Shown here in pieces: positions 1 through 64,000 of a stretch of 64,000 bases of DNA; within the stretch, counting starts at the first letter, position 1, and each line of letters opens with the position of its first letter. Source of the stretch: an uncultured delta proteobacterium (lineage in GTDB: Bacteria > Desulfobacterota > Binatia > Bin18); the NCBI GenBank assembly GCA_963733195.1, contig CAVTCR010000053.1, forward strand, positions 1-64,000, in the 5' to 3' direction. The notes beneath the pieces are model-generated. The model ran no database searches, was not told the DNA's origin, and saw nothing but the letters and a program-made list of their open reading frames with translations. The position numbers and the translations under genes are program-made.

Positions 1-162
1 CTCGGTTTCGTACGAGCGCCGCACCGCTTCACGCCCTTCACACCGCTTGCCCGTCGGGCTAATAAGGACCGGCTGCTCATGATAGCAGGCCATCACGCCA
101 TCGATGTCGTGGCGGTTGAAAGCGTCGAAATACCTGTGAATCACTTCCTCTTCACGCGTCAT
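1..162 (-). CDS. SnoaL/NTF2-like protein, N-terminal part (runs off window)
   Basis: Manual translation MTREEEVIHRYFDAFNRHDIDGVMACYHE...EGREAVRRSY; GGAGG RBS upstream. Confidence 0.75.
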   Translation of the reverse strand, partial: MTREEEVIHRYFDAFNRHDIDGVMACYHEQPVLISPTGKRCEGREAVRRSYETE

Positions 163-188
163 CTGATTCCCCTCCATTGGTTAGGAAT

Positions 189-767
189 TTACGCCGTTAT
201 CATTGCCCAGCAGGTCTCTGCGACCAGGTCCAATTGGTTGGTGAGATCCCCCCGCCGGCGGCGCCAGATCGACGACAACGCAACCGCACATAATGCACCG
301 CTGAGCATGTCGGCGAGCAGCCCTGCGTCTCCCGCTTTGACCTCCCGCCGCTTTTGTCCTTGGGTGATCAGTTCGATGAAGACGTCTCGCGCGCGCGGCA
401 CTTCGGCCGGAAGAGCGCGCAGGAACCGCGCTTCGTTCTCGCAGAAATAGGTGAATGCTTCGGTATGCTCCACCGCCACGGCAAGCTCCAGACGGGCGGC
501 GCCATGGACCTTTTCCTTCGTGTCGCCCGGGCCGCGCACGATGGCACGCAGTTGCCGGCTGTACCAGCCGTACCAGCTAACAAAGATTTCGCGGCTCATC
601 TCCTCCTTGCCCGCGAAGTAGCGGTAAATCGCCGCTTCGCGCACGCCCGCGGCTTCGGCGATATCCCGCATGCTGGTCGCGTCCACGCCGCGCTTGGCAA
701 AGAGCGCCGTTGCCGCCCGGATGATGACAGGGCGCTTGGTGTCGGGTTTCTCTTTCAGGATATCCAT
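189..767 (-). CDS. TetR/AcrR family transcriptional regulator
   Basis: HTH IIRAATALFAKRGVDATSMRDIAEAAGVREAAIYRYF; start chosen at MDILKEK. Confidence 0.9.
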   Translation of the reverse strand: MDILKEKPDTKRPVIIRAATALFAKRGVDATSMRDIAEAAGVREAAIYRYFAGKEEMSREIFVSWYGWYSRQLRAIVRGPGDTKEKVHGAARLELAVAVEHTEAFTYFCENEARFLRALPAEVPRARDVFIELITQGQKRREVKAGDAGLLADMLSGALCAVALSSIWRRRRGDLTNQLDLVAETCWAMITA

Positions 768-768
768 A

Positions 769-788
769 GTTAGTGAACGACCACTAAC
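769..788. promoter_or_regulatory. Inverted repeat, putative TetR operator
   Basis: GTTAGTG-aacgac-CACTAAC immediately upstream of the ATG at 767. Confidence 0.55.
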
Positions 789-891
789 AAAAAGAAACTG
801 CTCAGTCAAGGGCAGTAATGACACGGCTGAAGATCGCATGAGTCAGCCTGCGGTTGTCCATCCAGCAGCAGAAAATTTTCTTCAATTATTA

Positions 892-920
892 TTGACTGAC
901 TTAGTCAGTTATTTTATAAT
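892..920 (+). promoter_or_regulatory. sigma70 promoter overlapped by a palindromic operator
   Basis: TTGACT(892-897)-17 bp-TATAAT(915-920); ACTGACT-t-AGTCAGT palindrome at 895-909; ATG 7 nt after the -10. Confidence 0.75.
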
Positions 921-926
921 CTTCAC

Positions 927-1629
927 ATGGCACGAAAAACTCCCCCCGATCGGCTTCCGCAACTGATCGCTTGTGCGACCAAAGTGTTTATCGAACAGGG
1001 CTATCGCCGGACGCAGATGGACGATGTCGCCGCAGCGTTAGGCGTCGCTAAAGGCACCCTCTATCTGTATGTAGAAAGCAAGGAGGCGTTGTTTGACCTC
1101 GTTGCCCGCTGCGCTGACGCTGAACCTCCGCTGCCACAGTTCGCACCGCTCCCTTGCCAACGCCGAAACCTGGGGCAACCCTCCATACGTGCGTGAGCGG
1201 TTAGCCAGGAATCAGACACTGCCTGCCCTGACCGCTGCGCTCGCTCGCCAGCGCGTGAAAGATGCGCGGGCAGAACTCACCCTGATTCTCGGCGAACTGT
1301 ATGACACGCTCGCACGCAATCGGCATGGCATTAAATTACTCGACCGTTCAGCCCAAGATCTGCCTGAGCTTGCTGCTCTTTGGTTTGACACTGCCAGAGG
1401 TGGGTTGATCGCGACCTTAGCGCACTACCTCGAAACGCGCATGCAGCGCAAACTCTTGCGTCCGCTGCCCGATGTTGCAGTCACTGCGCGCCTGATTATT
1501 GAAGCGCTCTCATTTTGGGCTGTGCATCGCCACTGGGACCCACGTCCCCAGGTCGTCGAAGAAACAGTGGCACGCGATACGGTTGTGCAATTCATTCTCC
1601 ACGCTCTCGGACAGGAGGGAAAGCAATGA
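927..1629 (+). CDS. TetR family regulator (frameshift near 1150-1190)
   Basis: ORF 927-1196 has the HTH (GYRRTQMDDVAAALGVAKGTLYLY); ORF 1093-1629 supplies the C-terminal domain. Confidence 0.85.
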
Positions 1630-2141
1630 AGAATGATCCACAAAGGCTCTTCTTTGAGCGGTATGACGGAAGCGGGAAGCGTGTCTTGGCGCTCCTCTTG
1701 TTCGTCGCTGTTTTTTCCAGTCCGGGGCATCGCTTTTTGCGGCCACGCCAATCGGTTTGTGGTACGCCGAAGGAGGCGCGGCGCAGGTAGAGATCAGTCA
1801 GTGCGGGAACACGTTGTGTGGACGTGTGGTCTGGCTCCGCTCTCCTCTCGAAGAAAACGGCTGCACCCTACAAGATCACCACAATCCCGATACCACCCTG
1901 CGGAACCGACCAGTGCTTGGTCTTGAGGTACTACAAGGACTCACACCGGACAGTGGCAACGAGAGCGAATGGCTCGGAGGAACAATCTATGACCCGAGCA
2001 ACGGCAAGACGTACTCGTGTCGTCTCTCCATGGACGGTGAACCATCATCTCCATTTACGCGGCTATGTGGGTATTCCCCTCATAGGCAGGACGACCACCT
2101 GGGTCCGCGTCGGAACAGAAACACAACAATGCCAGCAATAA
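1626..2141 (+). CDS. DUF2147 domain secreted protein (frameshifted)
   Basis: CGRVVWL...DHHNPDTTLRNRPVLGL...WLGGTIYDPSNGKTYSC...LRGYVGIPLIGRTTTWVRV across three frames. Confidence 0.8.
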
Positions 2142-2165
2142 CAGATCGCAACAGGAGGAACAGTG

Positions 2166-2369
2166 ATGAAGCTTACTTATCTCTATCCGCTGATCGGTTT
2201 TGTAGTTCCCACACTCCTTATTGGCTATGGGGTCGTTATTCCCAAAAGCTGTATTGCCGGGATCAATGAGCTCACCATCGGATTCGCTACCACGGTCATT
2301 GGCGCATGTGTCACCTACTGGATGGGCATGCGAACGGTTGAGCGAGATTTGCGTCCGCCGACCACATGA
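2166..2369 (+). CDS. Small two-TM membrane protein
   Basis: AGGAGG RBS; two hydrophobic segments. Confidence 0.65.
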   Translation: MKLTYLYPLIGFVVPTLLIGYGVVIPKSCIAGINELTIGFATTVIGACVTYWMGMRTVERDLRPPTT

Positions 2370-2444
2370 CAGCGATAACTGCTGCCGGTATGGCGGCCCA
2401 CCTCACAGTAGATGTGAAGAGTCTGTCCGCCAACTCGCCAGTAC

Positions 2445-2575
2445 GTCATTGCGAGCCCTTCGCTTCCGCTCATCCTGAGCGTAGCGAGCGAAGTCGAAGG
2501 ACGCTCAGGATAAACTCCGTGAAGCAATCATATCCGAAAAAGAGATTGCTTCGTCGTATAACTCCTCGCAATGAC
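2445..2575. repeat. REP/MITE-like composite palindromic element
   Basis: Terminal inverted repeat GTCATTGCGAG...CTCGCAATGAC; internal stems TCCTGAGCGT/ACGCTCAGGA and GAAGCAATC/GATTGCTTC. Confidence 0.7.
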
Positions 2576-2618
2576 AGACCCCTATCAGTCTGTGAACATG
2601 CGATAAGGAGTGTACCCT

Positions 2619-3288
2619 ATGCGACGACCAGAATTCATTGCGCGTCAAGCGAGTTGCCCGACCGGGCTCCTCGGGCGGTTCCTCGCTCGCATCATGGCTG
2701 CCGAAACGATGGCCGCAAATAAGAAGACGCTTGAACTCTTAGCTATCCGACCGCACGACCACGTCTTGGAAATCGGCTTCGGGCACGGACAGACGCTTAC
2801 ACGAGCTGCAGCCGCAGCTTCCTTAGGATTCGTTGCAGGTATCGACGTGTCAGAAGACATGGTCTACACCGCAACACGCTGGAATCAACAGCTCATCAAG
2901 CAGGGACGCGTCGAAGTTCAATCTGCCAGCAGTTTGCAGATTCCCTATCCACCCAACGCTTTGATCGTGTCTACGCAACTCACACGCTGTATTTTTGGGA
3001 CGACCCACAACGTCATCTGCAAGAGATTTATCGCGTCATGAAGCCTGGGGCACGTTTCGTTCTCACTTTTGGCCCGCAAGAGGACAAAGAAACCGTGGCA
3101 AAGTTTCCAGCAACGATTTACCACTTCTATACAAGGACGAGGTCCAGCACTTCTTAGAAAAAGCTGGATTTATCGACATTCACATGGAGTGTCAGCGGAT
3201 CGGCTCACGGGAACTCGTGTTCGCGATTGCGCACCGTGAGGCATCGTCCACCTGCCCCATTACTCCTCCGCCGAAAGAAAGATTCTAG
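2619..3288 (+). CDS. Class I SAM-dependent methyltransferase (frameshifted)
   Basis: VLEIGFGHG motif I, GIDVSEDM; the continuation (HTLYFW...IYRVMKPG) is in other frames. Confidence 0.8.
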
Positions 3289-3427
3289 CTATTCATACGA
3301 CCGCAGTTTCTCACGCGTAGTGACGAATTGACCAATCCTCCTCGCCCAACAACCGATACCGTTGCGTAAGGTGGAAAAACTGCTCCTGCGTTGCCTCGTG
3401 AGGGTACAGAGGTTAAGATCGTCAAAC

Positions 3428-3778
3428 ATGGGCTGCAAAGTTCTCTTACTGACCGCTTTTTTTGCCCTCGTGCTGGCGCTGCCGTTGTGCTCCAGTGGTG
3501 TCTTACTGCACGCTTGCGACACCTGTGTGGAGGAAGCCTGTTCGCATGAAAGCAACTGTGCGCAAGACCCATGCGCGGTGAAAGGAGCGCCAAGCAGTCC
3601 GTCAGACACGCTCACGACGCTCGACCACCATCGCCTTCATAGTGTCGCGTTCGTTTCCCTCTGGTTCCCGTCAGTCTCCCCCACTGTTGCTACTCAGCTT
3701 CTCCCTACCGCTCAAACGGCCTCATCTCCGTGGCCGTGGCAGTTCCATTCCAGCGGTTTGTTCCCCCTTCTTATCTGA
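3428..3778 (+). CDS. Cys/His-rich putatively exported small protein upstream of the czc operon (CzcI/DUF2946-like position)
   Basis: Hydrophobic N-terminus, HACDTC..CSHESNC..DPC, C-terminus PLLI. Confidence 0.55.
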   Translation: MGCKVLLLTAFFALVLALPLCSSGVLLHACDTCVEEACSHESNCAQDPCAVKGAPSSPSDTLTTLDHHRLHSVAFVSLWFPSVSPTVATQLLPTAQTASSPWPWQFHSSGLFPLLI

Positions 3779-3868
3779 TCCACACTTCCTGATGTACCGG
3801 TGCGTCTAAGTTGCACTGCTGCGCTCGTCGACAGCGTGGCCTTCTTCTGTTTTGGAAACCGGGGTCTC

Positions 3869-5252
3869 ATGAAACACAGACAATGGACTGCTTATGCATT
3901 GGGGTGCACCCTGCTGCTCATGGGGGCAGGCTGCGCCACGGTTAACCCGCGTCCTGATTACGACCGGACGGCCCAGCTCATCACGCAGGCGACAGGACAA
4001 GAACCCGTCTACCGTCCTGATGATGATGCTGTGGTGAAGAACACAGTTGATGCACTCCTCGCGGGCGGCATTACGGCACAGGAAGCCGTGCAGCTCTGTC
4101 TGCTGAATAACCCGAAGTTACAGGCGGCGTTCCTCAACGTCGGCGTTGCCCGTGCTGAGGTGGTGCAGGCGGGCCTGTTCTCTAATCCGACACTTGGATT
4201 TTCTCCGCGGTTTCCGGACGGCGGTGGACCGACAAGCTTTGAAGCCAGCCTCGCGCAAAACATCGCTGAGTTGTGGCAGATTCCTGCCCGCACGCGCACG
4301 GCAGAACAGAGCCTTGAACAGGCCCTGCTTGACGCTTGCCCGGGAAGTCAGCACGACCGCGCTTGAAGCCAAAGCCGCGTACTACAGAGCGGTCCGCACA
4401 GACCGTGAGATAGAAGTGATACAAGGCAACGTGGATATCACCACGCAACTCGTCGATCTCGCCAAAGTGCGCGAGGAAGCCGGAGTTGGGAGCTTGGTTG
4501 ATGTGCAACTCTCAGAGTCGGAGTTGCTGCAAACGGAGCTGGCTTTACGAACGGCAACTGTCGCGCGCTTTGAGGCACGCACGGAACTGACGAAACTGTT
4601 GGGACTCCCCGTGCCGCCCGACCAGTTGCAGCTCACCGATTCCCTGCCAGATCCACCCCAGTGGACAGTAACGCCGGAGCAGCTGATTGCACTGGCCCGC
4701 AGCCATCGCTTGGATTTGCAAGCCGCACAGCATGCCGTGCGTGCGGCAGAAGCCCGCGTCGAAGAGGAGAAGCGGAAAGCCGTGCGCGTGGTGGAGATCG
4801 GCGGTATCCGCGATGCGGAAGACCGCACAGGGCCAACCCTCAGTGTGGAACTGCCGCTCTTCGACCAGAATCAAGCGCAAATCGCCAAAACCTCGTATCT
4901 CGCACAGCAAGCGAACAAAAATCTGGAAGCACTCGTCCAGGAACTCACCCAAGACACCCGCGTTACCTATGAACGCGCCCGCAACGCCTGGGAGAACACG
5001 CGGTTTTATCAACAACAGCTCCTCCCGTTACGACAGGGCAGTCTTGAACTCTCCCGGGAAGCCTACCGCTATGGCCGTGCGTCAATCTTGCAGGTGCTTG
5101 ATGCGGAGCGGAGGCTACTAGAGGCCCGCGCCGGCTACCTGGAGGCGCTGCAAACGTCCTCCACGGCGCTGGTCGATCTCGAACGCGTTACCGGTCAACC
5201 GGCCGCACAGATTTGTCTGCCACACAGCAGCAAATTCCACCCTTCCCGGTGA
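3869..5252 (+). CDS. czcC: TolC-family outer membrane factor, CzcC-like lipoprotein (frameshift near 4335)
   Basis: Lipobox GAGC; OEP motifs (NNPKLQAA, LSVELPLFDQNQ, LQVLDAER); first gene of the CBA operon. Confidence 0.8.
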
Positions 5253-5299
5253 CTCCTGCAGACCGCACCCCTTAAGGTGAAAGGACGAGAGAGATTCCC

Positions 5300-6558
5300 A
5301 TGAACAGTATAACACTATCAGTGAGTAAAACTGCTCTTGCGCTGGTTATCGCCTTTCTCATCGGCGGGCTGAGTGCCTGGCTGTGGGCCGCTCGCCTGTC
5401 CGCTCCTCCGCAGGACGCCCATGCGGAACGCGAGAAGCTGGAGGCGCACGGATCAGACGAGCACGGTGAGCGTGCGGAACAGGACGAGCACGAAGAGGGA
5501 AAACTGACGTTATCTCCCGAAGCGCAGCGAGAGGCCGGGATCACCATTGCCGAGGCAACCGGTGGCGCGTTGGAACAAACGCTGGATCTCCCCGGCGAGG
5601 TCATGCTCAACGCCGACCGCGTGGTGCACATCGTCCCCCGCGTGGGCGGGATCGTCCAGAGCGTGCAACAAAACTCTGGGCGACGGGGTGAAGGCTGGCG
5701 AGATCATGGCGGTGATTGAGAGCCGTGAGCTGGCCGAGACCAAAGCCGCCTATCTCGCCGCGAAACAACGTCTGGCCCTGGCCAAGGCCACACTTGCCAG
5801 CGCGGAAGAACTCCGCGCCAAGCGCATCCTGCCAGGGCTCGAGTACCTTGGCACGAAACGCGACTTTGACAATGCGGAAATCGAACTGCGCACCGTGACG
5901 CAGAAACTCCATGCGCTGGGACTCACACCGACGGAGATTACCGCCATCACCCAGGATCAGGACAAAGGTGTTGCGTTTGCTGTGTATGAACTGCGGGCTC
6001 CCGCCGCGGGAACGGTGACAGAAAAGCACGTCACGCTCGGTGAGGTCGTCGAAAACAATAGTGACGTGTTCGTCATTGCCGACCTGTCCACCGTCTGGGC
6101 CAATGTCACCGTCTACGCGCAAGACACCCCGCGGCTTAGGGTCGGTCAAGACCGTGCACATTACCGCGGAAGGGTTTCCGATCGAAGCCACCGGCACGAT
6201 CTCCTATATTAGCCCGGTCGTGGCTGAAGCCACCCGCACCGCCACCGCTCGTGTGGTCATGCCTAACCCGGACGAGCGCTGGAAACCGGGAATGTTTGTC
6301 ACCGCCCGTATCGTGCTCGCCACCGAACCCGTGCGCACACTCGTCCCTAACGACGCTATTCAAACGGTGGACAACAAACCCATCGTCTTCGTACCCGAGG
6401 AGGACGGGTTTGCGCCACGACCGGTGACGGTGGGTCGTGCCAATAAGACCCATTCCCAAATTCTTGCCGGACTGGAGCCAGGAGACCGTTACGTCATGAA
6501 CGGTGCGTTCGTCCTCAAGGCGGAACTCGGCAAGGGCGAAGGCGGGCACGACCACTAA
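5300..6558 (+). CDS. czcB: RND periplasmic adaptor, CzcB-like (frameshifted)
   Basis: His/Glu-rich linker, LRAPAAGTV, IADLSTVW, WKPGMFV, C-terminal GHDH. Confidence 0.85.
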
Positions 6559-6609
6559 GCACCTACCGTGGCGCTGAGAGGAAGGAAACCACTGTACCAA
6601 GAGAGAACT

Positions 6610-9600
6610 ATGACCACAAAATTCTGCAATTCGCCATTCGTCAACGGTTGCTGGTGATACTCCTTACGGTCGGCATCGCCGCGCTCGGACTGTGGAACTT
6701 TTCACGCCTGCCTATTGACGCCGTGCCGGACATCACCAACGTCCAGGTGCAGGTGAACACCAACGTTACTGGGTTGTCGCCCCTGGAAATTGAACAACGC
6801 ATTACCTTTCCCATCGAATCCTCGATGGTGGGCCTGCCCGAGCGTCGAGCAGGTGCGCTCCCTGTCTCGCTATGGTCTCTCACAAGTCACCGTGGTGTTT
6901 CAGGACGGCACGGAGATCTACCACGCCCGCCAACTCGTGAATGAGCGCTTGGCGGAAGCGCGCGGCAGTTTGCCTGACGGTCTCGCCGAGCCAGTCATGG
7001 GGCCTATCGCCACTGGCCTTGGGGAAATCTACATGTGGTCGGTCGAAGCCACGGGACCAAAACCAGATGGGAGCGCATACACGCCAATGGAGTTGCGGGA
7101 AATCCAGGACTGGATTATCCGTCCGCAACTTCGCACCGTTCCTGGGCGTGACGGAAGTCAACAGCATCGGCGGATATGAAAAACAGTTCCATGTCACGCC
7201 GACCCCGGCCCGACTCATGGCCTACGGGATTTCGTTCCGTGAGTTCTTTGAGCGGATCGCCGAGAACAATGTCAACGTCGGCGCCGGCTACATTGAACAT
7301 AAGGGCGAACAATATCTCATCCGCGCGACCGGCCTCGTGCGCACGCTGGAGGATATCCAAAACATCATCATCGGCTCGCATGACGGCGTGCCAATCTACG
7401 TCAAAGATGTCGCCACGGTGGGGCTCGGGAAAGAACTGCGCACCGGAGCCGCTACTGAGAACGGCAAGGAAGCGGTGGTCGGCACGGCGATCATGCTCGT
7501 CGATGAAAACAGCCGCACGGTATCACGTGCGGTGGACGCCAAGATGCAGACGATTAACAAGACCCTGCCACCCAATGTGCAGGCCCGCACGCTCTATGAC
7601 CGGACCTACCTGGTCGATGCCACGCTGCACACCGTAGAGAAAAACCTCATCGAAGGGGCCATCCTGGTGATTGCCATTCTCTTCTTGCTCCTGGGGAATT
7701 TCCGGGCAGCGTTTATCGTGGCGCTGGCGATTCCGCTGTCGATGCTCTTTGCCATCACTGGCATGGTACAGAATAAGATCAGCGGCAACCTCATGAGCCT
7801 GGGCGCTGTCGATTTCGGCATCATCATTGATGGCGCCGTGGTGATGGTGGAAAACATCATCCGCGACTCGGGGAAGCACAACACCAGCTTGGCCGTAAAC
7901 TCTCGCTCGCGGAACGTGCGGACCTTTCTTTTACCGCGGCAAAAGAAGTTGCCCGCCCAACTGCCTTTGGCGTCGCCATCATCATGATTGTCTATCTCCC
8001 TATCCTCACGCTCACAGGAATCGAAGGAAAAATGTTTCGCCCGATGGCGGAGGTGGTATTGTTGGCGCTCGCGGGGGCGCTCATCCTCTCGTTCACGGCG
8101 ATTCCCGCGCTGTGCGTGTTAGGCCTCGGCGGCAAAATCAGCGAAAAAGAAAACTTTCTGCTCGAATACATCAAGCGCGGCTATGAGCCGCTCCTGCACT
8201 GGGCGCTGCAACGCCGTACACCGATTGCCCTCGGCGTGGGAGGTCTGGTCGTCGCCACGCTCCTGGTCGCCTCGCGTTTGGGGAGTGAGTTTGTCCCCAA
8301 GTTGAATGAAGGGGCGCTCGCCCTGCAACCGAGCCGCATTCCGAGCATCAGCCTCACTGCGAGTGTGGAGATGCAGGCGAGGATTGAAAAAGTGCTCCTG
8401 GAACACTTCCCGGATGAGGTGGCGCTGGTCTTCGCGCGCACGGGCACGGCGGAAGTCGCCACTGATCCCATGGGTCCGAACATCTCAGACACCTACATCA
8501 TGCTCCATCCCCGGGAGCAGTGGAAAAAAGCAGCGTCCCAGGAGGAATTGGCAGAGGAAATTGAAAAGGTCATTGCCAACCTCCCCGGACAGAACTTTGA
8601 GTTCAGCCAGCCGATTGAGCTGCGGTTTAATGAACTCATTGCCGGGTGTCCGGGCAGAACTGGCGGTCAAAGTCTTTGGCGATGACCTGCAACAACTTGC
8701 CGAGGCCGGCAACAAAGTCGCTGCCGTGCTCAACGCCGTTCCCGGGGCTGCCGACGTAAAGGTCGAGCAGGTCAGCGGGTTGCCCGTACTCACCGTCGAT
8801 ATCGACCGTGCCGCCATTGCGCGCTTTGGGCAGAACGTCTCGGACGTGCAAAGGATCATCGAGATTGCGATGGGTGGGAAATCTGCGGGGGAAGTGTTTC
8901 AGGGAGATCGCCGTTTTGACTTAGTGGTGCGGATGCCGGAAGATTTACGGCTGGACCTGGAGCAACTTGCACGCCTGCCGATTCCCTTGCCTGCCGCAGG
9001 AGCCGGAGAAGAGTATGAAACGGTCAAGCTGCTTGAGGACACGGACTCGCGCTCCGCATATATTCCGCTTTCACGGCTGGCTCACATTGAGTTGAAGGAA
9101 GGACCCAACCAAATTAGCCGCGAAAATGGCAAGCGCAGGATTGTGGTCTCTGCCAACGTGCGCGGACGAGACCTCGGCTCCTTTGTCGCCGAGGCGCAAC
9201 AGAAAATTGATGCCTCGGTCAAACTGCCAGAAGGCTACTGGATCACCTGGGGTGGGCAGTTTGAAAACCTGATGGCGGCGCGGGAGCGGCTGACGGTGGT
9301 CGTGCCGCTCGCGTTATTTTTGATTTTCATGCTGCTCTTTGCCTGCGTTTCACTCGTGCGCCTCGCCGCGCTGGTCTTCACCGGCGTGCCGCTGGCCCTC
9401 ACTGGTGGGGTGGTTGCCCTGTGGCTCCGTGATATGCCGTTTACAATTTCCGCTGGCGTAGGATTTATCGCGCTCTCTGGCGTCGCGGTACTCAACGGCC
9501 TGATGCTGGTGAGCTTTATTCGTCAACTGCGCACGGAGGGGCTGCCAGTAGAAGAGGCGGTAGTGCAAGGGTGCCTGAAACGGCTCCGTCCCGTGCTCAT

Positions 9601-9784
9601 GACGGCGCTGGTGGCGTCCTTGGGGTTTGTTCCGATGGCGCTGGCCACCAGCATGGGTGCGGAAGTGCAACGTCCCCTCGCTACGGTCGTCATTGGCGGC
9701 ATCATCAGTAGCACGTTCTTAACCTTGGTCGTCTTACCCGCAATTTATAGCTGGTTTGACCAGGAAAAGATCTCCAACGCGTAG
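6610..9784 (+). CDS. czcA: CzcA-family heavy-metal RND permease (several frameshifts)
   Basis: LPIDAVPDITNVQVQ, GNLMSLGAVDFGIIIDGAVVMVEN, RLRPVLMTALVASLGFVPM. Confidence 0.9.
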
Positions 9785-10089
9785 AAAGGAGCGTGGCTCT
9801 TCCATGACGGCCAGTGAGGTGAGTCTATGCGAGCGAGGACCGCGCCTGACGTCAAGAGGAACTTACGGATGTGCAAAACTCACGGGAGAGGCCTACTCCA
9901 TCAACATTAGCAACCTGACAGTCTGTACGGGTAACAACTCTCCTGTGTGTAAATATGGAAGCTTGGTTATCGTCAAGGCAACGTGTTTCTCTGAATGGAA
10001 ACCACCGGTGGCGTGGCACTGGCGTTAGGAGCACTGTCAATACACACGACTCGTCCGCAAAGCGCCAGTGAGTCATTCAAGGACTGTCC

Positions 10090-10488
10090 ATGTTAGAAAA
10101 GACCCATGAGCTTGAAATTCCCTTGTTACTCCTCGGCATTGAAAACGAAAATGACGCCTGCCTTGCTCGCTTAGAGACTGCTCTCCAAAGCCACAAAGGA
10201 TTGCAACGCGACGGTTGGCATCGCCATGGGCGGCGCCGGCACTGATGTCGCCCTTGAAACCGCAGATGTGGTTTTAATGGGCGATGACCTCTCGAAATTA
10301 CCGTTTGCTGTGAGCTTAGGACGTGCCACCCGCGCCATCATTCAACAAAATCTCTTTATTTCGTTGGGTGTGATCGCTTTTCTCATTCTCGCCTCGCTCA
10401 CGGGGCGGGCGGCTATCAGCGTGGCTATTGTTTTCCATGAAGGGAGCACTATTGTTGTAGTCTGAACGCGTTACGGTTGCTGGGTAAT
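10090..10488 (+). pseudogene. Internally deleted heavy-metal P-type ATPase relic
   Basis: About 40 N-terminal codons (MLEKTHELEIPLLL...DACLARLE) joined out of frame to the C-terminus [27 protein letters not shown]...HEGST. Confidence 0.75.
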
Positions 10489-10816
10489 CGGATGGAAAAC
10501 GAATAAACACATACTATGAATAGATGTAATATCACGCCGACTTCGGGATAACTGTGTTCGCTATCAGCAGGAAGCGGCATCAGCCGTTGCCCAGAAGACC
10601 GGAGGGGGGATCGCGATCGCCGTAAGAAATTTATTTACGGATCGGTCGCTAGCGAAGAAACGCCTTCCGTCCGTACAGAACTATGCCAAGAAAAGAGAGC
10701 GGGGACAATGCTGTTTCTGACGAAGAAGTATCATAGTGAAGATTACTCCCCGCGGACATTTTTATGCACGATTGTTGCGATTTTAAAGCCCATGATATCA
10801 CGGCGCTCCTAAAGAC

Positions 10817-11385
10817 TACGGACACATCTTAAAGGTCGTCTTCGCGATTAACCTGGTGATGTTCTTTACGGAGTTTGGCGGCGGTCTCCTGGTCGTTCGA
10901 CGGCGCTGCTCGCCGATTCCCTCGATATGTTCGGTGATGCCACAGTGTACGCCGTCAGTCTCTATGTGTTGCAAAAGGGGAACGATGGCAAGCAAAAGCA
11001 GCCGTATTGAAGGGTTCATCATGGCCGGGTTCGGCGCAGCCGTGCTGGTAGAAGTCATGCAAAAAGTGATCGCCGGAGGTGGTTCCTACTGCGTCGCTCA
11101 TGAGCATGTTCGGCCTACTGGCGCTGCTGGCGAATACCGCCTGCGCCGTCATGCTGCTGCGTTTCCGACCGTGAAATTAATATGCGCTCCACGTGGGTCT
11201 GCTCGCGCAACGACGTCATTGCCAATCTCGGCGTTGTCCTTGCCGCCCGGGCGTCGCAGCCACGAGAGCGGCCTGCCCAGAAATTCCATCGGGACGCTGA
11301 TCGCCGCTATCTTTTTCTATTCGAGTTCGGCGTGCTGCGGGACTCTTTCCGTCAACTGTTCTTGTATACTGCCGACACGACCTGA
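10817..11385 (+). pseudogene. Cation diffusion facilitator-like transporter, heavily frameshifted
   Basis: LKVVFAINLVMFFTEF, ALLADSLDMFGDA, NMRSTWVCSRNDVIANLGV in shifting frames. Confidence 0.7.
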
Positions 11386-11394
11386 CCGGCGCGA

Positions 11395-11720
11395 GCTCTT
11401 CCTCTTTAGAGAAACAGAGGGTTTTGCGTGCGAGCCGTTTAATGCGAGTGACAGCGTGAGATGTTGAGTTCGATCTGTCCGCGCGGAGGTTGCCGACCGT
11501 GTGAGTGGTGGCGGGGAGATGGCGGTCGTAGACCCGCGGACCGCATCTGTATACGAAATGCACCACTGTGAAATGGGTCGAGCAGCCTTCCGCAATTCGA
11601 CCAGACTCATCTGGTGTTACTCCTAAACCCACATGCCATGGATGCACCCCCGTCAAATGATCAATGGCGTGCCACAACCAGCGCTGGTGCGCTTTGCTCA
11701 CCCCACAATATAGAAAGCAG
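11395..11720 (-). mobile_element. IS1-family transposase fragment
   Basis: QRWLWHAIDHLTG...HTVG...TRIKRLARKTLCFSK (InsB-like); no intact ends seen. Confidence 0.75.
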
Positions 11721-11730
11721 CTTGCCCACA

Positions 11731-12046
11731 TTACTGCTGTTGCTTGGCGCCCATATGTGAGCAACCTGTCGGGTTCATCATACAGCACTGGTCGTGCATT
11801 CCTTTCCAGTTCTTCTCCATCTGGCCCATGTGCCGTCCCATCATTTGCGCTTCTCTGCCGGAATATCTGCGCTGCTTTCAATAGTTTTCCGCATGGCCGC
11901 CATCTCTTTCTGGATCTCCGCGAGCTGGGTCTGCAGCTGCTCGACCTGTGCCGTGCTCGGGCGGGCTGTCTAGCTAGAGCCATGTAAGGAAGGCTCAGGG
12001 CTAGGGTAGCGACGAATGCTAGGGCGGTTGATCGAATTGGACGCAT
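11731..12046 (-). CDS. Paralog of the small secreted Met/Cys protein at 17330-17641 (frameshifted or degraded)
   Basis: Near-identical nucleotide stretch encoding HDQCCMMNPTGCSHMGAKQ; signal-peptide-like start MRPIRSTALAFV. Confidence 0.7.
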
Positions 12047-12277
12047 GGTCCACCTCCTGAAGGAATTTGTACGGGAATAACTTGGAGAACACGACGCCAA
12101 AAGGAAAGGGCAACGGGCTGGATGAAACTCGTTGATCTTTCAAGTTCCCAGGGGTTTCTTTTCTCAGCTCTGGAAGTTTCTCCTTTTTCTTTCCAATATT
12201 TGGAAAGCACAAACTCGGTTGCTCTTTGTTTGTTCTTTATGTATCATTCTTTAATAATATAATAATATTTACATTTC

Positions 12278-12628
12278 ATGATTAAAAAGCTCCAAACGCA
12301 AGCTGTCACCCTCGAAGCCAAACTCTTTCGCTGGCTTTTCTGACCCTTCTCGCCTTTCCATTCTCGACGCGCTGTGTACGGGGCCACTCACCGTCACAGA
12401 GATTGTGGAGGCAACGGGCCTCAGCCAGCCGAACGCCTCGAACCATCTGCGATGTCTGCGCGAGTGCGGGCTGGGTCTCCACTCAAGAGAACCACTACGT
12501 GCGCTATCAGCTGAGTGATAAACGGGTCACCACGTTACTCCGTCTGGCTGACGAACTGCTGGCCGACGTAGCAAAGGGAGTCTACGAGTGTACCCGCTAC
12601 ACCCGCGCGGACGAGCGCCAGACGATAA
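12278..12628 (+). CDS. ArsR/SmtB metalloregulator, CmtR-like (frameshifted; end approximate)
   Basis: SDPSRLSILDAL..GPLTVTEIVEATGLSQPNASNHLRCLRECGLV...YECTRY. Confidence 0.8.
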
Positions 12629-12734
12629 CGAGACAGCGCAGTGATACACAGCGAACAGCACAGAGCCGACAGCGATATGCTGCTCAGCGTCGCGAGAGCA
12701 CCCTGCAAGCGTTGCCGCCCCAGCGCAAAAGCGA

Positions 12735-12927
12735 GAGGCCGGGATCGAGCCGCCCAAACTGTGGCGGAACTCCAAGGTGCTGACCTCGGCTGCGTCCGGC
12801 GTGCTGTTGCTGGCCGGTTGGCTCATCGGGCTGGCGGGCTCGTTCTCCCTCATCCATCATCTGCGCCAGGGCATAAATTAGCGAGTTTATCGTGATCGGT
12901 AGCGGGCTCCGCATGCGCCGCGCCTAA
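12735..12927 (+). pseudogene. Second internally deleted P1B ATPase relic
   Basis: First TM (PPKLWRNSKVLTSAASGVLLLAGWLIGL) followed closely by the terminal TM (ISEFIVIGSGLRMRRA-stop). Confidence 0.55.
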
Positions 12928-12968
12928 GACGTGAAACACGACACAAACTTTGAGAGGAGGTCCGGGTT

Positions 12969-13472
12969 ATGAGAAAACAAAGATTGGCGCTAGGATTGCG
13001 CTGTGGGTCTGTGGGGTGATGCTGTTGGGAAGAGTGCTTGTGCGAGCCCAAGAGGCGACTGATGGGAAAGAGGGCAAGCCAGACACGAAGCAGTGCTGTG
13101 GAATGATGGAGGGGATGATGGGAGAAGGGAAGATGAAGGGAGAGGGCATGATGGCGCAGAGGCACACCACGCACGACCAGACGGCGAAGATGCGCCAAGA
13201 GATGCTCCGAGAGCAGCAGGAGCAACTGACCGCGCTGCGCAAACACAGCCAGGAGTTGGATCGGCTCACGGATGAAGGGCAAATGATGGAGGCAGTCAAA
13301 AAACAACTCCGGATTACGGATGCACTCTGGAAACGATGGTGGAGCAGCGCGCCACGAAGCAGAGCAAGATGGAAGAGCAGCACCAGCAGATGCAGGGCCA
13401 ACAAAAGGCGCAGCAAAACCAGCCGAGGAGAAAAAACCGAAAGGGCATGAGGAACACCATGGAGGAGAATAA
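12969..13472 (+). CDS. Met-rich secreted helical protein with a CC motif and His-rich tail (frameshifted)
   Basis: GAGAGGAGG RBS, signal peptide, KQCCGMMEGMMGEGKMKGEGMM, tail GHEEHHGGE-TAA(13470-13472). Confidence 0.6.
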
Positions 13473-13475
13473 ACT

Positions 13476-14858
13476 GGGTCTTCCGGAAGTCGTGTGGGTA
13501 ATTTACGTGGTTGAATAGGGCTGTAATCCGCATGGATATTGGCTTTCAAGTATTCCATAGTGCGCTTGGAATTGGCATCATGTGCGCATGGCTACCTCAG
13601 CGAAACGAAAGCGGCGGCTCGTGGATGCGTATGCCTTCCCGGGTTTTCGTCCGCCCCCCACGATACGCGGGATCTTTGGCGATCCGAAGGCGTGCGTTAT
13701 TGATCTTGTCCGGCGTTCAAAAAAACAGCCTGCGGGTGCTGTGGTCGGGTTCACAGGGGTTGGTACGATCGACGCACCCGGCGAGTGCGCGATCTGTCCT
13801 GTGGCGATCGGCGCGTGTACCTTGGAAGTCGAGGTGCGGCGTGTGCAGTGCAAGAGCTGCGGCACGGTGAAGCGCGAGCGGCTCGATTTTCTGGCCGCCA
13901 ACCCGTTCTATACCAAGCGCTTCGCTCACTACGTTGGCAGACGTTGCCGAGCGGCAACGATCAAGGAGATTGCCGAGGAACTGTACCTGGACTGGGACAC
14001 GGTCAAGGCGCTGGAGAAGCAGTACATGGCGGCGCAATTGGCCAAGGCCGGAACGCCAGGGCCGAAAGTGATCGGCATCGACGAGATCTCGATTCGCAAA
14101 GGTCACACCTACCGCATCGTGGTGAGCGATCTGATCCGGGGGCGAGCGATCTGGTTCGGCGGCGAGGATCGTTCGGAAGCGAGCATGGGGCAGTTCTACG
14201 ACTGGCTTGGCAAGAGGAAGGCTGCGGGTATTCGCCTGGCGGTGATGGACATGTGGAAGCCGTTTCGCAACGCGACCACGACATATGCGCCGCAGGCGGC
14301 GATCCTGTTCGACAAGTTTCACATCATGTGTCATCTGGGCGAAGCCCTCGACGAGGTACGCAAGGCCGAGTACCGGCGGCTCAGCGGCAAAGACCGGCGC
14401 TACATCAAGGGACAGAAATATACGCTGCTCTCGCATCGGGAGAATCTCACGAGCGAAGCTCGGCAAAGCTTGAAGGTCCTGCTCGCGGCGAACAAGCGGC
14501 TGAACACCGCCTACTTGCTCAAGGAGTCCTTCGGCCAGCTCTGGGACTACGAGCGCGAGGGCTGGGCGCGGCGCTTCTTCGAGAACTGGCGAGCGAGCCT
14601 GAAATGGCAGCGGCTCAAACCGTACGAGAAGTTCGCCGAGATGATCGACCGTCATTGGGATGGCATCGCCGCTTACTGCCTGCCCGAGAACAAGGTCTCG
14701 CTGGGCTTCGTCGAGGGGCTCAACAACAAGATTCGGGTCATCCAGCGTCGCGCGTACGGTCTGCGCGACGAAGAGTATCTGCGCTTGAAGATCCTCACCT
14801 GTATGCTGCCGCCCCTGTGAAAACATCAAATTTGACCCACTCGTTTTCCTGAAGAGCC
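13476..14858 (+). mobile_element. ISL3-family insertion sequence, complete
   Basis: Left IR GGGTCTTCCGGAAGTCGTGTGGGT versus right IR (revcomp) GGCTCTTCAGGAAAACGAGTGGGT; 8-bp target duplication AATAAACT(13468-75)/AATAAATT(14859-66). Confidence 0.92.
13582..14820 (+). CDS. ISL3 family transposase
   Basis: IGIDEISIRKGHTY, MDMWKPF, FDKFH, EGLNNKIRVIQRRAYG. Confidence 0.93.
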   Translation: MRMATSAKRKRRLVDAYAFPGFRPPPTIRGIFGDPKACVIDLVRRSKKQPAGAVVGFTGVGTIDAPGECAICPVAIGACTLEVEVRRVQCKSCGTVKRERLDFLAANPFYTKRFAHYVGRRCRAATIKEIAEELYLDWDTVKALEKQYMAAQLAKAGTPGPKVIGIDEISIRKGHTYRIVVSDLIRGRAIWFGGEDRSEASMGQFYDWLGKRKAAGIRLAVMDMWKPFRNATTTYAPQAAILFDKFHIMCHLGEALDEVRKAEYRRLSGKDRRYIKGQKYTLLSHRENLTSEARQSLKVLLAANKRLNTAYLLKESFGQLWDYEREGWARRFFENWRASLKWQRLKPYEKFAEMIDRHWDGIAAYCLPENKVSLGFVEGLNNKIRVIQRRAYGLRDEEYLRLKILTCMLPPL

Positions 14859-14952
14859 AATAAATTAGCCGATCCCGCTGCGCTTCCTCGTGTGTTCAAC
14901 ACCCGTGTGACACTGCTCGGCGCAGACAAGGGCAGACGGAAGAGAGAAGACC

Positions 14953-15193
14953 ATGAATGAGCCCTGGATGTGGCATTCTTGGGGGATGGGACTTGGCATG
15001 CTCTTTATGCTGGTGCCCTGGGTCCTCACGATCGTGGCGCTCGTGTTCTTTTTCAAGTGGGTCCTGAATCAACTGAGTGCCCGCCAAGGTGGATCGCTTG
15101 GAGAATCTGCCCTGGACATTCTGAAAAACGCTACGCGCGGGGAGAGATCAACAAAGAAGAGTATGAGGAGAAAAAGAAAAAGACTTGCTCTAG
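14953..15193 (+). CDS. SHOCT-domain small membrane protein (frameshifted; end approximate)
   Basis: WMWHSWGMG TM followed by ESALDILK/KRYARGEINKEEYEE. Confidence 0.75.
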
Positions 15194-15248
15194 CCGAGCT
15201 GTCCCTTCCTTGTTCTGGTGGGAGCCTTTCTGACCGCTTCCTCTGACT

Positions 15249-15348
15249 GGTGAAGAGCAACACCGCACGCGACGGTGGTGCTCGGAGGACCGGTCACGTC
15301 AACAGCGCTCACGCTGCTCGTGTTGCCCACCTTGTATGCGTGGATGGG
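15249..15348 (+). pseudogene. C-terminal relic of a CzcA/CusA permease
   Basis: P(H)ATVVLGG(P)VTSTALTLLVLPTLYAWM resembles the C-terminus of the intact czcA (PLATVVIGGIISSTFLTLVVLPAIYSW). Confidence 0.65.
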
Positions 15349-15392
15349 AAGGCCGGAGAGCCGCCAGCGAAATCAGTAAGGAGCGCTTCAGT

Positions 15393-17304
15393 GTGAAAGC
15401 AGCAAACCACATAGACGGGTTTACAGGTCCCTGGTGGCGCTATCCCAATTTGCGCAATGCCTTGGTAGCGGGAGTACTGGCGGGAGGTAGGATTCCTGCT
15501 GGCTCACCTTGGGCTTATTAGTCACAACATCGAAGTATTCTTTTATTTTGTGGCTATTCCTGTGGGCGGCTATCATTGGGCACGAGAGGCGCTTGAGGGA
15601 CTGTTCGCCGGTGAGATCGGCATTGATGTACTGATGTTGGCCGCCACTGTCGGAATCACCATTCTCGGGTTATGGGATGAGGCTGCGTTTCTGGTTTTCC
15701 TCTACGGAGCGGCTGAGGGATTGGAGGAATATACTTACGCGCATACCCGCTCCGCGATCCGTGCCCTCTTGGACCTGGCGCCGAAAGAAGCCCATGTCCT
15801 ACGAGACGGCCAAGAAATGACGGTGCCTGCCGAAAGCCTTCGTCCTGGAGATGTGTTCCTGGTTCGACCTGGAGAGTCAGTGCCAACTGATGGGGTGATC
15901 CGTTCAGGCACTTCCAGCTTTGATGAATCGCCGGTGACCGGAGAATCCGTTCCCGTTGATAAGGGACCGGGAAGGAAAGTCTTTGCCGGCACCTTCAATC
16001 GCCAGGGGGCAGTAGAAATCGAAGCTACGGCATCATTCGCTGACAACACCCTCGCCAAGATTATCCATCTGGTCGAGGAGGCCCAAGAACAGAAGGGAGC
16101 GGCGCAGCAGTGGATTGAACGCTTTGGCCGTCGCTACAGCCCGGCAGTGTTAGTGACTTCGCTCCTTCTGCTCCTGGTTCCGTGGCTTTTCGGTCTTTCC
16201 GTCGCTGAGTGGGGCATCCGAGCGGTGGTGTTGCGACTTGCCGCGGCACCGTGCGCCTTGGTGATGTCGAACTCCGGTCGCCATGGCCGCAGGTATCGGC
16301 TCTGCGGGGAAGCGAGGCATTCTGATCAAGGGCGGCGCTCATTTAGAGCACCTTGGAACCATCCGCGTGGTCGCCTTTGATAAAACCGGAACGCTCACCC
16401 ATGGAGAACCAGCGGTGACTGATATCAAAACATTCCAGGGAACCGACACCGATGTGCTCGCCGTGGCCGCAGGACTTGAGTACTTCTCGGAACATCCCCT
16501 CGCACGGGCGATTGTCAACCGGGCGCACGCGGATGGCATTTCCCCGAGCGGTGGTCACCGAGTTCGTGGCGCTCACCGGAGCTGGGGCAAAAGCTGTCTT
16601 TCAAGGCGTGCCTTGGTATATAGGTAGTCCTTCTCTCTTTACTGATCTCGGCCTCATGAATGAACGCGTTTCTCCATACATAGAGCAACTGCAAGCCCAG
16701 GGAAAAACTGTCGTGCTCGTCGGAAACCCCTCGGCGATTTACGGCCTGCTGGCTCTGCAGGATCAATGTACTGGCGTGCGAGAAACCATCGCGGGTTGCG
16801 AATGCCGGGGTCCACGTCGTTATGTTAACCGGAGACAATGAACGAACAGGGCGAGCAGTTGGGCACACCCTTGGTATTGAAGATGTCAGGGCAGACTTGA
16901 AGCCAGAGGACAAGGTAAAGGCGGTGAAAAACCTCGAAACGCAGTTCGGAGCAGTCCTCATGGTCGGAGATGGTGTGAATGACGCCCCTGCACTCGCCGC
17001 TGCCACGTGTGGCGTAGCAATGGGCGTCGCTGGGAGCGATGCTGCGATTGAGGCAGCCGATGTCGCTCTCATGGCAGAAGACCTCGGAAAAGTAGAGGAA
17101 GCATTATCCTTGGGCCGCCGCGCACGCACCATCAGCCGTCAGAACATCATCTTTTCGATTCTGATTTTGGTGATCTTAATTCCAACGGCTGTGCTTGGCG
17201 TTTTGAGCGTCGCGGCTGCGGTGTTCACGCATGAGGTTAGCGAACTCTTGGCCGTCGCTAACGGCTTGCGCGTGCGAGGGAGCTTTGCTCACCCCGCACT
17301 ATAG
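15393..17304 (+). CDS. Heavy-metal P1B-type ATPase (frameshifted), P1B-4-like
   Basis: TGES, APC, DKTGTLT, SEHP, GDGVNDAP, HEVS; no N-terminal HMA domain. Confidence 0.9.
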
Positions 17305-17329
17305 AAAACAGCGTGCCCACACCTTGCTG

Positions 17330-17641
17330 CTATTGCTTGGCGCCCATATGTGAGCAACCTGTCGGGTTCATCATACAGCACTGATCGTGCATTCCTTTCC
17401 AGTTCTTCTCCATCTGACCCATGTGCCGCCCCATCATTTCGCGCTTCTCTGCCGGAATATCCGCGCTGCTTTCAATGGTTTTACGCATGGCTGCCATCTC
17501 TTTCTGCATCTCCGCGAGCTGGGCCTGAAGCTGCTCGACCTGCTCTGTCGTGGGCGCCGCCTGCTCAGCCAAGGCCACAAGAGGGAGGCTAAAAATTAAG
17601 GTGGCAACGAGTGCCAGAATTATTGATCGGCTTTGAAACAT
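17330..17641 (-). CDS. Small secreted Met/His/Cys-rich coiled-coil protein
   Basis: GGAGG RBS, signal peptide ending ALA, C-terminal HDQCCMMNPTGCSHM. Confidence 0.75.
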   Translation of the reverse strand: MFQSRSIILALVATLIFSLPLVALAEQAAPTTEQVEQLQAQLAEMQKEMAAMRKTIESSADIPAEKREMMGRHMGQMEKNWKGMHDQCCMMNPTGCSHMGAKQ

Positions 17642-17675
17642 GATATCCCTCCTTCAAGACTATAAGAAATATCCC

Positions 17676-17691
17676 CGCAAAGAGTGTGCCA
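17676..17691 (-). promoter_or_regulatory. sigma54 (-24/-12) promoter
   Basis: Minus strand TGGCAC-ACTCT-TTGCG; upstream palindrome CTTCCCA-aaag-TGGGAAG (17752-17769) as candidate enhancer. Confidence 0.75.
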
Positions 17692-17827
17692 CGAAGGGAG
17701 CAGAGGAAGGTGTATGAAAATCATCGATCTCTCAAGTTCGTGGAGGTTTCTCTTCCCAAAAGTGGGAAGTATTCTCTCTTTTTTTGGCAAAAATGAAAAA
17801 TCCCCCTCCTGACGGAGCGACGCACAG

Positions 17828-18075
17828 CTAGTGTCCGTGCCGATGATGAATGTCCGGATAGCGGGGGTGACAATGATGTAACGCTAGATGGGTATGGAGG
17901 TGACTGTGAAATTCCTCAACCTCGCCATGCGGGTGGTGCGCATCATGGCTATGACCGTGTGCGTGTTCGAATGGTTCGTGCCAGTGTGTATGCTCGTGCC
18001 GTTCCGTAAGATGCAGCCACGCGCCTAGCCCCATCAGTGCAGCAGCGATCAACAACTGGGTCGTCAGAGGATCAC
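17828..18075 (-). pseudogene. C-terminal fragment of an EamA/DMT transporter with His-rich tail
   Basis: LLIAAALMGLGAWLHLTERHEH...HCHPRYPDIHHRHGH; N-terminal TMs missing. Confidence 0.65.
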
Positions 18076-18267
18076 CTATGTACGCTCTCGTCTCACGATG
18101 CTTGTGACTACTTGATAGTGAGAACTTTTTAGAGAAGCCTCTTCATGCTGAAGGCATCTAAAGAGAACAGACAGCAGAGGCCAGAGCACCCGGTCTCCTC
18201 TTCGTGGAGTAAAAGAACACAGGGATTGACGGGAACTCTCGGGTTGCTTAGTAAAGACAAAAGTACG

Positions 18268-18660
18268 ATGAAACGACGTAATCGACATCGCTTGTGGATA
18301 GTGGGTGTAACAATCCTGGCCCTTTGCTCTTTTCTGGCCGGGACCAGCCTTGCCTGCTTCCAAAAAGGTACTGGCACTATCGCAATGGCAGAGGACTGCT
18401 GCCAGAGCCACTGCCAGCATGCGATGACTGGCGAGGCCGCGACTGACTGCTGCCAGAGCCACCACGCACAAGCCTCACAAACATTTCCCTCTTCGTCTCC
18501 AGCAAAGACTTTAATCCTTGCAGCCTCTACTCTATCCGTTGCGCTTATCCCACTTGCAGCGTTGCACATCCCAGATCAGTCTTGGGCACGTCGGTCCGTT
18601 GAAAAGCGCCCCCCTCCGTCTCCTCCCTTCTATACCCTTCACTGTGCTCTGCTGATCTGA
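18268..18660 (+). CDS. Cys/His-rich exported small protein upstream of the cus operon (DUF2946-like position)
   Basis: Signal peptide, DCCQSHCQH..DCCQSHH repeat, C-terminal KRPPPSPP..LHCALLI. Confidence 0.7.
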   Translation: MKRRNRHRLWIVGVTILALCSFLAGTSLACFQKGTGTIAMAEDCCQSHCQHAMTGEAATDCCQSHHAQASQTFPSSSPAKTLILAASTLSVALIPLAALHIPDQSWARRSVEKRPPPSPPFYTLHCALLI

Positions 18661-18800
18661 CCTATCCCTTTGTTGTTCGTTTCTTGATGGCACAGCTGCG
18701 TCTGCGCTCAGACATGCTCGCCACAGAGCGTCTGCTGCGACGAGCAGGAGAGACCCATCCCTCTCCATACTTTGGGCAGTGAGTAGTGGGAGGAACCGAT

Positions 18801-20099
18801 GTGCAAGACAAAATGGCGAAGCGTGTACGTTTTCTCGTGAGCTTCCTTGTGTTTTCTGCGGGATACATGCTCGCTTTTCCTGGGAACGGGCGAGCAGACG
18901 ACCAAGAGGAGGCTTTAGGCGGAGGAGCGTTATTTTTGGAAGAGGTTCTTGCCTACGCCCAAGAACACAACCCCGCTATTGAAGTCGCGCAGAGTCGCTG
19001 GCTGGCGGCGCAGAAAAGGCCTGTCCAGGTCTCAGCTCTTGATGACCCCATGTTCACCTATGAGGGGTTTAATATTCCGGAGAATTTCGACCTTACTCGC
19101 ACCGATAATAACATCCTCAAACTCTCGCAGAAGCTTCCGTTTCCAGGGAAACGTCGGCTACGGGGCGAGCTTGCCAACTATGAGGCTGCAATTGCGCGGG
19201 AGGAGCTGCGGATGGCAGAGGTAACATTACGCGCCGAGGTGAAGAAAGCGTACTACGATCTCTGGCAGGTCCATCAAAATCTCCTCATCTACTCCCGCGA
19301 GAGAGAGCTGGCGGCCCAGTTCGCTATCATTGCTGAGAAGAAATACGCCGTGGGGCAGGTCTCGCAGCCGGACGTCCTCCGCGCACAAGTGGAACTCACC
19401 CGACTTATTACCCGAGTGACGACCGAGACCCTGAAACTCGAAGACGAGAGAGCTTCACTGAATGAGCTTTTAAGTCGTCCTCCAGAGGCTCCGCTCGGAG
19501 TCCCACAAGATGCACCTATATCGACTATGAAACAGACTTTGGCGGAGCTGACCGAGCTGACACTGAAAACTCGACCGGAGATTACGGCAAAGGCTGTGGC
19601 GATCGACCGCGATACCACGGCTCTGGCGCTCGCTCAAAAAGCCTACTTTCCAGACTTTGAAGTCTACGTCGAGCGGTTCTTTAATGCGGGAAGAAGAGAT
19701 GGGGTCGGCGTTGTGTTCTCTGCGACCATTCCTCTTGCCTACCGTGAGAAGTACGATGCCGGAGTAGCTGAGGCTAGGGCGCGCATGAGCGCCAGTAAGG
19801 CAGACTTGCGCGCCGCGCAGGATACCGCACTAGCCGCAGTCAAACGTGCGCTCGTGCGCACACAGATTACCGCCGAGTTGGTCAACCTATTCTCGTACAC
19901 CCATATTCCCCAGGCCGAGCAGGCCCTAGATTCGTCCCGCATCAGCTATCAGACGGGCAAGGTAGACTTTCTCTCGCTGATCGACAGCCTCCGAGTAGTC
20001 GAGCAGGCGCATCTCGAACATATCGCCGCTGCCACGAACTTTGAGAAAGCGTATGCCGACTTGGAGCAGGCAGTGGGACAAGCATTACCGAGGCAATAA
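18801..20099 (+). CDS. TolC-family outer membrane factor, CusC-like
   Basis: Intact ORF; SQKLPFPG, GQVSQPDVLRAQ, YQTGKVDFLSLID. Confidence 0.88.
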   Translation: MQDKMAKRVRFLVSFLVFSAGYMLAFPGNGRADDQEEALGGGALFLEEVLAYAQEHNPAIEVAQSRWLAAQKRPVQVSALDDPMFTYEGFNIPENFDLTRTDNNILKLSQKLPFPGKRRLRGELANYEAAIAREELRMAEVTLRAEVKKAYYDLWQVHQNLLIYSRERELAAQFAIIAEKKYAVGQVSQPDVLRAQVELTRLITRVTTETLKLEDERASLNELLSRPPEAPLGVPQDAPISTMKQTLAELTELTLKTRPEITAKAVAIDRDTTALALAQKAYFPDFEVYVERFFNAGRRDGVGVVFSATIPLAYREKYDAGVAEARARMSASKADLRAAQDTALAAVKRALVRTQITAELVNLFSYTHIPQAEQALDSSRISYQTGKVDFLSLIDSLRVVEQAHLEHIAAATNFEKAYADLEQAVGQALPRQ

Positions 20100-20101
20100 C
20101 G

Positions 20102-21671
20102 ATGCAATCACACAAAGTGTACAGCACGGTCATGTGTATTTCACTGATCGGTATTTTCTCTGGGGTAGTAGCAGCAACTCCGCCTGAGGGTTCAACGCAT
20201 GGCGTGTCCGAAGGCTCAACCCACGACATGCCCATGGGCGGAGACCGTGAGGCTACACCTCAGACTCCTATTCAACTCTCTCCTGTGCAACGACAGATGA
20301 TCGGTGTCACCTACGGGACTGTCGAACGTACAACGCTAAAGAAGATCATCCGTGCCATCGGGCGCGTCGACTTTGATGAACGTCGTCTGACCGATGTGAC
20401 CTTCAAGATCGGCGGTTGGGTGCAGGACCTATTTGTCGATTACACGGGCAGGCGTGTACGCAAAGGTGAGCCCTTGCTTACCTTGTACAGTCCGGATTTG
20501 GTCACTAGCCAGGAAGAGTACCTCCTCGCGCTCCGTACCAGAGACCAACTCGCCCAGAGTTCCCTGCCCGAAGCGCGGAACGGTAGCCAAGGATTGGTCG
20601 AGGCCGCGCGGCGTCGCCTTTTGTTGTGGGACCTCACCACGCAGCAAGATTAAAGCCCTGGAAGAACGCGGTGCGCCACAGACGTATCTGACTCTTTCTG
20701 CTCCAGCCTCGGGAATAGTCGTGGAGAAAATGGCGGTGAAAGGTATGCGGGTGGAACCGGGGATGAAACTTTACCGCATCGCCGATCTCTCCACCGTCTG
20801 GCTGTATGCGGACATCTACGAGTCTGAGGTGCCACTAGTGCGCGAGGGCCAAACAGTCACCATCTCGCTTTCCTATTACCCCGGAGAGAACATTCAGCGG
20901 CACGATTACGTACATCTACCCGTACCTCGATACCCAGACCCGCACCAACAAAGTGCGCTTGGAGTTCGCCAATCCGCAGGGGAAACTCAAGCCTGGCATG
21001 TATGCCAACAGTGAGATTGAGATTAGACCTTGGCACTACCCTCACCGTCCCTGAGAGCGCGGTTTTACAGTCGGGGCTCAGGCAACTTGTCTTTGTCGAT
21101 CAAGGTCAAGGAATGTTTGCCCCGCGCGAGGTGAAGCTCGGTGTCAAGGCCGACTCCCGCTTTGTTGTGCTCGACGGCCTCACTGCGGGTGAACGGGTGG
21201 TCACCAGCGGCAACTTTCTGCTTGACTCCGAGAGCAAGCTGCAATCCGCCACCAGCATGATGGGCATGATGGGCGCGATCGGCATGGGTGACTGGAAAAT
21301 GGAGAGCGCTCGCCCCATGGAGATGGGTGCCCAAACCGCGCAGGCGAAACCGGTCGAGAAGAAAGGTTGGTCCCTAGCCGTGACCGTCTCTACCGCACCT
21401 GATACGGCGAAGCTCGGGGAGAACACCCTGCGCATCCAAGTAAAAGACAGCACTGGCAAGCCGGTCACGGATGCTGCCGTTAGCCTCGAATACACAATGG
21501 ACATGCCCGGCATGCTGATCGACAAAGCCGACAGCCAAACACACGGGAGAGGGTGTCTACGAAGCGCCGGTGCGCTTCACTATGGCTGGGCCGTGGGGAG
21601 TAACCGTGAGTATCCAGCGTCCCAGACAAGGGGAGGTGCGAGAGAGGTTCACCGTGAGTGTAGAGAAATAG
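20102..21671 (+). CDS. cusB: CusB-like adaptor with Met-rich linker and C-terminal YtkA/FixH-like domain (frameshifted)
   Basis: LYSPDLVTSQEEYL, IADLSTVW, LKPGMYA, VTSGNFLLDSES, YTMDMPGM. Confidence 0.82.
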
Positions 21672-21725
21672 CGTAGCGAACGCACCATCTGCCATCAAGC
21701 GAACGTAGCGAGCGAGCTATCTGCC

Positions 21726-24700
21726 ATGATCGACAAACTCATCGACTACAGTGCCCGCAATCGCTTTCTTGTTATTCTCCTCGTGTTCTTCGCCACAGCG
21801 TGGGGCGTACGGGCAATGTTCCGCGTCCCCCTTGACGCCATCCCTGATCTTTCCGATCCGCAGGTGATCGTCTTTAGTGAGTGGCCTGGCCGTAGCCCTC
21901 AGCTTGTCGAAGACCAGATTACCTACCCGATTGTTTCGTCCCTGCTTTCTGCACCACGGGTGAAAGCAGTGCGTGGACAGTCGATGTTCGGCGACTCGTT
22001 TGTTTACGTCATCTTCGAGGACGGCACGGACATCTACTGGGCGCGCAGCCGAGTGTTGGAGTATATGCAGGGGATCAGCGGCAAGTTGCCGGAAGGGGTC
22101 ACGCCGACTCTTGGCCCCGACGCTACCGGTGTCGGTTGGGTCTACCAGTACGCTCTGGTGGACGAGAGTGGCAAACAGAATCTGGCAGACCTGCGCTCAT
22201 TCCAGGACTGGTCGTTACGCTACTGGTTGCAGAGCGTACCTGGGGTTGCCGAGGTGGCCAGCGTGGGCGGCTTTGTCAAACAGTATCAGGTCAACATCGA
22301 TCCCAACCGACTGTTGGGGTACAGCATTCCCCTGCGCACGGTCATCGAGGCCATCCGCAGCAGCAACAACGATGTCGGCGGGCGGACGATCGAAATCGCC
22401 GGCGCCGAGCATGTGGTGCGTGGCCTGGGCTACATCAAGTCACTGGCGGATATTGAAGTGATTCCGGTCGCCACCAACGGCAATGGCACTCCCATCCTGG
22501 TCCGCGACCTGGCGACGGTGACGCTCGGACCGGATTTGCGCCGCGGTATCGCCACTCTAGATGATAAGGGAGAAGTAGTCGGCGGGATCGTCGTCATGCG
22601 TTACGGCGAGAACGCTCTCAATGTCATCCGCGCGGTCAAGGCCAAGCTCAAAGAGATCGAACCTTCTCTCCCGCCAGGCGTGAAGATCGTGCCGACCTAC
22701 GACCGCTCCACCCTCATTATGCGCGCTATCGAGACCCTTCGGCGTACGATTACCGAAGAGCTGGTGATCGTCAGCGCGGTGATTCTCATTTTCCTCTGGC
22801 ATATCCCGAGCGCTATCATTCCCATCATCACTATCCCTATCGCCATTATCCTCTCGTTCATCCCCATGGACCTGATGCGGGTGACCGCAAACATCATGTC
22901 GCTGGGTGGGATTGCCGTCGCCATCGGCGCGATGGTGGACGCGGCGATTGTCGTCGTCGAGCAGACGCACAAGAAGTTGGAGCACTGGCAGGCGGAAGGC
23001 CGCAAAGGGGACTATCGCGAAGTGGTTATCTCCGCCGTGAAAGAGGTGGGCGGACCAAGTTTCTTTGCCTTGCTTGTCATTGCCGTGTCGTTCATCCCTG
23101 TCTTCGCGCTAGAGGCGCAAGAGGGGCGCCTGTTCAAGCCTTTAGCCTTCACGAAAAACTTCTCTATGGTCATCGCCGCCGTGTTGGCCATCACTCTCGA
23201 CCCGGCCCTCCGTTTGCTCTTCACTCGCCTCGACCCTTTCACGTTCCGGCCACGCTGGCTCTGCCGCCCGGTGAACGCCATCCTGGTTGGCACGATCCAC
23301 AGCGAAGAACGCCATCCGATCAGCCGCCCCCTCATGCGACTCTACCAGCCGGTAGTGGAGCTAGTCTTACGCTTTCCCGGTCTGGTGATCGTCGCCGCGA
23401 TCCTGGTCGTTGTCGCTACAGTCCCGATCTTCCAGCGTCTCGGCTCAGAATTCATGCCCCCGCTGAACGAAGGCACGATCCTGCATATGCCCACGGCATT
23501 GCCTGGCATCTCTCCGACCGAGGCGCGGCGCGCGCTGCAGGTGGAAGGCGAGATCCTCAAGCAGTTTCCCGAAGTGGAGACGGTCTTTGGCAAGATTGGC
23601 CGCGCCCGTACCCCACTGACCCGGCGCCGCTCAACATGGTGGAGACCGTGGTGACCCTCAAGCCCGAAGACGAGTGGCGGCCAGGAGTCACGTGGGATTC
23701 GCTTCTCTCGGAAATGGACCGCGCTGTCCGCCTACCCGGTATGCCTAATATCTGGTGGATGCCGATTCAAACCCGCACCGAGATGCTGGCCACCGGGCAT
23801 TCGTAGCGTATTGGGCGTCAAGGTGCTGGGGCCGAGCCTGAACGGCATCGAGCAGGTCGGGCAGCAGATTGAAGCGGTGCTCGCTCCCCTGCGTGGCACG
23901 CGCAGCGTCTACTACGACCGCACCCTGGGCGGCTACTATCTCGACTTCCACATCAAGCGGGAGGAGGCGGCGCGGTACGGTCTGACGGTTGGTGACGTGG
24001 AGGAGATCATCGAGACCGCGATCGGCGGCAAGGATATTTCGCAGACCGTCGAAGGCCGCGAACGATACCCAATCAATGTCCGCTACGCACGGGAGCTGCG
24101 CGACGACGTGGAGATGCTCAAGCGCGTGCTGGTGCCGACCCCCACGGGGAGGCAGATTCCCATCGTGCAACTCGCCGAGTTGCGCTTTGCGCAAGGACCA
24201 CCGATGATCCGCAATGAGCTGGGGCAACTGGTCGGGTTTTGTGTTTGTCGATGTTGTGGGAAGAGATCTCGGCGGCTATGTCGATGAGGCCAAGCGTGTC
24301 GTCGCCGAACGCGTGCAGTTGCCGCCCGGCTATACACTGTTATGGGCCGGGCAGTTTGAGTATCAGCTCCGGGCCAAGGAAACCTTGAAGGTTGTCATCC
24401 CTTTCACTCTCTTGCTGATCTTTTTACTCCTGTACCTCAACACCAAATCAGTCGCCAAGACGCTCATCATCCTGGTTGCCGTGCCGTTTTCGGCAGTCGG
24501 TGCGATCTGGTTACTGTATCTCCTGGATTACAACATGAGTGTCGCAGTGTGGGTCGGGCTCATCGCGTTACTCGGCGTCGATGCCGAGACCGGCATGTTC
24601 ATGCTGCTGTACCTTGACCTCGCTTACAAGGAACGACGAGAGAAAGGGATCATGCACAATTGGGAAGATCTCAAACAGGCAGTGATCTCTGGTGCTGTGC

Positions 24701-24909
24701 AGCGCCTACGACCGAAAGTCATGACCGTGGGCGTGATGTTCATGGGGTTGCTCCCCATTATGTGGAGCACTGGGACTGGCGCGGATGTCATGAAACGTAT
24801 TGCTGCGCCAATGATCGGCGGGATCGGGACTTCATTTGTATTGGAATTAGTAGTCTATCCTGCCATCTTTGCTCTTTGGAAGTGGCGTACTGAGGTGCGG
24901 CCACGATGA
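21726..24909 (+). CDS. cusA: CusA/SilA-type Cu(I)/Ag(I) RND permease (frameshifted)
   Basis: PLDAIPDLSD, LGPDATGVGWVYQY, GAMVDAAIV, Met positions LHMPT/NMVET/WMPI, MKRIAAPMIGG. Confidence 0.9.
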
Positions 24910-24948
24910 AACGACTGGCATTTCTCTTGCCAGCCTCGCAAAGAAGGA

Positions 24949-24977
24949 TTGACAGCCCTCCGACAGGCAGTTACTCT
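24949..24977 (+). promoter_or_regulatory. sigma70 promoter
   Basis: TTGACA-17 bp-TACTCT upstream of the HNH gene. Confidence 0.6.
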
Positions 24978-25017
24978 GGCCTAGAAAATTCAAGCCCTTA
25001 CAGGAAGTTAGACGGGG

Positions 25018-25623
25018 ATGAGTGTATTAACCACGAAGGTTTTGGTTCTCAACCGATCATACTTCCCCGTGCATGTGACTTCTGTCCGGCGGGCGTTGTC
25101 ACTGTTGTATCAGGGAGTGGCAAAAGCGGTTGACCAGCAATATCGCACCTTCGACTTTGAAAGCTGGAGTGCGCTCTCGGCATCGCTGAATGATGACACG
25201 GTCAGTCTTATCGACCGCGTCATTCGCGTACCCCGAGTCGTGTTGCTCGTGGGGTATGATCGCGTCCCTAAACGCCAAGTACGTTTCAGCCGCTTCAACG
25301 TGTTCGCGCGCGATAACAACACGTGTCAGTACTGCGGCAAGCGTTTCTCTCGCAATGAGTTGAATCTCGACCACGTAATTCCCCGCTCCCAAGGCGGACT
25401 TTCAACCTGGGAGAATGTGGTCTGCTCTTGTTTCGTGTGCAATCGCGACAAAGGCGGGAGGCGGCCAGCAGAGGCAGGGATGCGACTGATTCGCAAGCCC
25501 GTACGACCCGAGTGGACGCCCTTCATGTTGGAAACCTTTAGTTTCCGTCGGTACCGTGAGTGGCTCCCGTACTTGAATGCGGTGGATGCTGCATATTGGA
25601 ATACCGAACTGCTTGAACGGTAG
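25018..25623 (+). CDS. HNH endonuclease (McrA-like)
   Basis: VLVLN, RDNNTCQYCG, LNLDHVIPRSQGG..WENVVCSCFVCN..KG. Confidence 0.9.
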   Translation: MSVLTTKVLVLNRSYFPVHVTSVRRALSLLYQGVAKAVDQQYRTFDFESWSALSASLNDDTVSLIDRVIRVPRVVLLVGYDRVPKRQVRFSRFNVFARDNNTCQYCGKRFSRNELNLDHVIPRSQGGLSTWENVVCSCFVCNRDKGGRRPAEAGMRLIRKPVRPEWTPFMLETFSFRRYREWLPYLNAVDAAYWNTELLER

Positions 25624-25635
25624 ATTTTCTTGGCT

Positions 25636-25651
25636 CCACAATATATAGTGG
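25636..25651. promoter_or_regulatory. NrdR-box-like palindrome
   Basis: CCACAATATATAGTGG matches the NrdR consensus acaCwAtATaTwGtgt. Confidence 0.5.
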
Positions 25652-25738
25652 TCATTCAAACAAATAGTCCTTATCCCTTGGGATTTCCCTCCTTTATCAG
25701 TAAAGGAGTGGGTAGGGATTGGAGGCGTTGTGGGGAAG

Positions 25739-28700
25739 ATGCGGATTAAGCAGCTTGAACTGCTTGGCTTTAAATCCTTCAAAAACAAGACGGCCTTGAC
25801 ATTTCCGGCGGGCATCACATCGATCGTCGGACCTAATGGGTGTGGCAAGTCCAATGTGATCGATGCGCTGCGATGGGTACTCGGTGAGCAAAGCCCCAAG
25901 CATCTGCGTGGGTCGGAAATGAGTGACGTAGTCTTCGCCGGTAATGAAGGAAGTGCCCCACTCGGCATGGCGGAAGTCAATCTCGTTCTTGAGAATGATG
26001 CGATAGATCCCTTACTCAACGAGAATGGTGGTCTGGTTGGCACCAACTGGACTGAGTTGATGGTCTCGCGTCGTTATTTTCGTTCTGGTGAGTCTGAATA
26101 TCTCATTAATAAAGTACCTTGTCGCTTGCGTGACATTGTCGAATTCTTTCTCGGCACTGGGGCCGGGACAAAAGCGTATTCAATCATCGAGCAAGGACGC
26201 GTAGATCATCTCATTAATGCCAAGCCAGAGGAAATCCGCTCGCTGGTAGAAGAAGCCGCTGGTGTCAGTTTGTTCCGTAGTCGGCGTTTAGTGGCTGAAC
26301 GCAAGATGGAACGTACGCAAGAGAACCTCGCGAGGGTCCTCGATCTTCTGCATGAGATGGACCGACAACTAGGGTCGTTACGACGGCAAGCGAAAAAGGC
26401 GGAGCAATATCGTACCCTCCAAGATGAGTTCAAAGCTCTGGATCTCGCGTTGATCTGCCGTTCCTATCGTTCTCTTTCAGAGGAACTAACTACCCTCAAT
26501 AAACGACGCGAAGAATTGCTGTCACACGAAGAGCAAGTGGCGCAGGAAACACAGCGACTACAAATCGAACGGGCTGAAGCGACGGAAGCCCTCAGTCGAG
26601 AAGAAGCTACACTCCATGAATTGGAAGAACGTCGACATGTGAGTGAGAGTACCCTGCGACAAGGGGAGCAGAAAAAACAATTCTTAGGGCAGCAAGAGCA
26701 ACGAGCGGCTACGCGAGCGACTACTGCAGAAGAGGAAATCACTGGACTGGTCGAAAAGCGACAGTCTGTTAAAGAAGAAATTGCCGATCTTGACGCGCGG
26801 GCGACTGAACTCCAGCAACTCCTCCAACAAGACGATGACACGCTCCGCTCCTATGAGCAGGAGATGTCTAGCTTGCAGCAGAATGTTGGACAACAAGAAG
26901 CGAAAGCCGAAGAAATCAAAACGGAGATTGTCGATCTCCTCAAGCAAGAAGCTCAAGTACAAAATGCCCTGGCCTACGCGCGTCGACGTGCATCTGAAAT
27001 TGAGCAGCGACTACAAACCCTGGCGCGTGAAACTGAGCGCGTAGAGCAATTGCGCGCAGAGACAGAGCATCAGCTCGCTACGACACAAGCTCGCGCGACG
27101 GCATTGCAGGAGCGTTTAACCACCGGGCAGCATCAACGTGACGAGAAGACGGGTGGATTACGGGAAACGGTCTCTGCGAGTGAACAGCTTGATGGTGAAC
27201 TGACGGGTGCATGGGCGAAGCAGGCCGAACTCCGTGCCCGATTGGCGACGTTAGAAGAGTTAGAACATGGCTATGACCACTATTCACAAGGTGTGCGTGC
27301 CATTATGGCGGACACCGCGAATGCCGAGGCGAGACAAGGAATTTGTGGGGTCGTAGCGCAAATGGTTGAAGTACCGCAAGAGTATGAACGTGCCGTTGCT
27401 GCAGTGCTCCGCGACAAACTTGAATACGTTATGGTATCCGACGTTGAAGCTGGATTGAGCGCTGTTGAATATCTACGCACGACCCAAACTGGTCGAGGCA
27501 GCTTCATTCCCCTGGTTCCTCGCAGCAAGAACGGACATGCCCACAATGGGAACGGGAGATGACCATGGCCTCAATGGGCACACGAATGGATTTAGTATCC
27601 GTACTGTCGGTGAAGGGATGTCGCCGCTCTTGGACTTGGTGACCGTTGATGATCGTTATCGCGGCGTAGCCGAATCGCTCTTAGGTGATGCTGTTTTAGT
27701 GTCGGATTTGCGGATGGGCCTTCAGCTCTGGCAGCAAAATGGCAAGCAGCAGACATTCGTGACACGTGACGGTGAAGTGATTACCTCTCAAGGTGTCGTG
27801 ACTGGTGGGAGCGAAGGCTCAGCAGAACAAGCTCTTCTGGAGCGCCGTCGCGAAATTCGCGACCTTGCAGAACAGAGTCGGCAACAGGAACTGCTGGTTA
27901 GTGGCCTCGTACAGCAGCGCCAGGAGATGAAGCGAAAGCAGCAAGAAATCGAAGGCGAAATTGCATTATTAGAAGCAGAGGCGCGAACCCTTGGAAAAGA
28001 GAGTGAAGTGCTTCACCGCGAAGAGGGGCGACTAGAAGGGGAACGACGGCGACTGCTCGATAAATATGAAAGCGTGAACTACGAGCGCCAGACCCTCGAT
28101 GGTGAGATGCAAACGCTGCTGCAAGAGATCTCTCACCGACAGAGCCAGGAAGCTGACAGTAGAAATCGCCGCCAGGAGCGCGAGGCGGCATTAGTCGCAG
28201 TTCAGGAAGAAGTAGCGCAAGCGAAGGTTGCCCTGGAACAGCACCGCACCCTGGGTGATGAACTGCGGGTGCGTGGTGCCGAGCGACGAGAACGGCTTGA
28301 GGGCCTACGCGTGCAACGCAAACGTTCGCAGGATCGCGAACGAGAACTGACCGATCGACATACTGCCTGCCAAACCGAGATCCAGGCCGCGAAGGTAGAG
28401 ATTGAGCGTATCCAGGCGAACATGACGGAATTGGCGACGCTGATTGTGCAAAGCGAGGCCGATCTCGCAGACATGGTGCAAGCTGTGGCCACCAAGCAAG
28501 ATGCGTGTTTTCAACTGCGTGAGCAAAACCGAAAAAGTGAAGCTCGACTTGAGCAACATCGCATTACCCGATCGCTCTTGCAGGAAGAGAAGACACAGGT
28601 TGAAGTGAGCAGTGCTGAGAAGCGAGTCGCGCGTGAACACCTTGAGGCTACTGTACATGAGCGTTATGAGCAGGTACTCGCTGATGTATCCGATCGATAC

Positions 28701-29363
28701 ATCGAGTTACCTTGTCCGCCCGAAGAAGCCGAAGCGCGCCGCCAGGAGATTCGCGATAAAATTACACGCTTGGGAGAAGTCAATCCTGGGGCTGCTGCTG
28801 AGTTAGTACAAGAGGAAGAGCGATATACCTTCCTCAAGACGCAGGAAGCCGACCTGCAACGGTCCCTACAAGACTTACAGAACACCATCATGAAACTAAA
28901 CCGTGAGTCTCGTGAGCGTTTCCGTGACACCTATGAGCAGGTGAATGCCAAATTTAGCGAAGTATATGCACGTCTGGTCGAAGGCGGGAAGGCGCAAGTA
29001 GAGCTGACGGATGCAGATAACCTTGCTGAGACTGGGGTTGAGATCGCCGTACAACTGCCAGGGAAACGGCTCCGTTCTCTTCAATTACTCTCCGGTGGAG
29101 AGAAAGCCTTGGCTGCACTGAGTCTTACGTTTGCCTTATTTCTGATTCGTCCGAGTCCTTTCTGTGTGTTAGATGAAGTGGATGCGCCACTGGACGACGC
29201 TAATGTCGGTCGCTTCAATCAGCTCATTCGTGAGATGAGTGAAACCACACAGATTATTCTCGTGACCCACAATAAACGGACAATGGAAGCAGCGAGCACG
29301 CTCTATGGCGTGACGATGCAGGAAGCCGGTGTTTCCACTGTTGTTTCGGTGAGCATGTCGTAA
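25739..29363 (+). CDS. smc: Chromosome segregation protein SMC (one frameshift near 27555)
   Basis: GFKSF, GPNGCGKSN, hinge, LSGGE, LDEVDAPLD. Confidence 0.96.
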
Positions 29364-30452
29364 TGGCCAACTGGTTCCGGCGTAAAAAAGAGTCTCCAGT
29401 TTCTGCGGAACCGACCCCGCAAGAAGAACTCCCGCTCGGCGAGGAGACTGTGGTTCCGACCGCTTTGGTAACGGAGCCCGCGCCCAGCAGTGGAACAATT
29501 CCCGATGCAGGAAGAACCGACTCTGGAAAAGACGCAAAGCGTATGGCGACACGGATTGGCTCGTTTGCGAAGAGTGCTGACGACACCATTGGGACAAATG
29601 TTCCGCGGGCGCCCGTTTAGTGAAGAGATCTTTGTTGAGATTGAAGAAGCACTGCTTGGTGCTGATGTTGGAGTACAGACCACCACGACACTGATCGAAC
29701 GATTGCGTGAACGCTGTCGCCAGGAAAAACCCAAAGAGGCAAGTGCTCTTCGCACCTATCTCAAAGACGAAATGCTTGCGTTGCTGCGAAAGCAACCTAA
29801 CCCGCCGTTAGTTGGTGAAGAGCGACCATGGGTCATCCTCATGGTCGGAGTAAATGGGGTAGGGAAGACAACGTCAATTGCCAAACTAACGAGCCGGTTT
29901 CGTCGTGAAGGGAAGAAAGTGCTGTTGGTTGCAGCAGATACGTTTCGAGCGGCGGCGATCGAACAACTCGAAGTGTGGGCAGGCCGGCTCGGGGTGGAAT
30001 TAATCAAACACCAGAGTGGAGCCTCGCCCGCCGCAGTAGCGTTCGATGGCGTACGTGCTGCCATCGCCAGAAAAGTTGATGTTGTGATTATTGACACGGC
30101 AGGACGGTTACATACCAAAGCACCATTGATGGAAGAGTTGAAGAAAGTGCATCGTGTCATTGCACGTGAGCTTCCTGGTGCACCACATGAAGTATTGCTC
30201 GTACTAGACGCATCTACTGGGCAAAATGCGCTCAGTCAGGCGCATACGTTTCAGCAAGTATCTTCTCTGACTGGTGTGATTCTCTCGAAGATGGATGGGT
30301 CAGCAAAAGGCGGGATGGCGTTAGCTGTTGTTGAACGGCTTGGAGTGCCTATTCGCTGCGTTGGTCTTGGGGAAAAAGAGGAAGATTTGCAGGACTTTTC
30401 ACCAGAAAACTTTATCGACGCTCTTTTTTCTCTCGCCGATGGCGAGGCGTGA
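29363..30452 (+). CDS. ftsY: SRP receptor FtsY (frameshift in the acidic N-terminus)
   Basis: GVNGVGKTT, DTFRAAA, DTAGR, SKMDGSAKGG. Confidence 0.95.
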
Positions 30453-30453
30453 C

Positions 30454-30482
30454 TTGACAGCGAAAGGCTAGCTTATTACACT
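30454..30482 (+). promoter_or_regulatory. sigma70 promoter
   Basis: TTGACA-17 bp-TACACT upstream of the zapB-like gene. Confidence 0.65.
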
Positions 30483-30514
30483 CGACCTCACCTGTTTCTT
30501 TACGTTATTAAGGT

Positions 30515-30742
30515 ATGGGACTAGAAAACCTTAAACTTCTTGAAGAGAAACTTAATGGATTTCTCTCTCGACATGAAGAAGTACGCAATGAAAAAGCCTC
30601 ACTTCTTGCCCGCTTACATGAACGAGAACAAGAATGCGCAGCGTTGGTCGAACGGCTACATCAATACGAGCGCGAACGCAGTGAAATGCGCGCAGTTCTT
30701 GAGAAGATCCTCAGTCGTTTTGAAGGACTTGACCTTCAATAA
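30515..30742 (+). CDS. zapB: ZapB-like coiled-coil cell division protein
   Basis: 75-aa coiled coil directly upstream of zapA. Confidence 0.65.
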   Translation: MGLENLKLLEEKLNGFLSRHEEVRNEKASLLARLHEREQECAALVERLHQYERERSEMRAVLEKILSRFEGLDLQ

Positions 30743-30761
30743 CAGATAAAGGGTGAAAGAA

Positions 30762-31124
30762 ATGAAAACGCTGATCGAGGTTAAGATCTTCGGAGAGACC
30801 TTCACCGTGACCAGCGAGGACGAGGAGAAGCACGTTCAGGAGCTGGCAAATTTTGTCGACCAACGTATGAATCGCTATGGAAAGAGAACAGAAACCCACC
30901 CACCTACTCCATTGCGAGTCGCGATCATGGCCGCTCTAAGTATTGCAGACGAGTATCTCAAATCGCGGAAACAAGAAATCGAAGAAGCAGAAAAATTAGA
31001 ACGTATTTCTGCAAAGTTGCTTTCGCGTCTTGAGCAAAGCGAAAAGCTTGACCGAGTCAAGGCCGCGGAAGTACCAGAAGCCACAACGCCGCGATTTTCT
31101 CCCCTCCGAGCAACCCAAGAATAG
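30762..31124 (+). CDS. zapA: Cell division protein ZapA
   Basis: IEVKIFGETF...ELANFVDQRM...AIMAALSIADE. Confidence 0.88.
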   Translation: MKTLIEVKIFGETFTVTSEDEEKHVQELANFVDQRMNRYGKRTETHPPTPLRVAIMAALSIADEYLKSRKQEIEEAEKLERISAKLLSRLEQSEKLDRVKAAEVPEATTPRFSPLRATQE

Positions 31125-31505
31125 GTTTCGTAAACGCTTCAGCGTTATTCCCCCGAAAACGAGCCGGGCACACTCTTTTTCGGGGAAATGACAAACATGC
31201 GTATCCATTGATTCCGTGTTTGCGTCCTCATTCATCGTCGAAGGCATACCGCAGGCGAAGGGCTATTCCCGCGTAAATATTCCCCCTTACAAGTGCCGAC
31301 CTCCAGAAACGGCCTGATTTTTCCATCGTGAGCAAAGACACTGAGACGGTGGAAAACATTGGACCATCTATCAGTTTTATCTTCTCTTTGCTAAAAAAAT
31401 AATATTGATACGAAAATCTGTTAAGGAGGACAGCAGACTAACTTTTTTCATACGCTGACAATGTTGATGCTCTCCTACCTGCATTACCCAAGGAGGTTGG
31501 TGAAC

Positions 31506-33068
31506 ATGGATTCATTGGTGTACATCATCGTGGGAGCGGTGGTTGGTGCTGGTGGTGTGGGGGCGTTCGTGCTCCTACAACGACAGTGGCAGCAACAAAC
31601 ACTAGCTTCAGCAGAGGAAACTGCAAAACTTATTATAGAGGAGGCAAAAAAAGAAGGAACCGTTCTTAAGAAAGAAGCCGAGGTCCAAGCGAAGGACGTT
31701 ATCTTACAAGCAAAAACAGAATCTGAACGAGACGCACGAGACCGTAAACGAGATGTTCAACAACTTGAAAAACGACTGCAAAGCCGAGAAGAGGCGTTAG
31801 AGAAAAAAGCTGAAACGATCGAGGGACGAGAAAGTGAATTAACCCGTCATGACCAGGAGTTGAAGAAAAAAGAAGAGGAGATTCGCCAGCAGGAAGGGCA
31901 CTATAGTCGCTTAATCGAAGACACGCGTGCCCAGCTCGAAAAAATCTCGGGCATGACGCGTGATGAGGCGGCGCGTAAGTTGACAGAGCAAATGCTTGAC
32001 TCCGCCCGTCAAGATGCCGCACGCCAGATTATGACGATAGAAGAGGAAGCCCGCGAAGAGGCTGAACGGCGGGCCAAAAAAATCGTTAGTGTGGCAGTGG
32101 AGCGCCTCGCTGGGGAGTTTATTTCTGAGCGTACCGCATACTCCATTCACTTGCCCAGTGATGACATGAAAGGCCGCATTATCGGACGTGAAGGACGCAA
32201 TATCCGTGCGATTGAAGCTGCGACCGGGGTAGACTTGATCGTGGACGACACGCCGGAAGCGGTGTTGATATCAAGCCATAGCCCGATTCGCCGGGAGATT
32301 GCGCGTGTTGCACTTGAGCGGCTGATTTCTGATGGTCGTATTCATCCTGGTCGGATTGAAGAAGTTGTTAAAAAAGCGGAGCAGGAAGTCGAAGAATCGG
32401 TGCGTGAGGCTGGACAGCGTGCGGTGCTCGAACTAGGCGTACACGGCCTCCATCCGGAGATCATTAAACTGGTTGGCATGCTCAAGTACCGTTACAGTTA
32501 TGGCCAGAACGTGCTGATGCACTCTGTTGAGACCGCGTATATCTGTGGCATTATGGCTGCGGAGTTAGGGCTCAATGAAAAGCAGGCGCGGCGAGCTGGG
32601 TTACTGCATGATATTGGCAAAGCGGTATCGCACGAGATTGAAGGCTCGCATGCAATTATCGGCGGTGAAGTCGCACGCAAGTACGGAGAATCCGCCAAGA
32701 TCGTGAACGCCATTGCCGCACATCATGAAGAAGTGAAGGCAGAAACAGTACTTGCTCCTCTGGTCGATGCTGCAGATGCTCTCTCCGGCGCTCGTCCAGG
32801 TGCCCGGCGCGAAGTGCTCGAAAGCTACGTCCGGCGCTTAGAGGCCTTGGAGCAGATTAGTAATTCCTTCTCCGGAGTGGAGAAATCCTTTGCTTTGCAA
32901 GCTGGACGAGAAGTGCGGATCATGGTGAACCCGACCTCGGTCACTGATGGTGAAGCGTCAGTGCTGGCGCGCGAAGTTGCTAAACGTATCGAAAGTGAAG
33001 TGACGTATCCTGGACAGATCAGAGTCACTGTGATTCGCGAAACCCGCTCGACGGAATTTGCGAGATAG
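31506..33068 (+). CDS. rny: Ribonuclease Y
   Basis: N-terminal TM, coiled coil, KH (KGRIIGREGRNIR), HD (LLHDIGK). Confidence 0.96.
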   Translation: MDSLVYIIVGAVVGAGGVGAFVLLQRQWQQQTLASAEETAKLIIEEAKKEGTVLKKEAEVQAKDVILQAKTESERDARDRKRDVQQLEKRLQSREEALEKKAETIEGRESELTRHDQELKKKEEEIRQQEGHYSRLIEDTRAQLEKISGMTRDEAARKLTEQMLDSARQDAARQIMTIEEEAREEAERRAKKIVSVAVERLAGEFISERTAYSIHLPSDDMKGRIIGREGRNIRAIEAATGVDLIVDDTPEAVLISSHSPIRREIARVALERLISDGRIHPGRIEEVVKKAEQEVEESVREAGQRAVLELGVHGLHPEIIKLVGMLKYRYSYGQNVLMHSVETAYICGIMAAELGLNEKQARRAGLLHDIGKAVSHEIEGSHAIIGGEVARKYGESAKIVNAIAAHHEEVKAETVLAPLVDAADALSGARPGARREVLESYVRRLEALEQISNSFSGVEKSFALQAGREVRIMVNPTSVTDGEASVLAREVAKRIESEVTYPGQIRVTVIRETRSTEFAR

Positions 33069-33076
33069 ACGACTAT

Positions 33077-33148
33077 GAATCGGAGAATCGGGGACTGGGG
33101 GAATCGGAGATAAAAATCCGACTCTCCGTTTCTCCGATTCCCTGTTTC
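33077..33148. repeat. Inverted pair of 8-mer tandem arrays
   Basis: GAATCGGA GAATCGGG GACTGGGG GAATCGGA ... TCCGACTC TCCGTTTC TCCGATTC CCTGTTTC. Confidence 0.8.
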
Positions 33149-33206
33149 TGCCGTGCGACGTTAGTGAAGGAAAGTGCATTGTGAGCAGGTGGAGGTAGCC
33201 GAGACG

Positions 33207-34415
33207 ATGGTGTTATCAGTTGATGCCCAACTGCGTGAAATCCAGCGCGGTGTCGTAGATATTATTCCCCTCGAAGAACTCAAGCGAAAGCTGGACACCG
33301 GAAGACCATTGCGAGTGAAGTTGGGGCTCGACCCGTCTGCGCCGGACCTCCATTTTGGCCATACAGTAGTGATGAACAAGCTGCGGCAGTTTCAGCAGCT
33401 TGGCCATACCGTGATCTTTCTGGTTGGGGACTTTACTGCAATGATTGGCGACCCGACGGGACGATCGGAGACTCGCAAACCGCTTACCCCGGATCAGGTG
33501 AAAGCCAATGCAGAAACCTATACAAAACAGGCATTTAAGATCCTTGATCCCGCCAAGACCGAGATCCGTTTCAACTCCGAGTGGATGGGGCCATTGTCGT
33601 CCTCTGACATGATTCGCCTGTGTAGCCAATACACGGTAGCGCGGTTACTTGAACGCGACGATTTCTCCAAACGATTCAAGGAAAACACCCCTATCTATGT
33701 ACACGAACTCCTTTACCCACTCGTACAAGGGTACGATTCAGTTGCACTACGTGCGGATGTCGAACTTGGAGGAACCGACCAACGCTTCAATTTGTTGGTG
33801 GGACGAGAGTTGCAACGTACCTATGGCCAAGAGCCGCAAGTGATTCTGACGACTCCGCTGCTTGAAGGGACCGATGGGGTGCAGAAGATGAGCAAGTCTC
33901 TCGGAAATTACATCGGCATTACCGACCCACCAAATGAGATGTATGGGAAAGTGATGTCAATTTCCGACAGTTTGATGAACAGATACTACGAGTTACTGAG
34001 CACCGTAGATTTAGCGCGGCTTCAAGAGATTCGAGACGGGAAAGTTCATCCCCTTGAAGCCAAGAAGCAATTAGCCAATGAATTAGTCACACGCTTTCAC
34101 GATAGCGCTGCAGCGGCTGGTGCAGCTAAAGATTTTACCCAGCGCTTTCAACGGCGTGAGTTGCCGACCGAGATTGAGACTTTTGCTTGGAGTGGGGAAG
34201 AACAAACAGTCTGGATCTGCCATCTGCTGCGCACCGCCGGTTTGGCCAAATCGACCAGCGAAGCCCGTCGGTCGATTCAACAGGGTGGTGTGCGACTCGA
34301 TGGTGTTGCGGTCTCTGATCAAGACTTACAAGTAACAGCAAAAGGTGAAGTGATCCTCCAGGTTGGGCGCCGGCGTGTGATCAAGATTGTCTTTCCTTCT
34401 GCTTCTTCTGTGTGA
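33207..34415 (+). CDS. tyrS: Tyrosine-tRNA ligase
   Basis: [22 protein letters not shown]-terminal S4 domain. Confidence 0.96.
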
Positions 34416-34418
34416 GCT

Positions 34419-35354
34419 GTGGCACGCCGCTCTTCTCCCTCATCAATATCGCCTCCGACGACCAAGTCGCAATTCCGCTGTGGTTTTGTCGCGCTGGTCG
34501 GACGACCGAACGTCGGTAAATCAACTTTGTTGAATGCCCTGGTTGGGAGCAAGTTGGCGATCGTCAGCCCCAAGCCGCAAACCACGCGAACGCGTTTACT
34601 CGGCATAAAAACCTTGCCACAGGCGCAGCTCATATTCGTTGATACGCCGGGGATTCATACTCATACTGGTCCGTTGCTCAACCGGCGCATGGTCGAAGTT
34701 GCCTTCAGCGCTCTGACAGAAACCGATGTCACCGTGTTGGTCATTGATGCCGTACAGGGGATTATGTCCGCGGACCACGAGATTGCACGACGCTTAGGCG
34801 ATGGCCAACATCCAGTGATTATCGCCCTAAACAAAATTGATCGCGTGGCAAAATCGCGACTCTTGCCTATCCTTGAGCAATTAGTGACGCTTCTGCCTGA
34901 CCGAGAGATCGTGCCGGTGAGTGCACTCACCGGAGAGAACCTCTCCGAATTGATGACCACCATCATTGGCTCGTTGCCGCTTGGACCGGCGTTATATCCT
35001 GATGATGAGCTTACTGACCAAAGCGAACGGGTGCTGGCACAGGAAATGATTCGCGAGCAAGTATTTCTGCAGACGCAGCAGGAGATTCCGTATGCGACTG
35101 CCGTACTCGTCGAGGAGTTTATCGAGAAACCTGAGAAGCACGTGCTGTTTATTCGCGCGCTTATTACGGTGGAACGCTCTTCGCAGCGAGCGATTATTAT
35201 CGGCGAACGCGGCGCTCGCCTCACACAGATCGGTCAAGCTGCACGGTTGCAGCTTGAGGCCTTTTTCGGGGTTAAGGTCTTCTTAGAACTGTTTGTGAAA
35301 GTCTCCAAAGGGTGGACGAACAGTCAGCATTTGCTGAAGGAATTTGGCTTGTAA
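34419..35354 (+). CDS. era: GTPase Era
   Basis: GRPNVGKST, PQTTR, DTPG, NKID, KH domain. Confidence 0.96.
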   Translation: MARRSSPSSISPPTTKSQFRCGFVALVGRPNVGKSTLLNALVGSKLAIVSPKPQTTRTRLLGIKTLPQAQLIFVDTPGIHTHTGPLLNRRMVEVAFSALTETDVTVLVIDAVQGIMSADHEIARRLGDGQHPVIIALNKIDRVAKSRLLPILEQLVTLLPDREIVPVSALTGENLSELMTTIIGSLPLGPALYPDDELTDQSERVLAQEMIREQVFLQTQQEIPYATAVLVEEFIEKPEKHVLFIRALITVERSSQRAIIIGERGARLTQIGQAARLQLEAFFGVKVFLELFVKVSKGWTNSQHLLKEFGL

Positions 35355-35363
35355 GGGGAAGAA

Positions 35364-36590
35364 ATGAAACACTGGCTGCCTATTGTGTATGCGTCGATAT
35401 TGCCTTTGCAGTGGCTGATCCTGCACTTCTCTGGAGTGCATCTTGAGCCCCATTGGGAAGCTCTTTCCTCGGGGATTTCCATCTTTGGCGCGGCGTTCTT
35501 GTTGTCCTGGGGAGCAGAGCTTGCCCAGCTCGACATTCCACAAGCCTTAGCCATTGCGTTTCTCGCGTTGATTGCAGTGCTGCCGGAGTATGCGGTCGAT
35601 ATGTATTTTGCCTGGCAAGCGGGAAAAGATCCTGCCTATGTTTCCTATGCGACAGCCAATATGACTGGTGCGAACCGTCTCTTGATTGGGGTTGGCTGGG
35701 CGACAGTTGTCATTGCCTTCTGGCTGAAAAGTGGCCTGCGCGAGATCCTACTCCTCAAGCAGCAGCGGCTTGAGGTGTGGGCCCTGGTAGTGGCGACACT
35801 GTACTCGTTTGTCATTCCACTGAAGGCAACGCTGTCGCTGGTTGATTCATTTTTTCTGATCCTCCTTTTTATCGCCTATATGATTGTGGCGTCGCGAGCC
35901 CATGTGGTCGAGCCGGAACTGGAAGGTCCGCCAGAGATGATCGCCCGCTTTGCCCCAGGGATACGACGCGCTTTTGCGCTGGGCTTCTTCGTTTATGCCG
36001 GGTTGACGATCTTCTCTGCCGCCGAGCCGTTTGCGGAAAGTCTACTCAAATCTGGGCGCACGTTAGGAATCGAGGAGTTTGTGCTGGTGCAGTGGCTCGC
36101 CCCGTTAGCCTCTGAATCGCCTGAGTTCATTGTTGCAATTCTTTTTGCTTTGCGAGGGAACCCGCAGGCGGGATTCGGTACACTTATTTCGTCCACGGTG
36201 AATCAGTGGACGCTGTTAGTCGGTATGCTACCTATTTGTTATAGCATATCGGCTGGACACATAGGCGCGATGCACCTTGATGCTCGGCAGGTAAGTGAAG
36301 TGCTCCTGACTTCGGCGCAGTCGATTTTTGCACTAGTGGTGATTGCCAACTTCCGTTTCTCCCTGACTGAAGCGGGATTACTTTTGGGACTCTTTGCCGT
36401 CCAGTTATTTTTTCCCTCGCCGCAGTTCAGATTTGCGTACTCGATTGTGTACGTCGTGATCGCACTAGGTATCGTCATTCTAACGCGGGATACCCGACTC
36501 TCGGTCGTGGCTGGTATTCCACGACCCTTGCGTCGTCCTTTGCAGCGACAACTGATGAAAGCAAAGCGACAACACAGCGCCCGTGGGTGA
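35364..36590 (+). CDS. CaCA-family sodium:calcium/proton antiporter
   Basis: alpha-1 AVLPEY..ANMTGAN and alpha-2 ASESPEF..ISSTVNQ repeats. Confidence 0.85.
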   Translation: MKHWLPIVYASILPLQWLILHFSGVHLEPHWEALSSGISIFGAAFLLSWGAELAQLDIPQALAIAFLALIAVLPEYAVDMYFAWQAGKDPAYVSYATANMTGANRLLIGVGWATVVIAFWLKSGLREILLLKQQRLEVWALVVATLYSFVIPLKATLSLVDSFFLILLFIAYMIVASRAHVVEPELEGPPEMIARFAPGIRRAFALGFFVYAGLTIFSAAEPFAESLLKSGRTLGIEEFVLVQWLAPLASESPEFIVAILFALRGNPQAGFGTLISSTVNQWTLLVGMLPICYSISAGHIGAMHLDARQVSEVLLTSAQSIFALVVIANFRFSLTEAGLLLGLFAVQLFFPSPQFRFAYSIVYVVIALGIVILTRDTRLSVVAGIPRPLRRPLQRQLMKAKRQHSARG

Positions 36591-36633
36591 TACTCTGCTA
36601 TTTTCCCCAAGGGGATAACAAAGAACAGCGGCT

Positions 36634-38283
36634 TTAACTCCGCATCCCTACGGAGCTAGCTTCGGTTGCCACGGACAAGCTTTGTTCGTGGCCCAGGCTG
36701 ACCCTAATTTTCCCTTCTGGCTCGCCCTCAGGCTCATTGCGCGGAACCCACACGCGAAAGATTGAGCCTTGTCCGACCTTGCTCTCGACTTCAATCGTAC
36801 CATGCACGAGTTCCAGCAAACGCCGGACGACGTAGAGACCTAGTCCCATACCGCCATACCGCCGAGTCATTGAGCTGTCGCCTTGCCGGAACATTTCAAA
36901 AATTTCTGGGAGCACGTCTGGCTCGATGCCAATCCCAGTATCGGAGATTGTCACTAGCACCCCTTCGTTTCGCAGATAGGCATCGACGGTAATACGTCCT
37001 TTCTCAGTGAATTTTGCTGCGTTACTGAGAAGATTTTTCAGTACGACTTTGAGTTTGGTTCGATCCGAATAAACCGGAGGTAACACAGTCGGTACCCGTC
37101 GGAGGTATCGCACGTTTGGCTTCTCGCGTAATTCTCGGATTTCTGTTTCTACCTCATCCATCAAATCTGAAAGATGGACTGGCCGGAGATCGACGGCCAC
37201 TTGCGCTGCTTCCATACGGCAAACATCAAGCATCGCAGTAATTAATTCTCGCAAACTCCTGGCGCTTTTTTCGATTCGTTGCAAAGGTTCTTCTTGCTCG
37301 GGCGCGAGCCGTCCAAAATTTTGCTGTAAGAGGAGTTCTGTATACCCCATAATGAGATTGATCGGCGTTCGCAGTTCATGCGACATGGTTGCCAAAAGAT
37401 CTGACTTGAGACGATTAGCGGTCTCCAAATCTTTTGCCCGTGCTCGTGCCGTATGCGCGAGTTGAATGGCAACACCAAGCAGCCCAGCGAGCGCTAACCC
37501 ACCAACTAAGACGACGCCAGGAAGGAGAGATCGCGCCCCAGCAAGTGGTTTACGCCGTGGCCAGATACGAACACGCCAATGCAAATCATGGAGGTCGATT
37601 GTCAATTCCTGGCCCCAAGACATTTCATACTTCCGACTTGAGTCAGTATGGCTATACACTTCACGCTCGTCTTCAAAAATGGCGACGGCGTACTCTGGGG
37701 CAAGATTCTCATGCAAGATGGAATTAAATAACTCTTGAAAAGCGAAGATCCCGGCAATGGTCCCGTCAAACTCTCCGTCGCGAAAGATTGGGACATAGGC
37801 GAGAAAGCCTTTTTTCCCAGGCGTGAGTTCTACGGCAGATGTGACAACTACCTCACGACGCGCCAGCACTGCCTCTACGACCTGTCGCTGGCGTTCACGA
37901 AATAACATATCGACTTCTTGTGCAACTTCTCCCCCAAGAGAAGGAACAACCCAACGGGTCAGCAACCACGGGTCGAGCCATGCCACAGCATGGTAGCCAG
38001 GGAAGTGCCCCATATTCAGTTCTGCTGCGGCTTCCCACTCCTTTTGCGTTGGTCGCCCTTCGTCTTCCCACTGCCGCGCCATGTTTGTGAGCGCTAGAAT
38101 ACGCGATTGGACACGGGCAATGATTTCATTTCGCATGTTTGCTGATTCTTTGCGAATCAGTCGTTCGACTTGCATTTGCTGTTCGGCAAGTAGTCCCCAC
38201 CATACCGCTATCGTTACTATGGCAACACTGGCTGTCACCGTGAATGGATGTTTGACGAATTGTGCAAGTTTGTTCGTCGCCAC
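36634..38283 (-). CDS. Sensor histidine kinase with CHASE-like periplasmic domain
   Basis: Two TMs, SHELRTP H-box, NLLSNAAKFT, DTGIGI, GMGLGL. Confidence 0.9.
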   Translation of the reverse strand: MATNKLAQFVKHPFTVTASVAIVTIAVWWGLLAEQQMQVERLIRKESANMRNEIIARVQSRILALTNMARQWEDEGRPTQKEWEAAAELNMGHFPGYHAVAWLDPWLLTRWVVPSLGGEVAQEVDMLFRERQRQVVEAVLARREVVVTSAVELTPGKKGFLAYVPIFRDGEFDGTIAGIFAFQELFNSILHENLAPEYAVAIFEDEREVYSHTDSSRKYEMSWGQELTIDLHDLHWRVRIWPRRKPLAGARSLLPGVVLVGGLALAGLLGVAIQLAHTARARAKDLETANRLKSDLLATMSHELRTPINLIMGYTELLLQQNFGRLAPEQEEPLQRIEKSARSLRELITAMLDVCRMEAAQVAVDLRPVHLSDLMDEVETEIRELREKPNVRYLRRVPTVLPPVYSDRTKLKVVLKNLLSNAAKFTEKGRITVDAYLRNEGVLVTISDTGIGIEPDVLPEIFEMFRQGDSSMTRRYGGMGLGLYVVRRLLELVHGTIEVESKVGQGSIFRVWVPRNEPEGEPEGKIRVSLGHEQSLSVATEASSVGMRS

Positions 38284-38718
38284 GGTTTACCCCCCCACTA
38301 CATTTTCGAGAGAGAGTTGGGCAGGACCAGAACTCGGGTCCTGAGTATCTTCGTCTCCTTTTTCCACCTTCTCCACCACCACCGTCGATCCGACCTGATT
38401 ACCTCTCTTGCAAGCACTCCAGATGACCTATAGGCAGAAAAATCAGAGGCGTTACCTCCTTTTCTGCTGTCATCAAAGTGTGGAGTTATTGCGTACTAGA
38501 GTAAGCGTCACTAGCTCAGTATTTACGAGAGCTGACGTTGCATACCGCCCCATAGAAAATCGTGCCGCCCCAAGAATCTACCTTCTTTCTGTACGATTGG
38601 CAAACTTTTCGGCAAGAAATTTTCTTATCGAATCCTGTCTCAGCACCATTGAGCGGTCACACAGTATTGCTTATGGTGATACAAACATAACATTGTGGCT
38701 CGCATGCAAGGAGTATAG

Positions 38719-39747
38719 ATGGAACAACATTGGTACGGAAACCGTCCTCAGCTTTGGCTGATGGTGTTGTCGTTTGTCCTTGTTACCGCACCGACGGTAC
38801 ATGCCGAAGGTGTAACCTCATCATCTTGGGCGGTGCTTAATGGTCGCAATATTACAGAAGCGGACCTATCTGCGGTCAACAATGGACAAACTGCGCGGAC
38901 GATGCATAACCAAGTGTATCAAGCCCGCAAACAGGCGCTTGATGCCTTTATTACGGACCAGTTACTGGTAGATGAAGCAAAGAAACGCGGCATATCGCGC
39001 GAGCAGCTTGTCCAACAAGAAGTTGATGCGAAAATCGCAGAGCCGACAGCGGCAGAAATTGAACAACTCTATAATGCGAACAAAGCACGTCTCGGTGGGA
39101 AGTCACTTGAGGAATCAAAGCCCACTATTATTTCTCATCTCAAAGGCCAGAAGCGTCAGACGCAAATGCAAGACTTTGTCCGTAGTCTACGGCGAGCTGC
39201 CGGTGTCAAGATGTTGTTAAAACCTCCGCCGCTCAATGTGACTCTTGATGGTGCGCCTACCCGTGGCCCGGCCACTGCTCCGGTGACGATTGTCGAGTTC
39301 TCAGATTTCCAATGACCGTACTGCGCTCGAGTTCAGTCTGAACTCGCCAAGGTTCGTGAGATCTATAAAGATAAAGTCAAAATTGTGTACAAAGATTATC
39401 CTCTAGAATTTCACAAGGATGCACGGAAAGCAGCGGAAGCTTCTCACTGTGCCGGAGAGCAGGGGAAATATTGGGAGTACCATGACGTACTGTTTGCGAA
39501 CACCAACGCTCTTGGTGTTGCCAATCTTAAGAAATATGCAACCGACCTAAAATTGGAAGTGAATCAGTTCACTACCTGCTTAGACAGTGGGAAGTATGCA
39601 GCAGCGATTACCAAGGATACTGCTGAGGGAGTCCAGGCTGGGGTAACTGGGACACCGGCGTTTTTCATCAATGGTCGTTTCCTTTCTGGAGCCCAACCGT
39701 TCGCGTCGTTCCAGGATGCAATTGAGGAAGTGCTGGAAACGCAGTGA
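38719..39747 (+). CDS. Secreted DsbA-family thioredoxin with SurA-N-like domain; probable selenoprotein (UGA at 39313-39315, UPYC)
   Basis: ORFs 38719-39315 and 39385-39747 share a frame; EFSDFQ-TGA-PYC places UGA at the N-terminal Cys of CxxC; GVTGTPAFFING cis-Pro loop. Confidence 0.88.
39328..39346 (+). promoter_or_regulatory. Bacterial SECIS-like hairpin
   Basis: CGAGTTCA-GTC-TGAACTCG perfect 8-bp stem starting 12 nt after the UGA; G in the apical loop. Confidence 0.75.
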
Positions 39748-39865
39748 AAGACTGAGGACTGAGTGCTCAGGACTGAGTTTAGAAAGTTTCAAGTTTAACG
39801 TTTAAGGTTCAAAGTTTACGGATTACGTTTTACGCATCACATTTTACGCTTTGCACTTTGCAACT
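39748..39865. repeat. Composite degenerate heptamer tandem array
   Basis: AGGACTG-type units, then AAGTTTA-type, then CGTTTTA/CGCATCA-type, then CACTTTG-type. Confidence 0.75.
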
Positions 39866-39931
39866 GATCGTCCTTCTCCGTCTGCTGTACCCCTCTTGGC
39901 GGGTCAGAAACGGCTATGGTAATTGTTGCGC

Positions 39932-41141
39932 ATGGCTGACAACACAACCAAAACTGAACGTCGAGTGACGCCGGGTGCACCACCACCCCGACCAACTACT
40001 ATCACCCCTCGAACTTGGCCGCTCTTGGCGATCCGCATCCTTGCCTTCGTGGGGATGTGTATTGCCGTGTATTTATCCGTTCTTCATTACCAGGCTGGCA
40101 CGCACGGAACCTTCGCTTCGCCTTTGTGCACCATCAGTTCGACAATTAACTGCAACGCCGTCTTAGGGAGTGTCTACGCGCGGCTCTTTGGCGTGCCGAT
40201 TGCCACTTGGGCAGCGCTCACCTATGCCGCCATATTGGGTGTGTCTTTCCTTGGTTCGATTAGTGTTCTCGTTTTTTTGTGTAGCTGGTCTTTCATTTTC
40301 TCTCTCTACATGGCCGGTCTCTCGCTGTTCACTCTTCAGGCGGGATGCCTCTTCTGCATGAGCTTGTATGCCGTTAATATCGGCCTCTTCATCAGTGCGC
40401 TTGCACTGACCAAGCAGGCGAGGAATTTTAGTTTTCGGCAGTTGCAGTATGGCCTTGCGGCATGTGTAGTCCTGGCTCTCGCGTTCGGTTGGGCACAAGC
40501 GAAACTTGCCGATACAATTACTCCCCCCGGAGGTCTCTTCAGACAAAGGCTTCACGGAAACCTATGACAAACTACGTCAGGTCACGCTCAACGTTGCAGA
40601 GAGAAACACCAAAGGTTCACCACAAGCGGCAGTAACCATCAGTGAATTTCTTGACTTTCGCTGTCCCGCATGTGCCCGCGCTCGTGAGACGCTCTCAAAA
40701 CTTGTCGAAAAGTATCCCAACGACGTGCGTGTGGTTTTTCATTCGTACCCACTCGACAACGAATGCAATTCCAGCCTGCCACAGCAAGTGCATGCTGCGT
40801 CCTGCCTGGCATCCTATGCCGCGGAGTGTGCCAGTGAACAAGGAAAGTTCTGGGAATTTGCTGATCGGTTGTTTGCCGATCAGCAACGAGTATTCTCCCG
40901 TCCAGACCTTGAAGTTCATGCGGGCGCCGTAGGGCTCGACATCAATAGCTTCAACACGTGTATGAACAGCGGGCAGACGAAAGGGATAGTTCGCCGGGAT
41001 GTTGAGGAAGGAATACGTATCGGTGTGAATGCAACGCCTACACTAGTGATCAACGGACGCGTCGCTGAAGGGCTACCCACTCCTGAACAGTTTGACACCA
41101 TCGTCGCAATTGAGAAGCAACGAGCGATGGCAAGCAAGTGA
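39932..41141 (+). CDS. VKOR-DsbA fusion protein (frameshift near 40520)
   Basis: VKOR LCTISSTINCNAV and CLFC; thioredoxin DFRCPAC, GVNATPTLVING. Confidence 0.88.
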
Positions 41142-41142
41142 T

Positions 41143-41190
41143 GAGGACTGAGGACTGAGTCGACGAGGACTAAGGACTGAGGACTCAGTC
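41143..41190 (+). repeat. AGGACTG heptamer array (left flank of the four-helix-bundle gene)
   Basis: gAGGACTG AGGACTG AGTCGACG AGGACTA AGGACTG AGGACTC. Confidence 0.8.
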
Positions 41191-41605
41191 AGAAGTTTCC
41201 TCGTTGTTCAGATTTCTCTGTTTCTCGACTGAGACGCGTAAGCCTCCAACAATACGAGCCAAGTTCTTCTGGCCAAGGACAAGAGCGTATCAAAAGTCGA
41301 TTGGTCAAGTATGGCCAACGTCGAGAGCGACGTAAAGCTGAGACCGAACTTCAGCGCAGGATGCTTTTGCCACAGAGAGCAAATTGGTGGAATTCTCCAC
41401 GTCCTCCTCGTTCAAATCCTTCGGCAATATTCGACATGATAGACACTGCAGCGCGTTGGATTTGCCCTGAGAGTCCAAAGTCTTTGGCGAAAGAGCCTTT
41501 CTGGGTGATCGCATAGATTTCTCGGGTGAGGATTCTTGCCTTCTGCCATGCTACCAAATCCTCAAACCGCTCGATACGTTTGACTCGATCAGCTTTATTC
41601 TCCAT
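41185..41605 (-). CDS. Four helix bundle protein (23S rRNA IVP/bAvd-like family), frameshifted
   Basis: [11 protein letters not shown]...[25 protein letters not shown]...[16 protein letters not shown]. Confidence 0.88.
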
Positions 41606-41637
41606 ACTCAGTCCTCATTACTCAGTCACTCAGTCCT
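41606..41637 (-). repeat. Inverted CAGTCCT/CTCAG heptamer array (right flank)
   Basis: ACTCAGTCCTCATTACTCAGTCACTCAGTCCT, reverse complement of the left array type. Confidence 0.8.
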
Positions 41638-41640
41638 TTC

Positions 41641-42312
41641 CTACGCGACGATGACATGCTCCTTCGTAATAATCACCGGAAGTTTCCCTGGTGCAATGAA
41701 GTTGGGCTCATCGGCTCGTGTGCGGTCATATTCTGGTGTGGTCGCTGAGACACGCATCGCTTGTGTATCGTCGAACCAGGTGATGGCGACACCATCGTAT
41801 GCTGGAGCTTTCCCACTCTTATATGCTGACAGTCGCGTGTGGCTTTGCACGTAACGGCGAACCACAGGAATTGAAGCACCAAGTGGGCCATGAATTTCTC
41901 GCCAGTGTTTTTGAAACGCTTCGATCACCATGCCAGGTTTGTGGGTGACGAACTCAATGTTTTTTACTCCATCAGACGGAATCGCCCCGTTTTTGATCAC
42001 GTGTTCCTCTGTAATGATCTGACCCATGGTTGAACGATCAATGAAGTTGAGTTCGTCAGTTTGGGTCGCAGCCAATTCTGCTGTATTGGTTAACGCTCGC
42101 AAGGCATTCGTGTCGTCGTACCAAAGCTCGGCAGTTCCATCATAAACAGGTTCTCCCTTCCGATAGCCGGACACCAAGGTGTGTGATTGTACGTAACGGC
42201 GAAGGCCTGGAAGTCTCTTGACGACCTCAGCATGCGTCGTCCGCCAATATTTCTGGAAATCTTCTACTGCCATCCCAGGTTTACGTTTGAAAAAAGCGAC
42301 AACTTTGACCAT
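41641..42312 (-). CDS. Tandem EthD-domain protein
   Basis: Two repeats of KPGM..E.FQK.WR..H...RRYVQSHT...YDG. Confidence 0.88.
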   Translation of the reverse strand: MVKVVAFFKRKPGMAVEDFQKYWRTTHAEVVKRLPGLRRYVQSHTLVSGYRKGEPVYDGTAELWYDDTNALRALTNTAELAATQTDELNFIDRSTMGQIITEEHVIKNGAIPSDGVKNIEFVTHKPGMVIEAFQKHWREIHGPLGASIPVVRRYVQSHTRLSAYKSGKAPAYDGVAITWFDDTQAMRVSATTPEYDRTRADEPNFIAPGKLPVIITKEHVIVA

Positions 42313-42448
42313 GTTCTAACGCCTCCTTTGAAAATATATGAGTGTAATTGCATGATGGGTTGTAGTCTGGAAAGAACAAGAGGGTCAAGGGAAGCCTCAC
42401 GATCCATTGAGCGTGTATCAGCGAAAGCGTATAAGGGGCCAAAAGAAT

Positions 42449-42515
42449 AAAACGTGGAACGTAAGAGAAAAAAGAAGAGCGTGGTTACGCATCACGTATC
42501 ACGTACTACGTCTCA
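42449..42515. repeat. Inverted heptamer arrays
   Basis: TAAAACG TGGAACG ... TTACGCA TCACGTA TCACGTA CTACGTC. Confidence 0.65.
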
Positions 42516-42546
42516 GGCTTGACATTTTACGCGCTAAGGAGAATCA

Positions 42547-43587
42547 ATGCTTTCCATTGGCTACATGCCGGACACGCACGGTGGTCCCTATGAACAAGCG
42601 GAACCAGAGGCTGAGCGTTCAGCGAACTTTGCCGCGCAGCTCTTGCAAGAATCCGAACAAGCCGAACGTTCTGGATTCGATGGGGTCTTCGTACCAGAGA
42701 GACACGCCCGACCTGAGTGCATGTTTCCGGCACCAACGACGCTTCTCGCTGCGATCGCAGCGCGCACACAACGAGTGAAACTCGGTACCTATGTGCTGAT
42801 GCCACCACTCTACAATCCGGTCCAGTTGGCCGAAGAGACGGCGATGATCGATCTAGTATCGCGTGGCCGTCTGATTTTGGGTCTCGGAGTCGGCTACCAT
42901 CCTCGGTACTTCGATCATGTTGGTGTACCGATCAAGCAACGAGAAGGACGGTTTGAAGAATGCCTAGCGGTGATGCGCCAAGCGTGGACCACTACTGGTC
43001 CCTCTCCGTTTCATGGTCGCTATTATCACTATGACGCTATCCATCTGACCCCGAAGCCGTACCAGAAACCACATCCCCCAGTCTGGATCGGCGCATTTGG
43101 CCCGAAGTCGATTGCCCGTGCCGGACGACTAGGTGAAGTGTGGGGAGCTGCGCCGTTTCTTGACACCGTCGATGCAGTCAAAGAGCAGCTCGATATCTAT
43201 CGTGAGGCGGCAGTGAAAGCTGGAAGAACGCCGCGCGTGGCACTGCTCCGTGATGGTTGGCTCGCGTCAAGTATGGAGGAAGCCGAGCAAACTTTTGGTC
43301 GCTTGTGGGTCGAGGAATGTAAATTCTATTTTCGTTGGGGGATGCTCGCGCCTACGCCTGAGTTCCGTTCAGAATCGGACTTCACGGTGAAAAGTGTTCG
43401 ACGACACATGGTGTTAGGTACGGCGGCTGATTGGCTCGAACAACTCCAGTATTGGCAGACACTTTTCGGCGCTGAATGGCTCATACTCCGCTGTCGTCTT
43501 CCGCTTGGCCCAGGTCCTGAACAGACACACGAATGTATCCAACGGTTAGGGGAGGAAGTGTTACCGCGACTAAAACGTGAAGCGTGA
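42547..43587 (+). CDS. LLM-class flavin-dependent oxidoreductase
   Basis: GFDGVFVPERH, LAAIAARTQRVKLGT, PKPYQKPHPPVWIG. Confidence 0.9.
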   Translation: MLSIGYMPDTHGGPYEQAEPEAERSANFAAQLLQESEQAERSGFDGVFVPERHARPECMFPAPTTLLAAIAARTQRVKLGTYVLMPPLYNPVQLAEETAMIDLVSRGRLILGLGVGYHPRYFDHVGVPIKQREGRFEECLAVMRQAWTTTGPSPFHGRYYHYDAIHLTPKPYQKPHPPVWIGAFGPKSIARAGRLGEVWGAAPFLDTVDAVKEQLDIYREAAVKAGRTPRVALLRDGWLASSMEEAEQTFGRLWVEECKFYFRWGMLAPTPEFRSESDFTVKSVRRHMVLGTAADWLEQLQYWQTLFGAEWLILRCRLPLGPGPEQTHECIQRLGEEVLPRLKREA

Positions 43588-43658
43588 AAGGTGACTACTC
43601 CATTTCCCCCTACGGTTTACGCATTACGTTTTACGCATCACACCTGACGTGCTACGTG
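43571..43658. repeat. Inverted heptamer arrays
   Basis: TAAAACG TGAAGCG TGAAAGG ... TTACGCA TTACGTT TTACGCA TCACACC. Confidence 0.65.
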
Positions 43659-43705
43659 GTGCGTGTTCAGCTTGATTATTCTGTAGTAGAGGAGACCTCA
43701 AGAAT

Positions 43706-44898
43706 ATGGACTTCGAATATACCCCCGAACAAGAAGCGTTTCGTGTGAAGGTCCGCGAGTATGGCTAGAAAAGAATTTATCGAAAGAGTTATGTGTGGAT
43801 GACCCGCGCGATGAACGGATCGCGCCAGACTATGAGACCTTCGTCAAGCGTCGCGCTTGGCAGCGAAAGATGTATGAGGCTGGCTGGGTCGGTATTGCCT
43901 GGCCAAAAGAGTACGGCGGACAGGGAGCAAGCCTTTTGGAACAAGTCATTTTCGATGAAGAGTATACACGTGTTCGGGCACCGGTCTTACCCGGAACGTC
44001 CGGTTTGGCGCTGTGTGGGCCGACCTTAGCGCAGTGGGGCACGAGTGAACAAAAGCAGCGCTTCCTTCCTCGCATCCTGAGCGGAGATGACATCTGGTGC
44101 CAGGGCTATTCTGAACCTGGTGCAGGATCGGATCTCGCTGGGTTGCAGACGCGAGCCGTGGAAGATGGCGATTTCTTCATTGTCAATGGGCAGAAAGTGT
44201 GGACCTCTGGAGCGCAATACGCCAACTGGATATTCATGCTGGTGCGTACTGATCCGAACGCGGCAAAGCATAACGGTATTAGCTATCTGTTAGTTGATAT
44301 GAAAACCCCCGGGATCACAGTGCGTCCGCTAGTACTGGCGAACGGTCATGCACATTTCAATGAGGTCTTCTTCGAGGATGTTCGTGTTCCTAAAGCGAAT
44401 CTCGTTGGCCCGCAAAACCAAGGCTGGAAAGTGACTATCACCACCTTGATGTTTGAGCGAACGATGGCCGGAGGCGGCAACTATGCTGACCAAATTCAGC
44501 GACTGGCTGTGCTTGCTAAACAGATGCCGATTGATGGCCGCCCGGCGTGGGAACAAAGCTGGGTGAGACAGAAAATCGCTCAGTTATGGATTGAAGGTGA
44601 AAGCCTAAAATATACGCGGCTCCGAGGTTTGACGCGCCAACTTAAAGGGCAGCCACCGGGACCGGAAGGGTCGATGCTCAAACTCTGTGGCTCTGAAATT
44701 GGCATCCGCATCGCGCAATTCGCCAGTGAGCTGCTTGGTGCTAATGCCATCGTCAATGATGCGATGGAAGATGTTCCCGATGCGCCACGTTGGTTTAATC
44801 GTCTCCTAAGTGCTCGGCAGTACACCATCGCCGGTGGCACCAGTGAGATTCAGCGAAACATCATGGGCGAGCGGGTTTTAGGGTTGCCGAAGGGGTAA
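43706..44898 (+). CDS. Acyl-CoA dehydrogenase (N-terminal frameshift)
   Basis: MDFEYTPEQEAFR start; WCQGYSEPGAGSDLA, NGQKVWTS, TIAGGTSEIQRN. Confidence 0.92.
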
Positions 44899-45059
44899 GG
44901 CAGTAGTTTGTCTACTCTTGTGTATCTGGTATGAGAATGTTGATAGCGGACCAGGGGTCGCCGTCACCCATTTTGCCATTTCGCCTTTCCCCCTTATTCT
45001 TCTTTTCTGAACGTGGTAATGAAGCCTTCCGCCAGCCCTTAATTGAAGGAGAAATAAAC

Positions 45060-45515
45060 ATGGCCGGTAAATACTTTGATGAACTTACTGTCGGCGATGT
45101 GTTCAAACATCAGCCCGGACGAACGGTGACAGAAACAGACAACTTGCTGTTTAGCACGCTGACGCTCAACATGCAGCCGCTTCATCTCGATGCCGAATTC
45201 TCTAAGAACGCGGAGTTTGGCCAACGTTTAGTCAATAGTATTTTTACCCTTGGTCTTGCCGTTGGCGTGTCAGTGGCGGATACCACATTCGGGACAACAG
45301 TTGGCAATCTTGGCTTCGAGAAAGTCGAGTTTCCCAAGCCCGTGTTCATCGGCGACACCATTTACGCAGAGACAGAAGTGGTCGAGAAGCGAGAGTCAAA
45401 ATCCCGCCCACAGTGGGGCATTGTCGTCTTCGAGCATCGTGCGACTAACCAACGTGGCGAAGTGGTGATGAAGTGTCGTCGCGCAGGAATGATGCGGAAG
45501 AAAAATAGTAACTAG
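45060..45515 (+). CDS. MaoC-family dehydratase
   Basis: [30 protein letters not shown]. Confidence 0.9.
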
Positions 45516-45632
45516 TGAAGAATTAAGAGTGAAGAATTAAGTAAGTTAAGAGCGAAAGAGAGAAGAACGGGAAAGCCGAGGTGCTGTGTCTCTCTTTCAG
45601 AAATTCTCCATTCTTAATTTTTAACTCTTAAT
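45516..45632. repeat. Inverted heptamer arrays
   Basis: TGAAGAA TTAAGAG TGAAGAA TTAAG ... ATTCTCC ATTCTTA ATTTTTA ACTCTTA. Confidence 0.7.
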
Positions 45633-45646
45633 TGCCGGAGGTTATC

Positions 45647-46537
45647 ATGTCCCGTCTACGCCGCGCCGTGCATTTTGTTCCTGGCGCGAATGACAAAATG
45701 TTACAGAAGGCCCTGGCTCTGCCAGCGGATTCGTTAGTATTAGATTTGGAAGATTCAGTCACGCCCGAGAATAAGGATTCTGCCCGTGATGTCGTTACTA
45801 AATGGCTGAAAACGGTCAACTTCGGTCGCCAGGAACGCATGGTACGCATGAATCCTCTTGATACACCTTGGGGGGTGCCGGACCTGGAAGCGACAATGGA
45901 AGGGCGGCCAGATTCCTATCTGGTGCCTAAGGTGCGTACCAAAGACGATTTGCTGAAGATCGACACCATTCTCAGCCGCCGCGAGCGAGATCTCAATCTT
46001 CCTTCCGGCAGAGTCAAGCTCGTTGTGTTGGCGACCGAGACCCCGCAGGGTCTACTCAATATCCGTGACTTCGGTGCCTGCCCGCGCGTCGATGCGCTTT
46101 CTTGGGGTGCAGAGGATTTGTCGGCATCAATCGGTGCGCGGCGCAATCGCGATGAACACGGACAGTTTCTTGAAGTGTTCCGCTATGCCCGTATCATGAC
46201 ACTCTTAGCAGCGACAGCTGCGAATGTTCAGCCACTTGATACAGTCTATGTTGACATCAATGATGCCGAAGGGCTCCGTCGTGATTGTCTTGAAGGTGCC
46301 TGGATGGGATTTACTGGCAAGATCACCATTCACCCTACGCAAATCAATGTGGTGAATGAAATCTTCACTCCATCAGCTGAAGAGATCGCTGAAAGTAAGG
46401 AGCTGCTTGCTGCGTTCGAGGAAAACCAGAAAGTCGGGAAAATGGCGTTTAGCTTCAAAGGTCAGATGGTCGACGTTCCGCACCTGACTCGTGCTCGAAC
46501 GATACTGGAGCGCGCACGAGCGGCTGGCTTGGCGTAA
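45647..46537 (+). CDS. CitE-like (HpcH/HpaI family) CoA-ester lyase
   Basis: LDLEDSV, PKV, ETPQG, GAEDL, GFTGKITIHP, GQMVDVP. Confidence 0.9.
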   Translation: MSRLRRAVHFVPGANDKMLQKALALPADSLVLDLEDSVTPENKDSARDVVTKWLKTVNFGRQERMVRMNPLDTPWGVPDLEATMEGRPDSYLVPKVRTKDDLLKIDTILSRRERDLNLPSGRVKLVVLATETPQGLLNIRDFGACPRVDALSWGAEDLSASIGARRNRDEHGQFLEVFRYARIMTLLAATAANVQPLDTVYVDINDAEGLRRDCLEGAWMGFTGKITIHPTQINVVNEIFTPSAEEIAESKELLAAFEENQKVGKMAFSFKGQMVDVPHLTRARTILERARAAGLA

Positions 46538-46717
46538 GCAAGGATGGAAACTAAGGATTGAGTGTGGAGCACAAAAATCAGGAGTCACCTGATAACAGTC
46601 AGGAAGAAAACCCTGGCAATGGATCGCGCGTGTCCTCGTTTTTCCTCTCGCCTTTTAGGTTCCAGGCGCAGTCCGCAGCGTTCGGACGTCACGACTGCTC
46701 CTAAGGAGATTGAGCGA

Positions 46718-48117
46718 ATGGTTGGCATCATAGTTGTGGGTATCACGTGCCATTCTGTCGTTTAGAGCGAGAAAAGATCGGCCAAGCCTGGGCGCGACGA
46801 GCAGGGAAGGGGGAACGCGCGGCAATCTATTTTGATGAGGATGCACTTACCCTCGGTTTGGAAGCTGCGCAGCGGTGTATCGAAGACAAAGGCAAGGCTG
46901 GAGTTGATGGCTTGTACTTTGCCTCAACCTCCGCGCCTTTTCGGCAACGATCCTCGGCTAGCTTTATGGCTGCAGCTTGTGACTTGCCATCCGAATGTGA
47001 GACCAGTGATTTCAGTGGGACTCTTCGTTCGGCGACAGCGGCGCTTCGTGCCGGCTTTGACGCGTTGAGTAGTGGTCGGCTTTCTCGCGTCCTGATTGCT
47101 GCTGGTGAAGTACGGGACGGGCAACCAGAAGAAGGCGAAGAGGAATGGTTTGGTGATGCCGGTAGTGCAGTGATGCTTGGTCGCGACGGTGTAATTGCCG
47201 AGATTCTTGGAGTCGCGTCGCGGTCTGATGATCTCCTCGATGAATGGCGACGTGACACTGATGATTTTATTCAGACGCAATCCTCTCGCTTTGCCACGGA
47301 GCGTGGATATCAAGCCAATCTTGTTGCTGTTGGCCAAGCGTTAATGAAGAATCACGCGGTTCGTCCGCAGGATTGTGCAAAGATCATTCTCCCTTCACCT
47401 GATGGCCGAGCCCAAGTCAACGTTGCGAAAAAACTGGGGTTCCAGGATGCGCAAGTTCAGAATCCACTGTTTCAAGAGATTGGTGCGTGCGGAAGTGCGG
47501 CTCCCTTTCTCCTGCTTGCTGCAGCACTAGAAACGGCCAAACCAGGAGAACGGCTATTGCTGCTCAGTTATGGAGAAGGAGCTGATGGTTTTCTGTTGCG
47601 GGTGACCGATGAGATCGGCAAGCGCAAAATCTCACGGTCGCTGTCCGATCATCTTAGTGAAAAGCGTCTCTATCCCTCGTATACCATCTACAAGAAGATG
47701 CGGACCTACTTCGCGGAGAATGAGGACGGACCGGAACTGTCGAATGTGTTTCTCGCCAAAGAAGAGAAACAAAATGTGCGGCTGTATGGCACGCAGTGTA
47801 TGCGGTGTGGTACGCGGCAGTATCCAATCGCACGCGTGTGCATCTCTTGTAAGAACCACGACTCACTCCAAGAGGTACCGCTCGAACGTACAGGCTCGGT
47901 GTTTACGTTCACTCGCGATCACCTCTATGTTGCTGCCGATTCTCCGACCATCATGGGTGTTGTCGATGTGGACCAGGGAGGACGGCTCTATTTGCAAATG
48001 ACCGATGTTGATCCAGAAGACGTCCGCATAGGAGACCAAGTCGTATTGACTCTCCGGCGACGCAAAGAAGGAGCAACGATGCACCACTACTATTGGAAAT
48101 GTCGGCCTGCACGATGA
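46718..48117 (+). CDS. HMG-CoA-synthase-like domain fused to a DUF35 Zn-ribbon/OB fold
   Basis: DEDALTLG, FASTS, GDAG, SYGEG; C-terminal CMRCG...CISC and OB fold; frameshift near the start. Confidence 0.85.
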
Positions 48118-48118
48118 G

Positions 48119-48300
48119 GGTGTTGTCAACTTCTTGAGAGGCTTGCGCAGCTGCTGCGTGGTGTGACGTAATCAGGGCCTGGACATACGGTCTGGCATGA
48201 CGAAAGACAAGAATCCCCGGGTTCCTGTCGCGATCCTCAGCTACGCCGTGTGGCTCTACTTTCGGTTTTGCCTGAGCTTTCGTGATGTCGAAGAATGACT
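48119..48300 (+). mobile_element. IS6-family remnant (left end plus transposase N-terminus)
   Basis: GGTGTTGTCAACTT terminal motif; RFPVAILSYAVWLYFRFCLSFRDVEE. Confidence 0.65.
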
Positions 48301-48394
48301 GTTTGAACGGGGCGTCATTGTAACCTACGGGGGGATGCTGAGCCTGCCCTCGGTAGCAACTTAATATTCTCCTCTGTAAAAGAAAGCATACATT

Positions 48395-48798
48395 CTACGC
48401 AGCCTTTGCCACCGTACGCTTTGCGCGCCGCTTGCGTGTTGTCGGTTGAATGAAGCGAATCAGCTGGTATCTCCCACAAGGAGTGAAGCCGTCGGATCAT
48501 GTCGAGCGGAGCGGACGTTTCCGATTCAAGATTTCTGAGACGCGGCTTGCTGCCGAGGAATCTTCTCCAAGTCTTAGGCGCGTGAGACCCATTCTGTCGC
48601 ATGCGCAGCTCAGATAGCTGCGATTGGGTCTGGTGGATCAATCCGCCAATGCTTCGCTTCATAGGCTTCTACTAACATTACTAAGATGTCCAGCCGGTCG
48701 CCTTCTGGAGTACCAGGATCGGCATCCATGAGAGTGTCAATCTCGGTTAACACTACGTCATAGTCAGCTTCAGTCTTGATCGGTTTAATCGCCTTCAT
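48395..48798 (-). CDS. higA: HigA antitoxin (HTH), frameshifted
   Basis: IKPIKTEADY..PGTPEGDRLDIL..VEAYE..DPPDPIAAI, then DMIRRLH..WEIPADSL. Confidence 0.85.
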
Positions 48799-49097
48799 AC
48801 AGTCTCCGCATCAATCTTATCGTATTCGGCATGAGTCCCAACAAAGCGAATGTAGATCACTCGATATGGATAATTGATCTTTACAACCAGGCGGTACTTA
48901 TTGCCACAGATATTGAACACCACGCGGCTCCCCTTCAGGATACTAGCATCCCCGTACTGGACCTTTACCTCTACTGGGGTAGCCCAGTCGGCTTGACTCA
49001 CCTGAGCGTACCAGTCTTCCAAGGCTCTTTTGGCATCAGCAAAACGCCGCTCCCGTTCCCAGAACTGTCGCAGGGTACGCTTAGCGATAATCCGCAC
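48795..49097 (-). CDS. higB: HigB toxin
   Basis: VRIIAKRTLRQFW...VVFNICGNKYRLV...RFVGTHAEYDKID. Confidence 0.92.
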   Translation of the reverse strand: MRIIAKRTLRQFWERERRFADAKRALEDWYAQVSQADWATPVEVKVQYGDASILKGSRVVFNICGNKYRLVVKINYPYRVIYIRFVGTHAEYDKIDAETV

Positions 49098-49103
49098 GGT
49101 GAC

Positions 49104-49132
49104 ACTGTACTCCCATATTCCCAATTTGGGAA
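49104..49132 (-). promoter_or_regulatory. higBA promoter/operator
   Basis: Palindrome TTCCCAA-t-TTGGGAA (49118-49132); minus-strand TTCCCA-17 bp-TACAGT; GTG start 7 nt after the -10. Confidence 0.6.
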
Positions 49133-49254
49133 CAGAGCAGCATTAGACAGGAGCAAGAATCGGGGCTCCTACCAGAGAGAGTGCATCATTGCTAATTCTT
49201 GTCCTCAGAGGCGAGGAGAGGTATAGGGAGGGCATCTTACGCAAGGAGTGAGCG

Positions 49255-50121
49255 ATGCCACAGACAGGACGCCTCAATAAGGTCATTGAGTTATTGGAGC
49301 AAGGCAAGGTCGTTTTCGGTGGTGCGATCGTTGTCCCCGGCAATGTCGATGACGCCATCGCGTTTGGTGATATGGGGTATGATTTCATCATCTTTGAGAT
49401 GGAGCATGAAGGCTTCCACCTGCCAAACCTGCGCTTCTCGTTGCAGTTCCTCTTAGATCGCAAACGGATCGCCACCAAGGGTAGCCTCCAACCCGACATG
49501 GTTCCCTTTGTCCGTGTTCCCCCGAACGCGCGGGAGCAAAATCAGTGGGTCATCAAGCAAACGTTAGATACAGGTGTCTATGGGCTCATCGTGCCGCATT
49601 TGGATACGGTCGAGCAGGCCCGCGCCGCAGTGATCGCTTGTCGCTATCCACAAGCCTTGGGGGTGTCGGATCACGAGCCAGTAGGTCAGCGCGGCTGGGC
49701 GCCGATGTGGGCCGCACGATATTGGGGCCTCAACGTGCAAGAATACACGGCAGCGGCCGATCTGTGGCCGCTCGACTCTCAGGGTGAAATGTTTTTCATG
49801 CCGCTTATTGAAGGAGTGGAGGGGGTGCGGAACCTGCCGCAGATTTTGCGAGAAGTTAAAGGCATCAGTGCCATCTGGGCGGGTTCGGGCGACTTGGCTA
49901 TGGAATTAGGTGTTCCCTGCAATTTCGGCGATCCACGAGTGGAAGAGGGGATGCAGCAGATTCTGAGTGCTTGCAAACAGTTCAACGTGCCGTGTGCGTG
50001 TATTGCGTTTCGCGAGGAGGATGTAGCGAAACGGATTGAGCAAGGCTTTCGCATCATCATTACGATCCCCACTCGCACCGATCGGGCTTTTGCAGCAGGG
50101 AAAAAACTGGCTAGTCGGTAG
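49255..50121 (+). CDS. HpcH/HpaI aldolase family protein
   Basis: DFIIFEMEH, PFVRVP, LDTGVYGLIVPH, PLIE, GSGDL. Confidence 0.88.
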   Translation: MPQTGRLNKVIELLEQGKVVFGGAIVVPGNVDDAIAFGDMGYDFIIFEMEHEGFHLPNLRFSLQFLLDRKRIATKGSLQPDMVPFVRVPPNAREQNQWVIKQTLDTGVYGLIVPHLDTVEQARAAVIACRYPQALGVSDHEPVGQRGWAPMWAARYWGLNVQEYTAAADLWPLDSQGEMFFMPLIEGVEGVRNLPQILREVKGISAIWAGSGDLAMELGVPCNFGDPRVEEGMQQILSACKQFNVPCACIAFREEDVAKRIEQGFRIIITIPTRTDRAFAAGKKLASR

Positions 50122-50147
50122 ACGTGATCGAGAAAGGAGATTGAATC

Positions 50148-51075
50148 ATGCCGGAATGGAAACCGCCAACGCAGACTGAGGTTGAAGGATACTTTAAGCG
50201 TCTCAATAATTGGGGACGTTGGGGAAACGACGATCAGCGTGGCACGCTCAATTTGATTACTCCAGAGAAGCAAGCGACTGCGGTTGCTTTGGCCCGCAAG
50301 GGGCGTGTGGTCTCGCTGTCGCGGGATCTTACGACACAGCAACCAACGTTAGACTATCACATGTTGTGTCCGGTCCGACGTGGTAACTCTAAAGCTGCAG
50401 TCGATTATTTCGGGCTGGTGTATCATGGGCTCACGGTGACTCACATGGATGCCCTCTGTCATGTCGAGTATCAAGGGCAAGCTGTATAATGGCCGAAGCT
50501 TTGACGACAGTGTCCGTTTCGGCGGAGCCCAATGGGGTGCACTGGATGTGTGGTTCGACGGTGTTGTCACTCGTGGTGTGTTGCTCGACGTTGCGGCTGG
50601 ACGAGCAGAAGGATACGTCGATATTGGCAAACCTGTGACTCCTCCCGAACTAGATGCGGCTGCGGCCCGAGCTGGAATCAAGGTCGAGTCTGGCGATGTC
50701 GTCGTGATACGCAGTGGGCGGGCACCGTATGAAGCTGCGAAGACCAGTCTTGCCGCCGCGATTTCTCCGCAGAGCTTCACTGTGAATGCTCGCCCTGGTC
50801 TGCATATCGCCTGCCTGGAGTGGTTACGCGAACATGATATCTCAGCAGTCGCGTGGGATATGCTGGATGAATATCCAGTTGGCTATAATGGGATCGATTT
50901 TGGTGTCCATCTGGGGATTCCGTTTCTGGGGCTATGCCTGATTGATAATGCCGATCCTGAGCGTCTAGTAGCTGCCTGTGCAGAGGAGAAGCGGTACGAG
51001 TTTCTCTTTGTTGCCATGCCGTTGCGCATTGCCGGGAGTACGGGGTCTCCTTGCCAGCCAGTCGCTATTTTTTAG
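50148..51075 (+). CDS. Cyclase family (kynurenine-formamidase-like) protein, one frameshift
   Basis: NNWGRWG.DDQRGTLN, HG.TVTHMDALCH, GSTGSP. Confidence 0.88.
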
Positions 51076-51152
51076 TTTACAGGGAGAATTTCTCCTGTAC
51101 CGCTCTGGTAGTACGGCAGTCACGGCTTTCTCCATCTAAGTACGGGCAACCA

Positions 51153-51599
51153 CTACTTCGCGGGCTTCAGCTTCGCCCCGTGTTGAGCGAAATACGTTCC
51201 CAAGCGACCGGCTTCTGCATCTGTTATCGAGTCTGTAAGGCGACGAATGCGGTCGCCTGCAAACACGGCCCGTTCTTCGCCTTCCATGCGGCAGTTTGGT
51301 GCACCGGCAAGCGTATAAATCCCGGCCCACCGTACCCATACCTCGCCATCCTTCTCGCTTGGACCTTCGAGCACTTCGATTGTGCGCGAATCGAAACGAC
51401 GATCCAGACCGTTGACGGAATTCTTGAATTGCGCGAGGACGGCAGCTCGCCCTTCATACTTCCCACCAAACGGTGCCGGTGCAATAAACTCGTACACCGC
51501 ATCTTCGGTGAAAAACGGTTCGAGCTTCGACCAGTTGTCACTCGCGTATGCTTCTTCAAAAGCCGTGGCGTACGCTACATATCGATCAATTGTTCCCAT
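51153..51599 (-). CDS. SnoaL/NTF2-like protein
   Basis: FFTEDAVY...YEGRAAV; AGGAGG RBS. Confidence 0.8.
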   Translation of the reverse strand: MGTIDRYVAYATAFEEAYASDNWSKLEPFFTEDAVYEFIAPAPFGGKYEGRAAVLAQFKNSVNGLDRRFDSRTIEVLEGPSEKDGEVWVRWAGIYTLAGAPNCRMEGEERAVFAGDRIRRLTDSITDAEAGRLGTYFAQHGAKLKPAK

Positions 51600-51623
51600 A
51601 AGGTTCCTCCTTAAAAATGAATA

Positions 51624-51950
51624 TTAGAGCCGTGCTGTTTGTGGGTGTGCCAGCAAGTTTGGCTCTGTACCGAAGCGGCGGATCAAATAGAGCAACGGAC
51701 CAACGCTGCCGAGTGCGAGTGTAAGAAGCACGTAAGGAACGAGTGAAATTCCTTGGATTTTTGCGTCCTTATACATCCACCAAAGAATCAAACTTAAGGC
51801 TATAGAAAGATCGACAAGCGCGGCGATAGTGGCGCTGTTGGCCAATATCAATTCCCAGAAGCCGATATAGCCGTACTGATAGATGACATAGGCGTTAAGA
51901 CCTAAGAAGCTCACGAGGACAGCTTCTAATCCGAGTTGTTTGGCATTCAT
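51624..51950 (-). CDS. Small membrane protein (DUF2834-like)
   Basis: VDLSIAL..WWMYKDA....PY..LTL.LGSVGPLLYL. Confidence 0.7.
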   Translation of the reverse strand: MNAKQLGLEAVLVSFLGLNAYVIYQYGYIGFWELILANSATIAALVDLSIALSLILWWMYKDAKIQGISLVPYVLLTLALGSVGPLLYLIRRFGTEPNLLAHPQTARL

Positions 51951-52015
51951 GATAGACTCCTTTCTTTTGACTTTTCTGCGAGCGGGGAATTACAGGTGTC
52001 TGGCTTTCGTGACTA

Positions 52016-52031
52016 AGCAACTGCTGTGCCG
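52016..52031 (-). promoter_or_regulatory. sigma54 promoter
   Basis: Minus strand CGGCAC-AGCAG-TTGCT; candidate UAS GTTGCA-actc-TGCAAC at 52118-52133. Confidence 0.7.
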
Positions 52032-52238
52032 CTGCTGGAGATCTCGGGCGAAACCTTGTGTCCTCTGTTCTTGCATGGTTGCGCGCGAATATCCTCATCG
52101 GTGCTGTGACAATAAATGTTGCAACTCTGCAACGTGCGTGGCGTCGAGTGCAACACGCAACACGTAAACGTAGTCACGAATGCCTGACACGTCCACTCTG
52201 AAACGGCAGGTACGTTCTTTGCTCTCATCAGTGCTAAT

Positions 52239-53231
52239 ATGCAAAGCATTATGCACGCTACGCGACGATGGAGTCTCTGGGGATTGTTTGCCGGTGCCCT
52301 CATGGGATTGGGCGATTTACTCGCCTTTCTCTCATTTGGCCTAGAAATGAATTGGGCCGGACGAAGTGTGATGACGGAGGTCATGATCCTCTTCATGGTG
52401 ACGTACGGAGTCCTCGGATATGTGATTGGCAAACTCATGGAAGCGCGCGCGCAAGCGCGAGCAGATGCCCGCACCATTGAATCTCAACTCCATGCGCTCG
52501 AAACCTCGCAACGTCTCGCGCTGCAAAACGAGAAACTCGCAGCGATCGGCCGCCTTGCTGCTGGTATCGCCCACGAGGTACGCAATCCGCTCGGCGTGAT
52601 TCGTGCCTCGGCGTCGATGGTACAAGAACATTTCACTGCTGGTGAAGAAGCATATCGTGCGTGCGATTTTATTCGTGAGGAGATCGATCGATTGAATGGA
52701 TTGATTACCTCATTATTAAATTTTGCGCGACCTGCGGAGTTGCGCTTACAGCCGGTTGCCATCGAACAGGTCATCGATAAAGCCCTCCACCTGACCAGCG
52801 ACGAATTGCAACGTCGTGGCATTACCCTCACGCGCGAGAGCACTGGTACGTTACCACTGGTGTTGGCTGACCCGGATCTCGTGGCACAAGTTGTGTTTGG
52901 GTTGCTGGTAAACGCAGCCGAGGCGATTGATCAGAACGGCCTGATTATTGTACGTACCGTGAGTGAGCAAAACGAAGTTGGTGTGGAGGTTATCGATACC
53001 GGACCAGGGATCTTGCCGACCGATAGCGAGCGGATTTTTGAGCCATTCTTTACCACAAAACCAACTGGCACTGGCTTGGGATTACCTATGGCCGCACGGA
53101 TTGTGCAAGCGCACGGAGGAACGATCGAGGTTGTGACGGACAAGAATGTAGAAAACAAGAACACAGGGGCACGGTTTCGTATCCGACTGCCGCTGCAAGG
53201 GCCGGTAGCGGTACAGAGGCATGCTGCATGA
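52239..53231 (+). CDS. Membrane sensor histidine kinase (NtrB/AtoS-like)
   Basis: Two TMs, AHEVRNPL, NAAEA, DTGPG, FEPFFTTK, GTGLGL. Confidence 0.92.
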   Translation: MQSIMHATRRWSLWGLFAGALMGLGDLLAFLSFGLEMNWAGRSVMTEVMILFMVTYGVLGYVIGKLMEARAQARADARTIESQLHALETSQRLALQNEKLAAIGRLAAGIAHEVRNPLGVIRASASMVQEHFTAGEEAYRACDFIREEIDRLNGLITSLLNFARPAELRLQPVAIEQVIDKALHLTSDELQRRGITLTRESTGTLPLVLADPDLVAQVVFGLLVNAAEAIDQNGLIIVRTVSEQNEVGVEVIDTGPGILPTDSERIFEPFFTTKPTGTGLGLPMAARIVQAHGGTIEVVTDKNVENKNTGARFRIRLPLQGPVAVQRHAA

Positions 53232-54631
53232 AGCCGCAGTTACTGATTCTTGATGATGAACAACGCATGGTCGATATTCTCGCGATGGTTCTTCGTCGTG
53301 AAGGTTACGAGGTGCAGTCGTTCATACAACCCGCCAGTGCCCTTGAGGCGCTGCGTACAGAACCCTTTGATCTGTTATTGACCGATTTGAAGATGCCTGG
53401 CGCAGATGGCCTTACCGTGCTCCGTGACGCCAAGACAATTGACCCTGAGTTGCCGGTGATTCTGATTACTGCCCATGCGACCGTGGCAACTGCGATCACC
53501 GCGATACGAGAAGGCGCGTTCGATTACGTCGAAAAACCCTTCGACAATGACGAACTCAAAACTCTCGTTCACCGCGCGCTCGATGTCACACGTTTGGCGC
53601 GTGAGAACCGCTACCTGCGAGCTGAGCTGCGCAGCCGCTATCAATTGGATTCGTTGGTGGCAGAGAGTAGTGCGATGCGCGAGGTGCTTGAGCTTGTCCG
53701 CCGCGCGGCCCGGAGTCGGAGTACAGTACTCATTACGGGTGAGAGCGGAACCGGAAAAGAGGTTATTGCCCGAGCTGTGCATTATCACAGTGACCGGGTT
53801 GGGAAACCCTTTCTTGCCGTCAACTGTAAGGCATTCGCCGAGAGTGTATTAGAGTCAGAGTTATTCGGTCATGAAAAGGGAGCCTTTACTGGCGCCGACC
53901 GAGCTAAGCCTGGACTCTTTGAACGAGCCGATGGTGGAACGCTCTTCTTGGATGAGATTGCAGAAGTCAGTGCTGACTTCCAGGGAAAGTTGCTTCGAGT
54001 GCTGCAAGAGCGCAAGTTCTATCGGGTTGGTGGCACAGCCGAACGCGCGACGGATGTACGACTGGTGGCTGCAACCAATCGGGAACTTCGTTCAGAGGTT
54101 ACAGCCGGACGATTCCGTGAAGACCTCTACTTTCGTCTTGCAGTGATTCCTATCCATTTACCACCATTGAGAGAACGTCATGAGGATATATTGCCGTTAG
54201 CTCGCCACTTTCTTGCCAAATGGAATACGGAACTGTCACGCAAAGTGACAGGGTGGAACCCAGCGGTAGAAACGTACCTCCTGCATCATTCATGGCCCGG
54301 TAATGTGCGCGAACTGGAAAATACTATCGAACGAGGAGTAGTGTTAGCTCAGCATGAGTGTATTGAGTTGGAAGATTTATTGATTGACGTCAATACAGAA
54401 GCTCCATCTCGTGAAGCGGGCACTCAGAGTGAAAACCTGCAAACGTTTCTCGACCGTGCAGCTGCCGACCACGTGCGCGCAGTGCTTAAAGAGGTCGGTG
54501 GTGCTCGGATTGAGGCCGCGAAACGGTTAGGGATTGAACGGACGACGCTGTATCGGTTGATGCGGAAGTATGGGATTGCTGAGCTCGTAGGAGCGTATGG
54601 TCTACGCTCCTACGAGAGCAAAACACTGTGA
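53228..54631 (+). CDS. sigma54-dependent response regulator (NtrC family)
   Basis: REC domain, GESGTGKE, GAFTGA, Fis-type HTH. Confidence 0.94.
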   Translation: MKPQLLILDDEQRMVDILAMVLRREGYEVQSFIQPASALEALRTEPFDLLLTDLKMPGADGLTVLRDAKTIDPELPVILITAHATVATAITAIREGAFDYVEKPFDNDELKTLVHRALDVTRLARENRYLRAELRSRYQLDSLVAESSAMREVLELVRRAARSRSTVLITGESGTGKEVIARAVHYHSDRVGKPFLAVNCKAFAESVLESELFGHEKGAFTGADRAKPGLFERADGGTLFLDEIAEVSADFQGKLLRVLQERKFYRVGGTAERATDVRLVAATNRELRSEVTAGRFREDLYFRLAVIPIHLPPLRERHEDILPLARHFLAKWNTELSRKVTGWNPAVETYLLHHSWPGNVRELENTIERGVVLAQHECIELEDLLIDVNTEAPSREAGTQSENLQTFLDRAAADHVRAVLKEVGGARIEAAKRLGIERTTLYRLMRKYGIAELVGAYGLRSYESKTL

Positions 54632-54678
54632 GATGTGTGCCTCTGCGATATCTGCTGGAACTAAATATTCGACCTGTC

Positions 54679-54924
54679 TTACGCTTGCTTGACGAGACGC
54701 AGTACAAAAAGGAGGACAAGAGCGCCAACCGTCGCAACAATGAGAGCGCCTAGCAGACCTCCACCGGCAGAGACGCCGAGGCTCCTGAAGAGAAATCCTC
54801 CAATCAACGCACCAATGACGCCGACAACGATGTCACCGACAGTACCGAAACCGCCGCCTTTCATAAGTTGTCCGGCGAGCCAGCCAGCCGCTAAACCAAT
54901 GAGGATGAACCAAAGGAATTCCAT
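54679..54924 (-). CDS. GlsB/YeaQ/YmgE family membrane protein
   Basis: IGLAAGWLAG..MKGGG.G..GDIVVGVIGA. Confidence 0.88.
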   Translation of the reverse strand: MEFLWFILIGLAAGWLAGQLMKGGGFGTVGDIVVGVIGALIGGFLFRSLGVSAGGGLLGALIVATVGALVLLFVLRLVKQA

Positions 54925-55030
54925 GGCTTTCTCCTTTCTTCAGGGGGAACGAAGAAATCCTTCCCCCTCCGTTTTAGACAACTCAGCCCAGCAGACATTT
55001 TCTCTAGCGATAGTTGAGTAGGCTTGATCT

Positions 55031-56332
55031 TCACTTCTTGGTCACGACTAGCTCTAACCGCCGATTCTGTGCCCGGCCTTCTTCAGTATCATTTGACGCC
55101 GTCGGCTTCTCTTGTCCATACCCCATAGTAGACAAACGGGCTGCATTAATACCGCCTGTCGTCATAATGGATTTGACCGAATCCGCTCGGTCCTGAGAGA
55201 GCTTCTTGTTTGCCTCAGCATCACCAACACTATCTGTGTGGCCTTCCAAGCGCGCTTCAGTGGAAGGGTAGGCTGTAAGGATTGCAGTAAGATTCTTCAC
55301 TGTCTGTTCAGATTCAGGCGTAAGCTTGGTTGTCCCAAACTCGAAGTTGAGGTTATCGAAGATAAAAGTACGCGGTACGGTCGTATCCGCCCTATCAGAC
55401 AGAAACTTTGCGAGCTTGTAGTTAAATGAGCCGGTGGTGAGCGAGAGAGTTGCTCCGCCCGGAAGCGCGACGCTCTCGGCTGGAGGTGCTGCCGGTGCAG
55501 AGCGCGGTGCGGGTTCTGCCACCGGTGCCGGTGGGGGAGGTGGTGCCGGCCGTGCTACTGGAGGTGGTGGAGGAGTCGCTTCTCGCTTCGCGATTGGTGC
55601 TGGCTCTTCACTGCAACCGCGAGAGAAGAGCAACCACGGAATCAGAAGCCCAGCAAGCAGCAATGGAATAAGCCATTTTCCAATCCCACTCCCTTCGCGT
55701 GCTGCTTCGACGGCTCGCGTCGTGGTGGCCCTGGCAGTTCCCGTAGCAACCCGTGCTGCTGTGTCTGCCAGCCCTGAGCCGAGATTTCCTAAATTCGCAA
55801 GCCCGAGAACACCGGCGAGTCCTGCTGGAGCGGCCTTCGCGATCAGGTCTTTCTGGCCCATCAGCAGATTTACAAGACTGGAGGCGTTCAATCCTTGTGA
55901 CGCAGTTTCCCGCCCGATCAGGCCGAGTAACAAGGGTGCAATGAGACTAAGGAGCGACGACGCTGACGTGCTTTTAATCCCGCTGTTATTCGCTATCAAG
56001 TCTGTCAGTGCGCCAAGCCTGCCACCGAAAATGATACCAAGCAGATCTTTGCCGGTTTTTAGCAAATCCTGCGTCGAACTTCCACCGCTGAGTAGGCCGG
56101 ACAGATTACCCAAGAGGCTCGCATAATTGCCCTGCGTGAGCAGACTGATGAGACGTCCAGGACCGTCTGCGTTAGAAGATGCGAAGTTCAACAATCCAGC
56201 CAGTACGCTCGGGATCGCACCATCAACCGCCTTTTGCGTGTTGGTTGGGCTTTCGCCGATCAGCGTACTGACCTTCTGCATAATATCCGGTGTCAGCGCT
56301 CCTTTCGCTAGATCCAATAGATTGATTGCCAT
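55031..56332 (-). CDS. OmpA-family protein with DUF937-like N-terminus
   Basis: Gly/Leu-rich N-domain, TM, Pro-rich linker, EGHTD..G...N..LS..RA, NRRLEL. Confidence 0.88.
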   Translation of the reverse strand: MAINLLDLAKGALTPDIMQKVSTLIGESPTNTQKAVDGAIPSVLAGLLNFASSNADGPGRLISLLTQGNYASLLGNLSGLLSGGSSTQDLLKTGKDLLGIIFGGRLGALTDLIANNSGIKSTSASSLLSLIAPLLLGLIGRETASQGLNASSLVNLLMGQKDLIAKAAPAGLAGVLGLANLGNLGSGLADTAARVATGTARATTTRAVEAAREGSGIGKWLIPLLLAGLLIPWLLFSRGCSEEPAPIAKREATPPPPPVARPAPPPPPAPVAEPAPRSAPAAPPAESVALPGGATLSLTTGSFNYKLAKFLSDRADTTVPRTFIFDNLNFEFGTTKLTPESEQTVKNLTAILTAYPSTEARLEGHTDSVGDAEANKKLSQDRADSVKSIMTTGGINAARLSTMGYGQEKPTASNDTEEGRAQNRRLELVVTKK

Positions 56333-56582
56333 AACCCTACCTCCTTGCAAAAAAGATTTACTACTTGGTTTCGTAGTCACAGTTACGTCACGTTTTAGTG
56401 CCTTGCAAGTAAAAACTGGGAAAAGGAAAGAATCGTCCTACTGGTGGAATTCCTAGAGAAAGAAGGATGGTCCGATAGCCTAAGTGATCACAATGTCCTT
56501 GTGGCGTGTCTGGCAGAAGAAATCAAGGGTGGCCAACATGGACCTGATGCCTGAATGTGGTATAGTGCCGCCGCCGCAGGAT

Positions 56583-56652
56583 ATAAAACGTGAAACGCAA
56601 AACGTGAAGAGAACCTGAGAGATCCTCTTACATTTTAGACATTACCTTTTAG
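56583..56652. repeat. Inverted heptamer arrays
   Basis: TAAAACG TGAAACG CAAAACG ... TTACATT TTAGACA TTACCTT. Confidence 0.55.
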
Positions 56653-56665
56653 ATGGGGGAAGCAA

Positions 56666-57844
56666 ATGAAAAAGAGCGACACTCGTATTCTTACTACCCA
56701 CGTTGGCAGCCTGCCGCGCAAAGCCGCATTGAGCGATCTGTTGATTCGCCAAGAGCGCGACGAGAAGATCGACGTGGCCGAGTTGGACCGCTTGGCCGAA
56801 CAAGCGGTGAAGCATGTCATTGAGAAGCAACTCGAAGCCGGTGTCGACATTGGTAATGACGGTGAGCAGCCACGCATCGGTTTTCAGACCTATGTGCCGC
56901 AACGCATGAAGGGATTTGGTGGCGAGAGTAAACGACCGACCCCACAGGACATGCGCGAGTTTCCAGATTTCGTGGCCATTATGCAAAGACGAGAGATGGC
57001 GCGCGCCAAGGTGTTTAACGCGCCCGAAGCGAGGGCAGAGGTGAAGTATGAAGACCTGAGCGGCGTACAAAAGGAATGCGCGCTGACTCGTCGCTGCATG
57101 GACCAAGCGCCGAAGCAATTTACTGAACGTTTTATGACTGCTGCGTCGCCGGGGATCATCTGTACGACGATGTTGAACGCGTACTACGATTCACACGAAC
57201 GCTATGTAATGGCGGTCGCTGAACAGATGCGCAAAGAGTACGAGTACATTTATAGTCAAGGGTTTGTGTTGCAACTTGATGCGCCGGACTTAGCCATGGA
57301 ACGGACGTTTCTCTACCAAGATCTGTCGGTGAAAGAGTTTCAGAAGATCGTGGAGCTGCATATCGCGGCAGTCAATCACGCGATGCAGAACATTCCGGCT
57401 GACCGGGTGCGGCTTCACATATGCTGGGGAAATTACGACGGTCCTCATAATCACGATGTGCCGCTCGAAGACATCCTGCCGATTCTCTATCAAGCAAAAG
57501 TTGAGGCCCTGTCGATCGAGATGTCGAACCCCCGCCATCAGCATGAATACAAGGTGTTCCGTAAGCATAAATTACCTGCTTCGATGCTTCTGATTCCTGG
57601 TGTAATCGACTCAACTACCAACTATATTGAGCCTGCCGAAGTGGTTGCCGACCGGATTTGTCAGGTCGTGGATGTTGTCGGTGATCGTACACGGGTGATT
57701 GCTGGTTCGGATTGCGGCTTCGGTACCTTTGCTGGCTGGGAGATGGTGGCAGAAACTGTCGTCTGGGAAAAATTAAAAGCCTGTACTGAAGGTGCGCAAC
57801 TGGCAACGAAACGATTGTGGGGATATAGAGAAAACGATGAATGA
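56666..57844 (+). CDS. Cobalamin-independent methionine synthase II family protein
   Basis: TTHVGSLPR, LQLDAPD, HICWGNY, PGVID, DCGFGT. Confidence 0.9.
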   Translation: MKKSDTRILTTHVGSLPRKAALSDLLIRQERDEKIDVAELDRLAEQAVKHVIEKQLEAGVDIGNDGEQPRIGFQTYVPQRMKGFGGESKRPTPQDMREFPDFVAIMQRREMARAKVFNAPEARAEVKYEDLSGVQKECALTRRCMDQAPKQFTERFMTAASPGIICTTMLNAYYDSHERYVMAVAEQMRKEYEYIYSQGFVLQLDAPDLAMERTFLYQDLSVKEFQKIVELHIAAVNHAMQNIPADRVRLHICWGNYDGPHNHDVPLEDILPILYQAKVEALSIEMSNPRHQHEYKVFRKHKLPASMLLIPGVIDSTTNYIEPAEVVADRICQVVDVVGDRTRVIAGSDCGFGTFAGWEMVAETVVWEKLKACTEGAQLATKRLWGYRENDE

Positions 57845-57940
57845 GAAAAGAATAGAAACGATGTAACAAGGAAAAGGGTCCGTGTAGTTTGCCTGTAGTT
57901 TTTGCATTCATCAATCTGCATTCATCATTTTGCATTTTGT
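57835..57940. repeat. Inverted heptamer arrays
   Basis: CGATGAA.. on the left; TTTGCAT TCATCAA TCTGCAT TCATCAT TTTGCAT on the right. Confidence 0.6.
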
Positions 57941-57986
57941 TGCTCCTCTTCAGCAGAAGAGTTCCAAGTGTTAAGTTCTCTCCTCA

Positions 57987-58616
57987 ATGCCATCTTCAAA
58001 TTCTAATCTCTCGCCGAACTCTGCTCCTTCGCGTTCGTTGCTCCAGACCATCGGCGCAGTGTTTGACGGCCTTCTGACATTCATTCGCAAAGTGCCGATA
58101 GCGGTGCTGTTCGGAGTCTTCGGTATCATCCTCTATTATCGCTACACCGAACAAACACCAGAAAAAAAATTGGAGCAGTTCTCCAATGTTGGTGAGATGG
58201 AACGTGAGCCGGAGATTCCAGCAGATTTCCCCAAAGATGCGAACCCCTCGGTGCTCACATGCGTCTATAGGGTGAACGCGGAATTGGATAAAAGCCTGTG
58301 GTCTGACGTGTATTTCGGTATGGAAGTGCGCCTCGATGGAAAGATGTTCACCGCCAAAGTGACAGAGAAGTGGCAGGAATTGTCTGACGATAAGCAAAAG
58401 ACAGTGGTGCAGTTCATCGTTGACACTTGGATTCAACATGGGCAGGCACTCAAGCTCTTCACTGCTCGTGAAGAAATGGACGAAGTGACTATTAAACGGC
58501 TCCCAGATGATCAAGTTGTTGCAACCTGGAAGCCTTCGACTGGGGTACGGATGATGAATCCACAGTCCGGAGTGGAGAAAATAGTTAAGAGTGAACAGTT
58601 AAGAGTGAAGAGTTAA
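57987..58616 (+). CDS. Hypothetical single-TM protein
   Basis: Intact 209-aa ORF with one TM; 3' end runs into a repeat array. Confidence 0.65.
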   Translation: MPSSNSNLSPNSAPSRSLLQTIGAVFDGLLTFIRKVPIAVLFGVFGIILYYRYTEQTPEKKLEQFSNVGEMEREPEIPADFPKDANPSVLTCVYRVNAELDKSLWSDVYFGMEVRLDGKMFTAKVTEKWQELSDDKQKTVVQFIVDTWIQHGQALKLFTAREEMDEVTIKRLPDDQVVATWKPSTGVRMMNPQSGVEKIVKSEQLRVKS

Positions 58617-58694
58617 GGAGTTAAGAATTAAAGTAAGAATGAAGAGTCTTCTTAACTAATTAATTCTTCATTCTTCATTCTTAATTCTTCATTG
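58581..58694. repeat. Inverted heptamer arrays
   Basis: ATAGTTA AGAGTGA ACAGTTA AGAGTGA AGAGTTA ... TTCATTC TTCATTC TTAATTC TTCATTG. Confidence 0.8.
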
Positions 58695-58705
58695 CCGAGA
58701 GGCTT

Positions 58706-59785
58706 ATGGGTGATTTTTTCACTGTCGAGTGGCAAAACGGTACAGTCGTGATGCTAGACCAGCGACTGCTGCCAACGAAAGAAATATACCGCACGTATCG
58801 TGACTACCGAGGTGTGGCCAAGGCAATTAAAGATATGGTGGTGCGCGGTGCCCCAGCCATCGGCGTCGCCGCAGCGATGGGTCTTGCCCTTGGCGCGCGA
58901 CAACTGAAAAAGGTGAGCGATAGCAATGAATTTGAACGGCTCTGCCAAGTGTTTGCGGCAACCCGACCTACAGCGGTCAATCTGTTCTGGGCGATTGAGC
59001 GGATGCGCCGAGTGTACAACCGCGTTCGGAAACAGGGAGACGAAGAGATTCGTGGAACTTTGGAGCGTGAAGCCCAGAAAATGCACGAAGAGGACATTGC
59101 TGCCAATCGTCGTATGGGGCGGTATGGAGCGGCGTTGATCCCGAAAGGTGCAACGATCCTCACCCATTGTAATGCCGGCGCGCTGGCCACTGCAGGGTAT
59201 GGGACTGCTTTAGGGGTGATTCGCGCGGCGTGGGAACAAAAGAAGAATATCTCAGTCTTCGTTCCTGAAACACGCCCGTTTCTTCAAGGCGCACGCCTGA
59301 CTGCCTGGGAACTGCAAAAAGAGGGCATTCCTGCGACCCTGATTACTGACAACATGGTTGGTCACTTCATGCAGCAGGGAAAGATCGACTGCGTGATTGT
59401 TGGCACTGATCGTACTGCGGCAAACGGAGATGTGGCCAATAAGATTGGAACCTACACTTCAGCCGTGCTAGCGGATCGTCACAACGTCCCATTTTATGTT
59501 GCTGCTCCTACTTCGTCGATTGACTTGGCGTGTCCGAATGGCAAACACATTCCGATTGAAGAACGATCCTCACGTGAAGTGACCCACGTCTTTGGCAAAC
59601 AGGTAGCCCCGACAAACATGCGAGTTGCCAATCCGGCTTTTGATGTGACGCCGCATGAATTGGTCACTGCAATCGTGACAGAAAAGGGAGTCGCGCGTGA
59701 TCCGTTTCAGAAAACACTGCCGAAGTTGGTTGGCGAAAAGGGGAAACTGGGAAACGGCAATATCGTTCGATCGGTAGAAGTTTGA
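58706..59785 (+). CDS. mtnA: S-methyl-5-thioribose-1-phosphate isomerase
   Basis: [63 protein letters not shown]. Confidence 0.95.
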
Positions 59786-59829
59786 CGATGGTTACAACCG
59801 TTGCAACTTTTCCCCTCTCCCGACCATCC

Positions 59830-62078
59830 CTACGGAATAAAATTCAACTCCTCCGGTAACGGTCCAACGATCGGCGCCTCGAAAGAGCGGTCCAGTCTCC
59901 GTCAGGGTCAATGACGTTGACGCCGTCCGAAGCAAAGAACTCGGCGATCTGCCGACGCGCAGCCGCCCCCACATCTCCCAAGGCTGGGAAAAAGAAAGGA
60001 GAGCTAGGATTAAACGGAAAAATGGAATTGATGATAAGAAAAGCGTGTGGGTCCTTCGGCACTTGTACTCCGGTTGGATTTCGCACTGGATCTGCAAACG
60101 CGAGGTCGTTGCGGTAGTATGTTGCTCGGTCAGCCAGGTCGCCAGCTCGTAGCAGAGCCGTAGCAGGAGGATTCGGCACGGTCTTATCACCTTTGGCGAA
60201 TTGGATGATGATGTCCTTTGGGCGACATCCCTGCGAGTGGGGCTTTGCGCAGATAGGGAGCATAGGCAACAGGGTTTCCTGCCTGTGCGATCCATTCGCT
60301 TCGCTCCAGCACAGTTTGGATCTCGATTGCGCCAGGAACGGTGTTGATTACTGGCGGCTGATTGCGGAGCGGCAGGTTCTCATTAAACTCGAATCCACTT
60401 GGACCTCCGACATTAATCAACGAAGGTACGGACGCGGCAAACGCGGCTCCCACGCCCAGATCGAAAGACCGGCGAGAGTCGGCTGTTTTCGATATCCGCT
60501 CCACCCGGCACATTTGGCACGCCAGCATGCACTTTAGGTTCTACCGCCAGGAAAATCGTGCCATAGATGCCACCTAACGATTGACCGAAGTAGTAGATAC
60601 GTGCCGGATCGAGGTCTGCCACCGTATCGCCATCCACGTCCATGCCGACTTCGATCATGCGTACCAGTTGCATTAAATCGACTACCGTCTGTGCGATGCC
60701 CATCGCGGTTACCCACAATAGTCCGCGGTGCAGCGGCAGCAAGGCCTTCACTCGTACCAATCACTCCGTCGTTGTTTTGGTCAATCCCACGTCCACCTGC
60801 AAGAAAGGTCACTGGGTCACCAGCCGTTTGATTCAACTGTCAACGTTCCTAATGGACCGCCCCCATGTCCTACCGCATTGATGCCAATGGTGGCGATGCC
60901 ACGCTCCGCCATCTCCGCCGCAAATAGGAACAAGCGAGTGTCTTTACTCCCATTCAAGGAATGGCCAAAAATCGCTACTGGCCAGCCGTTCTGTGGCGGA
61001 GTTCCGGAAGGCAGGACAAGGTTAAAGTAGATCTCGTTCTGGCCCTGGACGGCTGGACTCACCGGTCAGGGTGCCCACTGGCGGAATGAATTCACCCGTT
61101 GCTTCATAATTCGGCGAGACATATTTGCCGTAGGCAATCGTGCCAGCCGCACCAGGAATTGCCCGTAGCGCAGGTAGCTGTAAGGCAAAGACGGCAGAGA
61201 TTCCAGGCACGACCTGGGGACGTGACACGGTCTAGGTTCAATGCCATACTGCTGACATTACTGAGCGTGAAAACCGTCCGTGTTCCTCCCGGGCCCAACA
61301 AAAAGTTGGCAGGCGCAGGTACTTCTGCTTTAATTTCATCGCGAATCTTCTCCAGCACGGCGGTTACACTCTGCGTGGTGAAGACGCTGGGGGCCACAAG
61401 ATCTTTAGGATGTACTTTCTGGCCTTTCTTAAGTTGCTGCCTAGGCTTCGACCAGCGCTTGCCGGTAAGCCTGTAGATCTGCGTTCTCATCTGTCCGAAA
61501 TTGAGCACGGCGAAAACGACGAAAGCCTGGGAAGTTGTATCCGGATGCCCATCTGGGTCCGTACCTGCCGTTGGTCACGATAAAGCGCATAGCGAGTATG
61601 TTGCTCCAGCAGTTCATCGGACTCGACATGCAATGTATTTGTCTCTGGGTCCCAGACTATTTGATTAATGCCGATGACCTGTCCACCAGAATTTCCATCG
61701 ATCAGTGTACTGCCGAGATTGAGCAGAAAGACGGACTCGCTGGTTACAGTGTTGACGTCGATAGGACCAGTGAACGGAATCGATAGACGCGATTGCAGGT
61801 TAAAACCATCCAAAGTGTTAATGACATCAATATGACGGCACTCCGTTACGCGAACTGTACAATCCGGTTTGGGCAGATTGACCCGTAGGCCAGTATTGTG
61901 GCTGGAGTCAGGAACAGCAAACAGGTTGCTGGGAAAAGGACCTGCCGATGGAATGTCAGTGCTAAAGCGTACCTGAACCTTGCCTCCAGCCTCAGCTCTT
62001 GCTGGCCAGGCGGCCACACCCATGAATAAAGAAAGAACGCCACTCGCTGCCACAAATCGTTGTCGCACGCATACGCAT
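59830..62078 (-). CDS. Secreted Ig-like-domain alpha/beta hydrolase (lipase-like), many frameshifts
   Basis: GPFPSN, NTLDGF, WPVAIFGH, YFGQSLGG nucleophile elbow, DPHAFL; fragments in several frames. Confidence 0.7.
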
Positions 62079-62140
62079 AAAGGAAACCTCCTTGAGGATA
62101 AATTTGGTGGAAATCTACGGCTGCGCTGCACAAGGAAGCT

Positions 62141-62331
62141 TGATGAAGGAGTGATGATTTGGTGATGAGGGAGTGATGATTGGGGTAAAGAGGGAAAATA
62201 AGCCGAAGGCTGCCGGGGAAATCAATGAAGAATGGGGAATGAAGAGGGAAGAGTGAAAACAGGCTGAAGGGATGAAAAAGGAAGACCAGACTGAAGTAGC
62301 CTGCGCTATACGCACGAAGGGTGGCTAGGGG
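62141..62331 (+). repeat. Stacked heptamer arrays (left shells)
   Basis: TGATGA-type 62141-82; AATGAAG-type 62224-58; AGGCTGA/AGACTGA 62261-96; GTGGCTAGGG 62321-30. Confidence 0.65.
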
Positions 62332-62373
62332 AGAAATCGTGCGTGCAACGCACACTACGCTGAAGTGTATGTC

Positions 62374-62711
62374 TTACTCTGCTTCGGGAAGAATTCTGTC
62401 CAGAGCAGCAATGAGAGATGGCAAATCTTCGATGTATCCCAAACACGGTCCAGATCGATGTCAAAATACGCATGAATCAGTCGATTTCTCATCGCTACCA
62501 TGCTTGGCCAGGGAAGGTCTGGCAATTGACGCTGAGTTTCCTTGGTGACTTGGGCTGCTGCTTCTCCGATAATCTCGATACAGTGTACAAGAGCGTGTTC
62601 CAGCATGCGATCATGGTCGAGATCACTTCTGGAGCGGTCGCGTGAGAAAGAGAGCGCTTCCTGCGCTGCATCTCTCATGTGACGCAGACGTATTTCATCA
62701 TCCTTGCGCAT
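62374..62711 (-). CDS. HepT-like HEPN (DUF86) ribonuclease toxin
   Basis: EIIGEAA...[16 protein letters not shown] (RX4HXY); frameshift near the C-terminus. Confidence 0.88.
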
Positions 62712-63002
62712 ATTGGACTTCTGCTGACTCCACCACAGCCTGTCGAAAATAGCGACTGAGGTCGGCGGGAGTGCGCAGATCGACTTTTCGGCCAAGGATC
62801 TCGGAGATTTCGAGTTCCATTCCTGCAAAACGAATCAGTCCTACTCTTTGCCCTGGCTCGAATTCAACAAGGACATCGATATCACTGTCAGAGCGAAAGT
62901 CTTCCCTGAGTACTGAACCAAAAAACGCGAGCTTACGAATGTGATGGCGCTGACAAGAACGCGGCGAAGGCGCTCATGGTCGACTGGAATTTTTGCACTC
63001 AT
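62698..63002 (-). CDS. MntA-like minimal nucleotidyltransferase antitoxin (frameshifted)
   Basis: [28 protein letters not shown] (GSX10DXD). Confidence 0.82.
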
Positions 63003-63036
63003 AGATCCGACTTTTATCATAAGTTTCGACTGAAAA

Positions 63037-63127
63037 CCCTAGCCCCACTCTTGTTCTCTGCTTTTTTCTGCCTTCAGTCTCAAGCCTATAGTCTTTTTTA
63101 TTCTCAATTCTTCATTCTTAACTCATT
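63037..63127 (-). repeat. Stacked heptamer arrays (right shells, mirror order)
   Basis: CCCTAGCCCC 63037-46; TCAGTCT CAAGCCT ATAGTCT 63074-94; ATTCTCA ATTCTTC ATTCTTA 63100-20. Confidence 0.65.
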
Positions 63128-64000
63128 TGAGCCCCGCTTTGCGCAGGCCAGCCACGAGACGCTCAAGATCGGTTGGATTCGCGTAAGGCACTGTCTTTTG
63201 TACCCACTCCAGGGAAGCAGAGGGCTGGAGCTTGCAGTATTTTTGCCACCGCGGCGCGGGCTTCTTCCTCTTGGCCAAGTTCGGCGAAGCAGAATGCCAA
63301 GGTGAAATAGTAATGGACCGCGTTGGGGTTGACGGCCAGGAATCTTCTTCGCCGTGGTAATCGCTCCTCATACCGTTACGCATCGCGATAGGCAAGCGGT
63401 AAAGAAGTCGTAAAAGGCCCGACTTGCCGGGGATTGAGACGAATCGCTTTCTCGACCAACGCAATCGCTTCCTGCGGCCGTCCAGCAAAAATCATAATAT
63501 TCCCCAGAATCGAAAACCCCTCAGCAAAGTTGGGATCGAGGGCAATGGCCCGTTCGGCTTCGGCAATCGCCTGCGGTAATTGCTTCTGCCACATATGCAG
63601 AACGCCCAAGCTGGTATGGGCATGCGGCAATGCTGTCGTCCAAAGCGATGGCGTACTGCGCAAATGCCGTTGCACGTTGCATGGACTGTGCAGGGTCACT
63701 GCTCCAGTGCAAGTACCAGTCTCGAAAATAGGTCATGCCCAAACCGTGTAGGCAAGAGCGTATTGAGGAGTCTACAGCAAGCGCTTGCTCAAACAACTGC
63801 CGAGCTTGCGCGTTTGCTGCTCGATTCGTTTCTACGTACGCTCGTACTGCCTTCTCCCAACCGCGCAAATAGAGATCATACGCAGTGAGATTTTCTGTAG
63901 GTACACGCCGCACGCGCGCGATTTCCGCTGCCAGCACCTCAACCTGAAGCCGCGCTACGATGGCCTGCGTGATCTCGTCCTGTAGCAGGAAAATCTCCTT
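63123..64000 (-). CDS. TPR-repeat C-terminus of a TolB-like/adenylate cyclase-type protein (partial, frameshifted)
   Basis: LLQDEITQAIV, PTENLTAYDLYLRG, AIAEAERAIALDPNFA, GLRKAGLK end. Confidence 0.8.

Follow-up and report, generated by a model that had tools for sequence, protein, structure and literature searches.

A predicted selenocysteine-containing DsbA-like oxidoreductase with a SurA-like module in a Candidatus Binatia soil genome

Introduction

DsbA-like proteins carrying a UxxC motif, with selenocysteine (Sec, U) in the active site, were predicted in 2005 in a survey of the Sargasso Sea, where the family was placed in COG2761 (FrnE-like) according to the part of that survey devoted to it (PMC1088965). 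DsbA-like UxxC selenoproteins also appear in the pertinent part of a study of bacterial genomes (PMC1794560). In its listing of families, a 2026 review names a "DsbA-like protein form 1, PF01323, UxxC" as well as a "DsbG-like" selenoprotein, which is NCBIfam NF041057, the Rcas_1661 family thioredoxin-like (seleno)lipoprotein (PMC13188914). We found no published link between Binatia and selenoproteins among the papers covered by our term search. The same search, with the same scope, returned no published link between VKOR and selenocysteine. Bacterial proteins in which VKOR is fused to a thioredoxin-like domain exist, as in the Synechococcus type. General selenium chemistry predicts that a Sec active site provides faster thiol-disulfide exchange but is less oxidising than a Cys pair.

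Here, we analysed a 64-kb stretch of DNA (called the window throughout, at its full length) from a Candidatus Binatia soil metagenome-assembled genome (MAG; 6.9 Mb in 87 contigs, 93% complete). Sequence comparison leads us to predict, with confidence close to certainty, that the gene at 38719–39747 is a selenocysteine gene of this genome.

Results

A single gene interrupted by one in-frame UGA

The open reading frames 38719–39315 (198 aa) and 39385–39747 (120 aa) share one frame. Reading the TGA as U yields a single product of 342 residues in which codon 199 is the sole internal UGA, with 0 indels. This TGA occupies the first Cys position of a CxxC motif (...VTIVEFSDFQ-U-PYCARVQSEL...), the active site being spelled U199-P-Y-C202. 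The first-pass annotation had described one frame with a lone TGA at the nucleophilic Cys and no indel, followed 12 nt 3′ of the TGA by a CGAGTTCA-GTC-TGAACTCG hairpin with an apical G; both were seen again, in 38719–39747 (+) and at 39328–39346, respectively. The locus is a real feature, which standard ORF calling mis-splits. Its parts are as follows.

38708..38713, + strand: Shine-Dalgarno sequence AAGGAG, 5 nt upstream of the ATG, read in the sequence
38719..39747, + strand: complete gene of the predicted selenoprotein, 342 codons with Sec199 counted, followed by the TGA stop
38719..38805, + strand: predicted signal peptide, residues 1–29, with a hydrophobic core and VHA|EG; orthologs are alike
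38818..39231, + strand: putative SurA-like helical chaperone module, residues 34–171, from sub-threshold Pfam matches, an AF2 model and a fold search
39253..39744, + strand: DsbA-like thioredoxin-fold catalytic domain, residues 179–342, from Pfam, Foldseek and PDB sequence matches
39313..39315, + strand: UGA predicted to be read as Sec199, the attacking residue of U-P-Y-C, from codon comparison across orthologs
39328..39346, + strand: SECIS-type hairpin with an 8-bp stem (7 bp conserved) and the apical loop GUC
39652..39657, + strand: Thr312-Pro313 of the cis-Pro loop (GTPAF), unchanged across 19 of 19 orthologs
39745..39747, + strand: terminal stop codon, again TGA; orthologs end 0–3 codons from here

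The TGA at 39745 is the real end of the gene and has no hairpin behind it. A tRNA scan of the 64-kb window returned zero tRNA genes, and a promoter and terminator scan of 38250–41700 gave a site count not above that of shuffled sequence.

The hairpin behind the UGA

According to the part of PMC1088965 that defines it, a bacterial SECIS element is a stem-loop situated immediately 3′ of the UGA whose small apical loop includes a G, and the hairpin at 39328–39346 has each of these properties (loop G, small loop, position right after the UGA). Its arms, CGAGTTCA (39328–39335) and TGAACTCG (39339–39346), pair perfectly over 8 bp and enclose the loop GTC (39336–39338), of which the first base is the G. 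The stem begins 12 nt and the loop 20 nt after the UGA; the UGA-to-loop distance usual in bacteria is 16–37 nt. Perfect 8-bp hairpins with a 3-nt loop occur twice on the + strand of the 64-kb window (13 times if loops of 3–7 nt are allowed), and one of these two sits directly behind the sole in-frame TGA of gene 38719–39747. Folding of a 76-nt stretch gave a minimum free energy of −17.7 (z = −1.81), equalled by 10 of 200 shuffles. As this energy is modest, the case rests on comparative evidence and not on folding energy. A scan of 39200–39500 against Rfam at E ≤ 10 returned no matching model.

Among the orthologs, the hairpin is retained in 15 of 15 TGA forms and the loop G is invariant in all of them. 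Pairing was computed on the 13 distinct Sec sequences, in 100% of which the 7-bp core is paired. One stem pair changes from U-A to G-C in three of these sequences and to G-U in one; the compensatory pair couples the synonymous change GTT to GTG with the non-synonymous change GAA to GCA, as an RNA constraint would produce. Shifting the pairing register lowered the share of paired cells in the Sec forms from 94% to 10–42%, and RNAalifold independently predicted the identical helix. Only 57.5% of the hairpin cells pair in the five Cys forms. Covariation is thin, with a double change in one of the eight pairs and five of the eight invariant, and because the hairpin coincides with the conserved residues ARVQSEL, constraint on this protein segment may account for some of the hairpin's conservation.

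Third-codon-position entropy in the Sec forms was 1.00 over the 10 codons before the UGA, 0.39 over the 11 that follow it and 0.97 beyond these, compared with 1.11, 1.19 and 1.04 for the same three stretches in the Cys forms. Between the window gene and its two congeners, synonymous differences were as low as 0.11 over the first 12 codons past the UGA vs 0.59–0.76 over the whole C-terminal part, and a third pair showed zero synonymous differences within these 12 codons. The corresponding pN/pS was 0.10–0.14 after the UGA and 0.21–0.24 before it, calculated from raw proportions because synonymous sites were saturated for Jukes-Cantor correction. Such low values behind the UGA indicate that the C-terminal part is translated and subject to strong purifying selection.

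Selenocysteine and cysteine alternate at one codon

A search of 40 related genomes provided the full-length orthologs. The resulting codon set comprises 20 loci from nine genera, the window's own included, whose proteins are 49–77% identical to that of the window. At the active site, 15 of the 20 have TGA and the other five TGC or TGT. Conservation of the TGA and the existence of Sec/Cys homolog pairs had been named beforehand as checks on the selenoprotein reading, and both turned out in its favour: the TGA is kept in 15 of 20 orthologous loci, and the 15 TGA and five TGC/TGT orthologs form such pairs at one codon. When the comparison was widened to 80 homologous loci, from Acidobacteriota, Nitrospirota and other groups, Cys stood at this position in 78 and TGA in two, both of which are Binatia contigs already within the 20-locus count.

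A protein search against 1.84 billion representatives returned 52,498 proteins at E ≤ 0.001. Nearly all of the best 150 of these 52,498 matches are proteins with 2–6 matched DsbA stretches. This search also yielded P0126 (346 aa at 51% identity), a Cys form of full length.

Selenocysteine machinery and further selenoprotein genes

The first-pass annotation had made its reading dependent on selA, selB, selC and selD, and all four were found in the genome above their cut-offs, selA being frame-broken in the assembly. selB (398 bits) adjoins selD (375 bits), which has an in-frame TGA of its own (...KAAG-U-AGK) and, 9 nt later, a hairpin of 8 bp with a GGC loop. The tRNA-Sec scored 70.7 bits and has the anticodon TCA. 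selA (361+140 bits) lies in two frames split at a GGG run, with a stop, and a further stretch of it aligns poorly with the congener protein. In the same assembly rpoB is spread over three frame pieces and rpoC over four matched ones, with gyrA whole, and selA is intact in five of five relatives checked. The breaks in selA, rpoB, rpoC and the VKOR-DsbA gene described below are best read as assembly indel errors; for selA this judgement rests on the breaks in rpoB and rpoC and on its intact state in the relatives. Across the class, selA scored above the cut-off in 39 of 41 genomes, including every species with a Cys-form DsbA. Of the public sequencing runs, the 24 listed each contain a small share of the selA locus, at most 0.15. 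Separately, a soil-metagenome contig of a relative (90–95% alike) offers a hint, having one base fewer at each of positions 1193 and 1198 of the selA locus (L012), inside the garbled stretch.

We scanned the genome, by a crude procedure, for TGA codons inside an open frame that are followed by a perfect 7-bp hairpin with a loop G. Seven of the 45 candidates fall in known selenoprotein families, selD and the DsbA-like gene included, and the other 38 mostly resemble noise. In-frame TGA codons with similar hairpins occur in three UGSC-family genes (132.7–147.3 bits vs an NCBIfam cut-off of 125), in a PrdB/GrdB-like gene with UPVC and in a YciW/AhpD-like gene with CPFU. The seven selenoprotein-family genes have spacers of 9–12 nt and the loops GGC, GUC, GUU, AGUUC, GGUCU, CGUGG and GUA. 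The hairpin of the DsbA-like gene fits this local SECIS-type pattern of the genome.

Domain architecture of the product

Residues 1–29 look like a signal peptidase I signal. Residues 1–40 contain zero Cys, and with no Cys in its signal peptide the protein is not a lipoprotein.

The following module, residues 34–171, consists of long helices in the AF2 model (pLDDT 83.3 for the whole protein, 89.6 for the N-domain model). In the window protein Pfam SurA_N_2 (26.0 bits vs 28.5) and SurA_N_3 (25.4 vs 27.2) both score below the gathering score; among the orthologs, SurA_N_3 was detected at E ≤ 0.01 in 15 of 19 and SurA_N_2 in 9 of 19. The best eight rows of a VIA search against 48,161 chains are all of the SurA/PrsA/PEB4/Cj1289/LIC12922 type, at Z scores of 8.0–5.7 that helical models may reach by chance. 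A Foldseek search with the N-domain model gave no match at E ≤ 0.001. The N-terminal module is without a PPIase domain.

The catalytic domain matches PF13462 (Thioredoxin_4) with 113.4 bits against a cut-off of 23.2 and PF01323 (DSBA) with 91.1 bits against a gathering score of 25.6, the latter together with UxxC being what defines a DsbA-like selenoprotein. Foldseek matched this domain to 3gyk (TMt 0.87, rmsd 2.0 over 166 columns), 4pwo, 7unn and 3eu4. With its helical insert in the thioredoxin fold, the domain conforms to the BdbD-type extracytoplasmic DsbA group. A second Cys pair, C244/C287, is invariant in 19 of 19 orthologs. The initial description of a secreted SurA-N/thioredoxin protein is thus supported by the PF13462 and PF01323 scores, by SurA_N_3 in most orthologs and by the SurA/PrsA/PEB4-type proteins that make up the best eight fold matches. 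The mature protein is predicted to be a SurA-like, PPIase-less chaperone module followed by a BdbD/MdbA-type DsbA domain.

The neighbouring VKOR-DsbA fusion

The selenoprotein gene and the next two open reading frames are flanked by a divergent CHASE histidine kinase gene and an EthD gene. Downstream of the selenoprotein gene, three features were located.

39923..40567, + strand: membrane portion of the downstream gene, of the vitamin K epoxide reductase (VKOR) family (PF07884, 66.8 bits), which has a CLFC motif and a pair of loop Cys
40506..41141, + strand: second DsbA-like domain (PF13462, 105.5 bits), C-terminal part of the VKOR fusion, with CPAC at 40662–40673
40523..40528, + strand: C6 homopolymer in the 62-nt frame overlap of VKOR and the second DsbA-like domain, likely the site of a 1-nt assembly error

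VKOR and the DsbA-like domain share one frame in 14 of 14 relatives and lie in different frames only in the window assembly. In the four relatives whose junction was read, no stop separates the two. In the window assembly, removal of a single base from the C6 run (40523–40528) would bring both back into one frame. The next gene is a VKOR-DsbA fusion, frameshifted in the window assembly, most likely at this run.

The order of the DsbA-like gene followed by VKOR is the same in the 14 relatives examined; a VKOR gene adjoins actinobacterial DsbA/MdbA, too. The CxxC motif of the fused DsbA-like domain is encoded with TGA in 8 of 15 genomes and with Cys in seven, the window included. Considering the first gene and the fusion together, these 15 genomes comprise seven with U/C, six with U/U, one with C/U and one in which the fusion alone was found, with U. 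In seven further genomes, the ortholog match table contains no TGA in either match, the fusion being listed there without a codon-level reading.

Evolution of the selenocysteine state

A maximum-likelihood tree built from 28 proteins sets the 21 Binatia rows apart from seven outgroups with a support of 84/94. The Sec/Cys state changes four times on the best tree, and at least two of these changes are forced by well-supported branches; two Cys forms are nested inside a Sec clade of one genus. Because all outgroups have Cys and all Sec forms have one common hairpin, the simplest history, on a provisional root, would be a single gain of Sec in the ancestor of this family and order, followed by several reversions with decay of the hairpin.

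Discussion

Alternative explanations

Taken at face value, the broken selA could mean that the Sec trait was freshly lost, in which case the DsbA-like gene would be newly dead and end at codon 198. The two frames of selA with their stop and the poorly aligning stretch speak for this, and the frameshift site itself (L012 1510–1512) is uncovered by pieces from four soil-metagenome contig sets, compared over L012 900–2500, the nearest piece ending at 1516. However, essential genes are split likewise (rpoB into three frame pieces, rpoC into four matched pieces), the shift in selA falls at a GGG run, selD, the three UGSC genes and others retain their UGA codons and hairpins, and the DsbA frame behind the UGA is without decay; we regard a fresh loss as very unlikely. 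Still less probable is an ordinary stop, with the locus being a pseudogene or a pair of genes for a 198-aa chaperone-like protein and a 120-aa fragment. This is exactly the split that standard ORF calling yields, and TGA does serve as a stop in this genome, at the end of gene 38719–39747 as well. But the 120-aa piece would have lost the strand bearing CxxC as well as half the DsbA fold, and pN/pS is 0.10–0.14 across the 143 codons that follow the TGA. This TGA lines up with the catalytic Cys in 5 of 20 close homologs and in 78 of 80 distant ones, and conservation of the hairpin is confined to the forms with TGA.

An open frame obtained by setting TGA equal to a residue cannot itself identify the residue inserted, which might be Trp or Gly under a changed genetic code, or Cys carried on tRNA-Sec; occasional insertion of Cys under selenium shortage is compatible with our data. 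Against a changed code, the orthologs stop with TAA, TAG or TGA at the same place, 143–146 codons past the active-site codon, so that TGA works as a regular stop in these genomes, which excludes a code change; in the window the TGA that terminates gene 38719–39747 lies 0–3 codons from these ortholog stops. Codon 199 aligns with Cys only, never with Trp or Gly, and the codon comes with a dedicated hairpin in a genome whose Sec system is complete. This leaves little more than a token probability for another residue. Finally, the assembly, made from error-prone long reads, clearly contains errors, and the TGA might be a miscalled TGC or TGT. The errors seen are frame-shifting indels, though, not substitutions, and the same TGA and hairpin recur in 14 other genomes that were assembled independently. 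The first-pass annotation had named such a misreading as a way to overturn its proposal; shared by these 14 other assemblies, the TGA excludes it, and its probability is practically negligible.

Proposed mechanism

Selenocysteine at codon 199 being the preferred reading, the whole of it, namely an exported periplasmic thiol-disulfide oxidoreductase with a UGA-encoded Sec in place of the attacking Cys of CxxC, is very probable. The hairpin would act as a bacterial SECIS element and recruit SelB-GTP-Sec-tRNA(Sec), and Sec would be inserted at UGA199 instead of a stop. The product would then be exported via the Sec translocon to the periplasm, where the SurA-like module may hold unfolded clients and U-P-Y-C may exchange with client thiols and disulfides through a selenenylsulfide. 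Most likely, the enzyme would in this way form disulfides in exported proteins that are unfolded, or reshuffle them, or both, and the quinone-linked VKOR fused to a second DsbA-like domain probably recycles the Sec-DsbA. Of these steps, four are inferences: that SelB binds the hairpin, that the protein is exported, which way the electrons run (oxidase vs isomerase) and that VKOR is the partner.

We lean slightly towards a function of the DsbA-like selenoprotein in a VKOR-driven oxidative folding pathway; gene order and family resemblance are the basis of both the VKOR partnership and the oxidase role. A more far-reaching proposal, that the locus is an undescribed Sec-using periplasmic disulfide relay in which a diffusible SurA-like chaperone fused to a Sec-DsbA works with a membrane VKOR and its tethered DsbA, Sec-bearing in about half of the lineage, is tentative and in our estimate rather doubtful. 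If true, selenocysteine would for the first time be placed within a VKOR machine that makes disulfides de novo. In that case, the occurrence of Sec in either or both partners would suggest that a selenolate somewhere along the relay accelerates the exchange with envelope clients that fold slowly in these soil bacteria.

Beyond rejoining a gene divided by standard ORF calling, these results would add Binatia to the lineages that use selenoproteins, with selA in 39 of 41 genomes of the class and at least seven candidate selenoprotein genes seen in this genome. The lineage also offers a natural Sec/Cys series, with both forms, the hairpin present or absent, sister species and two partner proteins, in which to ask what selenium contributes to oxidative folding.

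Comparison with known systems

As far as the published descriptions of the DsbA-like UxxC family extend in the sources cited above, its members and the window protein have PF01323, Sec at the first CxxC position, a hairpin directly behind the UGA whose small apical loop has a G, and widespread Cys homologs in common. The signal peptide, the SurA-like module and the VKOR neighbour of the window protein are absent from those parts of the descriptions. Structures of FrnE match only residues 259–338 (E 4.9e-8), whereas BdbD/TsdA/DsbA(Cd)-type structures match the whole domain (TsdA at 6e-19), which suggests, at the level of sequence, a DsbA subfamily other than the FrnE-like COG2761 of the Sargasso Sea family. 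NF041057 is the best NCBIfam match (E 3.1e-36 over residues 159–337) and likewise represents an exported UxxC protein of the thioredoxin fold. However, the window protein reaches 125.2 bits against the curated cut-off of 190 and has no lipobox Cys, and its SurA-like domain is extra compared with this family. Since it misses the NF041057 cut-off and FrnE matches weakly, we assign it to a predicted separate subfamily of the known DsbA-like UxxC selenoprotein kind.

Among structurally characterized proteins, the closest relatives, B. subtilis BdbD (3eu3/3eu4), C. diphtheriae DsbA (4pwo) and TsdA (7unn), and S. pomeroyi 3gyk, have the same fold at 24–32% identity and share the CxxC motif and the Thr-cisPro loop, with TMt of 0.81–0.87 for 3gyk and 3eu4. 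All of them have Cys, and none has a SurA-like module. The N-plus-C helical core of SurA, PrsA, PEB4, Cj1289 and LIC12922 aligns with the N-domain model (2pv3 at Z 8.0 over 107 residues, 3nrk at 7.4, 3rfw at 7.0, a range reachable by chance); in contrast to the SurA/PrsA chaperones, the window protein has no PPIase domain and a DsbA domain follows instead. The downstream VKOR resembles the Synechococcus-type fusion in carrying a C-terminal periplasmic thioredoxin-fold domain, but the fused domain is DsbA-like here and has UxxC in 8 of 15 genomes, with Cys in the window.

Predicted selenocysteine in the VKOR-DsbA fusion

The gene following the DsbA-like selenoprotein gene encodes VKOR fused to a second DsbA-like domain. 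The CxxC motif of this domain reads TGA (FVDFR-U-Pxx-C) in 8 of 15 genomes, at locus L024 (genome G002) and loci L133–L139 (G018, G014, G011, G005, G008, G001, G025), and a conserved GC-rich 5-bp hairpin with the loop CGUGN lies ~18 nt past the UGA. In G005, the ortholog of the DsbA-like selenoprotein carries Cys, and Sec is predicted in the VKOR fusion. Literature searches found no description of a Sec-containing VKOR fusion.

Frame breaks in the assembly

The fusion is split in the window assembly:

39923–41141: VKOR and second DsbA-like ORF, with a C6 run at 40523–40528

The two ORFs overlap by 62 nt in differing frames, and all relatives examined (14/14) possess a single uninterrupted fusion frame. 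Because removing one base from the C6 run would unite the frames, the break looks like an assembly indel. Other genes of the window's own genome (G000) are frame-broken as well, namely selA, rpoB (three frame pieces) and rpoC (four matched pieces), and gyrA is whole in the same assembly:

C11, 21654–22992: selA (L012)
C71, 133111–141235: rpoB/rpoC region

Indel errors seem to be frequent, and apparent pseudogenes of this genome are therefore not trustworthy.

Further candidate selenoprotein genes

Five additional G000 genes (L128–L132) combine an in-frame TGA with a SECIS-like hairpin:

C56, 178812–179342
C59, 234841–235407
C77, 19280–19906
C62, 33439–34149
C72, 6497–7111

They encode three UGSC-family (seleno)proteins, one PrdB/GrdB-like protein with UPVC and one YciW/AhpD-like protein with CPFU. 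Counting selD and the DsbA-like gene, there are at least seven candidates.

Surroundings and relatives of the DsbA-like selenoprotein

The selenoprotein gene is preceded, at a distance of 435 nt, by a divergent gene:

36634–38283, minus strand: CHASE-domain sensor histidine kinase

The spacer directly past the selenoprotein gene's stop (39750–39849) contains degenerate tandem repeats with units of 7 and 14 nt: GACTGAG (four copies), AAGTTTC-like (five) and TTTACGCATCACAT (2.5).

Among the matches listed in the protein library search, many proteins of 560–1196 residues (P0002–P0010 and others) carry three to six tandem DsbA-like domains, each ~40–48% identical to the catalytic domain of the window's DsbA-like selenoprotein.

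What the first reader, a model, noticed from the sequence alone, without database searches (positions are those of the whole stretch)
41143..41637. Four-helix-bundle gene precisely framed by inverted AGGACTG heptamer arrays
Seen: direct AGGACTG units on the left and CAGTCCT/CTCAG units on the right. The gene's stop codon lies inside the left array and its ATG abuts the right array, so the unit is array-gene-array between two convergent host genes, with no transposase. The same repeat family recurs at 39748. Established: this family (23S rRNA IVP/bAvd-like) has unknown function and is structurally related to the nucleic-acid-binding Avd of DGRs. Inference: a minimal mobile cassette whose protein may recognise the repeat RNA or DNA.
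Basis: partly seen in the sequence, partly recalled or inferred. Interest (0 to 1): 0.7.

Follow-up and report, generated by a model that had tools for sequence, protein, structure and literature searches.

The report
Hairpin-framed four-helix-bundle gene cassette
A small gene of the kind known from ribosomal-RNA intervening sequences sits here between two ordinary genes, inside a long hairpin built from 7-base repeats, a layout that surrounds this gene family in many bacterial phyla and links it to the unexplained 7-base repeats of bacterial genomes.

Summary
Window 41143-41637 is one unit on the minus strand. It holds a PF05635/TIGR02436 four-helix-bundle gene (ATG 41603-41605, last-frame stop 41185-41187) between two inverted arrays of AGGACTG-type heptamers that fold into a closing stem of about 35 bp.

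All 8 family members in this genome have such arms, each with its own unit, as do 72 of 90 loci analysed from 13 phyla. Four relatives carry the cassette at this exact site and four have an empty site. Arms differ between orthologues but stay complementary.

New here:
- In 50 of 54 foreign loci the upstream gene is co-oriented, and its stop usually abuts the 5' arm. This suggests transcription by read-through.
- A G.U wobble test gave no support for a selected sense-strand RNA stem.
- The genome holds 757 heptamer arrays, most without a gene.
- One relative has many arrays but no detectable family member.

The three frame breaks in the gene are probably assembly errors, because rpoB and rpoC are also split.

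My best reading is an rRNA-IVS-type cassette living in an mRNA 3' region; processing by RNase III is inferred, not shown. This scan had already noted the same architecture on other DNA several times. I found no paper describing it.

The parts
41606..41637 (-). It starts 3 nt after the EthD stop and ends at the ATG. Its last unit holds a GAGGA Shine-Dalgarno-like word.
41185..41605 (-). Four-helix-bundle gene (PF05635 / TIGR02436, '23S rRNA intervening sequence protein'). As assembled it has three frame breaks, near 41380 (+1), 41311 (+1) and 41270-41275 (+2). Otherwise it is colinear with intact 126-131-aa orthologues.
41143..41190 (-). It contains the gene's stop codon and ends at the stop codon of the convergent VKOR-DsbA gene.
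41641..42312 (-). EthD-domain gene (223 aa): the upstream, co-oriented host gene, from which the cassette is presumably transcribed.
39923..41141 (+). Convergent VKOR-DsbA fusion gene. It is one ORF in 6 of 6 relatives examined, but split in this assembly at a C6 run (40522-40527).
39748..39860 (.). Gene-less cluster of heptamer arrays: AGGACTG units, then AAGTTTC- and ACGTTTT-type units. It lies between the stop of the DsbA-like gene and the start of VKOR. Related arrays, but no four-helix-bundle gene, occupy the same gap in G001 and G013.

Best explanation
This is an IVS-type cassette outside an rRNA gene. The unit is about 495 nt long. A four-helix-bundle (PF05635) gene lies in the loop of a roughly 35-bp stem made by two inverted arrays of 7-nt repeats.

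The unit begins 3 nt after the stop codon of the co-oriented EthD gene, and no promoter-like site was found for it. It is therefore most likely transcribed as the tail of the EthD mRNA.

In that transcript the arms would pair into a long double-stranded stem, the kind of substrate that RNase III cuts in ORF-bearing 23S rRNA intervening sequences. Cutting would separate the loop RNA from the host message, so the insertion costs the host little. The stem also buries the gene's ribosome-binding site.

The arms turn over by slippage and by amplification of variant units on both sides, while complementarity is kept. Gene and arms are inherited, lost and occasionally transferred as one piece.

Shown: the anatomy, its generality, the orientation rule, co-inheritance of arms and gene, and the filled and empty alleles. 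Inferred: read-through transcription, pairing in vivo, RNase III cutting, and any role of the protein. My guess is that the protein binds the stem or its own RNA rather than reading the heptamer sequence.
For: Anatomy:
- Arms and gene are as.
- In the minimum-free-energy fold of the 511-nt sense RNA the two arms form the closing stem: -176.5 kcal/mol, z = -3.67, 0 of 100 shuffles fold as well.

Generality:
- PF05635 was found at 8 loci in this genome, and all 8 are flanked by inverted arrays with locus-specific units.
- My own profile search of the six-frame translation found no further locus, apart from one relic that is also between inverted arrays.
- Of 91 loci (80 from genome contigs, 8 from this genome, 3 orthologues), 90 could be analysed. 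In 72, flank complementarity exceeds the 95th percentile of mismatched flank pairs (median score 36 against 16).
- The best repeat period is 7 in 51 of 63 5' arms and in 52 of 63 3' arms.

Dependence on host transcription:
- Among 61 foreign loci with significant arms, the upstream neighbour is co-oriented in 50, opposite in 4, and absent within 400 nt in 7.
- In 36 of those 50 the neighbour's stop lies within 16 nt of the arm.
- 50 of 54 against a 0.70 baseline gives p = 5.6e-5.
- In this genome the same holds for 7 of 8 cassettes.
- No promoter-like site stands on the minus strand upstream of the gene.

Inheritance as a unit:
- Orthologous cassettes in G001, G013 and G008 carry different units with arms still complementary, including a compensated CGAGTAA/TTACTCG variant in G008. 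In G020 only a partial, internally deleted gene was found and its arms were read by eye only.
- Arm similarity tracks protein identity (Mantel rho 0.26; 0 of 500 permutations reach it).

Precedent and host enzyme:
- In passages I read of Warrier et al. 2016 (PMC4990558), the Coxiella IVS is 428-444 nt, carries the S23p ORF in the loop of a 28-bp terminal stem, and is cut mid-stem by RNase III in vitro.
- The genome encodes RNase III (235.7 bits, cut-off 166).
Against: - The wobble test does not support a selected sense-strand RNA stem. In the 72 arm alignments, G.U-type mismatches on the sense strand number 82 against 121 A.C-type (p = 0.0075, in the wrong direction). Per locus the split is 22 against 37 with 13 ties (p = 0.067).
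- There is no expression or processing evidence. Public runs held only small fragments as contigs.
- No T-tract follows the 3' arm in any of 54 loci, so the stem is not a classical terminator.
- Heptamer arrays are far more numerous than the genes: 757 arrays against 8 loci.
- Relative G016, with 0 PF05635 matches at 93% completeness, still has 95 arrays per Mb. Arrays therefore persist without the gene.
- According to the abstract of PMC4990558, S23p seems not to be made in vivo in Coxiella, so the protein's role is open.
- The orientation counts rest on a crude ORF caller, and the loci are not fully independent.
Confidence: 0.5

Rival explanations
1. DNA-level mobile element. The inverted arrays act as terminal repeats or extrude as DNA hairpins or a cruciform. 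A host recombination or replication function then inserts, deletes and copies the unit. The RNA stem is a by-product.
For: - Filled and empty alleles exist at the same site.
- The empty site in G011 keeps heptamer relics of both sides.
- The protein tree needs 20 phylum changes where 12 is the minimum, so some cross-phylum transfer is likely.
- Twenty-eight plasmid records carry the family, 13 of them conjugative.
- There is no sense-strand wobble signature; if anything the G.T-type excess is on the antisense strand.
- A strand-specific AGTC core stands in the 5' arm in 37 of 72 loci, against GACT in 4 of 72. This could be a recognition word.
Against: - There is no transposase or integrase in or beside the unit.
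- No target-site duplication is seen on comparing filled and empty sites.
- The eight copies in one genome share no terminal sequence and are only 21-52% identical as proteins, so there is no sign of intragenomic transposition.
- The strong rule of co-orientation with the upstream gene, abutting its stop, is not expected of a DNA transposon.
- No hit was found in 50,697 phage records.
Confidence: 0.2
2. The heptamer arrays are an independent, lineage-wide repeat class (STRR-like) with a function or origin of their own. The four-helix-bundle gene merely survives best inside such hairpins, or borrows arms from the local pool of arrays. Gene and arrays are then associated but not one machine.
For: - There are 757 period-7-class arrays in 6.95 Mb, against 253 of the period-6 class.
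- 162 arrays have an inverted partner within 200 nt; the reversed-array control gives 4.
- G016 has arrays without any PF05635 match.
- The gap at 39748 holds arrays but no gene in G000, G001 and G013.
- Arms of the resident cassettes share unit families with 131 of 746 arrays elsewhere in the genome. The median is 13 per own arm against 1 for arms of foreign cassettes (p = 0.018).
- In passages I read, Rehm et al. 2015 (PMC4692102) describe 70-75 inverted pairs of GGGAATC heptamer arrays in Xanthomonas and do not mention this gene.
Against: - From the gene's side the association is nearly complete: 8 of 8 loci here and 72 of 90 overall, and most of the 18 below threshold still show arrays by eye.
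- Among TRF array pairs 300-500 nt apart, all 5 inverted pairs enclose PF05635 sequence. At 1-3 kb, inverted pairs (13) equal direct pairs (12), which is chance level, so no other cargo is seen.
- Array density rises with the number of PF05635 matches across 20 genomes of the class: Spearman 0.75; zero-match genomes 0-25 per Mb except G016. Kin are not independent.
- Arms co-vary with the protein.
Confidence: 0.2
3. One reading: each four-helix-bundle protein specifically recognises the heptamer sequence of its own arms, as RNA or ssDNA.
For: - Each paralogue has its own unit.
- The family is distantly related to the nucleic-acid-binding Avd of diversity-generating retroelements (NF033474, E = 0.0011, below cut-off).
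- Solved relatives 2GSC and 2RLD are each deposited with five chains.
Against: - Orthologues about 80% identical carry different units: G013 AGGACTG against G008 GAGTAAT/GAGTGAT. The same-genus pair G000/G001 also differs.
- Arm similarity is already lost below about 70% protein identity.
Confidence: 0.07

Closest known systems
ORF-bearing intervening sequences (IVS) of 23S rRNA genes (Coxiella burnetii IVS with S23p; Leptospira), as described in Warrier et al. 2016, PMC4990558 (passages read)
   Same: The gene family is the same (PF05635/S23p) and sits in the loop. Terminal inverted repeats form a stem of about 28-35 bp. The size is similar: 428-444 nt against 495 nt here, with a median of 516 nt in 61 loci. 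The unit sits inside a host transcript.
   Different: It lies between protein-coding genes, not in helix 25 or 45 of 23S rRNA. The arms are tandem 7-nt arrays. Excision by RNase III is not shown here.
Bacterial heptamer tandem repeats: GGGAATC arrays of Xanthomonas and GGGGA(T/C)T arrays of Nostoc (Rehm et al. 2015, PMC4692102), TAACTGA repeats of Beggiatoaceae (MacGregor 2015, PMC4679880), and cyanobacterial STRR (name recalled; cited within PMC4692102)
   Same: They are intergenic arrays of 7-nt units, often in inverted pairs, with many per genome and no known function.
   Different: In the passages I searched, neither paper mentions a four-helix-bundle, S23 or 23S-IVS gene (0 occurrences). 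Here the arrays form the arms of a gene cassette.
Avd, the accessory protein of diversity-generating retroelements
   Same: It is a distantly related small four-helix-bundle protein (NF033474, E = 0.0011).
   Different: The score of 19.3 is far below the cut-off of 80. No reverse transcriptase or template/variable repeat was seen among the neighbours scanned.
MITEs and REP/BIME-type dispersed hairpins
   Same: They are short intergenic inverted repeats dispersed in many copies. One 34-nt array here has 30 near-identical copies.
   Different: There is no shared terminal consensus among the cassettes, no target-site duplication, and no cognate transposase in the cassette.

Membership tests
PF05635 / TIGR02436 four-helix-bundle protein (23S rRNA IVP, S23p) | Profile score above the curated cut-off | tested here: met
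   The N-terminal 84 aa score 72.1 bits against a cut-off of 33.8. The intact orthologue at the same site scores 117.6 bits on TIGR02436 against a cut-off of 24. It matches PDB 2GSC at E = 1.4e-15.
PF05635 / TIGR02436 four-helix-bundle protein (23S rRNA IVP, S23p) | Uninterrupted reading frame of about 120-130 aa | tested here: inconclusive
   There are three frame breaks as assembled. However, rpoB is in 3 pieces and rpoC in 4 in the same assembly, so the breaks may be consensus errors.
ORF-bearing rRNA intervening sequence (IVS) | IVP/S23p ORF enclosed by terminal inverted repeats that form a long stem | tested here: met
ORF-bearing rRNA intervening sequence (IVS) | Inserted in a 23S (or 16S) rRNA gene helix | tested here: not met
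   It lies between the EthD and VKOR-DsbA genes. There is no Rfam match in 39000-42500 at E <= 1.
ORF-bearing rRNA intervening sequence (IVS) | Excised from the precursor by RNase III | not testable with these tools
   An RNase III gene is present. No usable RNA reads were found.
DGR accessory protein Avd | NF033474 score at or above the cut-off of 80 | tested here: not met
   19.3 bits
DGR accessory protein Avd | Adjacent reverse transcriptase with template and variable repeats | not tested
   None of the six neighbouring ORFs scanned is a reverse transcriptase. No dedicated search was made.
Transposon / MITE | Terminal inverted repeats shared between copies, plus a target-site duplication | tested here: not met
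   Each of the 8 copies has different arms. No duplication is seen at the filled site when compared with the empty sites.
Heptamer tandem arrays (STRR-like class, descriptive) | Tandem 7-nt units, intergenic, many per genome | tested here: met
   757 arrays, with period 7 dominant. Lag-7 autocorrelation in the arms is 0.65.

The most novel reading that the evidence does not exclude
The four-helix-bundle cassettes are the autonomous members of a very widespread selfish element that lives on read-through transcripts. The unexplained heptamer arrays and hairpins of bacterial genomes (STRR, the Xanthomonas GGGAATC pairs, the roughly 750 arrays here) would then be its gene-less derivatives or footprints. 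The pentameric protein would act on 7-nt-register hairpins to make or spread them.
Probability: 0.15. Interest if true: 0.85.

Novelty: new variant of a known kind. Interest (0 to 1): 0.6.

Why it matters
PF05635 proteins have had no function since the rRNA intervening sequences were described, and bacterial heptamer repeats have had no explanation either. A gene-in-hairpin unit recurs across phyla and obeys an orientation rule relative to the upstream gene, starting at its stop codon. Its copy number also rises with the density of heptamer arrays. Together these give both problems one testable handle.

It would also explain why the gene turns up inside unrelated operons. Zhang et al. 2014 (PMC3936711; passage read) report 18 such genes inside cas loci, for example between cmr3 and cmr2. 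That may be hitch-hiking rather than a functional link.

Culturable carriers exist. In Nostoc punctiforme PCC 73102, gene NPUN_RS33770 on pNPUN01 shows the same layout.

Tried and rejected
1. Pseudogene reading. I first took the three frame breaks, and the interruption of 6 of 8 copies in this genome, as decay. I dropped this after finding rpoB in 3 frames and rpoC in 4 pieces, and the VKOR-DsbA fusion split at a C6 run although it is one ORF in 6 of 6 relatives. Relatives' PF05635 hits are mostly full length. Two of the three indels lie at GGCCA words, which hints at systematic consensus error. With it I dropped a side idea that arms and gene decay together (intact copies score 52 and 59, broken ones 29-41).

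2. Public reads. No run held more than 0.25 of the sampled words, and all were contigs from soil or sediment metagenomes. There was no bridging contig, no joint, and nothing usable on expression, RNA ends or the indels. One RNA-library contig of a relative covered 41455-41582, and another ran from the DsbA end into a GAGTGAT-type array. Neither shows transcription.

3. G.U against A.C asymmetry as a test for an RNA stem: no support.

4. Other cargo. Inverted array pairs 0.9-2.7 kb apart enclose ordinary genes, but inverted pairs (13) equal direct pairs (12) at that distance, which is chance.

5. Terminator role. No T-tract follows the 3' arm in 0 of 54 loci. The consensus scan found one terminator-like site, inside the gene, against 1.5 expected from shuffles.

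6. Rfam: no match.

7. Phages: no match at E <= 1e-8.

8. The Nostoc PCC 7120 gamma-plasmid copy has pyrimidine-rich arrays on both sides in direct, not inverted, order, next to an ISL3 transposase. It is an exception.

9. Literature. Searches found no paper that links this gene family with flanking heptamer arrays. Subscription journals and supplements were not covered.

Full report
**What is there.** On the minus strand of window 41143-41637 lies a gene of the PF05635 / TIGR02436 family ('23S rRNA intervening sequence protein', four-helix bundle).
- Its N-terminal 84 aa score 72.1 bits, against a cut-off of 33.8.
- The ATG is at 41603-41605.
- Directly upstream on the sense strand (41606-41637) stand AGGACTG / AGTGACT / GAGTAAT units.
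- Directly downstream (41143-41190) stand their complements. These contain the stop codon of the last reading frame, at 41185-41187.
- The arms are 77-89% complementary, and TRF calls both as period-7 arrays.
- Folded as RNA, the 511-nt sense strand closes with the two arms paired: -176.5 kcal/mol, z = -3.67, and 0 of 100 shuffles fold as well.
- The unit fills the whole gap between the stop of the co-oriented EthD-domain gene (41641-42312) and the stop of the convergent VKOR-DsbA gene (ending at 41141).
- The same heptamer recurs at 39755 and 39769, in a gene-less cluster of arrays.

**Frame breaks.** As assembled, the gene has +1, +1 and +2 indels relative to the intact orthologues of G013, G008 and G001. 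I first read this as decay. It probably is not:
- In the same assembly rpoB is in three frames and rpoC in four pieces.
- The neighbouring VKOR-DsbA gene is one ORF in 6 of 6 relatives but is split here at a C6 run.
- I therefore treat the gene as probably intact in the organism and leave the point open.

**The family in this genome.** PF05635 rings at 8 loci. My own profile search over the six-frame translation adds only one relic, at C50:106966-107073 (E = 0.88). All 8 loci and the relic lie between inverted arrays of 7-nt units. Each locus has its own unit: GGGGTCG, GGAGTCT, GGATAAG, GAGAATG, AGGGAAT, AGGACTG, AAGGTTC, GGGTGTT.

**The same site in relatives.** I used the EthD protein to fetch the locus from 11 relatives.
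- Four carry a four-helix-bundle gene at the same place and in the same orientation: G001 (same genus), G013, G008 and G020. The G020 copy is partial.
- Four have only 19-35 nt between the two stop codons: G002 (same genus), G010, G011 and G016.
- Three are uninformative: one at a contig end and two without an adjacent DsbA gene.
- The empty site of G011 keeps heptamer relics.
- The orthologues' identity to our copy (67-80%) parallels that of EthD (79-92%). The insertion is therefore old and has been lost several times, rather than being recent.
- The arms differ between orthologues: AGGACTG in G000 and G013, GAGTGAT/GAGTAAT in G001 and G008, and GGAAAGT in G020. Within G001, G013 and G008 they remain complementary, including a compensated CGAGTAA/TTACTCG pair in G008; the G020 arms were read by eye only.
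- The outermost units next to the host genes are conserved between G000 and G001, while inner units were replaced. This looks like amplification of variant units by slippage.

**Generality.** A scan of one genome per species returned 80 loci from 13 phyla.
- Together with the 8 own loci and 3 orthologues this makes 91. One had too short a flank, leaving 90.
- In 72 of 90, complementarity between the flanks exceeds the 95th percentile of mismatched flank pairs (median score 36 against 16).
- Most of the 18 below threshold still show arrays by eye, some in direct order.
- Period 7 is the best lag in 51 of 63 5' arms and 52 of 63 3' arms; period 8 is best in most of the rest.
- Arm similarity tracks protein identity (Mantel rho 0.26; 0 of 500 permutations reach it), so gene and arms travel together.
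- The protein tree needs 20 phylum changes, where 12 is the minimum and shuffled labels need about 43. Inheritance is thus mostly within phyla, with some transfer.
- The family is on 28 of 72,556 plasmid records, mostly heterocystous cyanobacteria, and on none of 50,697 phage records at E <= 1e-8.
- On Nostoc punctiforme pNPUN01, NPUN_RS33770 sits between CAGGAGT and GACTCCT arrays, starting 3 nt after the upstream gene's stop.

**An orientation rule.**
- Among the 61 foreign loci with significant arms, the nearest upstream ORF is co-oriented in 50, opposite in 4, and missing within 400 nt in 7.
- In 36 of the 50 its stop lies within 16 nt of the arm.
- Downstream neighbours show no such rule: 26 are co-oriented and 16 convergent.
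- 50 of 54 against a baseline of 0.70 gives p = 5.6e-5.
- In this genome the rule holds for 7 of 8 cassettes.
- Here there are 3 nt between the EthD stop and the arm, and no promoter-like site on the minus strand.
- This points to transcription by read-through from the host gene.
- The ORF calls are crude and the loci are not independent, so the size of the effect is approximate.

**Tests that went against or limited my reading.**
- If the stem were kept by selection on the sense RNA, G.U-type mismatches should outnumber A.C-type ones. They do not: 82 against 121 overall, and 22 against 37 loci per locus (p = 0.067).
- No T-tract follows the 3' arm in any of 54 loci.
- Public runs gave no usable RNA evidence.
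- There is also an unexplained strand bias. AGTC occurs at least twice in the 5' arm in 37 of 72 loci, against GACT in 4 of 72. Our cassette is one of the reversed minority.

**The arrays as a genome-wide class.**
- TRF finds 757 period-7-class arrays in 6.95 Mb, against 253 of the period-6 class and 179 of the period-8 class.
- 162 arrays have an inverted partner within 200 nt, against 4 for a reversed-array control.
- Array pairs under 100 nt apart are inverted 44 times and direct twice.
- All 5 inverted pairs 300-500 nt apart hold PF05635 sequence.
- At 1-3 kb, inverted pairs (13) equal direct pairs (12).
- The own cassettes' arms share unit families with 131 of 746 arrays elsewhere in the genome: median 13 per arm against 1 for foreign arms, p = 0.018.
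- One 34-nt array occurs in 30 near-identical copies and forms the arms of the relic.
- Across 20 genomes of the class (100-200 kb sampled from each; the whole genome for G000), array density rises with the number of PF05635 matches (Spearman 0.75). Kin are not independent, and the regions sampled in G010 and G011 were not random.
- Eight genomes have no match: seven have 0-25 arrays per Mb, but G016 has 95 per Mb. Arrays can therefore persist without a detectable gene.

**Comparison with what is known.**
- The closest known thing is the ORF-bearing IVS of 23S rRNA. In Coxiella (passages of PMC4990558) it is 428-444 nt, with the S23p ORF in the loop of a 28-bp terminal stem cut by RNase III in vitro.
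- Our unit shares the gene family, the layout and the size. It fails the defining location in rRNA, and its arms are tandem heptamers.
- The genome has RNase III.
- Papers on bacterial heptamer repeats (PMC4692102 and PMC4679880; passages) do not mention this gene.
- A paper on cas loci reports 18 such genes between cas genes (PMC3936711; passage), which fits operon hitch-hiking.
- Six searches found no description of the gene-in-heptamer-hairpin unit.
- This scan's own earlier notes describe the same architecture on other DNA. I re-tested it on a sample of my own.

**Verdict.** The most likely mechanism is an IVS-type element that rides on the 3' end of a host transcript and is set apart by its stem. 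The RNA steps are inferred, and one test (wobble) did not support them. It is a new variant of a known kind.

Noticed in passing
window 38719-39747 (+), TGA at about 39316-39318: The DsbA-like gene with a SurA-like N-terminus is a single frame with an in-frame TGA exactly at the first Cys of the CxxC motif (FSDFQ-TGA-PYC). The same TGA stands in the G002 orthologue. The genome has a tRNA-SeC (C11:21479-21574) and a SelB gene (397.8 bits). An 8-bp hairpin follows the TGA by about 14 nt (read by eye). It is a candidate selenoprotein.
   Followed up: partly
G000:C71:133111-141235; window 40522-40527: The assembly carries frameshifts in essential genes: rpoB in 3 frames and rpoC in 4 pieces. The VKOR-DsbA fusion is split at a C6 run. 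Two of the three indels in the four-helix-bundle gene lie at GGCCA words, which suggests systematic consensus error.
   Followed up: partly
window 39748-39860: Gene-less cluster of arrays after the DsbA-like stop. In G001 the same gap holds about 11 ACTGACT units running to the contig end, plus ACGTTTT units. In G013 it holds an AAAACGT/ACGTTTT hairpin. G002 has no array there. None of these gaps holds a four-helix-bundle gene.
   Followed up: yes
G000, 30 sites, e.g. C53:64601 (just beyond the window), C81:149318 and C81:150271: A 34-nt array of AGTAGTC units with a fixed internal variant occurs in 30 near-identical copies with unrelated flanks. The same sequence forms the arms of the decayed cassette at C50:106739-107182.
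   Followed up: partly
72 cassette loci (L021-L100 and own loci): There is a strand-specific core in the arms. AGTC occurs at least twice in the 5' arm in 37 of 72 loci, against GACT in 4 of 72. GAGTC is frequent. This is unexplained.
   Followed up: no
G016 (relative, genus g10), loci L228-L237: This genome has no PF05635 match (93% complete) and an empty site at the EthD/DsbA junction. It nevertheless has 19 heptamer arrays in 200 kb, of the same unit families as G000.
   Followed up: partly
L187 (Nostoc punctiforme PCC 73102 pNPUN01, 1617-1982) and L186 (Nostoc PCC 7120 pCC7120gamma): On pNPUN01, the four-helix-bundle gene of a culturable cyanobacterium sits between inverted CAGGAGT/GACTCCT arrays inside a run of co-oriented genes. 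The PCC 7120 gamma-plasmid copy, next to an ISL3 transposase, has arrays in direct order instead.
   Followed up: partly
arms of 63 loci: A minority of arms have period 8 rather than 7: 11 of 63 5' arms and 10 of 63 3' arms, mostly GTGTCACG-type units in Chloroflexota.
   Followed up: no
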